Assembly: GCA_023245355.1 (NCBI GenBank)
Contig: JAHFKN010000001.1
Span: 203,528-267,527, forward strand
Direction of reading: 5' to 3'
Source of the DNA: Candidatus Gottesmanbacteria bacterium
GTDB lineage: Bacteria > Patescibacteriota > Microgenomatia > UBA10105 > UBA927
DNA length: 64,000 nucleotides
The notes beneath the pieces are model-generated. The model saw only the letters and a program-made list of their open reading frames with translations, was not told the DNA's origin and ran no database searches. Made by a program: the position numbers and the translations under genes. Positions 1 through 64,000 of this stretch are shown in pieces. Each line of letters opens with the position of its first letter. Position 1 is the first letter of the stretch.

Positions 1-171
1 AAAGCGATAAAAGGTGGAAGTCGTGTCGGACAGTTGGCGGTAGATCTCTTCGGTGGATCCGGCAGTACGTTGCTGGCAGCGCACAAATTAGGGCGTGTTT
101 GTTATCTTATGGAGCTTGACCCCAAATTCTGCGATTTGATCAGAAAACGGGCACAAAGGCTCAAAATCTGA
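1..171 (+). CDS. DNA methyltransferase (N4/N6 family), C-terminal fragment; the gene begins upstream of the window
   Basis: Frame 1 translates to KAIKGGSRVGQLAVDLFGGSGSTLLAAHKLGRVCYLMELDPKF... with a stop at 169-171. DLFGGSGST matches the FxGxGxT AdoMet-binding motif of N4/N6 DNA methylases. Confidence 0.6.
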   Translation, partial: KAIKGGSRVGQLAVDLFGGSGSTLLAAHKLGRVCYLMELDPKFCDLIRKRAQRLKI

Positions 172-206
172 GCTTACGCTCGAGTAATGGGCCCGCGTAA
201 TGCCCT

Positions 207-830
207 GTGTGGGCAGATTCAGATCAAGGTGGACCAGTTACACCTAATAAAAAACATATGGCAAAACATAAACCAAAAAAACTGCTAACACTAACTGTTG
301 AGAAGATGCCCGAAGAATCTGAGCAGCAATATGCCGCATGGCTTTTGTACTGCGAAGCTGGGAGTCAAAAGAAGACAATGGACTATTGGGATAAGGTTGG
401 GCAAACCTTGGGTGAAGTTGGTGTGGATTTCGTCCTTCGCCTGGGTAAAAAGCCAAGTCACACAACCATAGAAAATTGGTCAAAAAAATATCGTTGGCCA
501 GAGCGCCGGGACCTACGCCTTGAGGAAGAACTTGTTGAACTAAAGGACAAAGTTGATCGCTTTAGAAAGAAAAGGAAGTATCTGGTGACAGAGCTACTCA
601 TCCAATCTGTGGCTAAGGTGCAAAAACAACTCAAGCAAGCCCCTGTATCAATTCTAGAACTGAAATACTTGTGGGAAATGCATAGGACTGAGTACGACGA
701 ATCAACCGGCAAGACCGAAGTCTCCCACCGTATAGACGAGAGTGAGCAGGTACCACCCACTGACAAGGATCAGGAACTGGGCAGAGAGATAGATACAGCC
801 ATCAAAAAATATTATGACAAACAAAGATAG
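207..830 (+). CDS. Putative terminase small subunit (called by position only; the start may be the internal Met at 255)
   Basis: A 200-aa basic/acidic protein lying directly upstream of the large terminase and overlapping it by 17 nt. No diagnostic motif was seen. Confidence 0.35.
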   Translation: MWADSDQGGPVTPNKKHMAKHKPKKLLTLTVEKMPEESEQQYAAWLLYCEAGSQKKTMDYWDKVGQTLGEVGVDFVLRLGKKPSHTTIENWSKKYRWPERRDLRLEEELVELKDKVDRFRKKRKYLVTELLIQSVAKVQKQLKQAPVSILELKYLWEMHRTEYDESTGKTEVSHRIDESEQVPPTDKDQELGREIDTAIKKYYDKQR

Positions 831-2361
831 AAGCAGTGTCTTACACTGGATACTAAACAACAAAATTAAGAATGAGAACGGCGAGCTTATCGAGTTCGAG
901 GACCACCGCTTCATGCTGGACATCTACGCAGACGAGGCGTCAGTACAGGTTATAAGGAAAGCATCCCAGGTTGGCGCCAGTACAATGGAGATCCTCAAGG
1001 TTATCCATGATTCACGCTTCTGGGGAATAAACCAGATCTATACCCTACCCACCGGGGATGACGTGCAGCAGTTCGTACAAAGCAAGGTAAACCGGATTAT
1101 AAACATCAATCCCTGCATGCTGGATGGTATCAACCCCAAGAGTGTCGACTCCATAGAGCAGAAGCAAATCGGTAAGGCTTTCACTTACTTTAAGGGCACG
1201 TTTACCGAGCGTGAGGCCATCATGCTCTCTTCTGACCGTAACATCCATGATGAGTTGGATAAATCCAAGCCTGAGGTGGTACGCGACTACACCTCGCGTA
1301 TGGGCTATTCCAAAATAAGAAGTCAGCACTTTTTCTCAACGCCAACCATTCCTGATTTTGGAGTGGATAAAATCTTTGAGCAGTCAGACCAGAAATACTG
1401 GCGCTTTAATTGCCCAAGGTGTCAGTACAGACAGCACATGGAGTGGGAGAAAAATGTTGATGAAATCCGGGGCATTTATATCTGCCAGAACTGTAAAAAG
1501 GAAATAATCCCCAAGGAAATCAATGATGGTGGCAGTTGGGAAGCCAAGTACCCTGGTAGACCAATCTCAGGCTACTGGATAAGCCAGCTCCACTGCCCTT
1601 GGAAGACAGCAGCCGATCTAATCAAAGAGAAATCAGATGCTGATGATGACACCTATTTTTATAACTTCGTCCTAGGCCTACCATACCTAGCTGCAGACCA
1701 GAAGATACCAGCCAGCTTATTTCTACGTAATGCTGTGGATAAAGAGGTGGATAACTTCGATGAATATAACGTCATGGGCATAGATACCGGCAAAGGGACT
1801 GGTAAGGGCAACCATGCCATCATAGGCAACCAGAAGGGCATCTTTTGGGTGGGAATCCTGCAAGACCACGAAGGCAATGACCGTTGGCAGCAAGCAGCCG
1901 AGCTAATCACCTTCTTCAACGTCAGGGTGGTCGTCATTGATGGCCAGCCTTATACCGAGGAGGCCTTCCTCTTAGCCAAGCAATTCCCTTATAGGGTGTA
2001 TTTATCATGGTTTAAGGATGACCCCAAGATGCTAGAGGTAATCCGCTTCTTTGACGAGAAGGAAAATAAGGATGCTGAATTTGAGGATGAGGTGAAGGTG
2101 TACTCCTCCCGCACCCGGATCATGGATGACACCATCTCTGCCCTGCGCCGGGGAGACATTAAGTTTGCCATGCCCTCTGACAGCCCTACCTTCAAGCTGC
2201 TTATCACCCATGCCCAAACCATGTACGCCAGAACGGTAACAGACAAACTGGGTCAGGCAAAGCGAGAGTGGGCCAACACTGGTCCAAATGATTTCTGGTT
2301 AGCACTTATTTATTGGCACATTGCCCTACGCAAACGACTTAAATATGAACCAAACAAATAA
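814..2361 (+). CDS. Terminase large subunit (GpA-like ATPase/nuclease)
   Basis: Deviant Walker A KASQVGAST resembles lambda gpA KSARVGYS. Cys pairs CPRCQ...CQNCKK form a zinc-ribbon. Size and position before the portal fit. Confidence 0.6.
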   Translation: MTNKDRSSVLHWILNNKIKNENGELIEFEDHRFMLDIYADEASVQVIRKASQVGASTMEILKVIHDSRFWGINQIYTLPTGDDVQQFVQSKVNRIININPCMLDGINPKSVDSIEQKQIGKAFTYFKGTFTEREAIMLSSDRNIHDELDKSKPEVVRDYTSRMGYSKIRSQHFFSTPTIPDFGVDKIFEQSDQKYWRFNCPRCQYRQHMEWEKNVDEIRGIYICQNCKKEIIPKEINDGGSWEAKYPGRPISGYWISQLHCPWKTAADLIKEKSDADDDTYFYNFVLGLPYLAADQKIPASLFLRNAVDKEVDNFDEYNVMGIDTGKGTGKGNHAIIGNQKGIFWVGILQDHEGNDRWQQAAELITFFNVRVVVIDGQPYTEEAFLLAKQFPYRVYLSWFKDDPKMLEVIRFFDEKENKDAEFEDEVKVYSSRTRIMDDTISALRRGDIKFAMPSDSPTFKLLITHAQTMYARTVTDKLGQAKREWANTGPNDFWLALIYWHIALRKRLKYEPNK

Positions 2362-2569
2362 CCCACCCAAAGTAATAACGGTCCCAGTGACAGAAGCAGA
2401 AGCCAAGATCTTGGCAGACATCCGCCGGGTGAAGTACGGACGAGTGGACGTTTATATCCAGGATGGCAAACCCTACCGTAAAGAAATCGTGGAGCAAGAG
2501 CGTATCACCCCAGAAGAAGGTGGCAGTGCGGGACAGTTCCCCCGCAAACAAGCTGGTATAGAGATTTAA
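2345..2569 (+). CDS. Small protein, DUF2292 (YezD)-like
   Basis: YGRVDVYIQDGKPYRKEIVEQERI resembles the YezD motif GSV.I.V.DGKVV.IE. The start was moved to Met 2345, just after the terminase stop. Confidence 0.3.
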   Translation: MNQTNNPPKVITVPVTEAEAKILADIRRVKYGRVDVYIQDGKPYRKEIVEQERITPEEGGSAGQFPRKQAGIEI

Positions 2570-2678
2570 TTACTCTCCTGACATAGGGATAAATTCACAA
2601 AACCCCAGCAATTCTTATATACTTAGAGCAGGAAAATGTTACTTTTCCCTAACTCGACCGTTTACTTTAATAGAAGCG

Positions 2679-3203
2679 GTGGAGAATGGATTTATTAGTA
2701 TGACGAAACCACCGTTTGAAGAGGTAGTTAAAAACTATATAAAACTAGTTTATTTCTTTGCCAAGAAATCCTTGTCTGATCAGGCAGACGTAGATGACAT
2801 GGTACAAGAAACCTTTTTGAAGGCTATGAAAACATACGATAAATTTAACTTTAAGAGTGAGGGTGAGTTGAAAAGCTGGTTATTAACCATTTGTCGCCAC
2901 CTGATCATCGATCAATTCCGCTCCCGCAAGCATACCGTGACCATGGATGACGAAAAAATGGATCTGTTTGGCAATGGTGAAACAGAAGAACTGCTGGAAG
3001 CCCAAATTGATAAAGAAGATAGCGTAAAGAAAATACAGAAGGCACTCGCCTTGTTAAAACCCACGGAAAAACAAATAATGAATCTGCGTGTATGTGAAGA
3101 GATGGAATTTAAAGAGATCGCCATTGCCCTATGTTCCAAAGAGGCTGCCGTTAAAATGCGATTTTATCGTGCATTAATTAAGCTCAAAGAATCACTGATA
3201 TGA
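2679..3203 (+). CDS. ECF-family sigma-70 factor
   Basis: Region 2 (LLTICRHLIIDQFRSRKH) and region 4 helix-turn-helix (EEMEFKEIAIALCSKEAAVKMRFYRALIKL) are both present. Confidence 0.8.
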   Translation: MENGFISMTKPPFEEVVKNYIKLVYFFAKKSLSDQADVDDMVQETFLKAMKTYDKFNFKSEGELKSWLLTICRHLIIDQFRSRKHTVTMDDEKMDLFGNGETEELLEAQIDKEDSVKKIQKALALLKPTEKQIMNLRVCEEMEFKEIAIALCSKEAAVKMRFYRALIKLKESLI

Positions 3204-4108
3204 AATTCAAAAGTATTATCAAACAAGCATTCGAGAAAGAGGAGCTAAAAGAAGCCAGACACATCGATGATCTGGAGAGCCAAATATTGATGAAGGTCCG
3301 GGCGGAGAAGACAGAAGAAGCAGAACTCAAAAGGTATTTTAGGCCAATAGAATCCTTTTGGAACTTTAAAATTCCGTATGCATTTGCCGTAGCTGTGTTG
3401 GCGGTTATATTCATTACCTTCACCACATCATCTGTTTTGGCAAAGGGTTCGGTCATGGAAATGCTGATAAACCTGAGGAACGCCCTACAACAGGAGCTGT
3501 CGCAGCTATTGAACACTGACCCAACTTATAGAGATAAAGGAACCCAGAAATACCAGCAAGCCCAAAAGGAATGGTGCTTGGTCAGCGCACGACCGGCAGA
3601 GGCGCGTGAGCAGGCGGTAGAAGCCGTAAGGGACTTCTTAGACCGGCCTGATGCCAATGTGGAGTATGAGTGTGTGCGAAACCCAAGCAATAACACGAAC
3701 GAGCAACCACAGACCGAAAGTTATATCGTCGACTTTGACCGCTTTACTATTGATACTCAAACCAATCAAATTACAGAGATGGCACCGACCGGCGGGAGAT
3801 GGGGAGAGAATAAAGACGGTACACGCTGGTTTAGTCCACAGAAGGAATACGACTACACCGCACGATATAGCCAGACTGAGGCAGAACAATTAGCCAGAAC
3901 CTTTATAGCTGACCATGAGAAGGCGTTGGGAAAGATTGATCTAAGCAAACTTACCCTAGAGAGTGGAAAGAAAGACGATGGATCCGGCAAAGTAAACTAC
4001 TTTTTCATCTGGAAAACTGATGGACAGGGTGAGGACATACCCCAGTTAAATATCTCTTATACCCAGGGTGGGCAACTCATCTCCTTCTTGAACGAATTGA
4101 TACACTGA
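3200..4108 (+). CDS. Putative anti-sigma factor, single-pass membrane protein
   Basis: Its start overlaps the sigma-factor stop (ATGA). It has a cytoplasmic N-terminus, one TM helix (YAFAVAVLAVIFITFTT) and a ~200-aa ectodomain. Confidence 0.5.
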   Translation: MKFKSIIKQAFEKEELKEARHIDDLESQILMKVRAEKTEEAELKRYFRPIESFWNFKIPYAFAVAVLAVIFITFTTSSVLAKGSVMEMLINLRNALQQELSQLLNTDPTYRDKGTQKYQQAQKEWCLVSARPAEAREQAVEAVRDFLDRPDANVEYECVRNPSNNTNEQPQTESYIVDFDRFTIDTQTNQITEMAPTGGRWGENKDGTRWFSPQKEYDYTARYSQTEAEQLARTFIADHEKALGKIDLSKLTLESGKKDDGSGKVNYFFIWKTDGQGEDIPQLNISYTQGGQLISFLNELIH

Positions 4109-4341
4109 TCCTGATTTTCTTCAGTAATCACCACTAACAAACAGCACTTGACATTCTCAAACTAATTTGTAATAGTTGATGTATGAGAAGTAAGAATAGT
4201 AAGTATTTACTTATACTACACACGCTTCGTTATCTCTTCCATAAGACATCCAGTGATTGTTCCCAAAACTCCCTTCCTTTGACAACCCAGGTTATTAGTA
4301 ATAACTGGGTTTATTTATAAATTAGTGCTTATAGAAAGGAG

Positions 4342-5145
4342 GTGAAAAATAAAAAAGCTATGAAGTATCCAAAAAGAATGTTAGTAATTCTTCCCCTACT
4401 TGCTGTCTCCGCTTTTGTCGGCTTCGGTCTCGCAAAGACTGATACCGTCGGCGCACAGCAAGACCCAAAACAGGCGAGGATAGAAACTCTGCAAAAGAAG
4501 TACCTAGACGCAGTCGAAAATGCTAAGACAAATGGTGAGTTCACCACGAACCAATTCGGCGAGAAAGTCTACGCTGGTAAAACAGCTGACGACCTAAAGA
4601 GTCTAGAGAAAGAGGTTGGTACTGAGATACGAGAACTGACAGCGCGTCCCGCTGCGGATAGAGCCAAGGCCGTTGAAGCCGTCAATGGATGGAATGATAA
4701 ATTCCTCTATACGATAGATAATCAGCCAAAGCAAACTCTCCAATATGCTGGTCGGTCAGGACAAGTTCAAGGCAGCAAACTCATTGGCGCAGAGCGGTAC
4801 TTTTCGGAAGACTATCAATTCACAATCGACCCGCAAACCAACAAAATCGTTGAGATGTATCTACGTCCCAAAGAAGTTGGCGAACCGGCAGCGTTCGAAG
4901 ACATGACCCCACGCTTTACCGAAGCTCAGTTAGAGCAAAAAGCCCGACAATTGATCGAGGCACAAAACTTAGGCGTGAATCTAAGCTCTTTGAAGTTCGA
5001 GAAAAACCATAAGGTAGGAACCTTTTTCTACACATGGGAAGGTGAAAAGATAGCAGACGGAGTACAACCCTCGCTTTACGTGGCATTCACGCAAGGTGGG
5101 CAACTGATCGGCTACATCAACGCAGGCTTTTTTGACAAACTATGA
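4342..5145 (+). CDS. Secreted protein, paralog of the anti-sigma ectodomain
   Basis: Signal peptide MKYPKRMLVILPLLAVSAFVGFGLA. Shares blocks with the 3200..4108 ectodomain: ARPAADRAKAVEAV vs ARPAEAREQAVEAV, FTIDPQTNKIVEM vs FTIDTQTNQITEM, FTQGGQLIGYIN vs YTQGGQLISFLN. Confidence 0.6.
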   Translation: MKNKKAMKYPKRMLVILPLLAVSAFVGFGLAKTDTVGAQQDPKQARIETLQKKYLDAVENAKTNGEFTTNQFGEKVYAGKTADDLKSLEKEVGTEIRELTARPAADRAKAVEAVNGWNDKFLYTIDNQPKQTLQYAGRSGQVQGSKLIGAERYFSEDYQFTIDPQTNKIVEMYLRPKEVGEPAAFEDMTPRFTEAQLEQKARQLIEAQNLGVNLSSLKFEKNHKVGTFFYTWEGEKIADGVQPSLYVAFTQGGQLIGYINAGFFDKL

Positions 5146-5765
5146 AAAACATATTTTCAAAAATCTTAATAGCATTGGCGGTGATAGCGGTCATGGGCTT
5201 TACCAGCGTGAGTAGTGCATTGGCCTTTGGCGATGCATCTATTTACTGCACGGGTGGTGGCTACTTTGACAAATTCGGCCCCAGCCAATACTGGTCCGAA
5301 TTTACGAGTATGGGATGGTGTAACGCCCCAGCTGGCAACAACTGGTGCGAGAATGGACAATGTGCCCAAAACTCACCCTACAATACTGTGACTCGCAGTA
5401 TGTGGAGAACCTACTCAGGGAGTCAACAGAGTAACTACGCCCGTTGGAATATGGGTAACGATGGTGGTTATTGGTACTGGTTTGCCTTTATACCAAGTAA
5501 CTATGCGACCACCTCGAGGGCGCCGTATACGATTACCTACGCGGGTGGGAGCCAATACAACTTCACTGTTAACCAGAATGCTTATTCAAACATCTGGGTA
5601 ACTCCTGGTTCACGAACTGAGAATTTCACTCAGATCATGAATACATGGTTATCTGATGCGACGAGCGAAAGCCCGTCTCAGCAAATTGGTTTTGATGAGG
5701 TTCAGAAATGTTCTGAAGCAAGTCAATACAGTGCTTATTGTCCAGGCAACCATACCAGAAGGTAA
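5142..5765 (+). CDS. Secreted Cys/Trp/Tyr-rich protein, unknown function
   Basis: Signal peptide ILIALAVIAVMGFTSVSSALA. Start is translationally coupled to the previous gene (ATGA). The mature part is rich in C, W, Y and N. Confidence 0.5.
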   Translation: MKNIFSKILIALAVIAVMGFTSVSSALAFGDASIYCTGGGYFDKFGPSQYWSEFTSMGWCNAPAGNNWCENGQCAQNSPYNTVTRSMWRTYSGSQQSNYARWNMGNDGGYWYWFAFIPSNYATTSRAPYTITYAGGSQYNFTVNQNAYSNIWVTPGSRTENFTQIMNTWLSDATSESPSQQIGFDEVQKCSEASQYSAYCPGNHTRR

Positions 5766-5848
5766 TGGAGGAAGGTCAGGGCCAGCCCGTCAAAAGGCTG
5801 GCCTGACCCAGCAGAGAAAGAATATTTAAACTAAAATAAAAATGCAAT

Positions 5849-6391
5849 ATGAGAAATAAAAAGATAAACATCAAGGAAATAATCCTGATCGCTATTGCCT
5901 GCCTGGTAGTGACAACTGGCTCATATGCGATCTTTACCCATAAAGACAGTAGATTTGAGGCGGTAGACTTGGCCAACAGAACCGAGGATAAAGGAGTAGA
6001 AGATTACTTTGTCGAGAAACTTGGTATGAACGGCGAAGAAGCCAAGAAGTTTGCCGATCAAGGGGTGTCGTTTTATATCACTGGCACTACCAACCTGGAT
6101 GCTATTATCAGCAATCTCCATTACTATGGCCTGATTAAGGACGAGAAGGCCTTCAGAGAGGCATTGGCAAAAACTAAAGACACGCTGCCCGGTAATGAGA
6201 ATGCAATTAAAATAGGTAACAACACTATTGATATTCACGCTTACTATGGCCTGAAGAAGGGGCTCACCGCCTGGCAAGTAGCAGATGTACTACTTAATCA
6301 CCCGGTTTATTTGAAGGGTGAGGAATATAATTACATGTTTATGCCCGGAGAGTACTATGGTGATGCTGCCCAGAACACACCAGCACGATGA
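5849..6391 (+). CDS. Secreted or membrane-anchored protein, unknown function
   Basis: N-terminal hydrophobic segment IILIAIACLVVTTGSYAIF. Same strand as the rest of the cassette. Confidence 0.4.
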   Translation: MRNKKINIKEIILIAIACLVVTTGSYAIFTHKDSRFEAVDLANRTEDKGVEDYFVEKLGMNGEEAKKFADQGVSFYITGTTNLDAIISNLHYYGLIKDEKAFREALAKTKDTLPGNENAIKIGNNTIDIHAYYGLKKGLTAWQVADVLLNHPVYLKGEEYNYMFMPGEYYGDAAQNTPAR

Positions 6392-6416
6392 TAGTAAAAT
6401 TTAGTAGAATACGCTT

Positions 6417-6986
6417 ATGAAGTTAAAAACATTTTTAGTCTGTATCGCAACAATTATTGCCTTAGGTTTTATCATTAAAAACTTCACTGGCAATAACTCA
6501 AAGCAGTCACCCTCCCCTGCGCCTGCTGAGGTAACCAAAACCACACCTGATGCTGTACTGAAACCAGGTAGATCTCTCAAACCAAACGAGGAGTTTATAT
6601 CACCCTTCGGTTTATATGTAACTGTCCCCAAAGATATGACCTTCAGAAAAGAAGTAGCTGACGATGAAGGTATTATTCGTACAGTTGGGTTTTATATCGA
6701 AAACAGCAGTAAAGATAATCCCTATATGCTGTACGGATTATACGAAGCCAAAAATGTCGCCATTGATCAAACCATGGCAAGTGCCAAAAAAGATATGGTC
6801 GCCTCGACAATTAAAGACATAACAATCGGCGGGTATAAAGGTGTCGAAGGATTAATAACCGGCGACAAAACCAGATATATGGCAGTCATCGTCAAAGACG
6901 GCAAAAAGATCACCTTCTCGACTATTCCACCAACCGAAAGCAATAAAGTCATCACTGATCAGCTCCTCTCCACCTTCAGTTTTTAA
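6417..6986 (+). CDS. Secreted or membrane-anchored protein, unknown function
   Basis: N-terminal hydrophobic segment FLVCIATIIALGFII followed by a Ser/Pro-rich linker. Confidence 0.4.
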   Translation: MKLKTFLVCIATIIALGFIIKNFTGNNSKQSPSPAPAEVTKTTPDAVLKPGRSLKPNEEFISPFGLYVTVPKDMTFRKEVADDEGIIRTVGFYIENSSKDNPYMLYGLYEAKNVAIDQTMASAKKDMVASTIKDITIGGYKGVEGLITGDKTRYMAVIVKDGKKITFSTIPPTESNKVITDQLLSTFSF

Positions 6987-7050
6987 ATAACTTCTGACAG
7001 AAACGTTCTTGAAACAGACAATCTTCCCTTTGTAATATTGAAGCATAACT

Positions 7051-7124
7051 AGTTAGCCTAACGAATCAGTCGGGGCTTAGATTTATTTATTCGTAAAGAA
7101 TAGATGAACCTAAGCCCCTTTTTT
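7051..7124 (+). promoter_or_regulatory. Conserved box (GTTAG-C-CTAAC GAA N4 TCGGGGCT), long hairpin and U-run; copy 1
   Basis: Box at 7051-7076. Hairpin ggggcttag (7072-7080) pairs with ctaagcccc (7110-7118), then tttttt at 7119-7124. The same layout recurs at 14381-14461. Confidence 0.45.
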
Positions 7125-8978
7125 GTTATCTCTATGCCAGAAGTCATTGAAGAAAAAATATCAACCGAAAAAAACTACCAGCCTACCCCTGAAGAAGAAA
7201 AACTACTCATAAAATGGAAGGCCAGATTTAAACGTGCTAAAGAATTCCGTGAACCTTACCAAGCCAAGTGGTTGCGGATGTACCAACTCTACCGTGCCTA
7301 TCAACACAAGCAGAACTACGCTTATAACACCCGGCTGATGCCGCCGATCGCTTTTGAGATTGTTAAAACAGTGGTCTCTCGGTTGGCCACCGCTAAGCGC
7401 AAGACCACTATTATTCCCAGACACCAAGAGGATGTGAATTCAAAGGCATTAGGATCTTGGGGAAATCTGGTCAACTACGACTTTGACATTATTGATCTGA
7501 TCAAACGATTGCCTAACTGGATCGAATCTTCCGTTCTTTATGGAAACGGTATCGTTAAGCTTGCCTGGAAAGTCCTGAGTCGAAACGGCAAGGTAGTCTA
7601 TGACGATCCAACCATGGGACTTATTGACCTATGGGAACTGCTCCCAGCTCCAGAGACTGCAGATGACCTCCAGGATGGTTGCCCGTGGCTGATTCATCGT
7701 ATCGTTAAGCGGAAGGAAAAGATTGAAAAAGAAGAAACTGCCCGAGGTGAAAATAATATTTATAAGAACCTGGAGTTTTGTGAGCCGAAAATTGTTGAGG
7801 ATTGGAAAAAGGAACGGTATGAAATAAACGGTAAGAAAATGTCTCAGGTGGATGCCGGTACCAAGAAAGATGGTGGCGATGAGAAAATTGTCCCGGCCAA
7901 GTCAGACACCGAAAAACAACTAGAACTGTGGGAGTGTTGGGACTATGAAGAAGATAAACTGGTCGTTATTTGTAATGGCGAAATTCTTATTAGGGATGAC
8001 GAGAACCCATATCTGGGAGTAAACAACGGTCACATCTATGTTGACCTACCCGACATGCCACTCCTCTGGGAATTCTGGGCCACTGGCCATATCGAACCCG
8101 TCGAGACGACCATTCATGAAGTTGCTGACCTTAGAAACCAACGAATGGATGATGTGGTCTTAATGCTCGATCCTGTCGTTAAAATTCGTAAGGATTCCGG
8201 TATAACTAAAAACGATATCATCTTCTCTCCCGGCGCGACCTGGGAACTGAGAAAAATGGATGATGTGGTTATCGAAAGGCCACCAGAAATAAGCTTGATG
8301 GGAGTAAATGAAGATAAAATTATGCGAGATGAGATCTCCCGAACTCTGGCGCTTGGTGAATATATGCAAGGACAACCTCAGTCCCCCAATGAGCCGCTCG
8401 GGAAAGTGGCGGTGCTACTTGGTCAGAGTAACCTCCGATTAAGTATGAACGCCCAAAACATCGCGGTAGCACTAACCACAGTGGCCAATATCTTAATTCA
8501 ACTGAACCAGGAGTTTATAACGGAAGACAAATTATACCGGTTGGTAGGGAAAGAAGTCGACTTCAATGAGTTTAAAAAGGATGACAAAAAAGTGGTTGTG
8601 GACGCCATTGTTGAGGTGGAGCCGATTATACCTCCGGATAAAACCACGAGACTAAATCAAGTCCTTCTGATGTACGACAAGTTTATCGCCCAGGATAAGC
8701 CGGATCCGAACAATCCAGGGGAAGTAACACGCTGGTTGAAGCGTAAGCGCGAGCTTCAGAAGATGATTCTGGAAGAGCTGGATAAAGAGGAATATATAGA
8801 TGTGTTGCTGGGTCCGGAAGCAGAAGCTATGGCTCCACCTCAAACTAATAACGCACAAGCCCCCGTAACGCCAGCTGAGGGCCAAACTACACCAACAGAG
8901 CCAACTACAGCAGGTCCAAACAAAATTCAGCAGCTTATGGGAAAAATTCCAATTTTAGGGAAAATGCTGGGTGGTTAA
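7104..8978 (+). CDS. Portal (head-to-tail connector) protein; true start may be Met 7134
   Basis: About 620 aa, N-terminal EPYQAKWLRMYQLYR-type helix, Ala/Pro/Thr/Gln-rich C-terminus, placed between terminase and capsid. The track start contains the hairpin 3' arm and U-run. Confidence 0.5.
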   Translation: MNLSPFFVISMPEVIEEKISTEKNYQPTPEEEKLLIKWKARFKRAKEFREPYQAKWLRMYQLYRAYQHKQNYAYNTRLMPPIAFEIVKTVVSRLATAKRKTTIIPRHQEDVNSKALGSWGNLVNYDFDIIDLIKRLPNWIESSVLYGNGIVKLAWKVLSRNGKVVYDDPTMGLIDLWELLPAPETADDLQDGCPWLIHRIVKRKEKIEKEETARGENNIYKNLEFCEPKIVEDWKKERYEINGKKMSQVDAGTKKDGGDEKIVPAKSDTEKQLELWECWDYEEDKLVVICNGEILIRDDENPYLGVNNGHIYVDLPDMPLLWEFWATGHIEPVETTIHEVADLRNQRMDDVVLMLDPVVKIRKDSGITKNDIIFSPGATWELRKMDDVVIERPPEISLMGVNEDKIMRDEISRTLALGEYMQGQPQSPNEPLGKVAVLLGQSNLRLSMNAQNIAVALTTVANILIQLNQEFITEDKLYRLVGKEVDFNEFKKDDKKVVVDAIVEVEPIIPPDKTTRLNQVLLMYDKFIAQDKPDPNNPGEVTRWLKRKRELQKMILEELDKEEYIDVLLGPEAEAMAPPQTNNAQAPVTPAEGQTTPTEPTTAGPNKIQQLMGKIPILGKMLGG

Positions 8979-8983
8979 AATGA

Positions 8984-9373
8984 TCAGATGCTTTCTTGAT
9001 TGTGTGAAGCCAATTTAGAATCCTTAACGTTCCCAGTATTTAACGTACCTTTGGGCTCAATAAGAACTATGTGGACTTCTTCTTTTGCCTCGGGCTTGTG
9101 CTCGATTGGGTGGGGAATAATCACAAATTCACCCTCGTTTACTTGAACATCTTTATCTCGGAAATGAATTGTTAGTTGTCCCTTGATTACAAGAAATAAC
9201 TCATCTTCATTGTCGTGATGGTGCCAAACAAACTCTCCCTTGAGCTTTACAACTTGAACCTTATGGTTATTTAATTCACCGACGATCTTTGGATTCCAAT
9301 ACTCACTAAACAACGAGAGTTTATCTGCAATATTTACAACTTTCACGGAATAAGAGGTATTTTTCATAATCAT
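8984..9373 (-). CDS. Cupin-domain protein
   Basis: Cupin motifs: HHHDNEDELFLVIKG, then ...GEFVIIPHPIEH. Confidence 0.65.
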   Translation of the reverse strand: MIMKNTSYSVKVVNIADKLSLFSEYWNPKIVGELNNHKVQVVKLKGEFVWHHHDNEDELFLVIKGQLTIHFRDKDVQVNEGEFVIIPHPIEHKPEAKEEVHIVLIEPKGTLNTGNVKDSKLASHNQESI

Positions 9374-9439
9374 GAATATTGTAACAATTTTCTACATGAT
9401 TTGCTAGACTATATCAGTTGTAAGCAGTAACATAAGAAC

Positions 9440-10285
9440 ATGAACTACATAATTCGTCCAGCTACACGTAAGGAATTGTGTATCCCGATTGAGTGGGCGG
9501 CTAAAGAAGGTTGGAACCCAGGTCTTTTTGATGCTCGCGCTTTTTATTCTACGGATCCTCAAGGCTTTTTATTAGGATTGCTTGATGGAGAACCAATTGC
9601 TTCGATCTCGTCCGTTGCATATGATTCTAGTTTCGGTTTTCTTGGGTTTTATATTGTTAAACCCGAATATCGCGATAAAGGGTATGGCATTCAAATTTGG
9701 AATGCAGCAATAAAACATTTACCCACGCAAAACATTGGTCTAGATGGTGTACTAGCTCAACAGGAAAACTACAAAAAATCCGGTTTCAAATTAGCATATA
9801 GAAACATAAGATACGAAGGAATGGGTACTAGTGCTCATCAAGTGGATAATCCAAGTGTAATCCCCTTATCAAGCATTCAATTTGAACAGCTTTTTAAATA
9901 CGATAATCAAGTTTTTCCAACAAGCAGATCGGTATTTCTAAAAGAGTGGATCAAGCAATCGGAAAGCTTGGCAGTTGCTTACCAAAAAGATGGAAACCTA
10001 CTTGGATATGGGATGGTGAGAAAATGCCGAATCGGATATAAAGTGGGCCCTTTATTTGCTGACAATAAAGACATTGCAGATGTACTCTTTCAGAAAATGA
10101 GGTCTTTTGTTGGTCAAGATAAGCAAATATTTCTAGATACCCCAGGAGTAAATAAATCAGCAATTTTATTAGCTGAGAAGTATGGAATGAAACCAGTGTT
10201 TGAAACTGCCCGCATGTATACTAAAGACGTACCAAAAGTACAACTCAAAAAGGTTTTTGGAGTAACAACTTTTGAACTTGGATAA
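9440..10285 (+). CDS. GNAT-family N-acetyltransferase (two-lobed)
   Basis: GFYIVKPEYRDKGYGIQIWNAAIKH matches the acetyl-CoA binding motif A (R/Q-x-x-G-x-G/A). Confidence 0.6.
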   Translation: MNYIIRPATRKELCIPIEWAAKEGWNPGLFDARAFYSTDPQGFLLGLLDGEPIASISSVAYDSSFGFLGFYIVKPEYRDKGYGIQIWNAAIKHLPTQNIGLDGVLAQQENYKKSGFKLAYRNIRYEGMGTSAHQVDNPSVIPLSSIQFEQLFKYDNQVFPTSRSVFLKEWIKQSESLAVAYQKDGNLLGYGMVRKCRIGYKVGPLFADNKDIADVLFQKMRSFVGQDKQIFLDTPGVNKSAILLAEKYGMKPVFETARMYTKDVPKVQLKKVFGVTTFELG

Positions 10286-10305
10286 GCATCTTGAACACGT
10301 TAAAT

Positions 10306-10333
10306 TTGACAAAAGACGAATTTTTTGTATAAT
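10306..10333 (+). promoter_or_regulatory. Sigma-70-type promoter with extended -10
   Basis: TTGACA at 10306-10311, a 16-nt spacer, then TGTATAAT with TATAAT at 10328-10333. Confidence 0.55.
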
Positions 10334-10339
10334 ATACTC

Positions 10340-10500
10340 AATACTTAGCTGTGAAGGTCTTTGGCAAGCTGGAGCTGAGCATTCTAAAAGCGGTCTGAAC
10401 TTAAGCGATTATCGATAGTACAGACAATTAGGGTGGAACCACGGGTTAAAAGAAAACTCGTCCCTTTGTATAAGAAATTATATGAAGTGACGAGTTTTTT
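10340..10500 (+). promoter_or_regulatory. T-box riboswitch leader 1 (transcription-terminating type)
   Basis: Core AATTAGGGTGGAACCACGG at ~10426-10444. A terminator follows: cucguc...gacgag stem then UUUUUUU at 10494-10500. Stem-I-like ggcaagctggagc carries a GGC (Gly) triplet. Confidence 0.6.
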
Positions 10501-10671
10501 TGTTACTTCATATAACGACAAGTTAATAGTAGCGATGAAAGGCCTGGCAACCTGGAGCTACACCAACAGTTAAAGAGGGTAAGTTTACTGGAAATCATGA
10601 CTTACCAATTAGGGTGGAACCGCGACCATATATGGCCGTCCCTAAGCGAAAGCTTATGGAGGCATATATGG
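10501..10671 (+). promoter_or_regulatory. T-box riboswitch leader 2 (candidate translational, SD-sequestering type)
   Basis: Second core AATTAGGGTGGAACCGCGACC at 10607-10627. ccatatatggcc (10626-10637) can pair with ggcatatatgg (10661-10671), burying SD GGAGG (10658-10662) and ATG 10668. No U-run follows. Confidence 0.5.
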
Positions 10672-11921
10672 ATACACAACCATACTACAAAACAATAATT
10701 GAACAGATTGACAAGCATACTGCTTATAGGCAGGAATGCCTTAATCTGATCGCTTCAGAAAATGTCTGCAGTCCTGCTGTGGCCAAGATTCTATCTTCTG
10801 ATTTAACCAATCGTTACTCTGTTGGACGTCCTCGCGCGAGATGGTTCCCAGGATTACAGTACTACGACAAAGTTGAGGAAATTGCGGAAAAGCTTTCACA
10901 AAAACTATTCCATGTCCAGTATGCCAATGTTCAAGCCCCTACGGGAATGGTGGCTAATATGGCCGCTTATTTAGCGGTGCTTAAACCCAACGACCTGGTG
11001 TTAGCTCTGCGCGTTAAACACGGAGGACACTATAGTCATGTTGCCGAGAATATATTCAAAAGCTTCAACATCCGCGTTGAGGATCTTCCCTTTGATGAAC
11101 AGTCATATTCTGTAGACATTGAGAGAGCCATTGATCTCATTAGGGTTAAGAAACCACAAATGATTATTCTTGGAACTTCGGAGTTTTTATTCCCAGCACC
11201 CATTAGAGAATTAAGGCAGGTGTGCAACAAAACAAACACTAAAATTCTTTATGATGCCTCACATGTCTCAGGACTCGTGGCTGGACAAACTTTCCAAAAT
11301 CCAATGGCAGAAGGAGCAGATATTCTCACAATGAGCACCAATAAGACATTGGCTGCCCCAAGTCATGGACTTGTGGCCTGCAACGACACAGTCAAGTATC
11401 AGGCTGACTTTGAACATGCAATTACCCCTCTCCTAACGTCAAATCACCATGCGCACCATGTCGCTGCTTTGGCCATGACCTTGGCAGAGTTTGATGTTTT
11501 CGGACACGAATACGCTGCTCAAATTATTATGAATGCAAAAACTTTGGCACGAGCCCTTTATAACCAAGGGGTAAAGGTTTTATGCCCTGAAAAGGATTTT
11601 ACCGAGAGTCACACTGTTTTGATTGATACTGTGACCTCATCAAAAGAAGCAGTGCAGAAGTTGGCTGAGGCAAACATTATGACAAATTCGTTTCAACTTC
11701 CCTGGAATGAAGATGGGTTTGAAAGTGGAATCCGAATAGGAACAAACGAAATAACCAGACTTGGAATGAAAGAGTCAGAGATGAATGTTGTTGCCGATTT
11801 AATAGCAGCTGTTTTATTGAAAAAACAATCGATCGCTGAGATTAAACGGAAAGCACAAAATCTTAGATTGTCTTATCAGACAGTTAATTATTGTTTTAAT
11901 CCAGCTCAATTAAGTAGCTGA
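10668..11921 (+). CDS. glyA: Serine hydroxymethyltransferase-like PLP enzyme
   Basis: LIASENVCSPAV matches SHMT LIASENF; HGGHYSHV matches GGHLTHG; STNKTL sits at the PLP-lysine position. Start set at Met 10668 behind GGAGG. Confidence 0.7.
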   Translation: MDTQPYYKTIIEQIDKHTAYRQECLNLIASENVCSPAVAKILSSDLTNRYSVGRPRARWFPGLQYYDKVEEIAEKLSQKLFHVQYANVQAPTGMVANMAAYLAVLKPNDLVLALRVKHGGHYSHVAENIFKSFNIRVEDLPFDEQSYSVDIERAIDLIRVKKPQMIILGTSEFLFPAPIRELRQVCNKTNTKILYDASHVSGLVAGQTFQNPMAEGADILTMSTNKTLAAPSHGLVACNDTVKYQADFEHAITPLLTSNHHAHHVAALAMTLAEFDVFGHEYAAQIIMNAKTLARALYNQGVKVLCPEKDFTESHTVLIDTVTSSKEAVQKLAEANIMTNSFQLPWNEDGFESGIRIGTNEITRLGMKESEMNVVADLIAAVLLKKQSIAEIKRKAQNLRLSYQTVNYCFNPAQLSS

Positions 11922-11935
11922 AGGAGGTAAATTAT

Positions 11936-12478
11936 ATGGCAAAACCAGAACAGTCAGAATCAATGCAAGAATTCGAACAACGCTGTATTGAGACAGTGAA
12001 GCGAATGCGTGCTCAGGCTCACAAGGTGTTAGATAGGGCTGGAACAGTTCATAAAGCTCAACCGCTCAAGAAGTGGGAAAAGATTGTTTATCCCCTTCTG
12101 GGAATGAAGCCCGAAGGTTATATGGAGTTTGATTCGGCCAACGATCCACGATTAGCGATCGTCACAAGGGCGGCTGCTGGAGGACTGGTAACCCCAAGAG
12201 TTAGAGTTCTGGCACCATCTGAAAGAAACGAAATGTCAGCTATGGAAGTTCGACTGTCCGGCAAACAGCCAGAGACTGGAAGAAATGTCGACATCATGAG
12301 TGTTGACCTCCCAGAGGGATCAAATAGTGCAGTACAAACAAAAGTAATTTTGTGGACCGCACCCTTACCAGGGAGGATTCCATTTTATGAAGTCATGGAT
12401 TCAAACTTTGCCGAAGTAGTAGACTTAACAATAAGAACTCTGGAACACATTAATAAATGTTTATCTGAAAGGAAATAA
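11936..12478 (+). CDS. Hypothetical protein between glyA and glyQS
   Basis: ORF with a GAAGGAGG ribosome-binding site, sitting in the same operon. No motif recognised. Confidence 0.45.
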   Translation: MAKPEQSESMQEFEQRCIETVKRMRAQAHKVLDRAGTVHKAQPLKKWEKIVYPLLGMKPEGYMEFDSANDPRLAIVTRAAAGGLVTPRVRVLAPSERNEMSAMEVRLSGKQPETGRNVDIMSVDLPEGSNSAVQTKVILWTAPLPGRIPFYEVMDSNFAEVVDLTIRTLEHINKCLSERK

Positions 12479-12480
12479 AT

Positions 12481-13860
12481 ATGGACACAACAATGCAAAA
12501 AATCGTCAGTTTATGTAAAAGAAAAGGGTTTGTTTATCCAAACTCTGAAATTTACGGAGGAATTCAGGGGTTCTATGATTACGGACCACTAGGAGCCGAA
12601 CTACAAAATAACATCAAGCGGGTTTGGTGGAAATGGATGACCCAACTCCATGATGATGTCTATCCAATTAACGGAGCAATCATCACCCATCCGAAGGTTT
12701 GGGAAGCATCAGGACACGTTCAGAACTTCACCGATCCGTTAGTCGACTGCAAAAAATGTCATAAACGTTTCCGAGCCGATCACTTGGTTGAGGAATTCCT
12801 CACAGAGGATGCTGGAACTGCTAGTCAAAATCGCTTGGATCAGATAGCAGCAGAACTTAAATCAAGACACATTGTTTGCCCTGAGTGTGGAGGAGAGTTT
12901 ACCGAGGTCCGCAAATTCAATCTTATGGTTGAAACTTCCCTTGGGGTTGTTGAAGGCGAAAAGATGACGGCTTATCTCAAGGGGGAGGCATGCCAAACGA
13001 TCTACCTGGATTACCAGAATGTGCTTAATTCGACTAATGCCAAAATTCCTTTTGGGATATGTCAAATCGGGAAGGCTTTCAGAAATGAAATCACCCCAGG
13101 ACATTTTTTATTTCGTCAGCGTGAGTTTGAACAGTGGGATCTCCAATGGTTTACCAATCCCAAAGAAATGGATAAATGGTATGAGTACTGGAAAGCAGAA
13201 AGAATGATGTGGTATCAAAGCCTAGTGAATCATAAAGATCGTCTGCGCTTTAGACAACACGATCAAAACGAACTTGCTCATTACGCGAAAAAGGCATTCG
13301 ATATCGAGTATGAGACTCCATTTGGATGGAAAGAATGGGAAGGAATCCACTGGCGTGGAGACTGGGATTTGTCCCGTCATGGGCAATACAGTGGGAATGA
13401 TTTTACCTATACTGATCAAAAAACAGGTGATAAATTTATTCCTTGGATTGTCGAAACATCAGGAGGAGTTGATCGCACTTTCCTTTTCCTGCTCATTGAT
13501 GCTTACGATGAAGAGGTCGTAGATGGGAAAACGAGAGTGGTTCTACATTTACGACCAGACCTAGCTCCGTACAAAGTAGCGGTCTTCCCGTTGGTATCCA
13601 ACAAAGAAGATATTGTCGAAAAGGCAAAGTCAATCTACAGAGCATTAAAACCTAGCATTGCAACCATTTGGGACGATATCGGGAATGTTGGAAAGAGATA
13701 TCGAAGACAAGATGAAGTTGGTACTCCGTGGTGTGTCACGGTTGATTACCAAACACTTCAGGACGATACGATAACAGTTCGAGATCGAGACACTATGAAA
13801 CAAGAAAGAGTGAAGGTATTAGATCTGGAATACTTTTTTGCCGAGAAGTTGAAAATTTAA
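12481..13860 (+). CDS. glyQS: Glycine--tRNA ligase (dimeric class II GlyRS)
   Basis: Class II motif 2 QIGKAFRNEITPGHFLFRQREFEQWDLQWF. N-terminal GFVYPNSEIYGG...YDYGPLG is typical of alpha2 GlyRS. Confidence 0.85.
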   Translation: MDTTMQKIVSLCKRKGFVYPNSEIYGGIQGFYDYGPLGAELQNNIKRVWWKWMTQLHDDVYPINGAIITHPKVWEASGHVQNFTDPLVDCKKCHKRFRADHLVEEFLTEDAGTASQNRLDQIAAELKSRHIVCPECGGEFTEVRKFNLMVETSLGVVEGEKMTAYLKGEACQTIYLDYQNVLNSTNAKIPFGICQIGKAFRNEITPGHFLFRQREFEQWDLQWFTNPKEMDKWYEYWKAERMMWYQSLVNHKDRLRFRQHDQNELAHYAKKAFDIEYETPFGWKEWEGIHWRGDWDLSRHGQYSGNDFTYTDQKTGDKFIPWIVETSGGVDRTFLFLLIDAYDEEVVDGKTRVVLHLRPDLAPYKVAVFPLVSNKEDIVEKAKSIYRALKPSIATIWDDIGNVGKRYRRQDEVGTPWCVTVDYQTLQDDTITVRDRDTMKQERVKVLDLEYFFAEKLKI

Positions 13861-13867
13861 AACAGGA

Positions 13868-14254
13868 TTACTCATCGTACTGGCTTAGAAGTGCTTCCAA
13901 GATGGGGTGGATTTGTCTGTCGACCATCAACCTCCCCTTTTCGGTATCCTTAATGACACCCGTTTCTTTTGCTATCTGCAGAAGTCGTGAGATTTCCTCA
14001 TCTCTCAGTGGTTTACCTTCGTCATCAACTCCAACAACCGCTTTATACGCAGCTTCATCAAATGTTGCTGGTTCAGGTGCAAATGGGGCTAGATAGAGAA
14101 TGCCTGTTAGAACTCTCTCTCTGCCTGCATTTCCAAATAGTTGTCTATCTTTTTCTGTGAGCAATGAATCTGCAATCAATTCAAATTGAGCCCTAGTAGT
14201 ATCAGGTTTTAAAAGTTGTCCAAGTTTTGGTAATGGTTGTTCGGCTTTTTCCAT
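13868..14254 (-). CDS. Hypothetical protein
   Basis: 128-aa ORF on the minus strand, reading toward the gly genes. No motif recognised. Confidence 0.35.
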   Translation of the reverse strand: MEKAEQPLPKLGQLLKPDTTRAQFELIADSLLTEKDRQLFGNAGRERVLTGILYLAPFAPEPATFDEAAYKAVVGVDDEGKPLRDEEISRLLQIAKETGVIKDTEKGRLMVDRQIHPILEALLSQYDE

Positions 14255-14380
14255 ATAAATAATCCTTAAAAGATATAAAGATTATAACATTATATGGCCT
14301 GAAGTTCAAAAAATAACACAAAAAGACATAAACATTATTGAAGTCTCCATTACCCCTTGATTACTATTAAACCATTAAGA

Positions 14381-14461
14381 AGTTAGCCTAACGAAACTAT
14401 CGGGGCTGTGGCTTCTGAATATACGCAAGATGCGTGTGTTTAGAAGTTACAGCCTTTTTTT
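14381..14461 (+). promoter_or_regulatory. Conserved box, long hairpin and U-run; copy 2
   Basis: agttagcctaacgaaactatcggggct at 14381-14407. Hairpin ggctgtggcttct (14404-14416) pairs with agaagttacagcc (14442-14454), then ttttttt at 14455-14461. Confidence 0.45.
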
Positions 14462-14472
14462 AAAGGAAAAAT

Positions 14473-14775
14473 ATGAATAACGATACAACTAATCCTCAAA
14501 ACGACAATATGGTTAACCAAGATACCCAGTCTGTTGGCTTTAAAAAAGGTACCGAACCAAATAAAGACGAAGCCTGGAAAAAAGTAGAGGCGGTATTTAA
14601 CGCTGCAAAGAACGCCTTCATTGATAAAAATTCACCGTTTGCTGACGTCCTCGATAGTTTAATTGCTACCTTGATGGATATTCGGGCAGCTGAAAAACAA
14701 GGGTTAAGCGGTATGGGAACTGATAACCCACAAATGGATATCCCTGCCCCAACTGATAATGGGCAAAATTTATAA
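14473..14775 (+). CDS. Hypothetical small protein
   Basis: ORF directly downstream of the conserved box with an AGGAAA-like ribosome-binding site. Confidence 0.4.
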   Translation: MNNDTTNPQNDNMVNQDTQSVGFKKGTEPNKDEAWKKVEAVFNAAKNAFIDKNSPFADVLDSLIATLMDIRAAEKQGLSGMGTDNPQMDIPAPTDNGQNL

Positions 14776-14781
14776 ACAAAT

Positions 14782-15036
14782 ATGGCACAAACTGACGAAC
14801 AAAAATTAGAACGCGGCCGAGATATCTGGGAAATGACCCAGACAAAAGGCTGGCAGATTTTAAGTGACTCAATTGCTGAAGAAATCCAGTTGGAAACAGC
14901 TGAGCTTTTAGATTGCCCTGTTAAGGACGACCTAGAACACAAACAATTAATAAAAGCTTACAAAAAAGTTTTACGCATGGTTGAAGGAGCGATCGCCGAT
15001 CGAGACGAAGCTGCTCAAAACCTGCGGGGAGTATAA
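14782..15036 (+). CDS. Hypothetical small protein
   Basis: ORF tightly packed with its neighbours on the same strand. Confidence 0.4.
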   Translation: MAQTDEQKLERGRDIWEMTQTKGWQILSDSIAEEIQLETAELLDCPVKDDLEHKQLIKAYKKVLRMVEGAIADRDEAAQNLRGV

Positions 15037-15041
15037 AAAAT

Positions 15042-15860
15042 ATGGAAGACGACAAACAAAAAGAACAAGACGAATTAAAATCTTTACTCAATAACCCCGA
15101 CGAGGGTGATGAGGGAGATAAAGGTAAAGACAACTCCGACAAGCAAGATGATCCACCGGCTGATGATAACCAAGACGATACTGGAAACGATAACGGCCAA
15201 GACAATGGTGCTGGTGATGATGATAAAAATAAGGACGAAAAAGATAAAGGAAAAGACGATCGTTGGAATGGTAAGAGCCGGGAAGATGTCATCAAGGAAG
15301 TTCAATCATTGGAAACGAGAATTGCTAGTCTCGAGGGCAAGAAAAAAGAAGATAAAGATAATAAGCCAAATCCGGATGAGAAAAAGGAAACGGTAAATCT
15401 CCCCTCTGCAGAAGAACTCCAAAAAATGACTCCGAGTGATTTTGCTAAGTGGGTCCTAGCCCGAATTGATGAAGGCGTCAAAACCACTCTATCCAGTCAA
15501 GAAAAAGTAAGAAGTGCAGTCCGTCAAGAAATTGCCGAAGCCAAAAAGGATCACCCACTGGACGATCCTGACTACCGAAAAATGGTCTTAACCATTATCG
15601 ATGCTGCCAGTGCCAAAGGAACAACTGTGTCCTTAAAAGAAGCCTGTGAGCAGGTCGATGCCTTTATCGGCAAACACAAAGGGAAATCTGAAGATATATC
15701 AGATGATGAGCGCAATCGCCTTAAAAAAGCGAAGGCTCAGGTTGAGAGTGGAGCGGGCGCTCCGACTCAACCCGATAGCTCGGATGCCGAAACACAACGC
15801 ATCCAGAAAGCTCTCGGTGGAAGCGGGTCAAAAAGCCCCTTGGGAGGGTTAGGAATCTAA
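15042..15860 (+). CDS. Putative scaffolding protein (very acidic, low complexity)
   Basis: D/E/K-rich N-terminus (DEGDEGDKGKDNSDKQDDPPADDNQDD...), a helical middle, and position immediately before the capsid gene. Confidence 0.45.
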   Translation: MEDDKQKEQDELKSLLNNPDEGDEGDKGKDNSDKQDDPPADDNQDDTGNDNGQDNGAGDDDKNKDEKDKGKDDRWNGKSREDVIKEVQSLETRIASLEGKKKEDKDNKPNPDEKKETVNLPSAEELQKMTPSDFAKWVLARIDEGVKTTLSSQEKVRSAVRQEIAEAKKDHPLDDPDYRKMVLTIIDAASAKGTTVSLKEACEQVDAFIGKHKGKSEDISDDERNRLKKAKAQVESGAGAPTQPDSSDAETQRIQKALGGSGSKSPLGGLGI

Positions 15861-15902
15861 CCTCCTGTTATTAGTTAAAAAGAAGGGAGGTGAAAAAATA
15901 TT

Positions 15903-17069
15903 ATGCCATCAGCAACAGGAATAAAAGGAACAGGAAATTTAGGAGTCTTACGTAAGTACGACGTCGCCGACGTGGTCTCGCTACTCGACGTTAATCGTTA
16001 TCCTCTTTTGGCCATCTTGACCAATGCAGGAAAAGATCCAGCAAGTGGTGAAGGTAAAGCCTTGAAAAAGAGTGAAGCGGTAGACCCGGAGTTTAAGTGG
16101 TATGAAGATGACTTTGGTCGTCGCCAATTAACCGGTTCAGCAACTGTCGATCCCGATGGAGGGAACTTGACTGTCACCGGTCAATCACAGTACTTACAAG
16201 TTGGAGATGTAATTTTGGCTGCTGCCCAGAAATGGGTCTTCCAAGTTACTGCTATTGTCGATGCCAACACCGTCACGGTTGGTCCCGAATTAGGAGGGGC
16301 AACCGGCGCAGCTGCTTCGGCAGTTGGAGATGTCTGGCTTATCGGAAACGCTAATGAAGAGGGTGCAGGATTAAGAGATATAAAGTCAACGATCATCCAA
16401 GAAATATCGAACTACTGCCAAATCTTCAGAACGCCAGTCGGTATTACTGAAACATCCAAAAACACTAAGGGATTAACCAAGGAAAACGACTTTGATTTTC
16501 AAAGGCGAAAGAAAGGTATCGAGCACTATGTCGATATCGAAAGATCGTTCTTATTTGGCAAGAAAGGCATCATCACTACAGGGACTCATCCAAAACGATT
16601 CACTGCTGGTATCTTGTCTAGGATTGCAACCTACGCTACAGCGAGTGTTGATACAGAATCAGAATTTGATGCTTGGTTGGAGAGCTTATTTGCACACGGA
16701 AATACAGAAAAATATTTGCTTGCATCTGCGGCCGTGGTTTCCATGGTCAACGGTTGGGCAAAGGGAAAGCTACAGATCGTAAGTCCAACAAAGGCTTATG
16801 GACTGCGAATCGTAACCTACGATTCTCCACACGGAACGCTACACATGATCAAACATCCATTATTAACTGGAACGACATACGGAAATTATGCTGTCGGTTT
16901 GGACATGGAATGTTTGACCTACCGCTACTTGAGCAATCGAGATACCAAGCTTTTGACTAACCGTCAGGCCAATGGTGAAGATAGTCAAGTCGATGAATAT
17001 CTGACCGAATGCGGTCTGCAAATGGAGCAAGAGTCACGCCATGCCATTATGAGCATCGGTGCGCTCTAA
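15903..17069 (+). CDS. Major capsid protein (putative)
   Basis: 388 aa, follows the scaffold, strong GGGAGGTGA ribosome-binding site, a terminator-like hairpin pair downstream, and Gly/Thr/Ala-rich beta-type composition. Confidence 0.5.
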   Translation: MPSATGIKGTGNLGVLRKYDVADVVSLLDVNRYPLLAILTNAGKDPASGEGKALKKSEAVDPEFKWYEDDFGRRQLTGSATVDPDGGNLTVTGQSQYLQVGDVILAAAQKWVFQVTAIVDANTVTVGPELGGATGAAASAVGDVWLIGNANEEGAGLRDIKSTIIQEISNYCQIFRTPVGITETSKNTKGLTKENDFDFQRRKKGIEHYVDIERSFLFGKKGIITTGTHPKRFTAGILSRIATYATASVDTESEFDAWLESLFAHGNTEKYLLASAAVVSMVNGWAKGKLQIVSPTKAYGLRIVTYDSPHGTLHMIKHPLLTGTTYGNYAVGLDMECLTYRYLSNRDTKLLTNRQANGEDSQVDEYLTECGLQMEQESRHAIMSIGAL

Positions 17070-17116
17070 ACCATACGAATAGAAAACCTATGATGTTAAA
17101 CGCAAAAAATTGGAAG

Positions 17117-17190
17117 TCGCTACACGCTTTCTTACTCAGTGTAGCCGTTTAAGCCAAGGGTGAGCGTTATCACCCTTGCAAACTTTATTA
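17117..17190 (+). terminator. Candidate intrinsic terminator or attenuator after the capsid gene
   Basis: Two perfect hairpins: gctacac...gtgtagc (17119-17145) and caagggtga...tcacccttg (17155-17178), followed by U-rich caaacuuuauua. Confidence 0.4.
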
Positions 17191-17211
17191 AAGATAGGAG
17201 GTGAAAAAACA

Positions 17212-17784
17212 ATGACAGAAACAGTTGAAAAAACATTAGAAGAAATGTCCATGACCGAACTTTGGGGTGAAGCCAAACGTCTCGGTGTTTCTAAAGACGG
17301 TAAAAAAGATGAGTTAATTGCTCGGCTCCGCGAAGCCCAAGAAAATGGCGAGACGACGAAACCTGCAGAAACTCTCAAAGAGGTGGTGTATATCGCCAAA
17401 TACCATGAACTGAAGTTAGTGATGAACCCCTCTTATATCAAAGAGGTGGCTGGTCGCGTTATCACTGTAGCCGGTCGTTCAATTCAATTCCATGAGGGAA
17501 TCTATCGAACCAGTGATCCGGAAGAAATCGAATTTTTAGATAACCACAAGAACTTTGGCAACGTCTATCGCAAGGTAGATCGTAACGATCTGAAGTCAGG
17601 TAAACCAATGGAGCAAGTTTATAAAGAGAAATTCCAGACTTTGGAAGATCGCGAAAAGGCAATCACTGCTCGTGAGGAAGCTCTCAAGAAAAAGGAGATG
17701 TCGCTTAAAGGTTTTGAGGAAGGCGCTCCTAAACAACCGGCAGTAACTGGGGTTCGAAGTTCGGCAGACCAACCGAAGTTTTAA
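17212..17784 (+). CDS. SAP-domain protein (virion-associated?)
   Basis: N-terminal MTELWGEAKRLGVSKDGKKDELIARLRE fits the SAP helix-linker-helix pattern. Start set at Met 17212 behind AGGAGGTGA. Confidence 0.45.
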   Translation: MTETVEKTLEEMSMTELWGEAKRLGVSKDGKKDELIARLREAQENGETTKPAETLKEVVYIAKYHELKLVMNPSYIKEVAGRVITVAGRSIQFHEGIYRTSDPEEIEFLDNHKNFGNVYRKVDRNDLKSGKPMEQVYKEKFQTLEDREKAITAREEALKKKEMSLKGFEEGAPKQPAVTGVRSSADQPKF

Positions 17785-17796
17785 AAGGTAATAAAT

Positions 17797-18087
17797 ATGG
17801 AAAGCAGACCTAAATTTACAACGGCTAATGTTACATTGACCAACGCCGATACTTGGTATCCCCTGCCGGACATTGCAGTCGGTGAAGGATGTGAAGTGGT
17901 CATTAAATCCAAAGCTGGGAATACCGGAGCGATTAAGGTTGCCCATGACGATACTGCCAGTAAAACATCACCGTTTTTACTGGATAACTCTGGTGATAGC
18001 GTGAGCTTGAGAGTTAAAGGTACAACTCAAATCGTCCTGGCTTCTAGTGTTGCTGGACAAATTGTGGAGGTTATTGCTGAACAATAA
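17797..18087 (+). CDS. Hypothetical small beta-rich virion protein
   Basis: ORF in the structural block. No motif recognised. Confidence 0.35.
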   Translation: MESRPKFTTANVTLTNADTWYPLPDIAVGEGCEVVIKSKAGNTGAIKVAHDDTASKTSPFLLDNSGDSVSLRVKGTTQIVLASSVAGQIVEVIAEQ

Positions 18088-18089
18088 AT

Positions 18090-18677
18090 ATGGCCAAATT
18101 TAAACCATCATTAGTAAACATACGAAGAATGTTCTCGAAGATGAAAATCATCGTCAATACCGATGACGGTGAGGAAGACTATGACACAACCTTGTACCCG
18201 AATGGTTTCACCGCTAACCAAATCTCAATTGGTAATGACAATACCGGCAGTAATGATGCAGGGCTTAGGTTCTTAAGACCACTTCTACCCAACAACGTCA
18301 AAATCACCAAAGCGATTCTGCGAGTGAAGTCGGCTGTCAATTCCACTAAACGGCCAATTTTTGTGATCAAAGGTATCAAACAAACCAGCACGTTGAGCTT
18401 TGATTCCACCCATCGACCATCTCAGCAACCCAAAACGACTGCTACCGTGGCTTGGGTCCCCGGAGCCGATTGGGTTATTAATACCTGGTATGAAAGCCCG
18501 GATATTAAATCGGTTATCCAAGAAATTATTGATCAAACGGAATTCACCAATAAAGCAATTGGCTTGACGATTGAAGACAATGCTAGTCCAGCCAATAACT
18601 ACGAAAACATCTGGGACTTTAACAGTGGAGCTGCCAACGCGGCTCAGCTGGTATTAACACTAGAACCAGATTTGTAA
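18090..18677 (+). CDS. Stand-alone copy of the repeat domain that recurs twice in the amidase
   Basis: DGEEDYDTTLYPNGFTANQISIGNDNTGSNDAGLRF and ESPDIKSVIQEIIDQTEF align to both repeats inside 18956..20611. Confidence 0.5.
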   Translation: MAKFKPSLVNIRRMFSKMKIIVNTDDGEEDYDTTLYPNGFTANQISIGNDNTGSNDAGLRFLRPLLPNNVKITKAILRVKSAVNSTKRPIFVIKGIKQTSTLSFDSTHRPSQQPKTTATVAWVPGADWVINTWYESPDIKSVIQEIIDQTEFTNKAIGLTIEDNASPANNYENIWDFNSGAANAAQLVLTLEPDL

Positions 18678-18681
18678 GGAG

Positions 18682-19005
18682 GTGAAAACGATGCAAACAA
18701 ACGATGCAACACTATTACAAACAATTTTAGAAGCCATAGCTGCCAGTCCTGACAAAGTGATAGTTGAAAGAACAGTCGATGAAATGGGGGTATTACTGAA
18801 AGTCAAAGTCGATGAAAAAGATGCCGGAGCGGTGATTGGTAAAGAAGGTGCCACTATAGCGGCGATCCGAAAATTGATGGGCGTTTTCGGAAGGAAAAAT
18901 AATGCTCGGATAAACATCAAGTTAGATGTTCCGCCCAGAAAGAAATTAAAAACGTATGAAAAACCAAGTATTGAAGATCAAAACCACGATACAGGAAAAC
19001 TCTGA
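18682..19005 (+). CDS. KH-domain RNA-binding protein (KhpA/YlqC-like)
   Basis: GAVIGKEGATIAAIRKLM is the KH GxxG loop. Size and layout match KhpA. Its 3' end overlaps the track start of the next ORF by 50 nt. Confidence 0.5.
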   Translation: MKTMQTNDATLLQTILEAIAASPDKVIVERTVDEMGVLLKVKVDEKDAGAVIGKEGATIAAIRKLMGVFGRKNNARINIKLDVPPRKKLKTYEKPSIEDQNHDTGKL

Positions 19006-20611
19006 TGATGGCAGAGAGGTGGGCGCTTCGATTTGGTACGCAGATGGTAATGCTGGAAAGGTAATCACCTTCGGCAATTTTGGTGATTCGATCCAGGTAG
19101 CAGCCTTCCGTTTTCGTGGGGTTAATATTCCCAAGTTTGCCAAAGTTTTATTTGCCAGACTCAGACTAAAAACGGCTTCAACTGACGATACTGACTTTCC
19201 GGTGTTATTGAAAATCAGGGGAATCAAAGAAGCTGACCCTCAACCATTCAAACAAACAACCAGACCGTCCACCCGAACAGCGACGAGCAATGGCATCGAC
19301 TGGGATATTATAAAAAAGTGGAACGCCAATGAATGGGTTCAAACTCCTAATTTGAAACTAATCATTGACGAATTGGTCCAACAAAGTGACTGGAAACCTG
19401 GCAACGCCATGGCATTTACTATTGGAGATGATGGAAGCATCGCCGGGAATGCCAAAACTTGTTGGGATTCGAGTAAGGGTAAAAGCTATGAAGCCGAACT
19501 TGAAGTGTATTACATTACCCCAGGTCTTCATGAAGAAATATCAATTATCAGTTTATCCGGTAACGACCGTGATGGCGAAGAAGATTACGATACTACCTGG
19601 TTTCCCAGTGGCTATGCCAGTAATCGGATCAGCATTGGTAATGACAGCACCGGAAATTGTGATGCTGGACTAATATTTAGTCCCGTCAACATTCCTAAAG
19701 GCGCTGAAATTCTTTCGGCAAGACTCCTTCTCACTAGCGAAGCGCAATGGAATGCCATGCTGAATCTTTTGATAAAAGGATTTGCTGAAGATAATGCGCC
19801 AGTATTTGCATCTAATGGTTCTAACCGCCCCTCAACTCGGACTAAGACAGCTACCCAAGTTCAATGGACCCTGGGATTTGGCCAAGCTGGTGTTTTAGTG
19901 GGTGAACATTGGGCCGCTCAAAGTGTCTACGAATCACCCGAGTTAAAAGAAATCATTCAGGAAATTCTTGATCGACCAGGTTGGGTAAAAAATAGATTGG
20001 GGATGGTCATTGAAGATTATGACTCCCAAGCCGGTGCAGTTAAGAACATTTTTGACTCCAATCAAGATAGTGGTAAATACGGCGCGAAATTGGTCATTGC
20101 CTGGACTTGTGAGCGACGAGTCACAACCAGAGGCAAAGACACTAAAGCTTACGATAAAGCGAACTATCCGGAATATATTATCGTTCACCACTCCGCAACT
20201 CCCAGGGATAATACCCATTTTGCCACCATCAAAAAGTCTCACATTAGCTATGGTTGGGACGACATTGGCTACCACAAATGGATTGCGGGCGGCCTTGATG
20301 GTCTGGGGACTCTAATAGCCGGTAGACAAGAAAACAAAATCGGCTCACATAACGACAGTAACAAAATGAACTATCGCTCGATTGGTATTTGTGTTTGCGG
20401 AAGCTTCCACTCTACCGGCGGTAACGAACAACCCTCAACCGAACAGTTAGCCACTTTACAAGCACTTCTTGACGATATCCGGATGAAGCGAGGTATTCCC
20501 AAAGAGCGGGTCATAGGACATGGTGAGACGCCAGAATCGACCACTGATTGCCCTGGTGATCATTTACTCTCGTATATCAAAAATTATCGAAAAACAGGGT
20601 CATTGACCTAA
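18956..20611 (+). CDS. N-acetylmuramoyl-L-alanine amidase (Amidase_2/PGRP) with two N-terminal repeat domains
   Basis: C-terminus YIIVHHSATP...GYH...SIGICVCG...GHGE...TDCPG matches the T7-lysozyme/PGRP zinc amidase. The N-terminus holds two ~190-aa repeats; the start may be Met ~19041. Confidence 0.7.
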   Translation: MKNQVLKIKTTIQENSDDGREVGASIWYADGNAGKVITFGNFGDSIQVAAFRFRGVNIPKFAKVLFARLRLKTASTDDTDFPVLLKIRGIKEADPQPFKQTTRPSTRTATSNGIDWDIIKKWNANEWVQTPNLKLIIDELVQQSDWKPGNAMAFTIGDDGSIAGNAKTCWDSSKGKSYEAELEVYYITPGLHEEISIISLSGNDRDGEEDYDTTWFPSGYASNRISIGNDSTGNCDAGLIFSPVNIPKGAEILSARLLLTSEAQWNAMLNLLIKGFAEDNAPVFASNGSNRPSTRTKTATQVQWTLGFGQAGVLVGEHWAAQSVYESPELKEIIQEILDRPGWVKNRLGMVIEDYDSQAGAVKNIFDSNQDSGKYGAKLVIAWTCERRVTTRGKDTKAYDKANYPEYIIVHHSATPRDNTHFATIKKSHISYGWDDIGYHKWIAGGLDGLGTLIAGRQENKIGSHNDSNKMNYRSIGICVCGSFHSTGGNEQPSTEQLATLQALLDDIRMKRGIPKERVIGHGETPESTTDCPGDHLLSYIKNYRKTGSLT

Positions 20612-20617
20612 AAATAT

Positions 20618-21262
20618 ATGCAATTACAAGAATTTAGACAAGATCTCGATGCCAGAATGTCCGCAGCCAAAATAAGCGGATTTTGGAAGCAACCGGATAA
20701 AGATCGATGGCTTAATAAAGGAATTGTGCGAGCTTGTAATTACGCCCGGTGGAAATTCCTCAGTAAACACGCTTCTCAACTCATTGAGAAAAATCCTGAT
20801 GGAACTTTAAAAGAAAATTACTTCCTACCGTTTGATTTCAAACCGGGTGGATTAATAACAATCAAAGTTGGGGGAACTCCCCACCACAAAGTCAGTGAAG
20901 ACGAATACACCCAACAGTCCTACTCCTACGAGCGAGTAGTGGCCATTATTGGCGATGAGTATCACCTCAATCTAAGCGAACTTACTGGTATTACCGAAGG
21001 CACAATTATCGATATTTATTACAAACGGCGTCCGGTAAGAATGGTTGAAGATGACGACGAGCCAATTACTCCTGAAGAAATGGACGAACCGGTCGTCAAG
21101 TTAGCACTTTCCGTTTGTTTAACCAAAACACCTGGAAAACAAGCTGATGCTCAAAAAGAAGTGGTGGAAGCCCATACCATCCTGCAACAAATTAAAGATA
21201 GGGAGGATGAGGAACCGACCAGTGTCTACAAAGGACAAGCTGGCAGTTCCCGATGGGAATAA
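20618..21262 (+). CDS. Hypothetical virion or tail protein
   Basis: ORF in the structural block. Acidic C-terminus. Confidence 0.35.
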   Translation: MQLQEFRQDLDARMSAAKISGFWKQPDKDRWLNKGIVRACNYARWKFLSKHASQLIEKNPDGTLKENYFLPFDFKPGGLITIKVGGTPHHKVSEDEYTQQSYSYERVVAIIGDEYHLNLSELTGITEGTIIDIYYKRRPVRMVEDDDEPITPEEMDEPVVKLALSVCLTKTPGKQADAQKEVVEAHTILQQIKDREDEEPTSVYKGQAGSSRWE

Positions 21263-22728
21263 AAACTATGGCATTAAACGCATATAAAATACAAGGCTTT
21301 CGAGGAGGGATCGCTGATGACCCCTATCAAGGAGTGCGCGAAGCATTTCGATTCGGCTATGGTCTAAACATTCGGGATGACGGCAATACCCTCAAATGTA
21401 ATCAAGCTCTCAAAGAAGATTTGGGTAGTCTAGAAGTAATAACGGATTTGATTTTATTCTACGTTCCTGCTTCCAACGGTAAACTCTACGGTTTTGGCGA
21501 CACCGGGAATATTTATTGTAAGGACACGGTTGATGCTGCTTGGGTCCTGGTTTACCACGATGCTAATGGCAAAATAACCGGAGCTGCCGAATACACCAAT
21601 AATGATGGCTCAGATAACTACATTCCTTATCTTTACTGGGCAACGGAAACCAAAGTCAGCCGGATAAAACTCTCCGGATCTTGGGCTACTGATGTTGAAC
21701 ATGATTGGGGTTCTCTTAACGGCGACCCTGCTTGGCACACAATGGCCGAAGCCTTGGGAGTGCTGCTTATTTGCGATGCTAAAGATCTGGCCATGGTTGA
21801 CTATGAAGGAGCCTTTGCTGGGGGCGCTTCTCCAGCACTAGATCTTCCTAAAGGACATCGGAATAAATGCTTACTTGGGCAAGACCAACTGGTTATTTTT
21901 GGCTCAACTAAAGGCGACAAAGTCGAAGAAGGCTGGCTCTGGACTTGGGATAAGATTCAGCCTTCATGGATCCAACGTCGAATGGTGGCTGAGCGCGGTA
22001 TCAATGCCATGATTCAAGGTGAGTATCTTCTGATCCAAGCCGGAGTTTATGGTGGCCTCTATTTTTGGGATACAGCCACTCTAATGAGAATCAAAAAGTT
22101 CCCCGGAGAAAATGGTTGGGTTAATCCGGGAGCGGTTTGCAATATGCATGGCCTCCCCATGTTTGGACTAAACGGCTCAGATAAATGCGGAGTCTATTCA
22201 TACGGACGATTAAGTAAAAACGACCCCTACGCCCTCAATCTAGAATATGTGCCTTCCCATGGCAAGTTGGCATACATCTCAATTGGCGCACTAGCCATGT
22301 ACACTGATCAGCTTTTTGTTTCCTGGAAAGACGGTGCCACTTTTGGTGTGGATACCATCGATACCACCAAAAAAGCGGAGGGTCGCTATGAAGGTTTGGT
22401 CTTTGATGCTAATGAAATCTTCACTCAAAAAGGCTTTCGTCACATAAAGCTGGTCACTAAACCACTTCCCAAAGATTCAAGTATTGAAGTGTTTTATAAG
22501 GTCAATGAAGAAGCGGAATGGCAGAAAGCTACGATGGAAGATGGATCCGAAGCATTTGATCAAGAAGGTAAAACCAAAGCGGTATTCACAATTGAAACCG
22601 GTGGCGATGAAGACGAACCGGATCGAGGCGAAGAATATGAAGTGGCGCTAAGCATTCATCCGGCCAGTAACGAAACACCCGACATCAAATCAATTATTAC
22701 CTATTTTGAACCGATGGGAATTTTATAA
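21253..22728 (+). CDS. Hypothetical tail protein
   Basis: 491-aa ORF overlapping the upstream gene and lying just before the fibre gene. Confidence 0.35.
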   Translation: MGIKTMALNAYKIQGFRGGIADDPYQGVREAFRFGYGLNIRDDGNTLKCNQALKEDLGSLEVITDLILFYVPASNGKLYGFGDTGNIYCKDTVDAAWVLVYHDANGKITGAAEYTNNDGSDNYIPYLYWATETKVSRIKLSGSWATDVEHDWGSLNGDPAWHTMAEALGVLLICDAKDLAMVDYEGAFAGGASPALDLPKGHRNKCLLGQDQLVIFGSTKGDKVEEGWLWTWDKIQPSWIQRRMVAERGINAMIQGEYLLIQAGVYGGLYFWDTATLMRIKKFPGENGWVNPGAVCNMHGLPMFGLNGSDKCGVYSYGRLSKNDPYALNLEYVPSHGKLAYISIGALAMYTDQLFVSWKDGATFGVDTIDTTKKAEGRYEGLVFDANEIFTQKGFRHIKLVTKPLPKDSSIEVFYKVNEEAEWQKATMEDGSEAFDQEGKTKAVFTIETGGDEDEPDRGEEYEVALSIHPASNETPDIKSIITYFEPMGIL

Positions 22729-22730
22729 CT

Positions 22731-24032
22731 ATGCTGACTGACTTAATACAAAAAGTGTTTGGCAATAAGGAGATCACAGATACTCCTTTTCCTGTCGTGC
22801 CGGTCCACACCCATAACAGCATTGATTCACCAGCGTTGGCCCCTGGTTCCGTCAGTACGGTCAATATTAAATCTGATGCGGTCGATGAAAGTAAACTGAT
22901 GGATTTATCGGTGACTGAGGAAAAATTGGCTGAGGCAGCTGTCGCTACTCAAAAGATCAAAGACGATGCGATTACTGCTGCTAAAGTTTGGAAAGGTGGA
23001 TCGGTTATTACCCTCTCGGCTCAAATTGCGGAAGCGATTATTCTAACTGCCCACATTCAAGACTTGGCCGTCAAATGGGCAAAAATCGGTAATTTGGAAG
23101 TTGGTAATAGCAAGATCATGGATGCAGCGATCAGTAATGCCAAAATTCAGGACTTATCAGTTACCAACGGTAAAATCGGGCTTCTTGAGGTAGGTAACTC
23201 CCGGATCATGGATGCGGCTATTAGTACCGCAAAAATCCAAGACCTAGCAGTTGAGTGGGCGCAAATTGCAACGCTTGCTGTCGGCAACTCAAAAATAATG
23301 AATGCTGCTATCAGTACGGCTAAGATCCAGAATTTGGCAGTGACTGACGCTGAAGTAAACGATTTGAATGCGGCCAAAATATCGGCGGGACTCATGATGG
23401 CTGACAGAATTTGGGGTGGGTCTGGGTATTTTGATTACATTCAGGTTCGGGAGTGTGGGACCCAAGCGGTAAATGTTGCCGGGAATATCAATAAATCCGG
23501 AACTTGTAACTTTGCGATTCCTCACCCATTCAAGCCTGGTAAGCAGTTAGTTTATACCGGAATTGAATCAGCCGAGGTAATGCTGGTCGAGCGCGGTAGT
23601 AGCCAACTTCAGAATGGTCAAAAGCAGATTGATTTCTCTGACCACTATAAAGCCGTCAGCGACCCAAGAAAAACAACGGCTTATCTTACACCTCGAGAAG
23701 ATTGTAAAGGCTTGTTGCTTCAAGAAACGACTGGAGATCACATCACGGTAAAAGAAATGGGTAACGGTAAATCAAACGCCAAATTTGACTACATTATTTT
23801 TACAGTCCGCAAGGGCTTCTATGGCGTTGATTTTGAACCGGAAGATCTCTCACTTTTCCAAAACGATGGGGAAGATGAGGAATCATTCAAACAGCGCTAT
23901 CACGACCATCGAATTAAGTTGATTCAGAAAAAAGGTGGTCTGGATGTTGATGCAAAAGTCGCTGAATTTCACCAAACATGGATCTCAACTCAAGGAAATA
24001 AAAGGGTTAATCAAAAGGAGGTGAACACGTAA
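22731..24032 (+). CDS. Tail fibre or spike protein with tandem ~30-aa repeats
   Basis: Four copies of ...VGNSKIMDAAISxAKIQDLxV... between residues ~80-210, as expected for a receptor-binding protein. Confidence 0.45.
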   Translation: MLTDLIQKVFGNKEITDTPFPVVPVHTHNSIDSPALAPGSVSTVNIKSDAVDESKLMDLSVTEEKLAEAAVATQKIKDDAITAAKVWKGGSVITLSAQIAEAIILTAHIQDLAVKWAKIGNLEVGNSKIMDAAISNAKIQDLSVTNGKIGLLEVGNSRIMDAAISTAKIQDLAVEWAQIATLAVGNSKIMNAAISTAKIQNLAVTDAEVNDLNAAKISAGLMMADRIWGGSGYFDYIQVRECGTQAVNVAGNINKSGTCNFAIPHPFKPGKQLVYTGIESAEVMLVERGSSQLQNGQKQIDFSDHYKAVSDPRKTTAYLTPREDCKGLLLQETTGDHITVKEMGNGKSNAKFDYIIFTVRKGFYGVDFEPEDLSLFQNDGEDEESFKQRYHDHRIKLIQKKGGLDVDAKVAEFHQTWISTQGNKRVNQKEVNT

Positions 24033-25096
24033 TGGCAACAAAACAATTAGGCGGGTGGTATTGGCAACCTGAGCAGAATAAAGCTCTGCGTTGGTGGGGT
24101 ACTGATTCTGCTGGCAAAGATATTTATACCGCAGGTGATGAACCAAGTAAGCCACAAACTGTATCTAATTTGAGTACAGGACTAAGTACGGTTGGATCCG
24201 GAAATGTTTTGGGGTTTGACCTCAACACTCTTAATTCTAAATTCCAAGACACCTACGGTCAGGTCCAAGGGCTGTCGACTGATCTGGAAGATTATTCAAC
24301 GCGGCGATATGACGAGGAATACAGCAAGGCAGGCTTGGGTAAAACTAAAGATGAAATTGCGGCATTAGACGCTAGTATTGCCAGTGAGAAAAACGTCCGA
24401 GATGAATCGGTTAGTAAGGTCAGAAAAAACCCTGGGTACTCTGCGGCAACCATTACCGGAGAAACCGGTGAAGTCCAAAAACTAGCCGACTCGAAAATTG
24501 GCAATTTAATTGAAGAACGAAATGCAAAAGCACAAACCTACAATGCTACCTTAGGTGAAATCACCCAAAGAGTAGCTACTGAAACTCAAGGCAAACAAAG
24601 CAAACTGAATAGCTTACGTTCTGATCTACAGCTTATAAGCGGATTAGTAGATTCCTATAACAAAACCAGATCAACCGAACTTTCCAGTCAAACCGATGAA
24701 ACACATTGGGAAAAAGAATTCGAACTAAAACTCTATAGTGCCCAAACCGATCGTATGAAAACCGGCGACGGGAGTGGTACGTATGCCAAACAACAGGTCA
24801 AGGATGCCTTTGGTAATGTGACTGGTTTCTTTGATCCAGTATCCGGACAAACAACGCCTTATCAATCAGATTCTCAAAAGAATCAGACAACAACAGTAAA
24901 TGAAGGTGAGCTTAGAAATGAAATTAGAGCAGCCTGGAAAACTGGCTTGAACGCTGACCAACTAAAGACAAATCTGGCAAACGTGACGACTGATAAAGGT
25001 AAGAACGCCTCACAAGTGATTGACGAGGAGTGGCAGTTAAAAAATCAACCAGGAATCATGGGCTTTTTACGAAGGCTCTTTACCCCTGGAGTTTAG
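24032..25096 (+). CDS. Hypothetical tail protein
   Basis: Start overlaps the previous stop (TAATGG). Ser/Thr/Gln-rich. Confidence 0.35.
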   Translation: MATKQLGGWYWQPEQNKALRWWGTDSAGKDIYTAGDEPSKPQTVSNLSTGLSTVGSGNVLGFDLNTLNSKFQDTYGQVQGLSTDLEDYSTRRYDEEYSKAGLGKTKDEIAALDASIASEKNVRDESVSKVRKNPGYSAATITGETGEVQKLADSKIGNLIEERNAKAQTYNATLGEITQRVATETQGKQSKLNSLRSDLQLISGLVDSYNKTRSTELSSQTDETHWEKEFELKLYSAQTDRMKTGDGSGTYAKQQVKDAFGNVTGFFDPVSGQTTPYQSDSQKNQTTTVNEGELRNEIRAAWKTGLNADQLKTNLANVTTDKGKNASQVIDEEWQLKNQPGIMGFLRRLFTPGV

Positions 25097-25098
25097 AA

Positions 25099-28000
25099 AT
25101 GATTATGGACAACTTTTTAGAACAACTAAAGAAAAACATCACCTCGTCGTTTGCCAATACCAAACAGTCAGTGGGTGATATTTTTGGTAAGGCTCAAACA
25201 AGTCTGACTAATCTGGTGCGTGGTGGTCAACAAAAAGTTGATGAGGTCATTAAACCATTGCAGTACGATATCGCAATTCCTGGCCCAACAAGTGGAAGCT
25301 ACAAACCGTTTAAGAATTTATATTTGGAGACGGCAGCCCAAGCGCTAGGAGTTGGGGCTCGGGACACTGATGTCTTGGAGAGGTTGCCTAGTGCAACTTT
25401 TGGCGCACTTAAGGGTGCCGGTAACGGACTGGGTGAAGCGTTGTCATTTGGTTGGTGGAAACCGGAAATAAAATATGCCGATGATATAGAAAAACAAGCC
25501 GGTGACATGACTGAGGTTGAGTTTAATGTTCTGGGAACTATTGGAACATTTTTGGTCGGTGGCGAGTTGGTCCAAGGAGCCTTACGAGGTGTGCCTCTTC
25601 TGGCGCGAGTAGCGACTGTCGCCCCTAGAACTTTCAATGTGTTATCGACTGGACTGACATTTGCCGGACTTACTCAAATTCAAAAGGACGAAGCACAAAA
25701 GAACGCTGCACAGCGAGCAAAAGATTTTGTGGGTGATTTTGCTCTCGGTGGAGCCTTCTCGATTGCCGGAATGAAAACATCGTTCCTGAAGTCTTCGGCG
25801 ATTATTGGTCCAGCCACTTATGTCACTTCACTCTTAAAAGGAGAGTCAAACGGTGATGCGCTTAAAGATACAACAGCCATGATGGGACTCCACTCCCTTA
25901 ATTTCGCAGTGGCTAAGTTTTTACCTAATGGATCAGAAATAGAAAACCGAATAGAAAAAGCGGCCAGTGAACAACTCAAAATAACTAAAGCAGAGGCAAT
26001 GGAATACTTGGGCATTAGCGATAAAGCGACGGCAGAGGAAATGAAACAAGCTTGGAAAAATAAGGTGGTTGACATCACCAAGCGATTCCCGGCTCAGGCC
26101 AATCAAACACCACAAGAAATGGGAGTATTTAATCAAGCTTGGAATACAGCCAATAGAGCCTATGAATTCTTAGCAAAGGTGAGTAATCCGGAAGGATATA
26201 CCGGCAAGTCTTTTGCTCAAGAGTTTCAAGATTTATATTACCAACTCTGGAAAGATGTCCCAGATAAACGCTCGGCCATTGTCAAAGCCGTTCGCAGCTT
26301 ACCGGCCGGTCTATCTGTTCGGGCGACACTAAATGATGGCCAAAGAAACGAAATTGTTACTACCCTAGGTGGTGAAGAAGCAAAGACGAGACTGGGAAAA
26401 GTGGCTGAATTAACTGATGCAGATTTAGTGTCAGTGGCCATGGAGAATAAAATCACGGTTACCCCTTCTAAAACAACAGTACCGGAAACAATACAACTTC
26501 CTGCGACAGAACAAACTGCTGAGGCTTCAGCTCAACTAAAAACTAATTTAAGTCTTCAAGAACAAAAAGCTGTTAAAGCAGCCGAGATCCGAGATAAATA
26601 TATAACACCTGAAGAAAAAGAACTGGCTGATGCCGAAAAGATTCCTAGCATCGGTGACATTTTACAATCACAAACCTTTCAAGATCGATTGCAAGGCAAA
26701 GTTACAGCACCCACTACTCCACGAGCAGATCAGTTGAGAGAACTACCTCCAGGTAAACCGCCTCGCCCGCCACAAGAAGTGTCCCTCGATGGTGCACCAC
26801 CATCGCCAGAAGGCAGTGCTTTGGATGAGATCGATAAAATGGTTGGCAAAATCTCAACGGCTAAATCAATTCTGGGGAATATTAAAAACGCTATCGAAAC
26901 ATTTCCTCGAATGTTTACTGACAGGTTTGCACCTATAAAGAATTTTGAGGATCAAATAACCAAACTCCAAGGGCAACCAATCAATATCGATTCCAGTCCA
27001 TATGTGGCAGCCAGAATGTATGCTGGCCGATTTGGAATTGTTGAGGGAAACTTCAAAGATTTATATAACATCCTACAACCGGTGCGAAAGCTTCGTGCTG
27101 ACTTTACCCGATTTGTTTTATCTGAACGTGCCATAGAGCGTGCAGAGCGAGGATTTGATAACCCTAATGGGGTTACAAAAGAAACGGCAGAACAAGCTCT
27201 GGTGGAATTGAAAGATAAAGTCGGTGATAAAGCATTCAAAGCATTCGAGCAGGTTGGCCAGGGAATTCAAAACTGGTCCATTAAATCAATACTCCAACCC
27301 ATGAAGGATGCCGGAATCTTAGGGAAAGAAGCCTTCACCTCAATTGTCGAGAACAACAAACGATGGATGCCGTTCCATGTTCTCGAGTATATGCCTTCAG
27401 TGGAGCAAGCCGACCAGATGGCAGTTGGTAGTGAAACTTTCTCGGTAAGTAAACAGGGGGTGATCAAATCTCTAGAAGGAACGGAAAAAATCATTCGTGA
27501 TCCGTTTATGTCGATTATTGATAATCTAACGAAATCGGTCAGCTTAGTGGAGCGCAATAAGGTGGCCCAAAAACTGATTGACCTGCGAAATAGCCATCCT
27601 GATGCTGCCAAAGAGTTTATAAAGTTTTTACCGGATGGTTTACGACCGCCAGCAGAGTGGGATGCAATTAGCGTCTTTATTGACGGCAAAGTGACGAAAT
27701 GGGCAGTACCCAAAGATCTCTCGGAAGCGATGCATGCTTTATCCTCAGCCGAAACAGGACTGATGGGTAAAATGATTTTAGCTTCGTCAAAAGCCTTCAA
27801 AGCCGGAACTACGTCACTCTATTTCCCGTTTACTCTTTCAAATGCCATCCGGGATTACCAAACTGCCTCAATTGTTTCTAAGTGGGGATTTAATCCAGCC
27901 AACTGGCTATCAGGATTCAAAGACGGACTAAAGGCCGCCTTTAAGTTTGACTCCAAAGCATATGACGAATTCATGACCAACAAAGGTGGTTATGGAGGAT

Positions 28001-29385
28001 ATATCGAATCATCAAAAGGGCTCGCTGTCGCTTCTGAACAACTTTTCACCCCTGAGTGGATGAATCGAGCAAAAATTGTCGTCAATCCCTTTCAGCTCAT
28101 CAGTACCTTTTCAGAAGCAATAGAACTGGCTCCCCGATTGGGGGTTTATAAAAAAGGAATTGCTCAAGGAGCTACTCGACTTGAAGCAGCTTACGAAGCA
28201 CGCAATGTGACGGTTGATTTTGCAAAGGCTGGAATTGAAGGTCGACTGATTAATATGTGGATTCCCTTTGTGAATGCTCGTTGGCAAGGACTTCTGACCA
28301 TTGGCAAAGTGATGAAGGAAAATCCATTTAGAACGACGGTGCGAGCTTTGGCCTTGACGGTCCTGCCTGGTGTAGCTACTTATTTTTATAACGTCATGAA
28401 CCATGAAGATCTTTGGGACGATATCCCCCAATGGGCCAAAGATACATATTTTATTGTGATTGTAGGTGAAGGCCAAGATAGCCAAGGAAATCGGGTGCCG
28501 AAAGTAGTTCAAATCCCTAAAGGTGATATGGGGACTATATTTTTCAACCCGTTAATGTATGCCTTGGAATACGTGCGAAAACAGGAGCCAACTAACCTCT
28601 TTAAGTTAGGACTCGAGTGGATGAGCCAATTGTCACCGGTCTCGTTTACCAGAGATGGAGAATTATCAGCTCAGTCTTTCCTTGGGAGCGCACTACCTCC
28701 AGCGTTAAAAGTGCCATTGGAGCTGGCGACAAACACTAATCTTTTCACCGGATTCCCAATTGTGCCTCAGCGCTTAGAGAAAGTGACACCAACTGAGCAA
28801 TATGATGAGAAAACACCACAAATAGCAGTTACGGCCGGTCGAGCTTTGGGCATCAGTCCGATGAAGCTGACCCATGCAATTTCAGGATTAGCCGGAAGTT
28901 TTTCTCGTCAAGTAATGAACCCCGCCGACATTATCAATTTAACGACACAGCGCTTTTATCGGCTTCAGGGTGGGCAAAAACAACAGGCAGCCTGGGATAT
29001 TAAGTATGACGCTGAAGTGGGCTACAACACCACGAGGCTGCAGATGAAACGGCTGATCGAGCAGGGTCAGCTTCAGCAAGCCCAACAGATGGCGCTCAAA
29101 TGGAATCAGGAGGCCGAGAAACTCATTTCCCAGATAGTTCCACTCCTAATGAAAGATGACCCCAAGGAAGCGGCTTCATTTCAAAGTAGCATCACTTTTG
29201 ATGCTGCAGATTTGCAGCGACTCCTGAAGACAACGCTTCCTGGTGGTGTACCACAAAATGCTGGAACTGATCAAACACTAATTCCCCTTCAGCCTGGACT
29301 TAATACTAATTCGACCATGGGACAACTATTCCAGGGTGGTCAACAAAATAGTGGCGACGCTATAAGGAGGTTAATTTACAAATGA
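25099..29385 (+). CDS. Large virion protein (~1,430 aa): internal core, ejection or tape-measure-like
   Basis: Giant ORF in the tail block with long helical segments and a Pro-rich linker PPGKPPRPPQEV. Start set at Met 25099 after the previous stop. Confidence 0.4.
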   Translation: MIMDNFLEQLKKNITSSFANTKQSVGDIFGKAQTSLTNLVRGGQQKVDEVIKPLQYDIAIPGPTSGSYKPFKNLYLETAAQALGVGARDTDVLERLPSATFGALKGAGNGLGEALSFGWWKPEIKYADDIEKQAGDMTEVEFNVLGTIGTFLVGGELVQGALRGVPLLARVATVAPRTFNVLSTGLTFAGLTQIQKDEAQKNAAQRAKDFVGDFALGGAFSIAGMKTSFLKSSAIIGPATYVTSLLKGESNGDALKDTTAMMGLHSLNFAVAKFLPNGSEIENRIEKAASEQLKITKAEAMEYLGISDKATAEEMKQAWKNKVVDITKRFPAQANQTPQEMGVFNQAWNTANRAYEFLAKVSNPEGYTGKSFAQEFQDLYYQLWKDVPDKRSAIVKAVRSLPAGLSVRATLNDGQRNEIVTTLGGEEAKTRLGKVAELTDADLVSVAMENKITVTPSKTTVPETIQLPATEQTAEASAQLKTNLSLQEQKAVKAAEIRDKYITPEEKELADAEKIPSIGDILQSQTFQDRLQGKVTAPTTPRADQLRELPPGKPPRPPQEVSLDGAPPSPEGSALDEIDKMVGKISTAKSILGNIKNAIETFPRMFTDRFAPIKNFEDQITKLQGQPINIDSSPYVAARMYAGRFGIVEGNFKDLYNILQPVRKLRADFTRFVLSERAIERAERGFDNPNGVTKETAEQALVELKDKVGDKAFKAFEQVGQGIQNWSIKSILQPMKDAGILGKEAFTSIVENNKRWMPFHVLEYMPSVEQADQMAVGSETFSVSKQGVIKSLEGTEKIIRDPFMSIIDNLTKSVSLVERNKVAQKLIDLRNSHPDAAKEFIKFLPDGLRPPAEWDAISVFIDGKVTKWAVPKDLSEAMHALSSAETGLMGKMILASSKAFKAGTTSLYFPFTLSNAIRDYQTASIVSKWGFNPANWLSGFKDGLKAAFKFDSKAYDEFMTNKGGYGGYIESSKGLAVASEQLFTPEWMNRAKIVVNPFQLISTFSEAIELAPRLGVYKKGIAQGATRLEAAYEARNVTVDFAKAGIEGRLINMWIPFVNARWQGLLTIGKVMKENPFRTTVRALALTVLPGVATYFYNVMNHEDLWDDIPQWAKDTYFIVIVGEGQDSQGNRVPKVVQIPKGDMGTIFFNPLMYALEYVRKQEPTNLFKLGLEWMSQLSPVSFTRDGELSAQSFLGSALPPALKVPLELATNTNLFTGFPIVPQRLEKVTPTEQYDEKTPQIAVTAGRALGISPMKLTHAISGLAGSFSRQVMNPADIINLTTQRFYRLQGGQKQQAAWDIKYDAEVGYNTTRLQMKRLIEQGQLQQAQQMALKWNQEAEKLISQIVPLLMKDDPKEAASFQSSITFDAADLQRLLKTTLPGGVPQNAGTDQTLIPLQPGLNTNSTMGQLFQGGQQNSGDAIRRLIYK

Positions 29386-30485
29386 AACAACTAACACTAC
29401 CGATTATTTTTAGTCAAAATGATAGCCGATGGAAAAATAGTCCTCTGGGAACCAGAGGCACAATTGGCTTATATGGCTGCCTGGAGAATGATGCCACGAT
29501 GGTGACCAATTATTACGGCTTCCAGGAAACGCCGCTCACCTTAAATGAGAAGCTAACCAACAATGCTGGATATCAGGATGGGAATAAATTTGTCTGGAGC
29601 GTCTTTGCTCGATTATTCGGTCTTAAGTATTCTGGCCAATGGTCCAATACCGGAGCGTTGACCCAAGCCCAAATGGACCAGATCCGAAAAGCTATTGATG
29701 GTGGTTACCCGGTGTTTCTCCAAATCGACACGATTCCAGCCACTTCAGCTCTGGATGAACATTGGATCCTGGCTATTGGGTATGAAGGTGATGACTTTCT
29801 TATTCAAGATCCATGGGACGGAGCGACTAAACGAATCACCAGCTGGGGTGTGACTGCTCAGAAGCTAATTTACGCCTGGTGTTGGTTTGAAGGAAAGCCA
29901 GTCAAAGTAGAGGTAGCCGATGGCTGTCTTGTTCCTAACACTCCGGAATGGCGTACGAAGTACGAACAAATCGTCGCATCAGCCACTAAGTGGGCAGATA
30001 CCCTCAAGATTTTAGAGATAACCGATGACCCCAACGCTACCCCTACAGACAAAATTAAAAGCACTATGGCAGGGTATAAAAGTCGCGAAACCGACCTATC
30101 TAACAAGCTAAATGATAAACAGGGATTGCTTGATAATGCCAACAAGGAGATTGAGAACCGAACCGAGCAAGTAAGCAGACTCGATGGCGATCTGCTAGAG
30201 AAGGATAAATACTATAAATCACTGGTTGACGCACTAAATAAGCAAGTCAAAAACGGCTCAGATGCCCTACCCTTGGCACAGGCTAGGGTTGGGGTGCTTG
30301 AGGGGGAACTGGATGAAGCCAATAAAGCTAAGGGTCGTGCCTTGCTAGAGGCTCAACAGAACAAAAGCCAATTGGAAGCCTGCCAAAAAGGAACCATTGC
30401 TCCTACACCCCAATTAATTCTCAAGTTGACTATCCAATACATTACAAATTTAGTAACCAAAAAAGGAGGTGAGAACAATGGATAA
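29382..30485 (+). CDS. Papain-like cysteine peptidase (C39-like or CHAP-like), endolysin candidate
   Basis: Gln...Cys...His in order: SQNDSRWKN (oxyanion Gln), LYGCLENDATMV (Cys), EHWILAIGYEGDDFLIQDPWDG (His/Asp), then a coiled-coil tail. Confidence 0.45.
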   Translation: MKQLTLPIIFSQNDSRWKNSPLGTRGTIGLYGCLENDATMVTNYYGFQETPLTLNEKLTNNAGYQDGNKFVWSVFARLFGLKYSGQWSNTGALTQAQMDQIRKAIDGGYPVFLQIDTIPATSALDEHWILAIGYEGDDFLIQDPWDGATKRITSWGVTAQKLIYAWCWFEGKPVKVEVADGCLVPNTPEWRTKYEQIVASATKWADTLKILEITDDPNATPTDKIKSTMAGYKSRETDLSNKLNDKQGLLDNANKEIENRTEQVSRLDGDLLEKDKYYKSLVDALNKQVKNGSDALPLAQARVGVLEGELDEANKAKGRALLEAQQNKSQLEACQKGTIAPTPQLILKLTIQYITNLVTKKGGENNG

Positions 30486-30741
30486 TATATATCCCGAATG
30501 GAAGAAGGTCGCATGGAGATTTCTGCGAGTCTTTATTTCAGCCTTTTTATTTACCGGATCGATGGTGTTAATCAATGCCCAACCAGAAATGTTGAGTAGT
30601 TGGAATAAATTTCTCAACACACTTGTCCTGCCATTTTTAATGGCTGGTGGAGTGGCGGGAATTAACTCAGTCGGCAAACTATTGCGTGACCTATTTGGTA
30701 CACAAGACAAAACCGGATTAATTGACAAATTGCCATTCTAA
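30469..30741 (+). CDS. Holin-like two-TM protein
   Basis: Two hydrophobic helices (FLRVFISAFLFTGSMVLI and LVLPFLMAGGVAGI). It lies directly after the peptidase with an AAAGGAGGTGAGAACAATG ribosome-binding site. Confidence 0.4.
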   Translation: MRTMDNIYPEWKKVAWRFLRVFISAFLFTGSMVLINAQPEMLSSWNKFLNTLVLPFLMAGGVAGINSVGKLLRDLFGTQDKTGLIDKLPF

Positions 30742-30746
30742 ATACT

Positions 30747-30995
30747 ATGAACAATAACCAATCCACCGACACAAATATGGGTGAACGAATCGCTAAACTC
30801 GAAGAACGAGTGGACGGTGGATTGGGTTATATTAATAAGGAATTGGTGGAAATAAAAGAGAACCATCTCTATCACCTGCAAATTGATGTAACCGATTTGA
30901 AAATGAAGGTTAATACCCTAACAGTGAAAGTGAGTGTTGGAGTAGCAATCGCGACAATTTTAGTCGATTTGGTTTTTCGCTATCTGCTCAAATAA
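30747..30995 (+). CDS. Small membrane protein (holin, antiholin or spanin-like)
   Basis: C-terminal TM VSVGVAIATILVDLVF with a coiled-coil N-terminus. Confidence 0.3.
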   Translation: MNNNQSTDTNMGERIAKLEERVDGGLGYINKELVEIKENHLYHLQIDVTDLKMKVNTLTVKVSVGVAIATILVDLVFRYLLK

Positions 30996-30996
30996 G

Positions 30997-31272
30997 CTAC
31001 TTATCCTTTTTCTTATTAAGATCGGTTCCGAGAAGATTATGTAGGTCTTTGGTAAAACCCTCAAAAGCGTTAGCGTTTAAGACGGTAAAATATGTGGATC
31101 CGGGAACGCCAGTAAAGACCAAGGTATCACCAGGCTGAATGTTCTGGGCTTTTCTCAGTTTGGCAGGAATAACTAACTGACCGCGTGAACTCACCGGCGA
31201 GGTGCCGAAAACAACGGTCTTAGCTGACTTTTTATCTTTAGGCTTACTTTTATCGTTCATAGTTGAAATCAA
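30997..31272 (-). CDS. AbrB/MazE/SpoVT-family DNA-binding protein
   Basis: SSRGQLVIPAKLRKAQNIQPGDTLVF fits the swapped-hairpin (looped-hinge helix) motif. Opposite strand to the phage genes, at the block's edge. Confidence 0.5.
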   Translation of the reverse strand: MISTMNDKSKPKDKKSAKTVVFGTSPVSSRGQLVIPAKLRKAQNIQPGDTLVFTGVPGSTYFTVLNANAFEGFTKDLHNLLGTDLNKKKDK

Positions 31273-31570
31273 CTTGCTTTGAGACAGTAAAGCAATTCCC
31301 TATAATTAAGAATAATCTTTAATTACAGTAGTCGTATTATACAATAAATAGGTCTTGAGAAGAACGAAAGTTGGAAAATGACAGAAAGATACAATACCAA
31401 CCTTGTGTTGACAGGGGGTTACGAAGTAAAATACTAGTTGTGGTTATTGAGGGAGAGCAAAAGAATCAATACCCATATGTTCTTTAAGAGCTGAAAACTG
31501 TAACTGAAGATCTGGTGTGATATAGTTGACCAGGCTAAATAGGTCCGAGCCAATTACGGTTACCAGCTCC

Positions 31571-31596
31571 AAAAACAGACCCCATTCGGGGTCTTT
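31571..31596 (+). terminator. Intrinsic terminator at the composition boundary
   Basis: cagaccccattcggggtc hairpin followed by ttttttt. Confidence 0.5.
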
Positions 31597-31646
31597 TTTT
31601 GACTTATATTCCCTTCGCCCGCTCACTTTTGCTACACTGATTCTAT

Positions 31647-32591
31647 ATGCTCCAGCATATCCTGCTTTATATCGTATCGTTTGTCGGCATATGGATCGGT
31701 GCGGGGCTTGCGATATCCTCTGTCGAAAAACTTTCCCACCGGCTGCGCCTTTCTTCTTTTATCGTTTCGTTTCTCGTGCTGGGCTTTTTTACGTCTATCA
31801 GCGAATTTTCCGTAGGCATCAATGCGGTCCTCGATAACGACCCGGAAATATTTGTCGGAAATTTAATCGGCGCTTCTATCGTGCTGTTTATGCTGGTCAT
31901 TCCCTTACTGGCCATAACCGGCAAACAAATCCACATAAGCAAGGAGCTACGGGGCATCAATCTGGTATTGCCGCTTATCGTCGTAGCCGTTCCTGTCCTG
32001 CTATCGCTGGACGGTGTTGTCAGCCGGATTGATGCGGCAATATCGCTCATTCTGTATGGCATCTCTGCGTTTATCATCGAACAAAAACGCGGGTTTACCA
32101 GCAATCCTGCGCTGCTCAAACAGTTCGCGAAAGCGTCGGTCGGCCTAGAGTTCGGAAAAATTATTGCCGGTATCGGTGTAATTTTCGCTTCCAGTCATTT
32201 GGTCGTTACGGAAACGCTGTATTTTTCCGGCGCATTCGGACTTTCACCGTTTCTCATCAGCCTGCTGCTGGTTGCTATCGGCACGAACCTGCCGGAGTTG
32301 TCTTTTATCTTCCGGTCGTTATTTATGAAAAGCAATCAGGTGGCATTCGGGGATTATCTGGGGTCTGCCGCATTCAATACGTTCCTGTACGGGTTTCTGA
32401 CGCTATTTTACGGGCGGACAATTCTACTGACCAACAGTTATGTCGTGAGTCTTACGTTTCTTATCGTCGGACTTATACTGTTTTATATTTTTGCCCGAAG
32501 CAAACACACGATTTCCAAAAGCGAAGCGGCCGGATTATTTGCTATCTACGTCCTTTTCCTCTTTACCGAGTATTATCTGCACAAAGGCTAA
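31647..32591 (+). CDS. Ca2+/Na+ antiporter (CaCA/YrbG family)
   Basis: Two alpha-repeats: GNLIGASIV and AIGTNLPELSF...GDYLGSAAFNTFL. About ten TM helices. Confidence 0.7.
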   Translation: MLQHILLYIVSFVGIWIGAGLAISSVEKLSHRLRLSSFIVSFLVLGFFTSISEFSVGINAVLDNDPEIFVGNLIGASIVLFMLVIPLLAITGKQIHISKELRGINLVLPLIVVAVPVLLSLDGVVSRIDAAISLILYGISAFIIEQKRGFTSNPALLKQFAKASVGLEFGKIIAGIGVIFASSHLVVTETLYFSGAFGLSPFLISLLLVAIGTNLPELSFIFRSLFMKSNQVAFGDYLGSAAFNTFLYGFLTLFYGRTILLTNSYVVSLTFLIVGLILFYIFARSKHTISKSEAAGLFAIYVLFLFTEYYLHKG

Positions 32592-32599
32592 TGGACGGA

Positions 32600-33598
32600 T
32601 TAATTGAGGAACGTGCGGATATTCTCAAGATGCTCTTCGTACGTTTTTGCACAGTGAATCTCCCGGTCAGAAGAATGCAGGTAAAAAATACAATCGGTTT
32701 CCTCGGGGTGTAACACCGCTTTTATGGCAGCCAGCCCCGGATTACTGATAGGCCCCGGAGGCAAACCTTTGTTCCGGTACGTGTTGTACGGCGACTCCAG
32801 ATACTTATCGGCAGGAACGACTCTGCCCCACCACCCGTCATCGCTGTTTCCTTTGATGTACTGAAGCGTCGCGTCGATCTCGAGCCGCATGTCTTTATCC
32901 AGCCGGTTCCAGATGATGCCGGCAATCAGCGCTTTATCACTGTCGCCCCCGGATTCGCGCTCGATAAGCGACGCGATTTTTATGGCGGTCGTCCATTTGA
33001 TATTTTTGGCGGTGAAAGCATCGATGTACGGAGCGAGTACTTCATTAAAATGATCGGTAAACCGTTTTGCTACCGCACGAACCGGTTCATCGGACGGCAA
33101 CAGATACGTATCGGGGAAATACACTCCCTCGTGGTACTCTTGGGAATCGTTGTTATACGCATTCCATTCCTGTTCCTGAACAGGCGTCCATCCGAGCATT
33201 GTTCCCAAGTGTTCGCCGATCTGCTCTTTCCGAAGTCCTTCACGCACACTCACCCAGACAAATTGGGGCGGACTGGTCAGTTTTTTTACCAGTGCCCATG
33301 CACTCATCGAACGGTTGAGACGATACCCGCCCGGTGCTACTGTTTTTCCTGAACCGAAAACCGACATAAACCACGAAAATGCATGTTGATTCCGGATAAG
33401 ATGTTTTGAAAACAGATCCTGCGGCGCGTCATAGCCGGAAGTTCCCTGCGGAACGACAACGATCACTTCAGACGCATCGTTTGAGACCGGCCCCAACACC
33501 TGCCACATCAGGGTACTTATACCCGTAAGCGACACTACAAATACCAGAAAAAATACTATGAAATGTTTCATTCTGTGAGCGCTGCTCTGCTCACCCAT
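32600..33598 (-). CDS. mltG: Endolytic murein transglycosylase MltG (YceG-like)
   Basis: N-terminal TM, then YNTYRNKGLPPGPISNPG, the MltG signature. Confidence 0.8.
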   Translation of the reverse strand: MGEQSSAHRMKHFIVFFLVFVVSLTGISTLMWQVLGPVSNDASEVIVVVPQGTSGYDAPQDLFSKHLIRNQHAFSWFMSVFGSGKTVAPGGYRLNRSMSAWALVKKLTSPPQFVWVSVREGLRKEQIGEHLGTMLGWTPVQEQEWNAYNNDSQEYHEGVYFPDTYLLPSDEPVRAVAKRFTDHFNEVLAPYIDAFTAKNIKWTTAIKIASLIERESGGDSDKALIAGIIWNRLDKDMRLEIDATLQYIKGNSDDGWWGRVVPADKYLESPYNTYRNKGLPPGPISNPGLAAIKAVLHPEETDCIFYLHSSDREIHCAKTYEEHLENIRTFLN

Positions 33599-33612
33599 GA
33601 TACAATCTATGC

Positions 33613-34488
33613 ATGGAAAACTCTATAACACTGCTTGCTCCCTCCGACTGGAAAGACTATGAACTGATCGACTGCGGCGACGGCGCGAAACTGGAACGGT
33701 TCGGCTCCTACATCATTTCCCGTCCTGACCCGCGTGCCGTCTGGCAGCGCCTCGCCCCTCCGGATGTCTGGAATCATGTGCATGCGGCATTTGTACGCAC
33801 TACGAAAGACGAGGGTCATTGGCAGGTCCAGACGCCGCCCCCTGCTGACTGGTCCGTGCGCTATAAAGATATGGTATTTACGCTCAAACCGACGTCGTTT
33901 AAACACGTAGGCGTATTTCCTGAACAGGCGGTAAACTGGAAATGGATGCGCGATGCGATCGCCGGCTCAAAAAGTAACGTACTAAATTTATTCGCATACA
34001 CCGGCGGGGCCTCTATGGCCGCTGCTCTCGAAGGCGCGTTAGTCACGCATGTGGACTCCTCCAGAGGTACCGTGGACTGGGCCAAAAAAAATGCAGCAGC
34101 TTCCGGACTCTCTGACAAATCCATACGATGGATTATTGATGACGCCTATAAATTCGCGCTTCGGGAAGCCCGGCGCGGCAATACATATGACGGCATCATC
34201 CTGGATCCCCCGCGGTTCGGCCGGGGAACCAAAGGCGAAATCTGGAAAATAGAGGAGGACCTGCCTAAACTACTGGCCGTCGTCCGTTCTCTTCTTTCCC
34301 CCAGGCCCCGCTTTATCCTCATTAACGCGTACACCGCGGATCTTTCCGGCTTGGTCATAGCCAACCTGTTAAGTGACCTCACGCGCGAACTGGGCGGCCG
34401 TATCACAAGCGGAGAATTGGCGCTTCAGGCGACTGCCGGAGACCGCCTCCTGCCGAACGGAATTTTTGCGCGGTGGTCGGCTTCCTGA
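33613..34488 (+). CDS. SAM-dependent rRNA methyltransferase (RlmI/RlmK-like)
   Basis: YTGGASMAAA (SAM motif I-like) and ILDPPRFGRG (motif IV). Confidence 0.55.
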   Translation: MENSITLLAPSDWKDYELIDCGDGAKLERFGSYIISRPDPRAVWQRLAPPDVWNHVHAAFVRTTKDEGHWQVQTPPPADWSVRYKDMVFTLKPTSFKHVGVFPEQAVNWKWMRDAIAGSKSNVLNLFAYTGGASMAAALEGALVTHVDSSRGTVDWAKKNAAASGLSDKSIRWIIDDAYKFALREARRGNTYDGIILDPPRFGRGTKGEIWKIEEDLPKLLAVVRSLLSPRPRFILINAYTADLSGLVIANLLSDLTRELGGRITSGELALQATAGDRLLPNGIFARWSAS

Positions 34489-34530
34489 GGCCCGGATAAT
34501 TTGATACAATACGTCCGTATAAAGAGTCGC

Positions 34531-34604
34531 GCCTCCTTAGCTCAACGGCAGAGCAGCGGTATCGTAAACCGTAGATGTCAGTCCAATTCTGACAGGGGGC
34601 TCCA
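34531..34604 (+). tRNA. tRNA-Thr (anticodon CGU) with a non-canonical T-loop
   Basis: Manual fold: acceptor GCCTCCT/AGGGGGC, D-arm TAGCTCAACGGCAGAGC, anticodon stem GCGGT/ACCGT with loop ATCGTAA, T-stem GTCAG/CTGAC with loop TCCAATT, then TCCA. Confidence 0.55.
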
Positions 34605-35314
34605 TGGTAGTATCCCGTCTCCGCAGATTTGAAGAAAAAAACGCGTCGCGCAGAATTGCGGTAGCTTTCATCGGCACCGTCGCACTACTGGTATTCTTTG
34701 CGCTCTTCGGACTCCGAATCCTTATCGGCTTCAGCCTGCTTATCGACCGTATACGCGGCGGATCAGCCGCGTTGCCGCAGCAGCAGGCAGTTATTCTCCC
34801 CCCGATCCTTGACCCGCTGCCGGAAGCGACCAACAGCGCAACATTGGACGTCCGCGGGAAAGCGGCTGCGAAAATGCAGCTTATTCTCTACGTGAATGAC
34901 AGCGAATACAAAAAACTGACCGTTGCCGACGACGGAACATTTGAAAACAAGGGTATTCCCGTCCAGGAAGGCACGACCACCATCAGCGCAAAAGCCGCCG
35001 ATGATAAAAACAACATAAGCGACCTTTCCAACGTGTTAACCACCGTTGTCGACCGCACCGCTCCCAAACTGGTTATAGATGCCCCTGCTGATAACGCGAC
35101 GATCAATGACGGAACGCACAAAGCAACCGTAAGCGGTATGACGGATGAAGATATGAAAGTTACCATTAACGGCCGTATCGTTGTGGTAAAGTCAGACGGA
35201 TCATTTACGTACAGCATGCCGTTAAACGACGGGGAAAACAAACTGACGATTATCGCCCACGATGCAGCGGGCAACGAAACCAAAGCCGAACGCAAAGTTA
35301 CTTACCAGCCTTAA
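34604..35314 (+). CDS. Membrane-anchored protein with Ig-like beta domains
   Basis: N-terminal TM IAVAFIGTVALLVFFALFGL. Repeated T/D/N-rich beta segments. Confidence 0.4.
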   Translation: MVVSRLRRFEEKNASRRIAVAFIGTVALLVFFALFGLRILIGFSLLIDRIRGGSAALPQQQAVILPPILDPLPEATNSATLDVRGKAAAKMQLILYVNDSEYKKLTVADDGTFENKGIPVQEGTTTISAKAADDKNNISDLSNVLTTVVDRTAPKLVIDAPADNATINDGTHKATVSGMTDEDMKVTINGRIVVVKSDGSFTYSMPLNDGENKLTIIAHDAAGNETKAERKVTYQP

Positions 35315-36482
35315 TATACCGTTCCATCGCTCCGAATCCCACCCACATCCACACCATAACCCACGGATAAAATAAACTGTTGATAAACAAACTGTGGACC
35401 AATAGTGCAGCAAATGACGCCAGATACCCGGCTGCCACAGTGCGCACGCCGGGTTTACCGTTGATACCGGCAATTCCCGGACGGAGAAAAGAAATAAGCA
35501 GCCAGCCGTATATGACAATTCCTATAATTCCCGTGGTCGCCCCGACAAATAACAGGCTGGTATCGAGTCCGTTTCCTGCACGCGAAGGCGCTGTCCGCTC
35601 GTCTATCCAACTGCGTTCCGTCGCGATAAACCGCAGAATATTAAACCCGTGTCCCATGATCGGTTTCTCACGGATAAGCCCCAGTGCCCGCTCCGCATTC
35701 CCCAAACGCGCATAGGAAGAAACCGTGCGGAGGAGATTTTGTCCCTCTCCGGTATGCGGAGCCAGCATCAGCCCGGCCGCCAATAGCACCGTCACACCGA
35801 TAACCAGTGTTACCCGTTTGGTAAGAATACCGAATACGATCAATCCGGCGGCAAACGCCGCGATACTGCTTCTGGAATATGTGAGGATAAGAGAAACGAC
35901 CGCAATTGCCAATCCTGCCAGTTTCCACGCCGCTCCTTTTCCCTTCCCTATGACCGATAGCAGCATAATGGCAGTAATGCCAAGCAGTATACCGGTAAAA
36001 TTCGGGTCCAAAAGTGTGCTGAACAGCCGCTGGTAATGCGGATCCCACCCGAGATAATAGAGGTTACGCAAATCCGGATACCACGCGTACTGCATAAATC
36101 CCACAAGTCCCACTGCAATACCGCTGCCGATAAGCAGGGCCAGCCAGGATGCGGCCGGGATAACCGCGCTTGCCGACACCCAATACAGCGCGGCATATAC
36201 AATCCAACGGAATACATACAGCAATCCTCCGCCGACAACATACGTGGGTACATATCCCCACGTTAAGGAAAGTGAAATAAGCGCGACAGCGGCAAATGAC
36301 AATATCGGCGCCCAGTGCGGCGGGATGAATCTTTTTTTCCGGCTTTCATACGCTCCGTAAAGCAAAACTATGAGCACGGAGATATCCAGAAGCGTTATGC
36401 GGGTGTTTGCAAACAGCGGCAACGAAGTGATTTGCCCGCCGATAAGCCCGAGACCCAATATTGTCAATACAAATAGCTGCAT
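35298..36482 (-). CDS. O-antigen ligase/polymerase-family membrane protein (Wzy_C-like)
   Basis: Polytopic, with the TYSRSSIAAF loop motif of WaaL/Wzy. Start set at Met 36482, giving TAAtATG with the upstream gene. Confidence 0.5.
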   Translation of the reverse strand: MQLFVLTILGLGLIGGQITSLPLFANTRITLLDISVLIVLLYGAYESRKKRFIPPHWAPILSFAAVALISLSLTWGYVPTYVVGGGLLYVFRWIVYAALYWVSASAVIPAASWLALLIGSGIAVGLVGFMQYAWYPDLRNLYYLGWDPHYQRLFSTLLDPNFTGILLGITAIMLLSVIGKGKGAAWKLAGLAIAVVSLILTYSRSSIAAFAAGLIVFGILTKRVTLVIGVTVLLAAGLMLAPHTGEGQNLLRTVSSYARLGNAERALGLIREKPIMGHGFNILRFIATERSWIDERTAPSRAGNGLDTSLLFVGATTGIIGIVIYGWLLISFLRPGIAGINGKPGVRTVAAGYLASFAALLVHSLFINSLFYPWVMVWMWVGFGAMERYIKAGK

Positions 36483-36483
36483 A

Positions 36484-37566
36484 TTACAACGCGATAATCC
36501 AGACAATCAGCGCGCCGATTGTACCGTGAGACGCAATCAACCACCCCAATGGCATAGTATCAAGAAATCGGCTCGAGGCAAAATTCCAGCTGATGAGAAA
36601 ATAACTCAGTATGAGAAACCCCCTGGTGCGGCGCGGCATATGACTCATCCACAGCATGATATATGTCGGAATCAGCAGAACGAAATGGTGCTGCCAGGCG
36701 ATAGGTTCCATAAGCAGCAATGCCGGCATATACCTCCACATGCTTTCCCCAAATGGCCGTTGTTTTTTCCAACATGCATACCAGGTGATCAGGGCGACCG
36801 CGAGCGTTGCGGCGCCAAACACCCATACCGATGCAACACCGGCGCGTGAGAGTAATCCCGTAAGACTCTGGTTATAATAAATGCCTGCGTCGGTAAACCC
36901 CCGGGTTAACTGCGTGAGCCGTTGCACATAGACAGCATATGCCTCCGTACCCCAAAAAAAGAACGACAGCATACCCGATACAAAAAGTGCCCCGGCAGCT
37001 CCCAAAAGCACCCGCCACTGTTTGCAAAGCCCCATAACGGGCAATACCAATACCAATTCCGGCTTGAGCAACCAGGAAACGGCCATCATGACGCCCGACA
37101 TGATGCGGTATCTTTTGTGAGATGAAAGCAGCACCGATACGACGACAAACAGCAGCGCGATCAGGTTTACCTGCCCCATGCCCAACGTAAACTGCGTCGG
37201 AAACGAAAGATATGAAAGTACCGCAATAAGCATGAGCGCGCGCGGATGCGTTATGGCTTCTGACCGGGCGATCAATGCCACAATCAGAATCAAACTTACA
37301 AAGGACACCATCACCCATACCGCTTGGGCCACGCTAAACGGCAGGTAGTGTAACGGCGCGTACAGAAGCACTGATGGAGGCGGCAATAAATGGATAGGGC
37401 GCGCGACTCTGTCGGTTGCCTCCCCGGCCGCCTGGTAGTAGTACGCGAAATCGGGGGCAGAGGTTGTGATGATACGCCAGAGGGAATATGCGGCTTTTGC
37501 CAAAGCCAGCAGGATAACGACGGAAATTGCGGGGCTGTCTAGCCGCGATTTTGCTGGAGCTGCCAT
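36484..37566 (-). CDS. Polytopic membrane protein, GT87/DUF2029-like glycosyltransferase candidate
   Basis: About ten TM helices in a glycosylation locus. No catalytic motif recognised. Confidence 0.35.
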   Translation of the reverse strand: MAAPAKSRLDSPAISVVILLALAKAAYSLWRIITTSAPDFAYYYQAAGEATDRVARPIHLLPPPSVLLYAPLHYLPFSVAQAVWVMVSFVSLILIVALIARSEAITHPRALMLIAVLSYLSFPTQFTLGMGQVNLIALLFVVVSVLLSSHKRYRIMSGVMMAVSWLLKPELVLVLPVMGLCKQWRVLLGAAGALFVSGMLSFFFWGTEAYAVYVQRLTQLTRGFTDAGIYYNQSLTGLLSRAGVASVWVFGAATLAVALITWYACWKKQRPFGESMWRYMPALLLMEPIAWQHHFVLLIPTYIMLWMSHMPRRTRGFLILSYFLISWNFASSRFLDTMPLGWLIASHGTIGALIVWIIAL

Positions 37567-38294
37567 AATTTTGCGCGTGTCAGAAACGAGTGGAAACTCA
37601 TCATGATCGCAATCGTGATACCCGGCATACCGTCCAGGAATCCGAGGCGCAGGATATAGTTCTGGAAAAATTTTCCGACAGGATACAACACGATCTGCAG
37701 CCAGGAGACACGCACTTTTTCTTCAAAAAGATATGCTGCATTGATCGAGGAATACGTATTTATGTCATCCAGAAAATGTGCGACGTTCGGATGGGGAGTA
37801 TGCCTGAGCGGATTGATAAGCGTTCCCACGACACCAGTCACATTCCATACTTCATGCACCGGGCGCTGCCACTGCCCTTTCCCCTTTTTGGCCAGCCGGA
37901 TAAGCCTGACGTTCTGCGTTTCTCCGTGAAGCAACGGTTTCCCCCACATCACATCCTGCCGTTTGAGATAAAATCCGTTCACGTCAACCTGCAGCACGGC
38001 TTCTTTCACTTCACGGGCAAGTGATTCCGGCACTTCTTCGTCGGAATCGACAAACAGCACCCACTCCCCGCGTGCTTTTGACAACCCGAAATTCCTCTGC
38101 GCGGCAAAATTCCCTCCGAGCTCCCGCTCATGCACCAACGCCCCGGACTTTTCGGCGATACTGTGCGTTTTGTCTTCGGAATGATCATCTATAACCAGCA
38201 CTTCGTCACAGAATTTGACGCTATCAAGCGTGGATGCGAGGGTATCTTCGTTATTATGCGTCAGAACAACCGCGGATATACCCATAGTGTGCAT
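37539..38294 (-). CDS. Family 2 glycosyltransferase
   Basis: ISAVVLTHNNEDTLASTLDS...VLVIDDHSED...FVDSDEE contains the GT-A DxD. Confidence 0.7.
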   Translation of the reverse strand: MHTMGISAVVLTHNNEDTLASTLDSVKFCDEVLVIDDHSEDKTHSIAEKSGALVHERELGGNFAAQRNFGLSKARGEWVLFVDSDEEVPESLAREVKEAVLQVDVNGFYLKRQDVMWGKPLLHGETQNVRLIRLAKKGKGQWQRPVHEVWNVTGVVGTLINPLRHTPHPNVAHFLDDINTYSSINAAYLFEEKVRVSWLQIVLYPVGKFFQNYILRLGFLDGMPGITIAIMMSFHSFLTRAKLWQLQQNRG

Positions 38295-38313
38295 TCATTG
38301 TATCATACGCATA

Positions 38314-39444
38314 ATGGAACTCCGGCGTGCCGTACTCCTTATCGTTGTCATCTATATCCTCGGGTTTATGACTCACGCGTGGCATCTTCGGAAAACCGTG
38401 TACGGCGACGGCATATTTTACTATGCATGGCTGCGGTCCGTTGTGGTCGACCACGATATAAACTTTGCCGATGAGTATGCACGCGAGCAGGTAAACCAAC
38501 CCAAAACGGTTTACGGCCAGTACGGCAATAAATACAGCGTCGGACCCGCACTGTTATGGGCGCCTCTGTATGTCACAACCCATGCTATTGTCCGCGGGGA
38601 CGGCTGGGGTCTGCCGTATCAGCTTTCCGTGGGAATCATATCCGTGCTGTACGCACTTTCAGGACTCATATTACTTATCCGCCTGATTAAACTCCCTCCC
38701 CGCATTATGTCGCTTATCCTGCTTTTAACAGCCGGAGCGACGAACCTGCTTTTTTACGGAAGTCTGGATACCGTCAATTCCCACGCACTTTCGTTTTTTA
38801 CCGCCGTCGTGTATCTGCTGTTTATCTCCGCATCGAAAAAAAACTGGATTGCAATCGGCTTCGCCTTGGCACTCATCGCATCAGTGCGTCTTCAGGATCT
38901 CGTGTACATCATCGCCCTGATTCCTCTATGGAAACAGATACAGTGGCCCCGTCTGCTGCTCGGATTCTGGATAGGATTTACGCCCCAGATGTTGGCGTGG
39001 TCTCTGCTCTACGGCTCGCTTGTAAATCCGTATCTAGCCGGGGGAGAATCCTTTAACCTGCTGCGGCCGCATATCTTCGGCGTACTCATGAGCCTTCAGA
39101 GCGGACTCTTCCTGTGGACGCCGATTGTCGCCGTAGGAGTCGCCGGTCTATATCTGGCGCGTTCAGAGAATACAAAAAAACGCGTGAACATGCAGGTGCT
39201 CACCTACCTTTGTATCTTTTGCATACAGCTCTATCTGGTCGCAAGCTGGAGTACCTGGTGGCAGGGGGCCAGTGTCAGCGGACGGATGTTTGTGAGCATA
39301 CTGCCGCTTATTGCCGTAGGGTTGGGTGAAATCGTCCGCCGCATCTACATACACAAACTGCTCCGGAGCGTGCTGCCGCTTTTCGTACTTGGCATATGCG
39401 TGGTAAATGCGATGGGAATCTTTTACTACCTCTTCACCTACTGA
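38314..39444 (+). CDS. Polytopic membrane protein, putative GT-C glycosyltransferase (PMT/ArnT-like)
   Basis: About eleven TM helices in the glycosylation locus. Start set at Met 38314 to avoid overlapping the divergent GT2. Confidence 0.35.
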   Translation: MELRRAVLLIVVIYILGFMTHAWHLRKTVYGDGIFYYAWLRSVVVDHDINFADEYAREQVNQPKTVYGQYGNKYSVGPALLWAPLYVTTHAIVRGDGWGLPYQLSVGIISVLYALSGLILLIRLIKLPPRIMSLILLLTAGATNLLFYGSLDTVNSHALSFFTAVVYLLFISASKKNWIAIGFALALIASVRLQDLVYIIALIPLWKQIQWPRLLLGFWIGFTPQMLAWSLLYGSLVNPYLAGGESFNLLRPHIFGVLMSLQSGLFLWTPIVAVGVAGLYLARSENTKKRVNMQVLTYLCIFCIQLYLVASWSTWWQGASVSGRMFVSILPLIAVGLGEIVRRIYIHKLLRSVLPLFVLGICVVNAMGIFYYLFTY

Positions 39445-40588
39445 AAAGTACACGCTCATATACGCGTGCGACCGCCCGAGCTCCCACCCTGATATCGTGC
39501 CTGGAAACGGCCCGTTTGCGCGCGCGGGCAGCATACATACCGCGCTTTTTCGGAGTGATAAGAAAAGATATAATTTCCCGGGCGATTGCGTCAGGATCTG
39601 ACGGGGGGACTACGATTGCGGCGTCTCCCACGTTTTCCGGAATCCCTCCGCATCTGGTTGTAACTATCGGGAGTCCGCTGGCCTGCGCTTCCAGAAGCGC
39701 CATACCGTATTGCTCTTCCCACGTCTTTGTCGACGTGCTGGGAGCCAGGAATATGTCGGCCTCGCGATAGAGGCGGGGCATTTGATCATACGTAGCACTC
39801 TCCACGGTCGAGTGCCAATTTTTCCCGATTACCCTGTTTTGGTTTGCTAGTACCTGCTGCCACGGCCCGCTCCCGACAAACACCCACTGTATCCTGAAGC
39901 CCCTGCGCACTGCTTCGGAGATGATGTTTGGCGCCGCCGCCAAAATGTCCGGCACTCCTTTTTCGCTTACCAGCCGACCGCAAAAAAGGATAGTAAACAG
40001 CCGCCTCTTGGGGTCGGCTAGATGCGTAAGCCAGCCTTTCTCCGGCGCAAAGCGGGCAGTATCGATATGAGCCCCGATAACAGAAATCTTACGCGGGTCA
40101 GTACCCTCAGAAACCAGTGCGGCTTTCGCTTTTTCCGTCACGGCGATGATGTGGTCGAGTTCCCGGCGCGCACGCGCTTTGTACGCCAATCTGCCCCTGA
40201 TCCCCTCGTTGTTATGAGGAATCGTTTCCCACACGGTCGCAACTACACTTCTCACCCGCCCTCTCTTTTTGGCGTTGAGACACTGCTGGGTGTACCGGAA
40301 ATACGTTTCGGCTGTATGTACAAGATCAAATCCCCGGAGCGCATCCTCAAGCCCGTACAAATACTGCGCATCGGTCCACACCCTGTTTATAATCGGCATT
40401 TTGTACGGAACATCCGGCAGATCCATGGGACTCGGGAGCTTAATAACCGGGAATGCAAAGGCTTCATGCATCGGGGTAAGAGAACCGAACGCGGTAATCC
40501 GGTACCGGGATGTAAGCGGCTCAAACGTCTGCATCTCGTAGCGGTTTAAGAATTTTCCGCGGACAATCGCGACAGCGGGGAGTTTCAT
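39434..40588 (-). CDS. Family 4 glycosyltransferase
   Basis: C-terminal EQYGMALLEAQASGLPIVTTRCGGIPE is the GT-B E-x7-E region. Confidence 0.7.
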   Translation of the reverse strand: MKLPAVAIVRGKFLNRYEMQTFEPLTSRYRITAFGSLTPMHEAFAFPVIKLPSPMDLPDVPYKMPIINRVWTDAQYLYGLEDALRGFDLVHTAETYFRYTQQCLNAKKRGRVRSVVATVWETIPHNNEGIRGRLAYKARARRELDHIIAVTEKAKAALVSEGTDPRKISVIGAHIDTARFAPEKGWLTHLADPKRRLFTILFCGRLVSEKGVPDILAAAPNIISEAVRRGFRIQWVFVGSGPWQQVLANQNRVIGKNWHSTVESATYDQMPRLYREADIFLAPSTSTKTWEEQYGMALLEAQASGLPIVTTRCGGIPENVGDAAIVVPPSDPDAIAREIISFLITPKKRGMYAARARKRAVSRHDIRVGARAVARVYERVLFSR

Positions 40589-41679
40589 GAGCGCCGGTAC
40601 CTGGTCATGACGTCATAGACAGTCTGAGCAAACGAACGCCACGCAAACTGTTTAGCGCGTGTAACTCCGTTTTGTATAAGCCGCGCTCTGAGTGACGCGT
40701 CCTGCGTGACGCGGCAAATCGCATCTGTCAGCGCCCGTTCGTTCCCCGGGTCTACCAGTATGCCGGCTGAGCCCACTACCTCCGGGTATGCGCCCGCCGT
40801 CGAACCGATCACCGGACATCCGCAGGCCATCGCCTCTACGACCGGCAATCCGAACCCTTCGATAAGCGAGACGGTAAGAAACGCTGATGCTCCGCGGTAA
40901 TATTCGGCGAGCGTATCGTCATCTACGAAACCGACGATTTTTACCCGTTTTGCCAACCCTAACGAATTGATCGTCGCGGATATCCCGGGATCCAGCCAAT
41001 AGTCGCTTCCGACCAGCAGAAAATCATACGCTTCTTTTTGCGTTGCCAAAAACGCCGCAAAGGCCCGGATCATCATCGGCACGTTCTTGCCCGGCTTGAG
41101 TGAACCGACGAAGAGAAAATACGGATTCGCATGCCGGTACTTTTTCCCCGTCCGGTGAAATTGCTTTTCCACGCCCAGGTAGGCGACGGTCAGCTTCTCT
41201 TTAGGTACATGGTATATACGCCGGATACTGTCTGCGGAAGATTGCGAAATGGTAATGATGTGATGCGATTTGCGGACAACGGCTCTGGTTTGACCAGAAA
41301 GGGTGAAATACGACTCGCGGTAAAACTCCGGGTGATCCAGGAATCCCACGTCATAAATGAACCCGATTTTCTTAACGTCGTACAATGTAAATGGTAATGA
41401 TTGGGATATACCCAGATACATATCGACCGGATTCGTTATGAGTTCCAGAGGTTGCCATATTTTTTGGAATCCGGGACGCGGCAACTGGATAAAGTCTACA
41501 TTTCGCTTCCGAAGCTCATGACTTCCCCTCTCTCCCCTGCTGAAGCTATAAATCCTATAGTCATTTTTCGCATCAATCGCCGGCAATTCTTTCACCAAAT
41601 TGTGCGCCACACGGTATACGCCGACTTTCAGCCGGTCATCGGTAATGGATAACGCTCCACCGTCTATCCCTACCTTCAT
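40585..41679 (-). CDS. Family 4 glycosyltransferase
   Basis: EGFGLPVVEAMACGCPVIGSTAGAYPEVVG. Confidence 0.7.
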   Translation of the reverse strand: MKVGIDGGALSITDDRLKVGVYRVAHNLVKELPAIDAKNDYRIYSFSRGERGSHELRKRNVDFIQLPRPGFQKIWQPLELITNPVDMYLGISQSLPFTLYDVKKIGFIYDVGFLDHPEFYRESYFTLSGQTRAVVRKSHHIITISQSSADSIRRIYHVPKEKLTVAYLGVEKQFHRTGKKYRHANPYFLFVGSLKPGKNVPMMIRAFAAFLATQKEAYDFLLVGSDYWLDPGISATINSLGLAKRVKIVGFVDDDTLAEYYRGASAFLTVSLIEGFGLPVVEAMACGCPVIGSTAGAYPEVVGSAGILVDPGNERALTDAICRVTQDASLRARLIQNGVTRAKQFAWRSFAQTVYDVMTRYRRS

Positions 41680-42446
41680 ACTCCCCTCCCCGTATATGCT
41701 CCGAAGCGCCGCAACGCGTAATCTCTGATTCCGGCCAGCGCTCCCTTTTCATGCCGCATGATATGTTCTGATATGGTTTTGGGCATACGGAAAAATTCAT
41801 AAAGTTTGACCGGCGTAGGGGCAAGCCGCTTCACGAACAGCAAATGATTGCGTGCCAGATAATACTGATGCAGCCGGGATCCTTTCCCGAGCGAGGCGGA
41901 CTCTTCGTGCTCTGCTTCTTCCATCGCAATTTTCGTGAGCGGGAATCCGGCGAGTTTGGCGCGGATACAGAAATCCGCATCCTCGTAATAAAGAAAATAC
42001 GGTTCGAAAAAGTATCCGATTTTACTGACCACTTTCTCATGAATAGCCAGACACGAACCGGTGAGGTAGTCCACGCGCTCAGACGGCAGCAGGGTCGTCC
42101 GCCTGCTGGCATCTAACCCCGCGCCGAACGGCCCGGCTATACAGGGAGAAAGGGTTTTACATGCCTTGAGCAGATTGTGTATCGACAACTTGGTAAACGA
42201 AATGTCCTGATTTAAAATCACAAACCACTTCACTCCCAAACCGCTGGCGTGATGAATCCCGATATTTGCCGCGGCCGCGTATCCCAGATTCCGGGTCTGG
42301 GAAAGCAGCGTCGCCCGCCCTACATCGTCGAGTGTGAGCGTGCTGCCGTTATCCACGATGATAACCGTGTGGTCTTTGAGCCGCAAAAGAAGCCGTCTGA
42401 ATGCTTCCATTTTGGGTTTATAGGCGATGATGATAAACGCAACCAT
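41676..42446 (-). CDS. Family 2 glycosyltransferase
   Basis: VAFIIIAYKP...TVIIVDNGST...QDISF GT-A fold motifs. Confidence 0.6.
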   Translation of the reverse strand: MVAFIIIAYKPKMEAFRRLLLRLKDHTVIIVDNGSTLTLDDVGRATLLSQTRNLGYAAAANIGIHHASGLGVKWFVILNQDISFTKLSIHNLLKACKTLSPCIAGPFGAGLDASRRTTLLPSERVDYLTGSCLAIHEKVVSKIGYFFEPYFLYYEDADFCIRAKLAGFPLTKIAMEEAEHEESASLGKGSRLHQYYLARNHLLFVKRLAPTPVKLYEFFRMPKTISEHIMRHEKGALAGIRDYALRRFGAYTGRGV

Positions 42447-42482
42447 ACCGTGTGTGCTGTGGCCTATTGTACCAAAATGCTC

Positions 42483-43517
42483 CTAATATAGTTTCCGGAG
42501 CGATCTGTAGAGCCACAAAGCACCAATGGGAACGAGAAAATACAGAGCAAGAAGCGGAAGTTCGATAAGGGTAAAGATGACGGCGTCCGGGTGGTAATAC
42601 GAAAACGACGTATAGGTAGGCGTGCCGCTGAGCGCACCCAAGACACCCAACACGGTTAAAAGAAACGTAAGCCACTGCATGATGGGCCAATGGGTACAAA
42701 GAAGAATCATAGAATATTTCCCAACATACACGAGTGCGTCGTGGATAAATCCGCTCAGGCCGGCCATACCCTTTGCCGCGCGGATAACGAGAATGCTTCC
42801 CGTCAGCGCCGTAATCCAGTACACCGCGGGCTGATGAAATACCCGGCCGAATATATCTACCGTTCCGTTATACCAGACGAGAGCCATGAATCCGCCGGCG
42901 AGCATATACCATGCAAGTTTCGGCACCTGTTCCCAACGAGTGGCAGAAAGCCACGAACCCATGACCATACAGGCGGCAAACAGAAACGCAAGATCGTATG
43001 AGAACACGAGTTTGGTGCCGGACGGATTGATCATAAACGACACGACCACAAGCACGTGAGCGGTGAAAAGTAGACCGAGCTTGTTTATCGGAAGAATAAG
43101 CCGGCGCACGATGGCAAACATAATGGCAGCCAGGAAAAACGACGGCAAAAACCACAGCGGACCGTTGTAGATGAGCCCGGTTCCGGTTGCAAACTGATGT
43201 AAACCTTCCTGCCAGGAAGCAAACAGCACACTTCCCGGCGCATACATGCGCAGCACCAGCCACAGAGCGTACGTAGATAGCCCGTACAGCAGGTACGGCA
43301 CAAGCAGTGAACGAATCCGACGCAGCAGTACCTGCCCCGGCGAGTAGTTGCCGCCAGCAATCATCCCGTGAAGCACGGCAAATACGGGCAGCATCCACGG
43401 CGTGATAAGCGGGAGCAATTGGTGCTGAAAAGGCAGGAATCCCGTGTGGTAGGCGATGACGGAGAGGATAGCGATACCCCGGGCGATATCTACGTAGTCT
43501 ATGCGCTTAGGGTTCAT
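42483..43517 (-). CDS. Acyltransferase family 3 (OatA/OafA-like) membrane O-acyltransferase
   Basis: RIDYVDIARGIAILSVIAYH N-terminal signature. About ten TM helices. Confidence 0.7.
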   Translation of the reverse strand: MNPKRIDYVDIARGIAILSVIAYHTGFLPFQHQLLPLITPWMLPVFAVLHGMIAGGNYSPGQVLLRRIRSLLVPYLLYGLSTYALWLVLRMYAPGSVLFASWQEGLHQFATGTGLIYNGPLWFLPSFFLAAIMFAIVRRLILPINKLGLLFTAHVLVVVSFMINPSGTKLVFSYDLAFLFAACMVMGSWLSATRWEQVPKLAWYMLAGGFMALVWYNGTVDIFGRVFHQPAVYWITALTGSILVIRAAKGMAGLSGFIHDALVYVGKYSMILLCTHWPIMQWLTFLLTVLGVLGALSGTPTYTSFSYYHPDAVIFTLIELPLLALYFLVPIGALWLYRSLRKLY

Positions 43518-44220
43518 TGATGGTACTAACCCCTATTATATACCGATACAGGAGCAACCAGTACATAAGCGACTCCATGTAGCCGAAACAGAAAGCTATG
43601 AGGATTCCCCGCCACCCGTCGCGCCAGCCTTCGTCTTTGATCACCCGCGCCCACACCATGTGGGGGCCATACAGAAAGAGCTTTTTGAGGGTTACTTTTT
43701 CGCGGGCTTTATACTTCTCCCCCGCCATCTGCCACGCATATTTGGTAAATTTTGTGAGAACAATTAGTAGGTTACTATAAGAATAGTGATGAATAACACC
43801 CTTTAATTTTCCAATTTCCCCTTCAATTTCAGGATGCTCATGGATAGACACGGGAGTAAAAGCTCCATACTCCTTTCTAAAAAGCTGTTTTCGCGAATAG
43901 CGCTCACCACCAAAATGCACTGGTTTTCCAAATATATAATTTTGATATGAAATTTCATAACCATGTATATTATCGAGCGGATGACTAATTATATTTTTAA
44001 TTTCAGTTACTAACTCAGGCGAGACAACTTCATCGGTATCCAATATGAATACCCACTCATAAGCGGCACAGTTTATAAGCCGATTTTTTCGAGCCCCCAA
44101 CGGCGCTATTCCATCACTTGATATACCAACTAATATCTGTGGCGACAGATCTTGAACACTATTAACAGTTTTAGCTAAGTATTTATCTACTTGTCGACAA
44201 ACAATAAGCACAGAAAGCAT
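43507..44220 (-). CDS. Family 2 glycosyltransferase (AT-rich)
   Basis: LSVLIVCRQVDKYL...ILDTDEV shows the GT-A DxD. Its codon composition differs from neighbouring genes. Confidence 0.55.
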   Translation of the reverse strand: MLSVLIVCRQVDKYLAKTVNSVQDLSPQILVGISSDGIAPLGARKNRLINCAAYEWVFILDTDEVVSPELVTEIKNIISHPLDNIHGYEISYQNYIFGKPVHFGGERYSRKQLFRKEYGAFTPVSIHEHPEIEGEIGKLKGVIHHYSYSNLLIVLTKFTKYAWQMAGEKYKAREKVTLKKLFLYGPHMVWARVIKDEGWRDGWRGILIAFCFGYMESLMYWLLLYRYIIGVSTINEP

Positions 44221-44227
44221 ATTTAGT

Positions 44228-45073
44228 TTATTTTCTTGCTACTACCACTATTAAACCGCCTCGATTTGTTAACCACCCTATCCATTCAGATATAAGAAAC
44301 AAAGGAATCAAAAAAATATAGATAAGCTTTAATAAATAATTACTGGAGAATTTTCCTTTTATATTTGACATGTAATCTAAACGATCCTCATAAGTATAAC
44401 TTTCTTGAATAGTAAAACCATTTGTCTTCAAATACTTGATTAAATATAAATATGAAAAATGCAAAACATGATCAGGAATACACCACCAATCCCAATAGTT
44501 ACCGGTAATCATAGCCATAATACTTTTATAATTTGGGGCTTGAACAAAAAGAAGTCCACCTGGCTTTAAAACTCTCTTAAGCTCATCAATATTCTTTGCC
44601 AATCTTGCATCATGTTCTAGCACATCATAACAAGTGACAACATCAAAACAATTATCTTTAAAGGGAATGTTGCATAATTCCCCGTCTCTAATCTCCAACC
44701 CCGTATTTTTAATCGCCTCTTTCCTAAGAATATTACTGGGTTCAACTCCAAATACACTCCATGACGAATACTGTTTTGTTAAATACTTAAGAAAGTATCC
44801 TGTACCACAACCTATATCCAATAATTTCTTCCCCGAACTGTATCGCTCTATAAGTGCCATGTGTCGAGCAAAACGTTGATTTAGCTTCGACCATGCATTT
44901 TTATATTCTTGTGCGTAGCGCACAGAATACTTTTTTTGAACATACTTAAACCGCTCTGATTCACTCGTTTTTGTCTGCAGTAAACCACATTTTACACATT
45001 GGATTAGCGCAAACCCACTTATATATCGATAGCTAATAAATTTATTAGTTAAGCAAGAGGCGCAGCGAAACAT
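44228..45073 (-). CDS. Class I SAM-dependent methyltransferase with N-terminal zinc ribbon
   Basis: LDIGCGTGYFLKYL (motif I). N-terminal CxxC...CxxC. Confidence 0.6.
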   Translation of the reverse strand: MFRCASCLTNKFISYRYISGFALIQCVKCGLLQTKTSESERFKYVQKKYSVRYAQEYKNAWSKLNQRFARHMALIERYSSGKKLLDIGCGTGYFLKYLTKQYSSWSVFGVEPSNILRKEAIKNTGLEIRDGELCNIPFKDNCFDVVTCYDVLEHDARLAKNIDELKRVLKPGGLLFVQAPNYKSIMAMITGNYWDWWCIPDHVLHFSYLYLIKYLKTNGFTIQESYTYEDRLDYMSNIKGKFSSNYLLKLIYIFLIPLFLISEWIGWLTNRGGLIVVVARK

Positions 45074-45100
45074 GTTGGTAGTGTAGCATATTTAATTTTT

Positions 45101-47134
45101 GTGAGACGTTATACATACAAAAACTTAATGAGGGTATATTGTCTAAATAATTTAGACCCGCAGGAGAATTGTGTGAAAAGGAACCTGTCTATTCTGTTGG
45201 TTTTGTTGACCTTTTGTGCTATTTTATTTTTTCCTCCCTCAATTAGGGCTATTTTACTTTTTATTGATTCATTTTCAGGTGGGTTTAACTCTTCCTGGTA
45301 TGTGCCAGCAGGAGCAGTCGCCCCTATATCTTCTTCATTTGGAATCACAGGTGCCGATTCCACAACTTGGAGTGTGATCCAGCTTCCAATAACAGAAAAT
45401 TATACTTATCAACTTCAATTTGATCTTAAAGTTAATCAAGAAAATACTTCTAACGCTTGGGGTGTTGGCATTTCAAATAACTTAGGTGCGTGGAAATTTG
45501 CTGGAAATTGGGGTCAACTATTACAAATACACGACTCAAGCGGAAGTGATAAATTAGTTAATTGGACGCAATCCCCTGGTATTCATCACTTTGAAGTGAT
45601 CGTGTCTCCAATTGGAAATACTCCATTCATTGTTAAAGAGGACGGTAACCTATTATATGAACTTAATTCTATTGCAAATTTCAACATCTCCTCTATAGTT
45701 GTGTCCATATTGGGTAAAGGAGATTATGAAATGGCAAATTTCGCTTTATCAACATATGAGTCGCCCACGCCAACCCCGACTATGGAACCAACAATTACAC
45801 CGACGCCTACCCCTCCAAATACTCCTACCCCTACTCCCACACCAAATCTAGCTAAAAAAGTTATTGTTCTTCACGGAGTCGGTGGCAGTTGGAATAAAGA
45901 CGCCATGATGAATTGCAAATCAGCAAACTACTCTGGATCTTGGTCTCCATGGAAAATTTCTAACTGGGATGTGTATGAACCACTAATTAACGGCCTTACT
46001 GACGCGGGTTATGAGCCGATACCATATTATTATGACTGGCGGCAGCAGGTGACAACTTCAGCATCAGAACTGGAAATATATATCCAAAATACTATTCCAA
46101 ATGATCAGACCTTTAACCTAGTGGGTCATAGTCTAGGCGGGCTAGTAGGAAGAGCATATTTAGAAAAAACAAAAATGAGCAGCAGACTAAATAAATTTAT
46201 GACAGTCGGATCATCTCATCAGGGATCGGTTTTCGCATATCCCGCATGGTCTGGTGGTGATATATGGATATCTGATCCAAAATTCCAAATCGGATTCACA
46301 CTTATGAAAGCCCTATGCAGTTCACGACGTAACTGGACCCCATTACAAGCAATACATAATGCATTTCCTTCTATTCAAAATCTATTACCAACATTTGATT
46401 ACCTAAAAGATTCTTTAGGAATACTAAAGCCTGAGTCCTCGATGGTTACACAAAATAACTGGCTACCTACCAACACTTTTAACCCTCCATTTTATGGAGT
46501 AACTGTCGGCTCTCTTTCCGGAAGTGGATATCAAACTCTACAGACACTTGAAGTTAAACCTCCAAGCCGAATCGACAAACGTATCGGTAACTGGTTAGAT
46601 GGAAAACCAACAGAGAACAAAACATATTCAGACGGCGATGGAACTGTATTAACTGAAAGCAGTCTTCTTCCTGGTGCCCAAAACACATTCCTCTCACTCA
46701 AACACGACGCCCTTATCTATGATCAGCAAGGGGTTGCAACTATACTCAATTTTCTTAATGGCAATGACTCTCTACGCGCGGCAGCCATAAACACTAACAA
46801 CAATGGTTTTTCTATAAAGCCATCTACAGGAATAAGCGCATTAGTCATAATAATAGACGGCGGGCGAGCTATTTTGACTGATAATGTTACCTCATTTGAG
46901 GATACGGAAGGTCAGATAACCTTGCTCAATCCACAAAATAATTCATACAAACTTACCGTAACTCCAGACAGTATTTTGCGCGGAAAAGCAAAATATAAAA
47001 TTATTGTCTTACAGTTATTTGAAGACGGCACATCTAAATTAAAGGAATATGAACGTCATGGGCTTTTTAAAAAGCATCTCAGACTTCGCTTCGATCGAGC
47101 AGGAAAAAATGAGGATATCCTTTATGACGACTAA
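45101..47134 (+). CDS. Secreted alpha/beta-hydrolase (lipase/esterase-like) with a Pro/Thr linker
   Basis: Hydrophobic N-terminus, linker PTPTPTMEPTITPTPTPPNTPTPTPTP, lipase nucleophile elbow NLVGHSLGGLVGRAYL. The true start may be ~45172. Confidence 0.5.
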   Translation: MRRYTYKNLMRVYCLNNLDPQENCVKRNLSILLVLLTFCAILFFPPSIRAILLFIDSFSGGFNSSWYVPAGAVAPISSSFGITGADSTTWSVIQLPITENYTYQLQFDLKVNQENTSNAWGVGISNNLGAWKFAGNWGQLLQIHDSSGSDKLVNWTQSPGIHHFEVIVSPIGNTPFIVKEDGNLLYELNSIANFNISSIVVSILGKGDYEMANFALSTYESPTPTPTMEPTITPTPTPPNTPTPTPTPNLAKKVIVLHGVGGSWNKDAMMNCKSANYSGSWSPWKISNWDVYEPLINGLTDAGYEPIPYYYDWRQQVTTSASELEIYIQNTIPNDQTFNLVGHSLGGLVGRAYLEKTKMSSRLNKFMTVGSSHQGSVFAYPAWSGGDIWISDPKFQIGFTLMKALCSSRRNWTPLQAIHNAFPSIQNLLPTFDYLKDSLGILKPESSMVTQNNWLPTNTFNPPFYGVTVGSLSGSGYQTLQTLEVKPPSRIDKRIGNWLDGKPTENKTYSDGDGTVLTESSLLPGAQNTFLSLKHDALIYDQQGVATILNFLNGNDSLRAAAINTNNNGFSIKPSTGISALVIIIDGGRAILTDNVTSFEDTEGQITLLNPQNNSYKLTVTPDSILRGKAKYKIIVLQLFEDGTSKLKEYERHGLFKKHLRLRFDRAGKNEDILYDD

Positions 47135-47251
47135 CTTCAATTCCGTCGCGTACTGTTTTAAACGCTTACTATTCTCACCCTCCTCTTGATCTTCCAAATC
47201 ACTCCTGTATAATCCGTATAAATTATCTGCCCGCATGAAGGAGGAACGTCT

Positions 47252-47473
47252 ATGAAAGGTATACGCATCAAACAGCAGCCGGGCATGGTCCGGGCAGCCG
47301 GCCGCAAACGCCACAACCGCGCGCTCCGTGAAGAACAGCTGGCAGGAGAAGCCATGCGGCTTGGTATCACGGTCCGTGAACACAAACAGAACCAATACGA
47401 AGAAGTACAGGAGATCAGGAAGCACCCGCCGCTTACTCCTGATTGGGTAAACCCCTGGGCAACGCGGAGATAA
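47252..47473 (+). CDS. Small basic protein
   Basis: Promoter-like TTGATC, 16 nt, TGTATAAT at ~47189-47218. GAAGGAGG ribosome-binding site. Confidence 0.4.
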   Translation: MKGIRIKQQPGMVRAAGRKRHNRALREEQLAGEAMRLGITVREHKQNQYEEVQEIRKHPPLTPDWVNPWATRR

Positions 47474-47475
47474 TA

Positions 47476-47772
47476 TTACAATCTCTGCTGCGGCCGCACA
47501 TACACCACTTCGTGTCCCATGAACACGTGGTCCATACCAGTGTTTTCCGCTATACGGAATTTTATCCTGTCGCGTATGGAGCGGACTTCGCCTTCAAAAA
47601 ATACCCGCTCACACTTGGAACAGTACAGCCTGGTAAGTGCCGGACCTTCTTTTTTCGGCGCGTATAGCACGGTTTGAAACACTTCATGGTAAAGTTTTTC
47701 TTCCGGCTGCCAGCGTAATGGTCTGTGTGCGCGCATTTCCACGCATTGTACGCCGCAGCCGCATGTTGTCAA
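47476..47772 (-). CDS. Hypothetical Cys-containing small protein
   Basis: ORF only, with CGCG...CSKC pairs. Low confidence. Confidence 0.25.
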   Translation of the reverse strand: MTTCGCGVQCVEMRAHRPLRWQPEEKLYHEVFQTVLYAPKKEGPALTRLYCSKCERVFFEGEVRSIRDRIKFRIAENTGMDHVFMGHEVVYVRPQQRL

Positions 47773-47783
47773 TCATGCAAGTG

Positions 47784-48449
47784 TTATAACGTGGGAGTTG
47801 CAGAGGGGGTGGAAGTCGGTCCTTTGGGCGTATGGGTGGGAGGCAGCGGGCATTCCCCGCTCCATAGCCCTCTCTTTTCCGCCACGGCCAGGCGCTGTGC
47901 TTCTACAAAAAGGGCCTGATACTTCACATCCGGCGGATACGTACTCACCTGGGCATATCCTTCACGCACCAGTGCTTCGTTTATCATCGTGTCACCGATC
48001 CAGACAAACCGCAGCAGCCGGCCGTATTTATCGCGCGCTGATACGTCTTTTTCCAGTTCTACCCGTTTGCCTTGTACAAGTTCTTTGTTTTTTGCCGAGG
48101 CTTCCTTGCCGTAACATTCGACGGGTCGGTTCGGTGCCACCGTTTCGGGGGTATTGACGCCGATATAGCGCACGATCTCTCCTCCCTCTATTTTGATCGT
48201 GTCGCCGTCTACGACACTTACGACCGTCGCAAATACCCCTCCGTGAGTGGCTGCCGGTGTCGCAGACGGACTAGCCACAGCAACCCCGGGCGTCGGCGTA
48301 TTCTGCTGAGTTGTACCGGGTTGCAGCGGATAGTACTGCGAAAACAGGGTGTATGCGGCTCCCGCCAACAGAAGAATAATCGCGCTAATCTGTACGGCCC
48401 GTTTTTTCCCGGTAAACGGGCTAAATAGTGTAACGAGGGTATTTTTCAT
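47784..48449 (-). CDS. Secreted thermonuclease (SNase-like)
   Basis: N-terminal TM/signal segment, then VVSVVDGDTIKI...RYIGVNTPE...YGRLLRFVWI, matching micrococcal nuclease motifs. Confidence 0.7.
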   Translation of the reverse strand: MKNTLVTLFSPFTGKKRAVQISAIILLLAGAAYTLFSQYYPLQPGTTQQNTPTPGVAVASPSATPAATHGGVFATVVSVVDGDTIKIEGGEIVRYIGVNTPETVAPNRPVECYGKEASAKNKELVQGKRVELEKDVSARDKYGRLLRFVWIGDTMINEALVREGYAQVSTYPPDVKYQALFVEAQRLAVAEKRGLWSGECPLPPTHTPKGPTSTPSATPTL

Positions 48450-48510
48450 AACGCTACTTTACGCATTATATGACGATTAGGGAAGCAACTTCAAAAAAGG
48501 GGCGTGCAGC

Positions 48511-48587
48511 TGGTGGACCCGAGAGGACTTGAACCTCTGACCTTTTCAATGTCAATGAAACGCTCTAGCCAGCTGAGCTACGGGTCC
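48511..48587 (-). tRNA. tRNA-Val (anticodon GAC)
   Basis: Reverse complement GGACCCGTAGCTCAGCTGGCTAGAGCGTTTCATTGACATTGAAAAGGTCAGAGGTTCAAGTCCTCTCGGGTCCACCA gives a canonical cloverleaf with anticodon loop TTGACAT. Confidence 0.8.
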
Positions 48588-48663
48588 CTGGAAAACTTAG
48601 TTATTATACCTTCTTTTCCCCCGCTTGACCACCTACATACAGTACACTACACTAAAAATACGT

Positions 48664-49227
48664 ATGTTTAAATTGTTGGGAAAAGCCCTGGCGGCTCTCT
48701 TTGATTTTCTGCAGGGAATCGTCGCTATTGCAGCGGTTATGGTCATGGTATATCTGTTCATTATGTCTCCGCAGGAAGTCAGCGGACATTCCATGGAACC
48801 CAATTTCCAGAACGGCGACTATATCCTGACCAACAAAATTGTCTACAAGATGAAAGACCCGCAGCGCGGAGATATCGTCATCTTCAAATCCCCCTCTAAC
48901 AAAGATGTCGACTATATCAAACGCGTCATCGGGCTGCCGGGAGAAACGGTGATGCTGAGCAAACAGAAATTTTACATCAACGGCAAGCTGCTCGAAGAAC
49001 GGTATGACTACAACAAGCCGGTCTACGGAGAATCGTTCATGCAGGAAGATGAAGTTATAGAAGTCCCCCCGGATCATTATTTCGTCGTCGGTGACAACCG
49101 TCCGGGAAGTTCCGACTCGCGGGAGTTCGGAACCGTGTCCAAATACGACTTTATCGGACAGGCATTTCTGCGATATTGGCCGACCAAATCGTTCGGCGTT
49201 CTCCCTCACCCCACGTACGATTTCTAA
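48664..49227 (+). CDS. lepB: Signal peptidase I
   Basis: Catalytic Ser box GHSMEPNF, Lys box DYIKRVIGLPGE, and VVGDNRPGSSDSREFG. Confidence 0.8.
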   Translation: MFKLLGKALAALFDFLQGIVAIAAVMVMVYLFIMSPQEVSGHSMEPNFQNGDYILTNKIVYKMKDPQRGDIVIFKSPSNKDVDYIKRVIGLPGETVMLSKQKFYINGKLLEERYDYNKPVYGESFMQEDEVIEVPPDHYFVVGDNRPGSSDSREFGTVSKYDFIGQAFLRYWPTKSFGVLPHPTYDF

Positions 49228-49307
49228 ACCGCATCACTGCATTTTTGCTGTTTATCCCGTGATACACCGTATAACGTAAATGTAACCGGGAGGTTCTACG
49301 GAGAAAG

Positions 49308-50123
49308 TTATTTCTTTCCTGCGAGCTGTTCGTGCACGTGTTTGAGGGCCTGGCTGGTCGTTTCCAGATTTCCCCGGATGACAAATACCAGACGTGCTTC
49401 TACTTTGGACTGCGTGATTTTTACCAGACCGTTGACGGACTGTGCCAGGTCTTTGGCAATCGCATCCAACTCATCGGAGTGGATCCGTTCTATCTTGTGA
49501 GCCGGCTGCTGGTCGGAATTTGCTTTCAAACGGCGTGCCAGATCTTCTGCCCTGCGCACCGATGCGCTTTCTGACAATATCGTTTTGTACGCATCGACCA
49601 TCAGTTTCACGTCGTTAAGGCCCGCAATGGCCCGTGCATGCCCTTCACTGATCGCGCCGGATACCAATCCGTCTTTGATAGCGTCAGGGAGAGCAAGCAA
49701 GCGCATGGTGTTGGACACATAGGATTCGCTTTTTCCTATCCGTTTGGCAATCATGGTGACTGCCAGACCGAATTCTTCAATCAGACGCTGGAATGCGAGT
49801 GCGCGGTCGATAGGGTTTAGGTCTACGCGTTGTACGTTTTCGACAAGCGCCATTTCCAACATTCCTTTGGCGGACGTTTCTTTGATGATGACGGGAACCG
49901 TCGTAAGTCCTGCAACTTTGGATGCTCTCCAGCGCCGTTCTCCGGCGATAATCTGATATCCTGCGGGCGTTTTGGCGATGACGAGTGGCTCGATAATGCC
50001 GTGTTCTTTGATGGAATCGACCAGGTCAGCCAGTTGCTCGGGATTGATCATACCCCGCGGTTGCAGCGGGTTGGGTTGCAGAAGATCCAAATCTAAATGC
50101 AGAATCTGTTGGGTATCAGCCAT
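49308..50123 (-). CDS. parB: ParB/Spo0J chromosome-partitioning protein
   Basis: LQPNPLQPR...IIEPLVIAK...YQIIAGERRWRA are ParB boxes I and II. Confidence 0.8.
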   Translation of the reverse strand: MADTQQILHLDLDLLQPNPLQPRGMINPEQLADLVDSIKEHGIIEPLVIAKTPAGYQIIAGERRWRASKVAGLTTVPVIIKETSAKGMLEMALVENVQRVDLNPIDRALAFQRLIEEFGLAVTMIAKRIGKSESYVSNTMRLLALPDAIKDGLVSGAISEGHARAIAGLNDVKLMVDAYKTILSESASVRRAEDLARRLKANSDQQPAHKIERIHSDELDAIAKDLAQSVNGLVKITQSKVEARLVFVIRGNLETTSQALKHVHEQLAGKK

Positions 50124-50384
50124 TTATTTTTCGTTCGAGGGCAAGACCGAGACGTACCGTTTACCGCGTTTCGTGATAAAAGCTACTACTCCGGCTGCTG
50201 TTGCGAATATAGTGAAATCCTTGCCCATATCCACACCGGTTCCCGGATAAAACTTCGATCCTTTTTGCCGTACGATGACATTGCCGGCAATGGCGCGTTG
50301 TCCGCCGTAGATTTTCACTCCCAACCGTTTCGATACGGAATCTTTATTTCCTTTTGCTGTACCGCCTGCTTTTACGTGTGCCAT
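50124..50384 (-). CDS. rpmA: 50S ribosomal protein L27
   Basis: [28 protein letters not shown] is the L27 N-terminal signature. Confidence 0.85.
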
Positions 50385-50386
50385 AA

Positions 50387-51541
50387 TTAGTTCTTTTGAA
50401 AAATATAAAATTCTCTTCGTACGACCGCTTGCGGGCGACCATACTCTATAGGTCCAGTGAGGAGAGTATATCCGAGGCTTTCACATCTGTCAACAACTTT
50501 TTTCACGCGGAGTACTCTGCCGTTTGCCATATACGATGGCATTGCCATGACAATCCGCGCGCCGGGTTTGAGCAAATGTGCCCATTCACGGAGCGATCCG
50601 ATATACAACTTTTCCAGTCCTTTGAGAATATTTTTTACCCGTTCGGGCGTTAAACCGGCGGCATCTTTGCTGTCTACCGGCTCCCCCATGAACGGCTCGG
50701 TCGCAATAGCGTCGATACTTCCGGGAGTCAGATGGGTACCAAGATGCGTCGCGTCAGAAACGAAGACGTTAGCATACAGCGGAGTTGCAGACGGATATGT
50801 ATGACGCAGCCATTCCAGATTTTTTTTGGCATGCGCGACCGCAGTTTCGGAAATATCGCTCCCGACGGTATTTGCCCCGCGCAGAAGCGCTTCCGCAAGA
50901 ATTGTTCCGACACCGCAATACGGATCCAGCAGCATGGGATGGTGATCCGGGGCCAGAGAGCCGCCGGAAAGAGCCACGTTTACAATCATGCGGGCTACTT
51001 TCGGGGGCAGCATACCCGCTTTGGGGTCCGGCTCCGGGCGTCCGAAATCCCGCGTGTTCCAATCTTCGAAATCCTGCACCGCACGGGTAACACCTACCAG
51101 ATATCCCGTTTCCGTACCGATTACGATCAACTCCGTAATCTGCTGTTTGGACACGACGACGCTGGAAAGCGTCTCATGCTGCTTCGTTTCTACATAGCGG
51201 GCCGAAATTCCGCGTGCGGCAAGCTGTTTTTTGAACACTGCCAATACGGATGTGCCCATATGCGCTTTTCCGTACGTGCTGATACCAAACGTCAGATGCC
51301 CGTTTTCTGCATGATGTTCCAGTTCGGTAAGAAGCGCGTCCGTATCCAGTTCCGGCATGGTACCGGTAATTTCCACGATTTTTACCGTGCCGCCCAGCAG
51401 ATGAATCATTTCGCTAGCGTCCACGGCCTTTGTGACCATAGCAACGCTATCCAGGATTCTCGTGGCCTCAGGATAAAAAGATTGGAGTTCTAGGAAAGAG
51501 AGGTGTGGAGTTCGTCCGAATATAAAAACGGTTTGTTTCAT
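50387..51541 (-). CDS. Putative THUMP-associated RNA methyltransferase (UPF0020-like)
   Basis: [14 protein letters not shown] (motif I) and ATEPFMG (degenerate NPPY-like motif IV). Confidence 0.45.
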
Positions 51542-51544
51542 GCC

Positions 51545-51853
51545 TCAGGCAACCGTCAGGATCTCCAGGCGGGTAAGTTGTGCTCTGAATCCTTTTGCCC
51601 GTCGGTAGTTTACCTTGGATTTAAAGCGGTGAATATCGATCTTATCGCCTTTTTCCTGCGCGAGGATCTTGGCGGTCACTTTGTGGCCCTTCACGACCGG
51701 CTTACCTACTTCCGGCTTTTTTTCACCGGAAACGAGCAGGATATCTGCTAATTCGACCGTATCCCCAACGGCGCCGTCCATCTTATCGACGACGATGACG
51801 TCTTTGGCGGATACTTTGAACTGTTTGTTACCGACTCGTACTACAGCGAACAT
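51545..51853 (-). CDS. rplU: 50S ribosomal protein L21
   Basis: MFAVVRVGNKQFKVSAKDVIVVDKM matches the L21 N-terminus MYAVIxTGGKQYRV. Confidence 0.85.
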   Translation of the reverse strand: MFAVVRVGNKQFKVSAKDVIVVDKMDGAVGDTVELADILLVSGEKKPEVGKPVVKGHKVTAKILAQEKGDKIDIHRFKSKVNYRRAKGFRAQLTRLEILTVA

Positions 51854-51877
51854 AGGCTCATATTATATCGCTACTGA

Positions 51878-52984
51878 CTACCCAATTGCAATGCTTCCTT
51901 CGTCCCGGGCGTTTCTCCGTAATGCCAGAAGCAGCCCGAACGCCACACACAACGACAATATGGAGCTCCCGCCGTAGGAGACAAACGGCAGCGTAATCCC
52001 GGTCACCGGGATAATCCCCATATTCATACCGGCGTTTATGACCACCTGTGTGATAAGCACGCCGAACAGCCCGATCGTATAAAAAAACACAAACGGACTC
52101 CCGATCGACCCGCGTAAATACGGGCGCAACAGTTGCCATAGGAGCACACCGTACAACAGAAGCAGCAGCAGTCCGCCGAAAAATCCAAGCTCCTCAACCA
52201 GGGTCGCAAATATGAAGTCCGTGTGATATTCCGGCAGAAACCGCAGATGACTTTGCGTCCCCATACCCAATCCCCGTCCGAACAGTTGCCCGCTTCCGAC
52301 GGCTATCATAGCCTGCAGCGCATTATAGCCGGCTCCCTGCGGATCTATGGCAGGATTCAGAAAGGTAAATATACGCGACTTCTGATAATCCGCCAGCGCA
52401 TGCCAAAATACCGGGAATCCCAATGTGCCGATGACTCCTCCGAGCGCAAAAAGGATAAGTGGGAACCCTCCTGCAACCATCATAGCAAGCCATGACGCCG
52501 CATAGACGATAGAGGTACCCAAATCCGGCTGACGAAATACCAGAAGGAACGGCACGGCAAACAATCCGACATGAACCGCCAGCCAACGGAAAGAACGCGG
52601 CGTGTAGGTCGCTGCTGCACGGGCAAACGCTAAGATCAGTAATGGTTTAACAATCTCCGACGGTTGCAGCTGCGCTCCTAAAATGAATATCCACCGGGAC
52701 GAGCCTCTGATAGGTTCACCGAAATAGGAAGCGATCAAAAGCAGGATAGACAACACATATCCGTACGGCGCAAACCACCACAATATGATTGCATCCAGTC
52801 CGGAAAAAAACCAAATGATTGCGCTTCCGATAAGCAGGAAGAGAAGCTGCTGCCAAAACAGAGAAGCATTCGTCGTAAGCAGCACAAACAGTCCTACCAA
52901 TCCCAACAGCAGAAGGGGCAAAAAAATCACCCAGTCTGTTTGGTGCTCTTTCCCGCGGTAACTATGTCCGTAAGGGTACCCCAT
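51878..52984 (-). CDS. SEDS-family peptidoglycan polymerase (RodA or FtsW)
   Basis: Polytopic, with ...GQLFGRGLGMGTQSHLRFLPEYHTDFIFA... conserved SEDS loops. Confidence 0.75.
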   Translation of the reverse strand: MGYPYGHSYRGKEHQTDWVIFLPLLLLGLVGLFVLLTTNASLFWQQLLFLLIGSAIIWFFSGLDAIILWWFAPYGYVLSILLLIASYFGEPIRGSSRWIFILGAQLQPSEIVKPLLILAFARAAATYTPRSFRWLAVHVGLFAVPFLLVFRQPDLGTSIVYAASWLAMMVAGGFPLILFALGGVIGTLGFPVFWHALADYQKSRIFTFLNPAIDPQGAGYNALQAMIAVGSGQLFGRGLGMGTQSHLRFLPEYHTDFIFATLVEELGFFGGLLLLLLYGVLLWQLLRPYLRGSIGSPFVFFYTIGLFGVLITQVVINAGMNMGIIPVTGITLPFVSYGGSSILSLCVAFGLLLALRRNARDEGSIAIG

Positions 52985-55794
52985 GTGATCGAATCCGCAA
53001 GCGTTTCCCGCTGTATGTCGGGAAGCAGTGCTTCCAGACTTGTTTTATACGTTTCGGGCAACACGAGAGTCACCCGCTCATCTATTCTACAGCCTTTTTC
53101 TTTCCGAAGCATTTGGATTTCGCGGATAAGCTTGCGCGCATCGCCTTTCGCTTTCAGTTCCGGCGTAATATCCGTATCAAATTCGATATACATTTCTTTA
53201 TCGGTTTTGGTAATCGTTTCCTCTACGACGTTCAACTCGTTGCCTAATACACGCAGCCAATCAGAAGACATTTCAGGATGCTCGGATACGTATACCGTCA
53301 CTTTTTGCAGCGGCTGGCGGACCGGAATACCCAGTTCCTTGCGTTTGGCGTGTCCGGCCTCGACTACTTTCCGGACAAATGCCATGCGCGCTTCCAGCTC
53401 GTCATCGACGAGGCTTTCATCTGCCTTCGGCCAATCAGCCAAATGTACGGATTCCTCGCCTGTCAGGTTTCTGTATATCTCCTCAGTGATAAACGGGATA
53501 AGCGGGGCAAGTGCTTTGGTATATTCGGTTAATACCGTCCACAATGTCTGATATGCTTCGTTTTTGTCGTCGCCCGCCGATGCACTGGGACCTACGCGGT
53601 CGCGGATACGGCGCACATACCACTGCGACAGATCGCGCATGAAATTCCACGCCTCACCCACGATCTCCGGCGTATCGTATGCTTCATACCCGTTGACTGT
53701 CATATTTCCTATACTGCGGTGCATTTTCGACAGGATCCATTTATCCATGAGGTGATTCGGTTTTGTGACAACTGTTGCCGGCTGCCACTCATCGATACTC
53801 GCATACGTCACGAAAAAGTTATAGACGTTCCAAAGCAGGAGCAGCGTGCCCCGTACCTGATTACGGTAATCAATCTCCGATATGCGGATATCTTCTCCGT
53901 GCATGACGGGAGTTCCCAGCAAATACAGACGCAATGCGTCTCCGCCGTATTTTTTCAGCATTTCTTTGGGATCCGGATAGTTTCCGTAATTTTTACTCAT
54001 CTTGCGTCCGTCCGTTCCCAAAATTACTCCCGTGACCACGACGTTTTTAAACGCCGGACGGTCATAGAGAGCGGTAGAGATGACATGCAGCACATAAAAC
54101 CACGCGCGGATCTGCCCCGTGTACTCCACAATGAAATCCGGCGGGAAAAACTCGTCGAGTTTCATGGTTGTATCAAACGGAAAATGACGCTCGGCAAACG
54201 ACGCGCTTCCCGCTTCTATCCAGCTGTCCAGCACTTCCGGTACGCGGACTGATGTCTTGCCGCATTCACGGCATGGCACTGTCACATCATCGATTTCCGG
54301 TTTATGCAGGTCGGTAATTTTTTTACCCGATGCTTGTTCCAGTTCCGCTATCGAACCCGCGACAAACCTGTGTCCGTCGGGACATTCCCATACCGGAACC
54401 GGACTTCCCCAATACCGGCTGCGCGAAATACACCAATCCGGTGCGTTTTCCAGACTCTTTAGGTATCTGCCGAGTTTGAAATGGTCCGGATACCAATGCA
54501 CTGACTCGTTGGTCGCTTTCATGCGTTCTTTGAGTCCCTGCACGTTCACATACCATGCATTTTGCGGCGCGTAGTACAGACGGGTATGGCAACGCCAGCA
54601 GGTAGGTACGGCATGCGTATACTGGTCCACGCGGTACACGAGTCCCCGCTTTTCCAGATCTTCCAGTACCATAGGATTTGCATCCAGATAAAACGTACCG
54701 GCATAGCCCGTCACTTCCGGCTTCATCACGCCCTCTTCGTCCACATGTAACACTAGCTGCACGTTTTCTTTCTGCATCACCGCCAAATCTTCTTCTCCGT
54801 AGGCTGCTATCGTGACGATTCCCGTTCCCTCATCGGCTGTGACAAACTCGCCGGGGATCACGACATGCGCATTTTTCCCCTGTTCTACGTTGTAATACGT
54901 GAAGTGCGGCACAAACGTCTTGCCGACCAGTGCACTCCCCGGAAATTCCTCCAGAATCGTGTATGGATCTGCCGTAAGCATGGCCAGCGTCGTTTTGGCG
55001 AGAATATATTTCTTGCCGTTTTGTTCTACTTTGACGTAGGTGAGCGTAGGGTGCACGGCGAGCGCCGGAGTCGCAAGCTTGTTCCACGGCGTCGTCGACC
55101 ATGCCAAAAGATAGGTATCATTTTCATCGGTAAGCTGATATTTGTATACGGCTGTCGCTTCCGTCACTTCCTTGTAATTGTCCGGATCCATCGCGACTTC
55201 GAAATTGGATATCGGCGTGACGCAGTGCGGGCAATACAGTGACACGCGCATACCTTTGTAAATCAGCTGTTTTTCGTACATTTGCTTAAACACCCACATC
55301 ACCGATTCCATATACGGCGTGTCCATCGTTTTGTATGCATGCTGGAAATCCACCCAGCGGGCAATATGGTCCACATACCATTCCCATTCCCCGGAAACGT
55401 TCTGCACATAGGCTTTGCACTCATCGATAAAGCGCTTGATGCCGACTTTTTCCTCGATGTCTTTTTTGCGCTTAATACCGAGCTTCGTTTCTACTTTGTT
55501 TTCTGCCGGCAATCCGTGACAATCCCAACCCCATACCCGGCGCACGCGGTACCCTTTCATCGTCCAGTACCGGGGGAATAAATCTTTGGGAATGCTGGAC
55601 AACAAGCTACCGTAATGCGGCAGACCTGTGATAAACGGCGGGCCGTCCAAAAACGTCCAGGTCTTGTTTTCCGGACGCATGGAGACGGATTTTTCAAAAA
55701 TCTTTTGTGTTTTCCAGTACGCGAGAATCTCCTCCTCCAGTTCGGGGAAGTTGATATTCGGTTTCACCGCGCTGAATGTATGTGTTTTTGCCAT
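52927..55794 (-). CDS. ileS: Isoleucine--tRNA ligase
   Basis: PPFITGLPHYG (HIGH region), DWCISRSRYWGSPVPVWEC, and KMSKN. Start set at Met 55794 because the track start contains the leader terminator. Confidence 0.7.
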   Translation of the reverse strand: MAKTHTFSAVKPNINFPELEEEILAYWKTQKIFEKSVSMRPENKTWTFLDGPPFITGLPHYGSLLSSIPKDLFPRYWTMKGYRVRRVWGWDCHGLPAENKVETKLGIKRKKDIEEKVGIKRFIDECKAYVQNVSGEWEWYVDHIARWVDFQHAYKTMDTPYMESVMWVFKQMYEKQLIYKGMRVSLYCPHCVTPISNFEVAMDPDNYKEVTEATAVYKYQLTDENDTYLLAWSTTPWNKLATPALAVHPTLTYVKVEQNGKKYILAKTTLAMLTADPYTILEEFPGSALVGKTFVPHFTYYNVEQGKNAHVVIPGEFVTADEGTGIVTIAAYGEEDLAVMQKENVQLVLHVDEEGVMKPEVTGYAGTFYLDANPMVLEDLEKRGLVYRVDQYTHAVPTCWRCHTRLYYAPQNAWYVNVQGLKERMKATNESVHWYPDHFKLGRYLKSLENAPDWCISRSRYWGSPVPVWECPDGHRFVAGSIAELEQASGKKITDLHKPEIDDVTVPCRECGKTSVRVPEVLDSWIEAGSASFAERHFPFDTTMKLDEFFPPDFIVEYTGQIRAWFYVLHVISTALYDRPAFKNVVVTGVILGTDGRKMSKNYGNYPDPKEMLKKYGGDALRLYLLGTPVMHGEDIRISEIDYRNQVRGTLLLLWNVYNFFVTYASIDEWQPATVVTKPNHLMDKWILSKMHRSIGNMTVNGYEAYDTPEIVGEAWNFMRDLSQWYVRRIRDRVGPSASAGDDKNEAYQTLWTVLTEYTKALAPLIPFITEEIYRNLTGEESVHLADWPKADESLVDDELEARMAFVRKVVEAGHAKRKELGIPVRQPLQKVTVYVSEHPEMSSDWLRVLGNELNVVEETITKTDKEMYIEFDTDITPELKAKGDARKLIREIQMLRKEKGCRIDERVTLVLPETYKTSLEALLPDIQRETLADSITWGTLTDIVTAGKSTKQTG

Positions 55795-55995
55795 AAAAAA
55801 ACCGTTCTCCATTTCAGTATATACCGAAAGGACGAACGGATGTTCGTGGTACCACCTTCGTTGCTTCTTGATTACTGCTGTTACGGGCTTACCCGGGGAA
55901 TTCTACTCTCCTTGCTTAGGATTTCTTTTCCCAGCCTGTTCCGATTCTATCGGAACCTCCCCGCTGATAACGGGGTTTTACGACGCTTCTACAAA
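55795..55995 (-). promoter_or_regulatory. T-box riboswitch leader of ileS, short Stem I with an AUC specifier
   Basis: Minus-strand RNA has hairpin CCCCGUUAUCAGCGGGG (AUC then A in the loop), T-box-like AACGAAGGUGGUACCACGAAC, a terminator (+55801-55840) and UUUUUUU (+55794-55800). Confidence 0.5.
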
Positions 55996-55998
55996 CAG

Positions 55999-56012
55999 TA
56001 GTATACCACAAT
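55999..56012 (-). promoter_or_regulatory. Extended -10 promoter for the ileS leader
   Basis: Minus-strand TGTGGTATACT (TGnTATACT). Confidence 0.4.
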
Positions 56013-56088
56013 GCTCTGACACGGGGATATCTGAAGCACAAAGAATTTATTGACATAAATCATCTATTATCCCTATACTACGCGCCGT

Positions 56089-56415
56089 ATGGGATACCGA
56101 AGTGTTGCAAAATGGGAAATAGACATAACCGGCGTACAGAACGCCGGAGGCTGGAGAGAATTTTTCGGGGTGAACCATTTGTCAGAAGAATTCGGGATAA
56201 AATTCCGCGGCCGCGAAATCCGGTTTACCGTCCGTACGTCGGATCTTATGACATTAACCGAAATTGAGCATATTCTTCCGTCGCTTGCCCGGGCCAGATA
56301 CCGGTACCATCACCGGTACGGAACCGGAAACGAATACAACAGGGATACGGAAGATATCGATCTTTCGGAACGGTTGGAAAACTTCGGTGTCCGTTTGCCC
56401 GGCTGGCTGCGGTGA
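56089..56415 (+). CDS. Hypothetical protein
   Basis: ORF divergent from ileS. No motif recognised. Confidence 0.3.
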   Translation: MGYRSVAKWEIDITGVQNAGGWREFFGVNHLSEEFGIKFRGREIRFTVRTSDLMTLTEIEHILPSLARARYRYHHRYGTGNEYNRDTEDIDLSERLENFGVRLPGWLR

Positions 56416-56626
56416 CACGTACCTAATGGGTATGTATCCGTTTTCCTGTCCGCTTGATGTGTTTTTTCTCCACTTCCGGCTTTCTGATGATACGTTGAGG
56501 GCGCTCCCGTTCCGGTGCGCGTATTTCGATACGCGTATCAGTTTTCTGATGGTTTTTTTGAAATTCGACGCTCATCGATAAAATAATTTCATTTCCCCCA
56601 CCGGAGCAGTAGTAGCGGAGAAACAA

Positions 56627-56956
56627 TTATTGATTTAATGAATTCAGAAACCCGCTGACAATAGCTAGTACAATAGCTGCAAAGAGTGCCGTGCCGAAAC
56701 CGTCTACTTTAAATCCCGGCACGAGGCTGCTGGTCATAAGTATCAATAGAGCGTTTATAACAAGGGTAAATAATCCTAAGGTCAGAATATTTATCGGGAG
56801 CGTCAGAATGAGAAGTATAGGCTTGATCACGACGGACAGTATTCCCCATACAATGGCAATCACCAGAAGCGCCGGCCACCCGCTGATCGTAATACCGGGG
56901 ATCAGGTACGCGGTGACATAAAAAGCAGCCGCATTGATCAGTAACTGCATGAACAT
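56627..56956 (-). CDS. DUF360 / phage-holin-family-4-like membrane protein (YvlD/YqxA-like)
   Basis: Four-TM, 109 aa, with N-terminal LLINAAAFYVTAYLIPGITISGW. Confidence 0.5.
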   Translation of the reverse strand: MFMQLLINAAAFYVTAYLIPGITISGWPALLVIAIVWGILSVVIKPILLILTLPINILTLGLFTLVINALLILMTSSLVPGFKVDGFGTALFAAIVLAIVSGFLNSLNQ

Positions 56957-57002
56957 ACTAGTAGTATATACACGTCTCTACCAATAAATACAATCTACCC
57001 AA

Positions 57003-57185
57003 TTATTTCTTTTGCCAAACGTACCCCGCTACTGCAAACAGCAGTATGCCAAACACTGTGTGCACCGTATGATAAGGGGGCAAACCGATCGACTCATGAT
57101 TTAACGGGAACGGCGCGGTGTGAAAAAGTGCAAAATACACCCCGAGCAGGACAAGAATAGATACTGTGATTGTTTTTTTATTCAT
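57003..57185 (-). CDS. Small two-TM membrane protein
   Basis: MNKKTITVSILVLLGVYFALF...FGILLFAVAGYVWQKK. Confidence 0.35.
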   Translation of the reverse strand: MNKKTITVSILVLLGVYFALFHTAPFPLNHESIGLPPYHTVHTVFGILLFAVAGYVWQKK

Positions 57186-57313
57186 ATAACTCCCATCTTG
57201 TTTCAGTATAAGGAATGCGTCGTACAACTGCAATCGACCCTGAACCCCCCCCAGTAGCCGCGAAGAAGGGAAAGGAACCATTTTCCCCTCCCTTACTTCA
57301 CCATAATCGACGT

Positions 57314-57916
<603 letters not shown>

Positions 57917-57965
57917 TCATGTCAAATATTTGGTATTTTTCGGCGGGGTAGACACCTTAACCGAA

Positions 57966-58673
57966 TTATTTGTGTACCAACTGCCCAAGAATTAAATTCG
58001 TGCCCTTTCCGCTTGGACCACGCAGATGCCAGACGTTCCATCCTAATGCGGCCATGCGGTCTTCTATATCCGGCATTCCTATTACTCCTCTCGATCTTGT
58101 TCCGCGGAATATTGCGCCCGGTTTGGCTATCCGCGTAAGCTCAGCGACCGCGGAATCGACATTTCCGTATTTTCCGATGCCCATATCCGAAAGAAACGCG
58201 TTCACCGTATTATCGCCTAATTTAAAATGTCGCCAATCTTCCTGCCGGAACTGCAGATTCTTTTCATTATGTTTGGGAAACGGTATCTCTTTTCCTAATT
58301 CGTAATCGACAGCCAATATCTGAGTTCTCCTGTTTGCCCGTGCCATTCCCAATGCAGCACTGCCGCCTCCACACCCCAAATCCATCAGTGTCGTATTTGG
58401 TTTAAAAAATTCCCGGATTCCTAGCAACGGTGTGTTCCTTGTAACAAGTTCTGAATGACTTGCATCTGGATCAAAAGCTGTGTCTGCAGGAGTATGCCAA
58501 TATTGAAACTCTTTCCAATTCTTCTGGTGTGAAAGTCGTTTTAATAACGCGAACGGGGATAATGCCTGCACATCATCAAAGAACAATCGATGTTTATACG
58601 TGTCCCACGACCTGCTCCAAATCTCTATCCCTTCATGACTTTGACCTATCGCGCCTTGTGCTTCTGATACCAT
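57966..58673 (-). CDS. Class I SAM-dependent methyltransferase
   Basis: LMDLGCGGGSAALGMA (motif I). Confidence 0.55.
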   Translation of the reverse strand: MVSEAQGAIGQSHEGIEIWSRSWDTYKHRLFFDDVQALSPFALLKRLSHQKNWKEFQYWHTPADTAFDPDASHSELVTRNTPLLGIREFFKPNTTLMDLGCGGGSAALGMARANRRTQILAVDYELGKEIPFPKHNEKNLQFRQEDWRHFKLGDNTVNAFLSDMGIGKYGNVDSAVAELTRIAKPGAIFRGTRSRGVIGMPDIEDRMAALGWNVWHLRGPSGKGTNLILGQLVHK

Positions 58674-58772
58674 AGGACAAAGATATCAATAACGAACCGT
58701 TCCGTCTATTGCCCCTTTAACACTAGAGAAGCTAGCTAAATGAATCATGTGTAAATCGAAGCTAACTTGCCC

Positions 58773-59948
58773 TTAACTCCGCTGTCTTAGGAATGCGGGG
58801 ATATCGAATTCATCCTCTTCCGGCGGCGCTTCATCCGCAGGAGGTGTGAATGTAGCCGGAGGCTGCTGCTTTATAGGCTGCTCAATCGGTACCGGGGGGG
58901 CTGACGGCCGGGTAAACGATGCTGCTCCCCGCGGATATGCGTAGCGCGGATCGGTGGATGCCGGTTTACCCGTCAACTCGCGGAGACGTTTTTTCGTCTC
59001 GTCAAATCCTGTCGCAATCACAGTAATTTTGATCTGATCAACGAGTTTCTCATCGATGATAGCGCCGAAAATTATGTTGGCATCGGGATCGACGGCAGAC
59101 GAAATCAGTTTAGCCGCTTCATCGACTTCGGCCATCGTCAGGTCATTGCCTCCGATTATATTAAACAAGACACCTTTGGCTCCCTCGATCGTGGTTTCCA
59201 ACAGCGGAGACGCTACCGCGGTACGGGCTGCAGTAGCCGCCCTGTTTTCTCCCACACCGGTACCGATTCCCATGAGCGCGCTTCCGGCATTTGTCATGAT
59301 CGCCCGCACGTCAGCAAAGTCCACGTTGATAAGCCCAGGCATCGTGATAAGGTCGGAAATACCCTGCACGCCCTGCCCCAGTACGGAATCGGTTACCCGG
59401 AATGCTTCTACCAGCGTCATTTTTTTGTCGATAACTTCCAGTAACCGCTGATTCGGGATGACGATAAGCGTATCCACTTTGTCTTTGAGATTGGCAATTC
59501 CCTCTTCGGCAGATACCATGCGGCGCGTGCCCTCGAAATGGAACGGCTTTGTGACGACTGCCACGGTAAGGGCTCCCAACTCTTTGGCAATCTCGGCAAA
59601 TACGGGAGTTGCCCCGGTGCCGGTTCCGCCGCCTTCTCCGCAGGTGAGAAATACCATATCGCTATCGCGCATGTATTCGGCGATTTTTTCCCGGGATTCT
59701 TCTGCCGCCTGGCGCCCGACATCCGGACTTCCGCCCGCGCCCAATCCACGGGTCAGATTTTCACCGATCTGAATTTTATTCTGCGCCTGCGACAAAAGGA
59801 GTGCCTGTGCATCGGTGTTGACGGAGATGAAATCCACGCCGTTGATCTGGTTGTTGATGATCATGGAGTTTACGGCATTACTGCCGCCGCCGCCGATACC
59901 GACAACTTTTATTTTGGCAAACCGTGCTAAGTCAGGTTTAATGAGCAT
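58773..59948 (-). CDS. ftsZ: Cell division GTPase FtsZ
   Basis: [17 protein letters not shown] and the tubulin signature GGTGTGA. Confidence 0.9.
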
Positions 59949-60007
59949 AGATAAAAAGAATATGTAATGATTCCATCAGGGGCAAGTCTGAGGGGGGCGG
60001 GTATTTG

Positions 60008-61306
60008 TCAGGGCAAGAATGACTTTACCAGATCGACCAGCTTTCCGGCAAGTCCTTTCACTTGTGCAGAACTTCCTATCTTTCCGAAACCGGATAACAA
60101 CGAGCCTGATGATTCACTTTTACCCGTCGTATTCCCCCAAAGCAATAGTCCGACTCCGGTCGCATACGACGGCGTCATGATTTCGTCGATCAGTCCCGTA
60201 ATCCGCTGCGGCATGCCGATATGCACCGGCATGGCCAGATTTCGGCGCGCTGCCTCAACTGCACCGACCGTGAGCGAACCTCCTCCGGTCATCACGACAC
60301 CCGACGGCGTCATGCCGCCGAAGCCGCTGCGTTTAATTTCCAGTCCCACCATGGTGAAAATTTCGTTTAACCGCGGTTTTATGATGCCCTCAATCAGAGT
60401 TTTCCGGGAAATAGTGCGCATTCCCTCCGGCAATCCCAAATCCGATACGTCGATTTCGTCGTCTTTGTCGCCTTTACCTTTCGGCTTGTCTTCGTCTCCC
60501 GTGATCGGCGCTTTCGGAAGTAACCCCAACCGCAGTTTAATTTTTTCCGCGCTTTCCAGGGAAACACGCAGGCCGGCTGCCAAATCTTTGGTGATGTTGA
60601 TCGCTCCTACCGGAATAACGGACGAATACGACAGTGCGCCCTCGACAAAAATCGCGACATCGGTCGTTCCTCCGCCGATATCGACCAATACGACACCGAG
60701 CTCCCGTTCCGTATCGGAAAGAGTGGCTGTCGCCGATGCCAGACCGCTGAATGCAATCCCTGCTACTTCCACACCCAACTCACTCACACATTTGTGAAGA
60801 TTCCGTATCGCTGTCGCTCCTCCGGTCACAAGATGTGTCTCTACCTCCAGCCGGACGCCGCCCATACCTACAGGGTCTACAATCCCTTCCTGGCCGTCTA
60901 CGCTGTAGCCGCGCGGCAGCACATGAAGAATTTCGCGCGAAGTGGGAAGCTGCACTGCTTTGGCAGCATCAATCACCCGTTTGACGTCGGATGCGACGAT
61001 TTCTTTTTCCGGCTCCGAAACGGCAACTACCCCGTGGGAATTGAGCGATGCGATATGGGAACCTCCGATGCTGACAAACGCCTGTGCGACAGACGCGCCT
61101 GCCATGCGTTCCGCAGCTTCCAATGACGCGGATATCGCTTCTGTGGCTTCTTCGATATTTACGACCTGGCTCTTCCGGAGTCCGCGGCTGGGAGATGAGG
61201 ATACGCCGATGATACGGGCGTCACCTTCTTCAGAAATTGTAGCTATCAGCGTTACAATTTTGGAGGAACCGATGTCAATTGCGGAGAGGATTCTATCGCG
61301 TGCCAT
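60008..61306 (-). CDS. ftsA: Cell division protein FtsA
   Basis: Actin-fold phosphate-1 AIDIGSSKIVTLIA and VLVDIGGGTTDVAIF. Confidence 0.85.
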   Translation of the reverse strand: MARDRILSAIDIGSSKIVTLIATISEEGDARIIGVSSSPSRGLRKSQVVNIEEATEAISASLEAAERMAGASVAQAFVSIGGSHIASLNSHGVVAVSEPEKEIVASDVKRVIDAAKAVQLPTSREILHVLPRGYSVDGQEGIVDPVGMGGVRLEVETHLVTGGATAIRNLHKCVSELGVEVAGIAFSGLASATATLSDTERELGVVLVDIGGGTTDVAIFVEGALSYSSVIPVGAINITKDLAAGLRVSLESAEKIKLRLGLLPKAPITGDEDKPKGKGDKDDEIDVSDLGLPEGMRTISRKTLIEGIIKPRLNEIFTMVGLEIKRSGFGGMTPSGVVMTGGGSLTVGAVEAARRNLAMPVHIGMPQRITGLIDEIMTPSYATGVGLLLWGNTTGKSESSGSLLSGFGKIGSSAQVKGLAGKLVDLVKSFLP

Positions 61307-61325
61307 AAAGAGCTTTCTGGTGTTA

Positions 61326-62027
61326 TTAGTTTGTGATGATCGGCTTCTCATGCCGCAGATCAATCACAGTGGGCAGTGTACCTTTTATTCTAAACCCCTC
61401 TACAATTGTTTGTAAAGTATCTGCTTTCACGCTCATGTCGCCGATTTGAGGAAGAAATATGTTTGTATGTCCGCTTATGGCCTGTATGGATAGGCTATCC
61501 CGCTCAAAAATACGGGAAACCGGAGGCGATCCGTTCAGCTGTTTTATAAAAGCGAGAGCGGATAATACGCCCGGATGCCGTACCGTGCCGCCGATAGAAA
61601 GGATCCCGGCCCGGAATTCCAGCGTGGGATACCCCTGGGCGTCGGATACCCCTCCCAATACCAATCCGCGTTCGTCGAGTGCATATACATTCCCCTCGCT
61701 TCTCAGCACCGCAAACACATTTCTTCTGACCAGATGAACGATAAGTGTATCGGGATAGCGCTTCTCAAACCGCACATCGGCAAGTAACGGATAATTATTG
61801 AGGAGGTCAGCCCGCAGTTTATCCGTGGGCAAAAACAACAAATTTTTTCCGATTTTGGTCTTGTCCAGCTCTATACTCATGAGCGGCGCATCCACGATGA
61901 CGTCTTTTATGGTAAACACGCGGACGACGAGCAGAGCAAAAACAGCAGCCAGCAGAACAATCCCGATAACTCCGGCGGCAATCCTGAGCATTCGTCTTAT
62001 CGTATATGCGTGGAGTCGTGATGCCAT
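61326..62027 (-). CDS. ftsQ: Cell division protein FtsQ/DivIB (POTRA)
   Basis: Single N-terminal TM, then VRVFTIKDVIVD... POTRA-like domain. Position between murG and ftsA. Confidence 0.6.
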   Translation of the reverse strand: MASRLHAYTIRRMLRIAAGVIGIVLLAAVFALLVVRVFTIKDVIVDAPLMSIELDKTKIGKNLLFLPTDKLRADLLNNYPLLADVRFEKRYPDTLIVHLVRRNVFAVLRSEGNVYALDERGLVLGGVSDAQGYPTLEFRAGILSIGGTVRHPGVLSALAFIKQLNGSPPVSRIFERDSLSIQAISGHTNIFLPQIGDMSVKADTLQTIVEGFRIKGTLPTVIDLRHEKPIITN

Positions 62028-62036
62028 TGAATTGTA

Positions 62037-63167
62037 TTACCCGTTCAGCACGTCAGAAATCACACGGACAAAACGCGCTGCCCCGTCGTGCGGAATGGTT
62101 TTAGCAAACAGCGTAGCTTTTTTAGTCCGTTCCGGTAATTCGTCTGTCAGCGTACGGATATTCCGTACCAATGAAGACTCGTTGAAGTGCTGCTGTTCCA
62201 ATATCAGCGCAGAGCCTGCGGCTTCCAATATTTTTGCGTTGTAATACTGCTCATTTCCGGCGGCCCACGGCAGCGGAATAAACAATGCGACTTTCCCGGA
62301 AACGGCAACTTCGGTTACGGTATTGGCTCCTGACCGACCGGCAATCACAGATGCATGATGCAACAGATAACTGTATGCGTCCGTCGATACGAACGGCACC
62401 GGGATATACCGCGCACGCACCGACACGTCCAGCTCTTTTTTCATATCGTCCGCCCGGGCGACGGAAATCCTTCCTACCTGATGCACTACCGTAAATGTTG
62501 TCACAAGCTGCGGCAACGCCCGGAATACGACGTCATTTATACTGGTCGATCCGGTATTGCCTCCCACGATAAACAAAAGCGGCAATGAAGTATCCAGCGC
62601 AAACGGAGATTTTTTCGGAGGATGAAGTACTTCTTTCCGGATGGGAAGCCCGGTTACCGTCACATCGGCTTTTCGGGGAAATCCCGAAACCGTATCGGGA
62701 AACGTCACGCATAGTTTCGTCGTCACACGCGCGATCATACGGTTGGCCAGTCCCGGCCGGGTCGTCTGCTCATGTGTGACTGTCGGGATCCCCGTCACCC
62801 ACGCTGCCAATACGACCGGCAATCCGACATACCCCCCGAACGAAACGACGACGGACGGTTTTTCCCGATATATGTGCCACAGCGCCTGAATACATCCCAC
62901 GGGAATTTTGAAAAATGCGGTTACGGCAGCAAGGCCGCCTTCACGCTTCAGTCGTCCTGCCGTAATGGAAATAAATTTGATGCCCATTCCTGTAATCAGC
63001 CGGTATTCTTCCGAATGCGTATCCTGCCCTTCAAGAGCAATTTTCCGGCCGGCAAATACGATGGTCCACGCAGGAAACAGATTTTGTATTTCCTCTATCG
63101 TGGCCAGTGCCGGCGTGATATGTCCGCCGGTCATCAGAATCTTTATATGAGGATCTGTTGTTTTCAT
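62037..63167 (-). CDS. murG: Undecaprenyl-PP-MurNAc-pentapeptide-UDPGlcNAc GlcNAc transferase
   Basis: ILMTGGHITPALA N-terminal G-loop, GT-B C-terminus (FIVGGNTGSTSIND), and position in the division/cell-wall cluster. Confidence 0.7.
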   Translation of the reverse strand: MKTTDPHIKILMTGGHITPALATIEEIQNLFPAWTIVFAGRKIALEGQDTHSEEYRLITGMGIKFISITAGRLKREGGLAAVTAFFKIPVGCIQALWHIYREKPSVVVSFGGYVGLPVVLAAWVTGIPTVTHEQTTRPGLANRMIARVTTKLCVTFPDTVSGFPRKADVTVTGLPIRKEVLHPPKKSPFALDTSLPLLFIVGGNTGSTSINDVVFRALPQLVTTFTVVHQVGRISVARADDMKKELDVSVRARYIPVPFVSTDAYSYLLHHASVIAGRSGANTVTEVAVSGKVALFIPLPWAAGNEQYYNAKILEAAGSALILEQQHFNESSLVRNIRTLTDELPERTKKATLFAKTIPHDGAARFVRVISDVLNG

Positions 63168-64000
63168 GTATTTTTTTTGCTGATGTTATATACAATTCCT
63201 AACGCGCCCAACGTAATGACCAGGTTTGATCCGCCGTACGAGATAAGCGGCAGCGGTACTCCGGTAAGCGGCAGCAATGCCACCATGGACCCGATATTGA
63301 TAAGCGTCTGTGCGCCGATCCATGACCCGATGCCAAGCGCCAGCATTTTTCCGAACGGCTCATTGACTCTGCGCGCAATTTTAAAACAGCGCCATACCAG
63401 AAACAAAAACAGCAAAATCACAATCGCCGCCCCGACAAATCCCGTTTCTTCTCCTAATATAGCAAATATGGAATCCGTATTTGCTTCCGGCAGATATTCG
63501 TACTTCTGACGCGACTTCCCCAGTCCCACACCGAACAGGCCGCCGCTCCCCAGCGCGAGAATCACCTGCCGGATCTGATACGAAGATCCGAGAGGATCCG
63601 CATCGGGATTTAAAAACGTGAGTACTCTACGCATCCTATACGGGTGCGAGATGGCAAGCCCGCCAACCCCCAAAAGCAACACGGGCAATAGCATCACAAA
63701 ATGCATAATCGGAGCTCCTGAGAGAAAATACAGCGCGACGGCCGTCACCAGAATCGTCACGGCAGTTCCCAAATCCGGCTCTATAACGACGAGGCCTACC
63801 ACCATACCGATAAGCAATACAAATGCGAGCAGTCTGCCCCGTTCTTTTGTGGAAAACCACGCAGACAGATAAATTACCATCGTGAGTTTAGCCAGTTCCG
63901 CAGGCTGCACGATAAAAATTCCGAAGTTCAGCCACCGGTGCGCCCCGAGCGCCCGCACGCCGAATCCCGGGATAAATACAGCAAGGAGCAATACGAGGGT
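63164..64000 (-). CDS. ftsW: FtsW (SEDS), C-terminal part; the N-terminus lies beyond the window end
   Basis: ...GLGKSRQKYEYLPEANTDSIFAILGEETGF... SEDS loop. The ORF is open to the window edge. Confidence 0.75.
   Translation of the reverse strand, partial: TLVLLLAVFIPGFGVRALGAHRWLNFGIFIVQPAELAKLTMVIYLSAWFSTKERGRLLAFVLLIGMVVGLVVIEPDLGTAVTILVTAVALYFLSGAPIMHFVMLLPVLLLGVGGLAISHPYRMRRVLTFLNPDADPLGSSYQIRQVILALGSGGLFGVGLGKSRQKYEYLPEANTDSIFAILGEETGFVGAAIVILLFLFLVWRCFKIARRVNEPFGKMLALGIGSWIGAQTLINIGSMVALLPLTGVPLPLISYGGSNLVITLGALGIVYNISKKNT

Follow-up and report, generated by a model that had tools for sequence, protein, structure and literature searches.

A candidate T-box with an ultrashort Stem I and a predicted intrinsic terminator upstream of ileS in a likely Microgenomates-group bacterium

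Results

The ileS gene and its leader

The window (the whole 64,000-nt stretch of DNA that was analysed) encodes on its minus strand a type-2-like isoleucyl-tRNA synthetase (IleRS) of 955 amino acids, identified by TIGR00392 at 759 bits against a cut-off of 621. The contig comes from ENA ERZ27279942, and SRR14366796 holds a second copy of it. The nearest relatives of this IleRS are encoded by MAGs of Gottesman-, Levy-, Davies-, Curtiss- and Roizmanbacteria, and judged by this similarity the host is a bacterium of the Microgenomates group of the Candidate Phyla Radiation (CPR); the protein is 41% identical to actinobacterial-group IleRS. The features of the locus are listed below in the direction of transcription.

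56010-55795, minus strand: T-box leader of ileS, read in the sequence
56010-56000, minus strand: extended -10 box TGTGGTATACT (TG-n-TATACT); the same box is kept in L003
55987-55985, minus strand: P0 basal helix, 5' strand AGC, pairing with GCU at 55935-55933 (R1 alignment)
55975-55959, minus strand: ultrashort Stem I CCCCG-UUAUCAG-CGGGG, with the specifier in its apical loop
55968-55966, minus strand: specifier AUC in the Stem I apical loop, followed by the purine A at 55965
55956-55938, minus strand: HP2, GUUCCGAU-AGA-AUCGGAAC, a perfect 8-bp hairpin between Stem I and the P0 3' strand
55935-55933, minus strand: P0 basal helix, 3' strand GCU (R1 alignment)
55932-55896, minus strand: Stem II with S-turn, GGGAA/AAGAAA/UCCU-AAGCA-AGGA/GAGUAGAA/UUCCC (R1 alignment)
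55895-55884, minus strand: Stem IIA hairpin CGGG-UAAG-CCCG (Rfam and R1 alignments)
55883-55860, minus strand: single-stranded linker UAACAGCAGUAAUCAAGAAGCAAC, 24 nt, without a hairpin
55859-55827, minus strand: T-box sequence and antiterminator, GAAGG-UGGUACC-ACGAAC AUCC GUUCGU-CCUUU (Rfam alignment at high posterior probability)
55839-55802, minus strand: predicted terminator/sequestrator hairpin, 5' arm CCGUUCGUCCUUUC, 3' arm GAAAUGGAGAACGG (RNAfold)
55810-55807, minus strand: Shine-Dalgarno (SD) sequence GGAG in the terminator's 3' arm, with the AUG 12 nt downstream
55801-55795, minus strand: U7 tract between hairpin and start codon, abutting both
55794-55792, minus strand: ATG start codon, directly after U7
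55794-52927, minus strand: ileS, MAKTHTF... (TIGR00392)

A sequence-only reading of this DNA had described an ileS T-box made up of an extended -10 box, an AUC hairpin, a T-box sequence and a hairpin followed by U7. The minus strand has every one of these elements, with an intact T-box core and with the gene of IleRS downstream; to them we add HP2, Stem II with its S-turn and Stem IIA, the lack of Stem III and the GGAG in the terminator arm. The same reading had placed the start of IleRS at Met 55794. The public gene call places it at 55812, inside the 3' arm of the terminator, which adds six codons (MENGFF) that come from this arm and the U-run (GGU UUU UUU). The gene starts at the AUG right after the U-run in L003, L135, L101 and L007, and MENGFF is not conserved. 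On this comparison we assign the predicted start to Met 55794 and read the called start at 55812 as an artefact.

A small T-box with an extra hairpin and no Stem III

The leader is about 190 nt long or less. P0 is the stem below the K-turn position, and the Stem I loop above it has 7 nt, or 5 nt if a U-G pair closes it. The insertion of HP2 creates a three-way junction at the site where other members of the family carry a K-turn, and the K-turn consensus UGA...GA is replaced in the window by GUAAAA...AG and the extra hairpin. HP2 has a homologous counterpart in the closest relative, L003, and is not present in L076, L074 and L135; at the same site L082, L120, L125, L138 and L177 carry unrelated hairpins. 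We considered HP2 as the specifier hairpin, since opening its top two base pairs gives a 7-nt loop AUAGAAU with the central triplet AGA, and rejected it because HP2 is absent in most relatives and the hairpin with AUC (HP1) is universal.

The Stem II domain with S-turn and Stem IIA that marks class III T-boxes is present. A conserved UAACAGCAGUAAU stretch (the F-box region) follows Stem IIA, and the conserved AGCWG after Stem IIA, a candidate for a IIB pseudoknot, has no consistent pairing partner. Stem III is not present: there is no hairpin in 55883-55860, and the alignments show that other leaders have a hairpin inserted exactly there. The actinobacterial and some lower-GC leaders form a hairpin at that site, where the window and many relatives have no more than about 4 nt. 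The minimum-energy fold of the whole leader did not recover Stem II and paired the 5' end with the U-run; it was judged a folding artefact, and the comparative structure was used instead.

The antiterminator consists of helix A1 (GAAGG/CCUUU), a 7-nt bulge UGGUACC (UGGU at 55854-55851) and helix A2 (ACGAAC-AUCC-GUUCGU). This segment, GAAGG-UGGUACC-ACGAACAUCCGUUCGU-CCUUU, has the form of a T-box antiterminator, with a 7-nt bulge that opens with UGGN. The UGGU of the bulge predicts A73 in the cognate tRNA-Ile, and bacterial tRNA-Ile normally has A73. A gene for tRNA-Ile(GAU) was not found in the window or in 53 fetched loci, where the only tRNA-Ile gene was that of tRNA-Ile(UAU) in L162. Two more matches to GGTGGNACC in the window (749-757 and 48133-48141) lack the context of a T-box leader, being part of longer open sequence, and were discarded.

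Little room for a longer Stem I

From the position of the -10 box, transcription would start around 55993-55990. In the window the -10 box stands only about 20 nt ahead of the specifier hairpin, and the remainder of the intergenic region upstream carries a divergent promoter and a divergent gene. Of 42 lower-GC relatives, 37 have a -10 box (5 or more of 6 positions matched) in the 60 nt that precede the structure, mostly at a distance of 5-16 nt. With the -10 boxes this close in most leaders, the space does not suffice for a long Stem I, and a hidden one was rejected on the grounds of promoter position, the length of the intergenic region and the alignment. No longer conserved Stem I, one of the outcomes that the sequence-only reading had named as overturning it, emerged among 54 aligned relatives. 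Nor does the leader contain a canonical long Stem I with specifier internal loop, AG bulge and distal loop; the Rfam alignment of the leader deletes 71 model positions. A simple consensus scan for promoters and terminators flagged neither the promoter of the leader, because it has no -35 element, nor the terminator, because its stem is bulged.

Homology, covariation and the match of specifier to gene

The Rfam model RF00230 matches 55941-55825 at 33.5 bits (E 1.6e-4 to 1e-3), below its gathering score of 93, and a scan of the whole window at the gathering threshold returned two tRNAs only. A T-box scan with Rfam, which had been proposed as a check, was borne out in part: the match is significant at E 1.6e-4 but falls short of the threshold and misaligns Stem I. 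As this alignment places Stem I onto the 5' strand of Stem II, it was not used for the anatomy. The window also contains tandem glycine T-boxes with short Stem I, the second of which has a sequestrator without a U-run, and its three T-boxes score 33-47 bits against the Rfam threshold of 93.

A first MAFFT alignment proved out of register in Stem I, and a covariance model, R1, was seeded with leaders of identical geometry. It was built from eight short-Stem-I leaders (three actinobacterial-type and five lower-GC), with the window left out. R1 matches the window at 55989-55848 with 81 bits (E 2.8e-15 to about 1e-14); it gives canonical long-Stem-I T-boxes 25-47 bits and short-Stem-I T-boxes 54-117 bits. 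HP2 is treated by R1 as a 45-nt insertion, and because of this insertion the window's own Stem I is left unaligned.

In an alignment of 54 leaders, which was itself fitted to the covariance model, the paired cells amount to 97.4%, and to no more than 50% once the partners are slid by 1-3 columns. The leaders contain 212 compensatory cells, and the observed values were reached by none of 500 shuffles. Compensatory changes are found in all four Stem I pairs, all three P0 pairs and all five lower Stem II pairs. The S-turn strands GAAGAA and AGUAGAA are conserved across the alignments; the invariance of Stem IIA in the metagenome set was imposed by the search pattern. The resemblance of the leader to a T-box is more than chance.

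The short Stem I with a terminal-loop specifier, as the sequence-only reading had it, is borne out among the relatives, where the stem covaries, the loop is conserved and the -10 boxes are close. The homologous ileS leaders vary the sequence of Stem I (UCCCG/CGGGA, UCCCGG/CCGGGA, AUCUUG/CAAGAU, UUCCG/CGGAA, CUCGG/CCGAG) and keep the loop NNAUCR, so that AUC followed by a purine stands in the apical loop of all of them. The loop triplet also agrees with the NCBIfam identity of the downstream gene: AUC with IleRS, GUC with ValRS, GCC with AlaRS, CGC with ArgRS and UGG with TrpRS, and a gene for AspRS is preceded by a leader with AAC, an Asn codon. The window follows the rule, with AUC-A (55968-55965) and IleRS downstream.

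Were the leader a former T-box in decay, no longer able to bind tRNA, or a resemblance by chance, this would account for the lack of a distal Stem I, of Stem III and of the K-turn consensus, for the score under the Rfam threshold, and for the patchy distribution of the leader, which is carried by 7 of 80 related ileS loci; within the family L081 has lost the entire Stem II domain, and L006 has lost the T-box sequence and retained the hairpin. Such decay or coincidence is very improbable here, as all the tRNA-contacting elements of the solved class III complexes are present and conserved, every helix is maintained by compensatory changes, specifier and gene agree for Ile, Val, Ala, Arg and Trp, and the terminator arm covaries with helix A2.

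The expression platform

The competition between terminator and antiterminator that had been proposed from the sequence is reproduced by RNAfold, which gives the terminator hairpin -18.1 kcal/mol and the antiterminator, the minimum-energy structure of its own segment, -8.0 kcal/mol. The two overlap by 13 nt, the 5' arm of the terminator reusing the 3' strands of A2 and A1, so that they are mutually exclusive and the terminator is the more stable, as in the T-boxes of RF00230. The basal pairs of the hairpin are CCG/CGG, followed by U7, which is the sequence of a predicted intrinsic terminator. The hairpin is kept with altered sequence in relatives (CCGCUC/GAGCGG, CUCACCC/GGGUGAG, CCAUCC/GGAUGG). 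RNAalifold applied to 15 terminator segments found no structure, MAFFT having left the arms unaligned, and per-sequence folding was used instead.

The GGAG in the 3' arm has an unpaired probability of about 0 in the full leader (RNAfold), and its spacing of 12 nt to the AUG is long. A purine-rich GGAG or GAGG, the rest of the stem, a U-run and the AUG follow one another in the window and ten relatives. Since the terminator carries the GGAG in its 3' arm, sequestration probably goes hand in hand with termination.

It is possible, though unlikely, that the hairpin is an SD sequestrator alone in a purely translational T-box, with U7 as an A/U-rich spacer or translation enhancer and no termination. 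The default fold leaves no base of the GGAG unpaired; the AUG follows the U-run without a gap, so that a terminated and a translatable RNA would differ by few nucleotides; the decoding module is known from translational T-boxes; and a short Stem I has been argued to suit slow, equilibrium sensing (PMC7583486). Sequestrators without U-runs occur in the lower-GC leaders L123 and L182, as in the second glycine T-box of the window. Against this, a GC-rich hairpin of -18 kcal/mol with seven U's is the definition of an intrinsic terminator, and U7 at this exact spot is unlikely by chance in a region of about 47% GC. A competing hairpin with a U-run is found in 31 of 42 lower-GC leaders; an unbiased definition, which asks for five or more U among the 8 nt that follow the competing hairpin, gives 23 of 40. 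By either count there is none among the 11 GC-rich actinobacterial-type leaders, which have SD sequestrators. In addition, the hairpin and U-run of L074, L082, L094, L106 and others lie 9-41 nt from a start codon that has its own SD, where the hairpin cannot sequester. In L074 and L082 they stand about 27-41 nt upstream of this separate start codon and therefore make sense only as a transcription terminator.

The converse, a purely transcriptional attenuator, would regard the SD overlap as genome compaction without added regulation; on read-through the antiterminator would persist, or ribosomes would open the hairpin. The terminator logic is complete on its own, relatives with a separate downstream SD work without the overlap, and CPR genomes are small with short intergenic space. 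We nevertheless find this quite improbable, because the order of SD in the arm, U-run and AUG recurs in 11 leaders with differing stem sequences upstream of three genes (ileS, alaS in L100 and an unidentified short ORF in L085). Moreover, the terminator is 10 kcal/mol more stable than the antiterminator, and therefore, once its tRNA is lost, a read-through RNA should refold so that the SD is hidden.

Discussion

The architecture of this leader, as predicted from its sequence and its relatives, probably belongs to a functional T-box that senses tRNA-Ile and controls ileS by means of an ultrashort Stem I of the class III decoding type joined to an intrinsic terminator. Transcription would start a few nucleotides upstream of the short basal helix, and the anticodon GAU of tRNA-Ile would then pair with AUC in the apical loop of the 5-bp Stem I, which could not touch the elbow of the tRNA. 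At the uncharged 3' end, A73-C-C-A would pair with UGGU in the bulge and stabilise the weak antiterminator (-8 kcal/mol). When uncharged tRNA is lacking, the 3' strands of the antiterminator would refold into the -18 kcal/mol hairpin with U7, and RNA polymerase would stop just before the start codon. With GGAG in the 3' arm of the hairpin and the U-tract as the spacer to the AUG, a read-through transcript that refolds would also be blocked in translation, one hairpin serving as both terminator and sequestrator. The missing Stem III, part of the canonical core that senses aminoacylation, is a point against the functional reading. It has also been argued that transcriptional T-boxes need an elbow-binding distal Stem I for fast co-transcriptional capture of tRNA (PMC7583486), which argues against efficient kinetic control in this leader.

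The closest known system is the ultrashort (US, class III) ileS T-box of Mycobacterium tuberculosis, M. smegmatis and Nocardia farcinica, known from the co-crystal structures 6UFG and 6UFM (PMC7583486, PMC10482949). Both groups precede a type-2-like ileS and share a basal helix, a Stem I of 4-6 bp with an apical loop of 5-7 nt that contains AUC and a purine, the Stem II strands GAAGAA/AGUAGAA, the CGGGUAAGCCCGU element of Stem IIA and the UGGUACC bulge. One covariance model captures both, and the pattern NNC-N-UUGA-N-[4 bp]-[6-nt loop NNAUCR]-[4 bp]-N-GA-GNN is common to them. From this likeness in sequence we take the decoding half of the leader to be homologous to the actinobacterial class III ileS T-boxes. 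The other half differs. Class III leaders have a sequestrator alone, whereas in the window the SD is sequestered but the hairpin is followed by U7. The window has no Stem III, the three-way junction with HP2 replaces the K-turn consensus, and the host is assigned to the CPR rather than to the actinobacteria. Class III has been described as confined to ileS (10.1101/2023.02.28.530422), whereas the lower-GC relatives also use the architecture for Val, Ala, Arg, Asn/Asp and Trp genes.

With class I T-boxes (Bacillus subtilis tyrS type, RF00230) the leader shares the T-box sequence, the antiterminator with a 7-nt bulge opposed to a terminator with U-run, the Stem II S-turn, Stem IIA/F-box, the specifier followed by a purine and the control of an aminoacyl-tRNA synthetase gene. 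It differs from them in a Stem I that is some 70-80 nt shorter and is without the specifier internal loop and without the AG bulge and distal loop of the elbow-binding double T-loop, in having its specifier in a terminal loop, in lacking Stem III, and in a terminator that overlaps the SD and abuts the AUG. Class IV (Actinomyces odontolyticus type, PMC10482949) likewise comprises ileS leaders that have no elbow-binding motif and depend on Stem II. There, however, Stem I is longer and holds the specifier in a bulge at its side, flanked by two helices, and the sequestrator has no U-run, in contrast to the plain hairpin with apical specifier and the terminator of the window. Leaders of the class IV type, with CCGG-CUACAUCAGUAG-GAAUCA-CCGG, also appeared in the metagenome scan (L086, L088, L096, L141 and others).

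That this geometry would be unusual next to a terminator had been supposed from the sequence, and the literature agrees: reviews associate a short Stem I with translational control in Actinobacteria and a long one with control of transcription (PMC7583486), classes III and IV are said to regulate "mostly" translation (PMC10482949), and in a 2023 preprint the ultrashort T-boxes are all translational ileS elements (10.1101/2023.02.28.530422). The combination of a short Stem I with a terminator is not described in the T-box literature available to us, of which the main text of Sherwood 2015 was not part. The abstract of that paper reportedly speaks of "many", not all, ultrashort leaders as translational. 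A full-text search returned nothing relevant on T-boxes in Patescibacteria, the Candidate Phyla Radiation, Saccharibacteria or metagenomes.

The window's leader does not stand alone in its geometry, which is that of a large family so far without annotation. We lean, by a little, towards a wider reading, in which CPR/Patescibacteria-like genomes hold a large family of minimal T-boxes that use the ultrashort Stem I with apical-loop specifier as a general decoder (Ile, Val, Ala, Arg, Asn/Asp, Trp, Gly), routinely coupled to intrinsic terminators and often with the SD in the arm and the AUG right after the U-tract. Because such leaders score far below the Rfam threshold, standard annotation overlooks T-box regulation in CPR genomes, and gene callers put the start of ileS within the terminator.

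T-boxes are a model system for the recognition of one folded RNA by another. If our reading is true, the generalisation that ultrashort T-boxes are translational, confined to ileS and actinobacterial fails, as does the generalisation that transcriptional T-boxes need contact with the tRNA elbow, and co-transcriptional sensing of tRNA can work through the anticodon and 3'-end contacts alone. A family that joins a stripped-down reader to a terminator would be a direct test of whether the elbow contact is needed for kinetic control. At about 190 nt or less and without Stem III, its members are among the smallest T-boxes and could suit structural work and engineering, and they would operate in organisms with very small genomes and few known regulators.

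Anatomy and identity of the leader

The ileS leader described in the sequence-only reading is real, and the interpretation given there is supported. On the minus strand, read from 56010 to 55790, every leader element that it listed was found in its place.

Elements of the ileS leader, as read from the sequence
56010-56000, minus strand: extended -10 box TGTGGTATACT (TG-n-TATACT)
55987-55985, minus strand: AGC, 5' strand of the basal helix
55975-55959, minus strand: specifier hairpin (HP1) CCCCG-UUAUCAG-CGGGG, with AUC at 55968-55966, then A
55956-55938, minus strand: second hairpin (HP2), perfect, GUUCCGAU-AGA-AUCGGAAC
55935-55933, minus strand: GCU, pairing partner of the upstream AGC
55932-55896, minus strand: bipartite stem (Stem II) GGGAA/AAGAAA/UCCU-AAGCA-AGGA/GAGUAGAA/UUCCC
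55895-55884, minus strand: CGGG-UAAG-CCCG (Stem IIA)
Between Stem IIA and the T-box sequence, minus strand: unstructured linker of 24 nt
55859-55827, minus strand: T-box/antiterminator GAAGG-UGGUACC-ACGAAC-AUCC-GUUCGU-CCUUU
55839-55802, minus strand: terminator hairpin, 5' arm CCGUUCGUCCUUUC (from 55839) and 3' arm GAAAUGGAGAACGG (to 55802)
55801-55795, minus strand: U7, with the ATG next, at 55794

An Rfam scan of the whole window at the gathering threshold returned two tRNAs only and no T-box, because the T-box model RF00230 has a gathering score of 93 and the ileS leader reaches 33.5 bits. Though below that threshold, the match is present (55941-55825; E = 1.6e-4 in a 10-kb search, 1e-3 over the whole window). 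Its T-box/antiterminator half is aligned convincingly; the 5' half is unconvincing, with 71 Stem I model positions deleted and the rest forced onto the true Stem II, and an independent covariance model, R1, was therefore made from eight other leaders (five lower-GC and three GC-rich actinobacterial-type), with the window left out. The window reaches 81 bits with R1 (E 2.8e-15, 55989-55848). Within the same metagenome sample the model gives 54-117 bits to short-Stem-I leaders as against 25-47 to canonical long-Stem-I T-boxes, and by this score the window groups with the short-Stem-I leaders.

The window also holds tandem glycine T-boxes (10326-10670, plus strand) ahead of glyA (SHMT; ATG 10668; NF000586, 380 bits), a 180-aa ORF and glyS (GlyRS; 12481-13860; NF003211, 620 bits); their Rfam scores, 40.2 and 46.6 bits, are likewise below the gathering score. 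Both place a K-turn-like frame, AGC-(U)GUGA/GAUGA ... GGA-GCU, round a very short Stem I and have GGC-A in the loop, a UGGA bulge and Stem III, without Stem II; according to the literature, appreciable tRNA binding is not expected from a short Stem I lacking Stem II. The first has a clear terminator (ACUCGUC...GACGAGU plus U7, ~10456-10501), the second a GGAGG sequestrator (CCUAAGC-GAAA-GCUUAUGG, 10641-10659) without a U-run.

Distribution among relatives

Two scans gave relative loci (L numbers). Searching with the IleRS N-terminus, one genome per species, gave 80 loci of 53-88% identity, the named ones being Candidatus Gottesman-, Levy-, Davies-, Curtiss-, Roizman-, Woese-, Beckwith- and Pacebacteria or "Patescibacteria group", with genomes of ~1 Mb. 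The leader is present in only seven (L003, L007, L008, L074, L076, L081 and L082), and the element is patchy even within close relatives. About 40 MAG records among L003-L082, whose IleRS clusters with the Microgenomates group of the candidate phyla radiation (CPR), carry the titles "uncultured Gammaproteobacteria" or "uncultured Pseudomonadales", which are probably placeholders or taxonomic errors. The metagenome scan, with the pattern GGTAAGCCYGT-N15-45-GGTGGTACC, added 120 loci, which sort into canonical T-boxes, GC-rich actinobacterial-type ileS leaders, intermediate-Stem-I ileS leaders and ~35 lower-GC short-Stem-I leaders. The window leader is part of a sizeable family that standard tools leave without annotation. 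Ten loci (L086, L088, L096, L107, L118, L141, L145, L150, L183 and L197) look like the known class IV type.

Some close relatives carry other arrangements. The Candidatus Gottesmanbacteria ileS leader at L081:1867-2003 has the window's discriminator over 22 nt (ACGAACAUCCGUUCGUCCUUUC) and a short Stem I, GGG-ACUCAUCA-CCC; Stem II and Stem IIA are wholly absent, the basal helix joins the linker directly, and R1 gives it only 30.7 bits. L006:1700-2003 and L062:1870-2003 (IleRS identity 76% and 73%) are without a T-box sequence; they have the hairpin GCCUACGAGGAnUnUCCUUGUAGG in common, and L006 retains a terminator-like hairpin, CCGCUCGUCCUUUAU...GGAGAGCGG-UUUU, ahead of the AUG. Their leader may be a different ileS leader type or a T-box remnant.

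An ultrashort Stem I with an apical specifier

The proposal of a short Stem I with the specifier in its terminal loop is borne out by the relatives. Every ileS relative keeps NNAUCR in the loop of a hairpin 3' of the basal strand while the stem varies: UCCCG/CGGGA (L003), UCCCGG/CCGGGA (L076), AUCUUG/CAAGAU (L074), UUCCG/CGGAA (L008), CUCGG/CCGAG (L082), GGAG/CUCC (L196) and CCGG/CCGG (actinobacterial-type). The strict geometry NNC-N-UUGA-N-[4 bp]-[6-nt loop]-[4 bp]-N-GA-GNN is common to lower-GC and actinobacterial-type leaders. In an R1-guided alignment of 54 leaders, itself fitted to that model, standard pairs fill 97.4% of pair cells as against at most 50% with partners slid by 1-3 columns; 212 cells changed on both sides, the observed values were reached by 0/500 shuffles, and compensatory change occurs in all pairs of the basal helix (3/3), Stem I (4/4) and lower Stem II (5/5). 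Stem IIA owes its invariance to the metagenome search pattern. R1 left the window's own Stem I unaligned because HP2 was taken as a 45-nt insertion; HP1 is therefore assigned as Stem I from its position and loop sequence and by comparison with L003, where HP1 and HP2 are arranged alike.

There is no room for a long Stem I. In 37/42 lower-GC leaders the 60 nt upstream contain a -10 box that matches at least 5/6 positions, mostly 5-16 nt off the structure, and in the window the rest of the intergenic DNA is occupied by a 108-aa ORF and a divergent promoter-like site. No longer Stem I emerged from the aligned homologous leaders; it is ultrashort.

Unrelated extra hairpins occur at one site, between Stem I and the 3' strand of the basal helix, in the window (55938-55956, minus strand), L082, L120, L125, L138, L177 and L007. 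Leaders with such a hairpin have UAAAA, UUAAG or UAUAU in place of the K-turn consensus UUGA...GA, which suggests a recurrent three-way junction instead of the K-turn.

The assignment of AUC as an isoleucine specifier gains independent backing from the match between triplet and downstream gene (identified by NCBIfam): AUC precedes IleRS in the window (759 bits), L120 and L190, GUC ValRS in L117 and L169, GCC AlaRS in L100, CGC ArgRS in L142 and UGG TrpRS in L162. The asparagine codon AAC precedes a bacterial-type AspRS in L157, consistent only if the enzyme charges tRNA-Asn too. These predicted specifiers show an architecture not confined to ileS. Metagenome loci L100, L117, L126, L142, L157, L162, L169, L171 and L193 have apical-specifier short-Stem-I T-boxes, mostly with terminators, before non-ileS genes.

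A predicted terminator that may also sequester the ribosome-binding site

Folding energies favor the predicted hairpin-and-U-run terminator of the earlier reading, at -18.1 kcal/mol versus -8.0 for the competing antiterminator, with U7 directly after the hairpin; the default state would therefore be "off," as in other T-boxes. In 31/42 lower-GC short-Stem-I leaders a U-run comes after a hairpin that has a folding energy of -6 kcal/mol or lower and shares bases with the 3' strand of the antiterminator. When the hairpin is defined blind to the U-run, as the minimum-energy helix using the 3' strand of antiterminator helix A1, 23/40 lower-GC leaders show 5 or more U among the 8 nt that follow it. 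Neither analysis found a U-run after the competing hairpin in the GC-rich actinobacterial-type leaders (0/11), which end in Shine-Dalgarno (SD) sequestrators. Terminator arms vary in step with antiterminator helix A2 (CCGUUC/GAACGG, CCGCUC/GAGCGG, CUCACCC/GGGUGAG, CCAUCC/GGAUGG, CUCGCCC/GGCGAGG), and the window's 5' arm re-uses the last 13 nt of the antiterminator element.

In L074, L082, L094, L106 and others the start codon lies 9-41 nt downstream of the hairpin and U-run, and in these leaders a transcription terminator is the only function that fits the structure. The window shares another layout with ten other leaders (L003, L007, L076, L085, L100, L101, L135, L161, L191 and L196): the AUG directly follows the U-run, and the 3' arm holds GGAG or GAGG 7-13 nt upstream of it. 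When the full leader is folded, the probability that the window SD (55810-55807) is unpaired is ~0. The simplest interpretation is that a single hairpin would serve as both terminator and sequestrator.

Start codon and probable operon

In the public gene call and in the ORF list, ileS starts at 55812 (MENGFFMAKTHTF...), an ATG within the terminator 3' arm; a 961-aa product is on record, with an exact match on a 114.8-kb ENA metagenome contig, and a 955-aa product is absent. Records L001 and L002 are tied to this call, and a similar 5' extension appears in L008, L094 and L196. Homologues begin at the AUG after the U-run (L003 MVKKHTFAPV, L135 MGKKHTFAPV, L101 MGRFKPV, L007 MAFKQV), and in L003 and L135, the loci checked, an in-frame stop (AUG UAA) lies upstream, so that no upstream extension is possible there. 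Met 55794, the start already favored from the sequence, is therefore the likely one. ileS shares its last 58 nt (52927-52984, minus strand) with the start of the FtsW/RodA-family gene that follows it (51878-52984); because of this overlap the two genes are probably co-transcribed, under shared T-box control.

Discussion

From its sequence, the window leader, which belongs to a CPR bacterium, would combine a class-III-type decoding module with an intrinsic terminator also acting as SD sequestrator, with tRNA binding, termination and dual control as predicted functions. Its decoding half is clearly homologous to the actinobacterial ultrashort class, and the IleRS is 41% identical. It differs from that class in host phylum, in missing Stem III, in having a three-way junction (basal helix, Stem I and HP2) rather than a K-turn (UUGA...GA), and in possessing an intrinsic terminator. 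The abstract of Sherwood et al. 2015 reportedly calls "many," not all, atypical ileS leaders translational, so the pairing of a short Stem I and a terminator may already have a precedent in Actinobacteria.

Classes III and IV are described as "mostly" regulating translation initiation (PMC10482949), the translational-class model of TBDB was run in Actinobacteria only (PMC7778990), and ultrashort T-boxes have been called "translational," "all" regulating ileS genes (bioRxiv 10.1101/2023.02.28.530422). In the literature searched, no combination of T-box with Patescibacteria or CPR was found. Whereas the canonical transcriptional T-box has a distal Stem I, which makes the elbow contact, and Stem III, the window leader is without both. 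How a co-transcriptional decision could be taken when the elbow contact, credited with faster tRNA capture, is missing is a mechanistic puzzle, and it is this puzzle that gives the window element its experimental interest.
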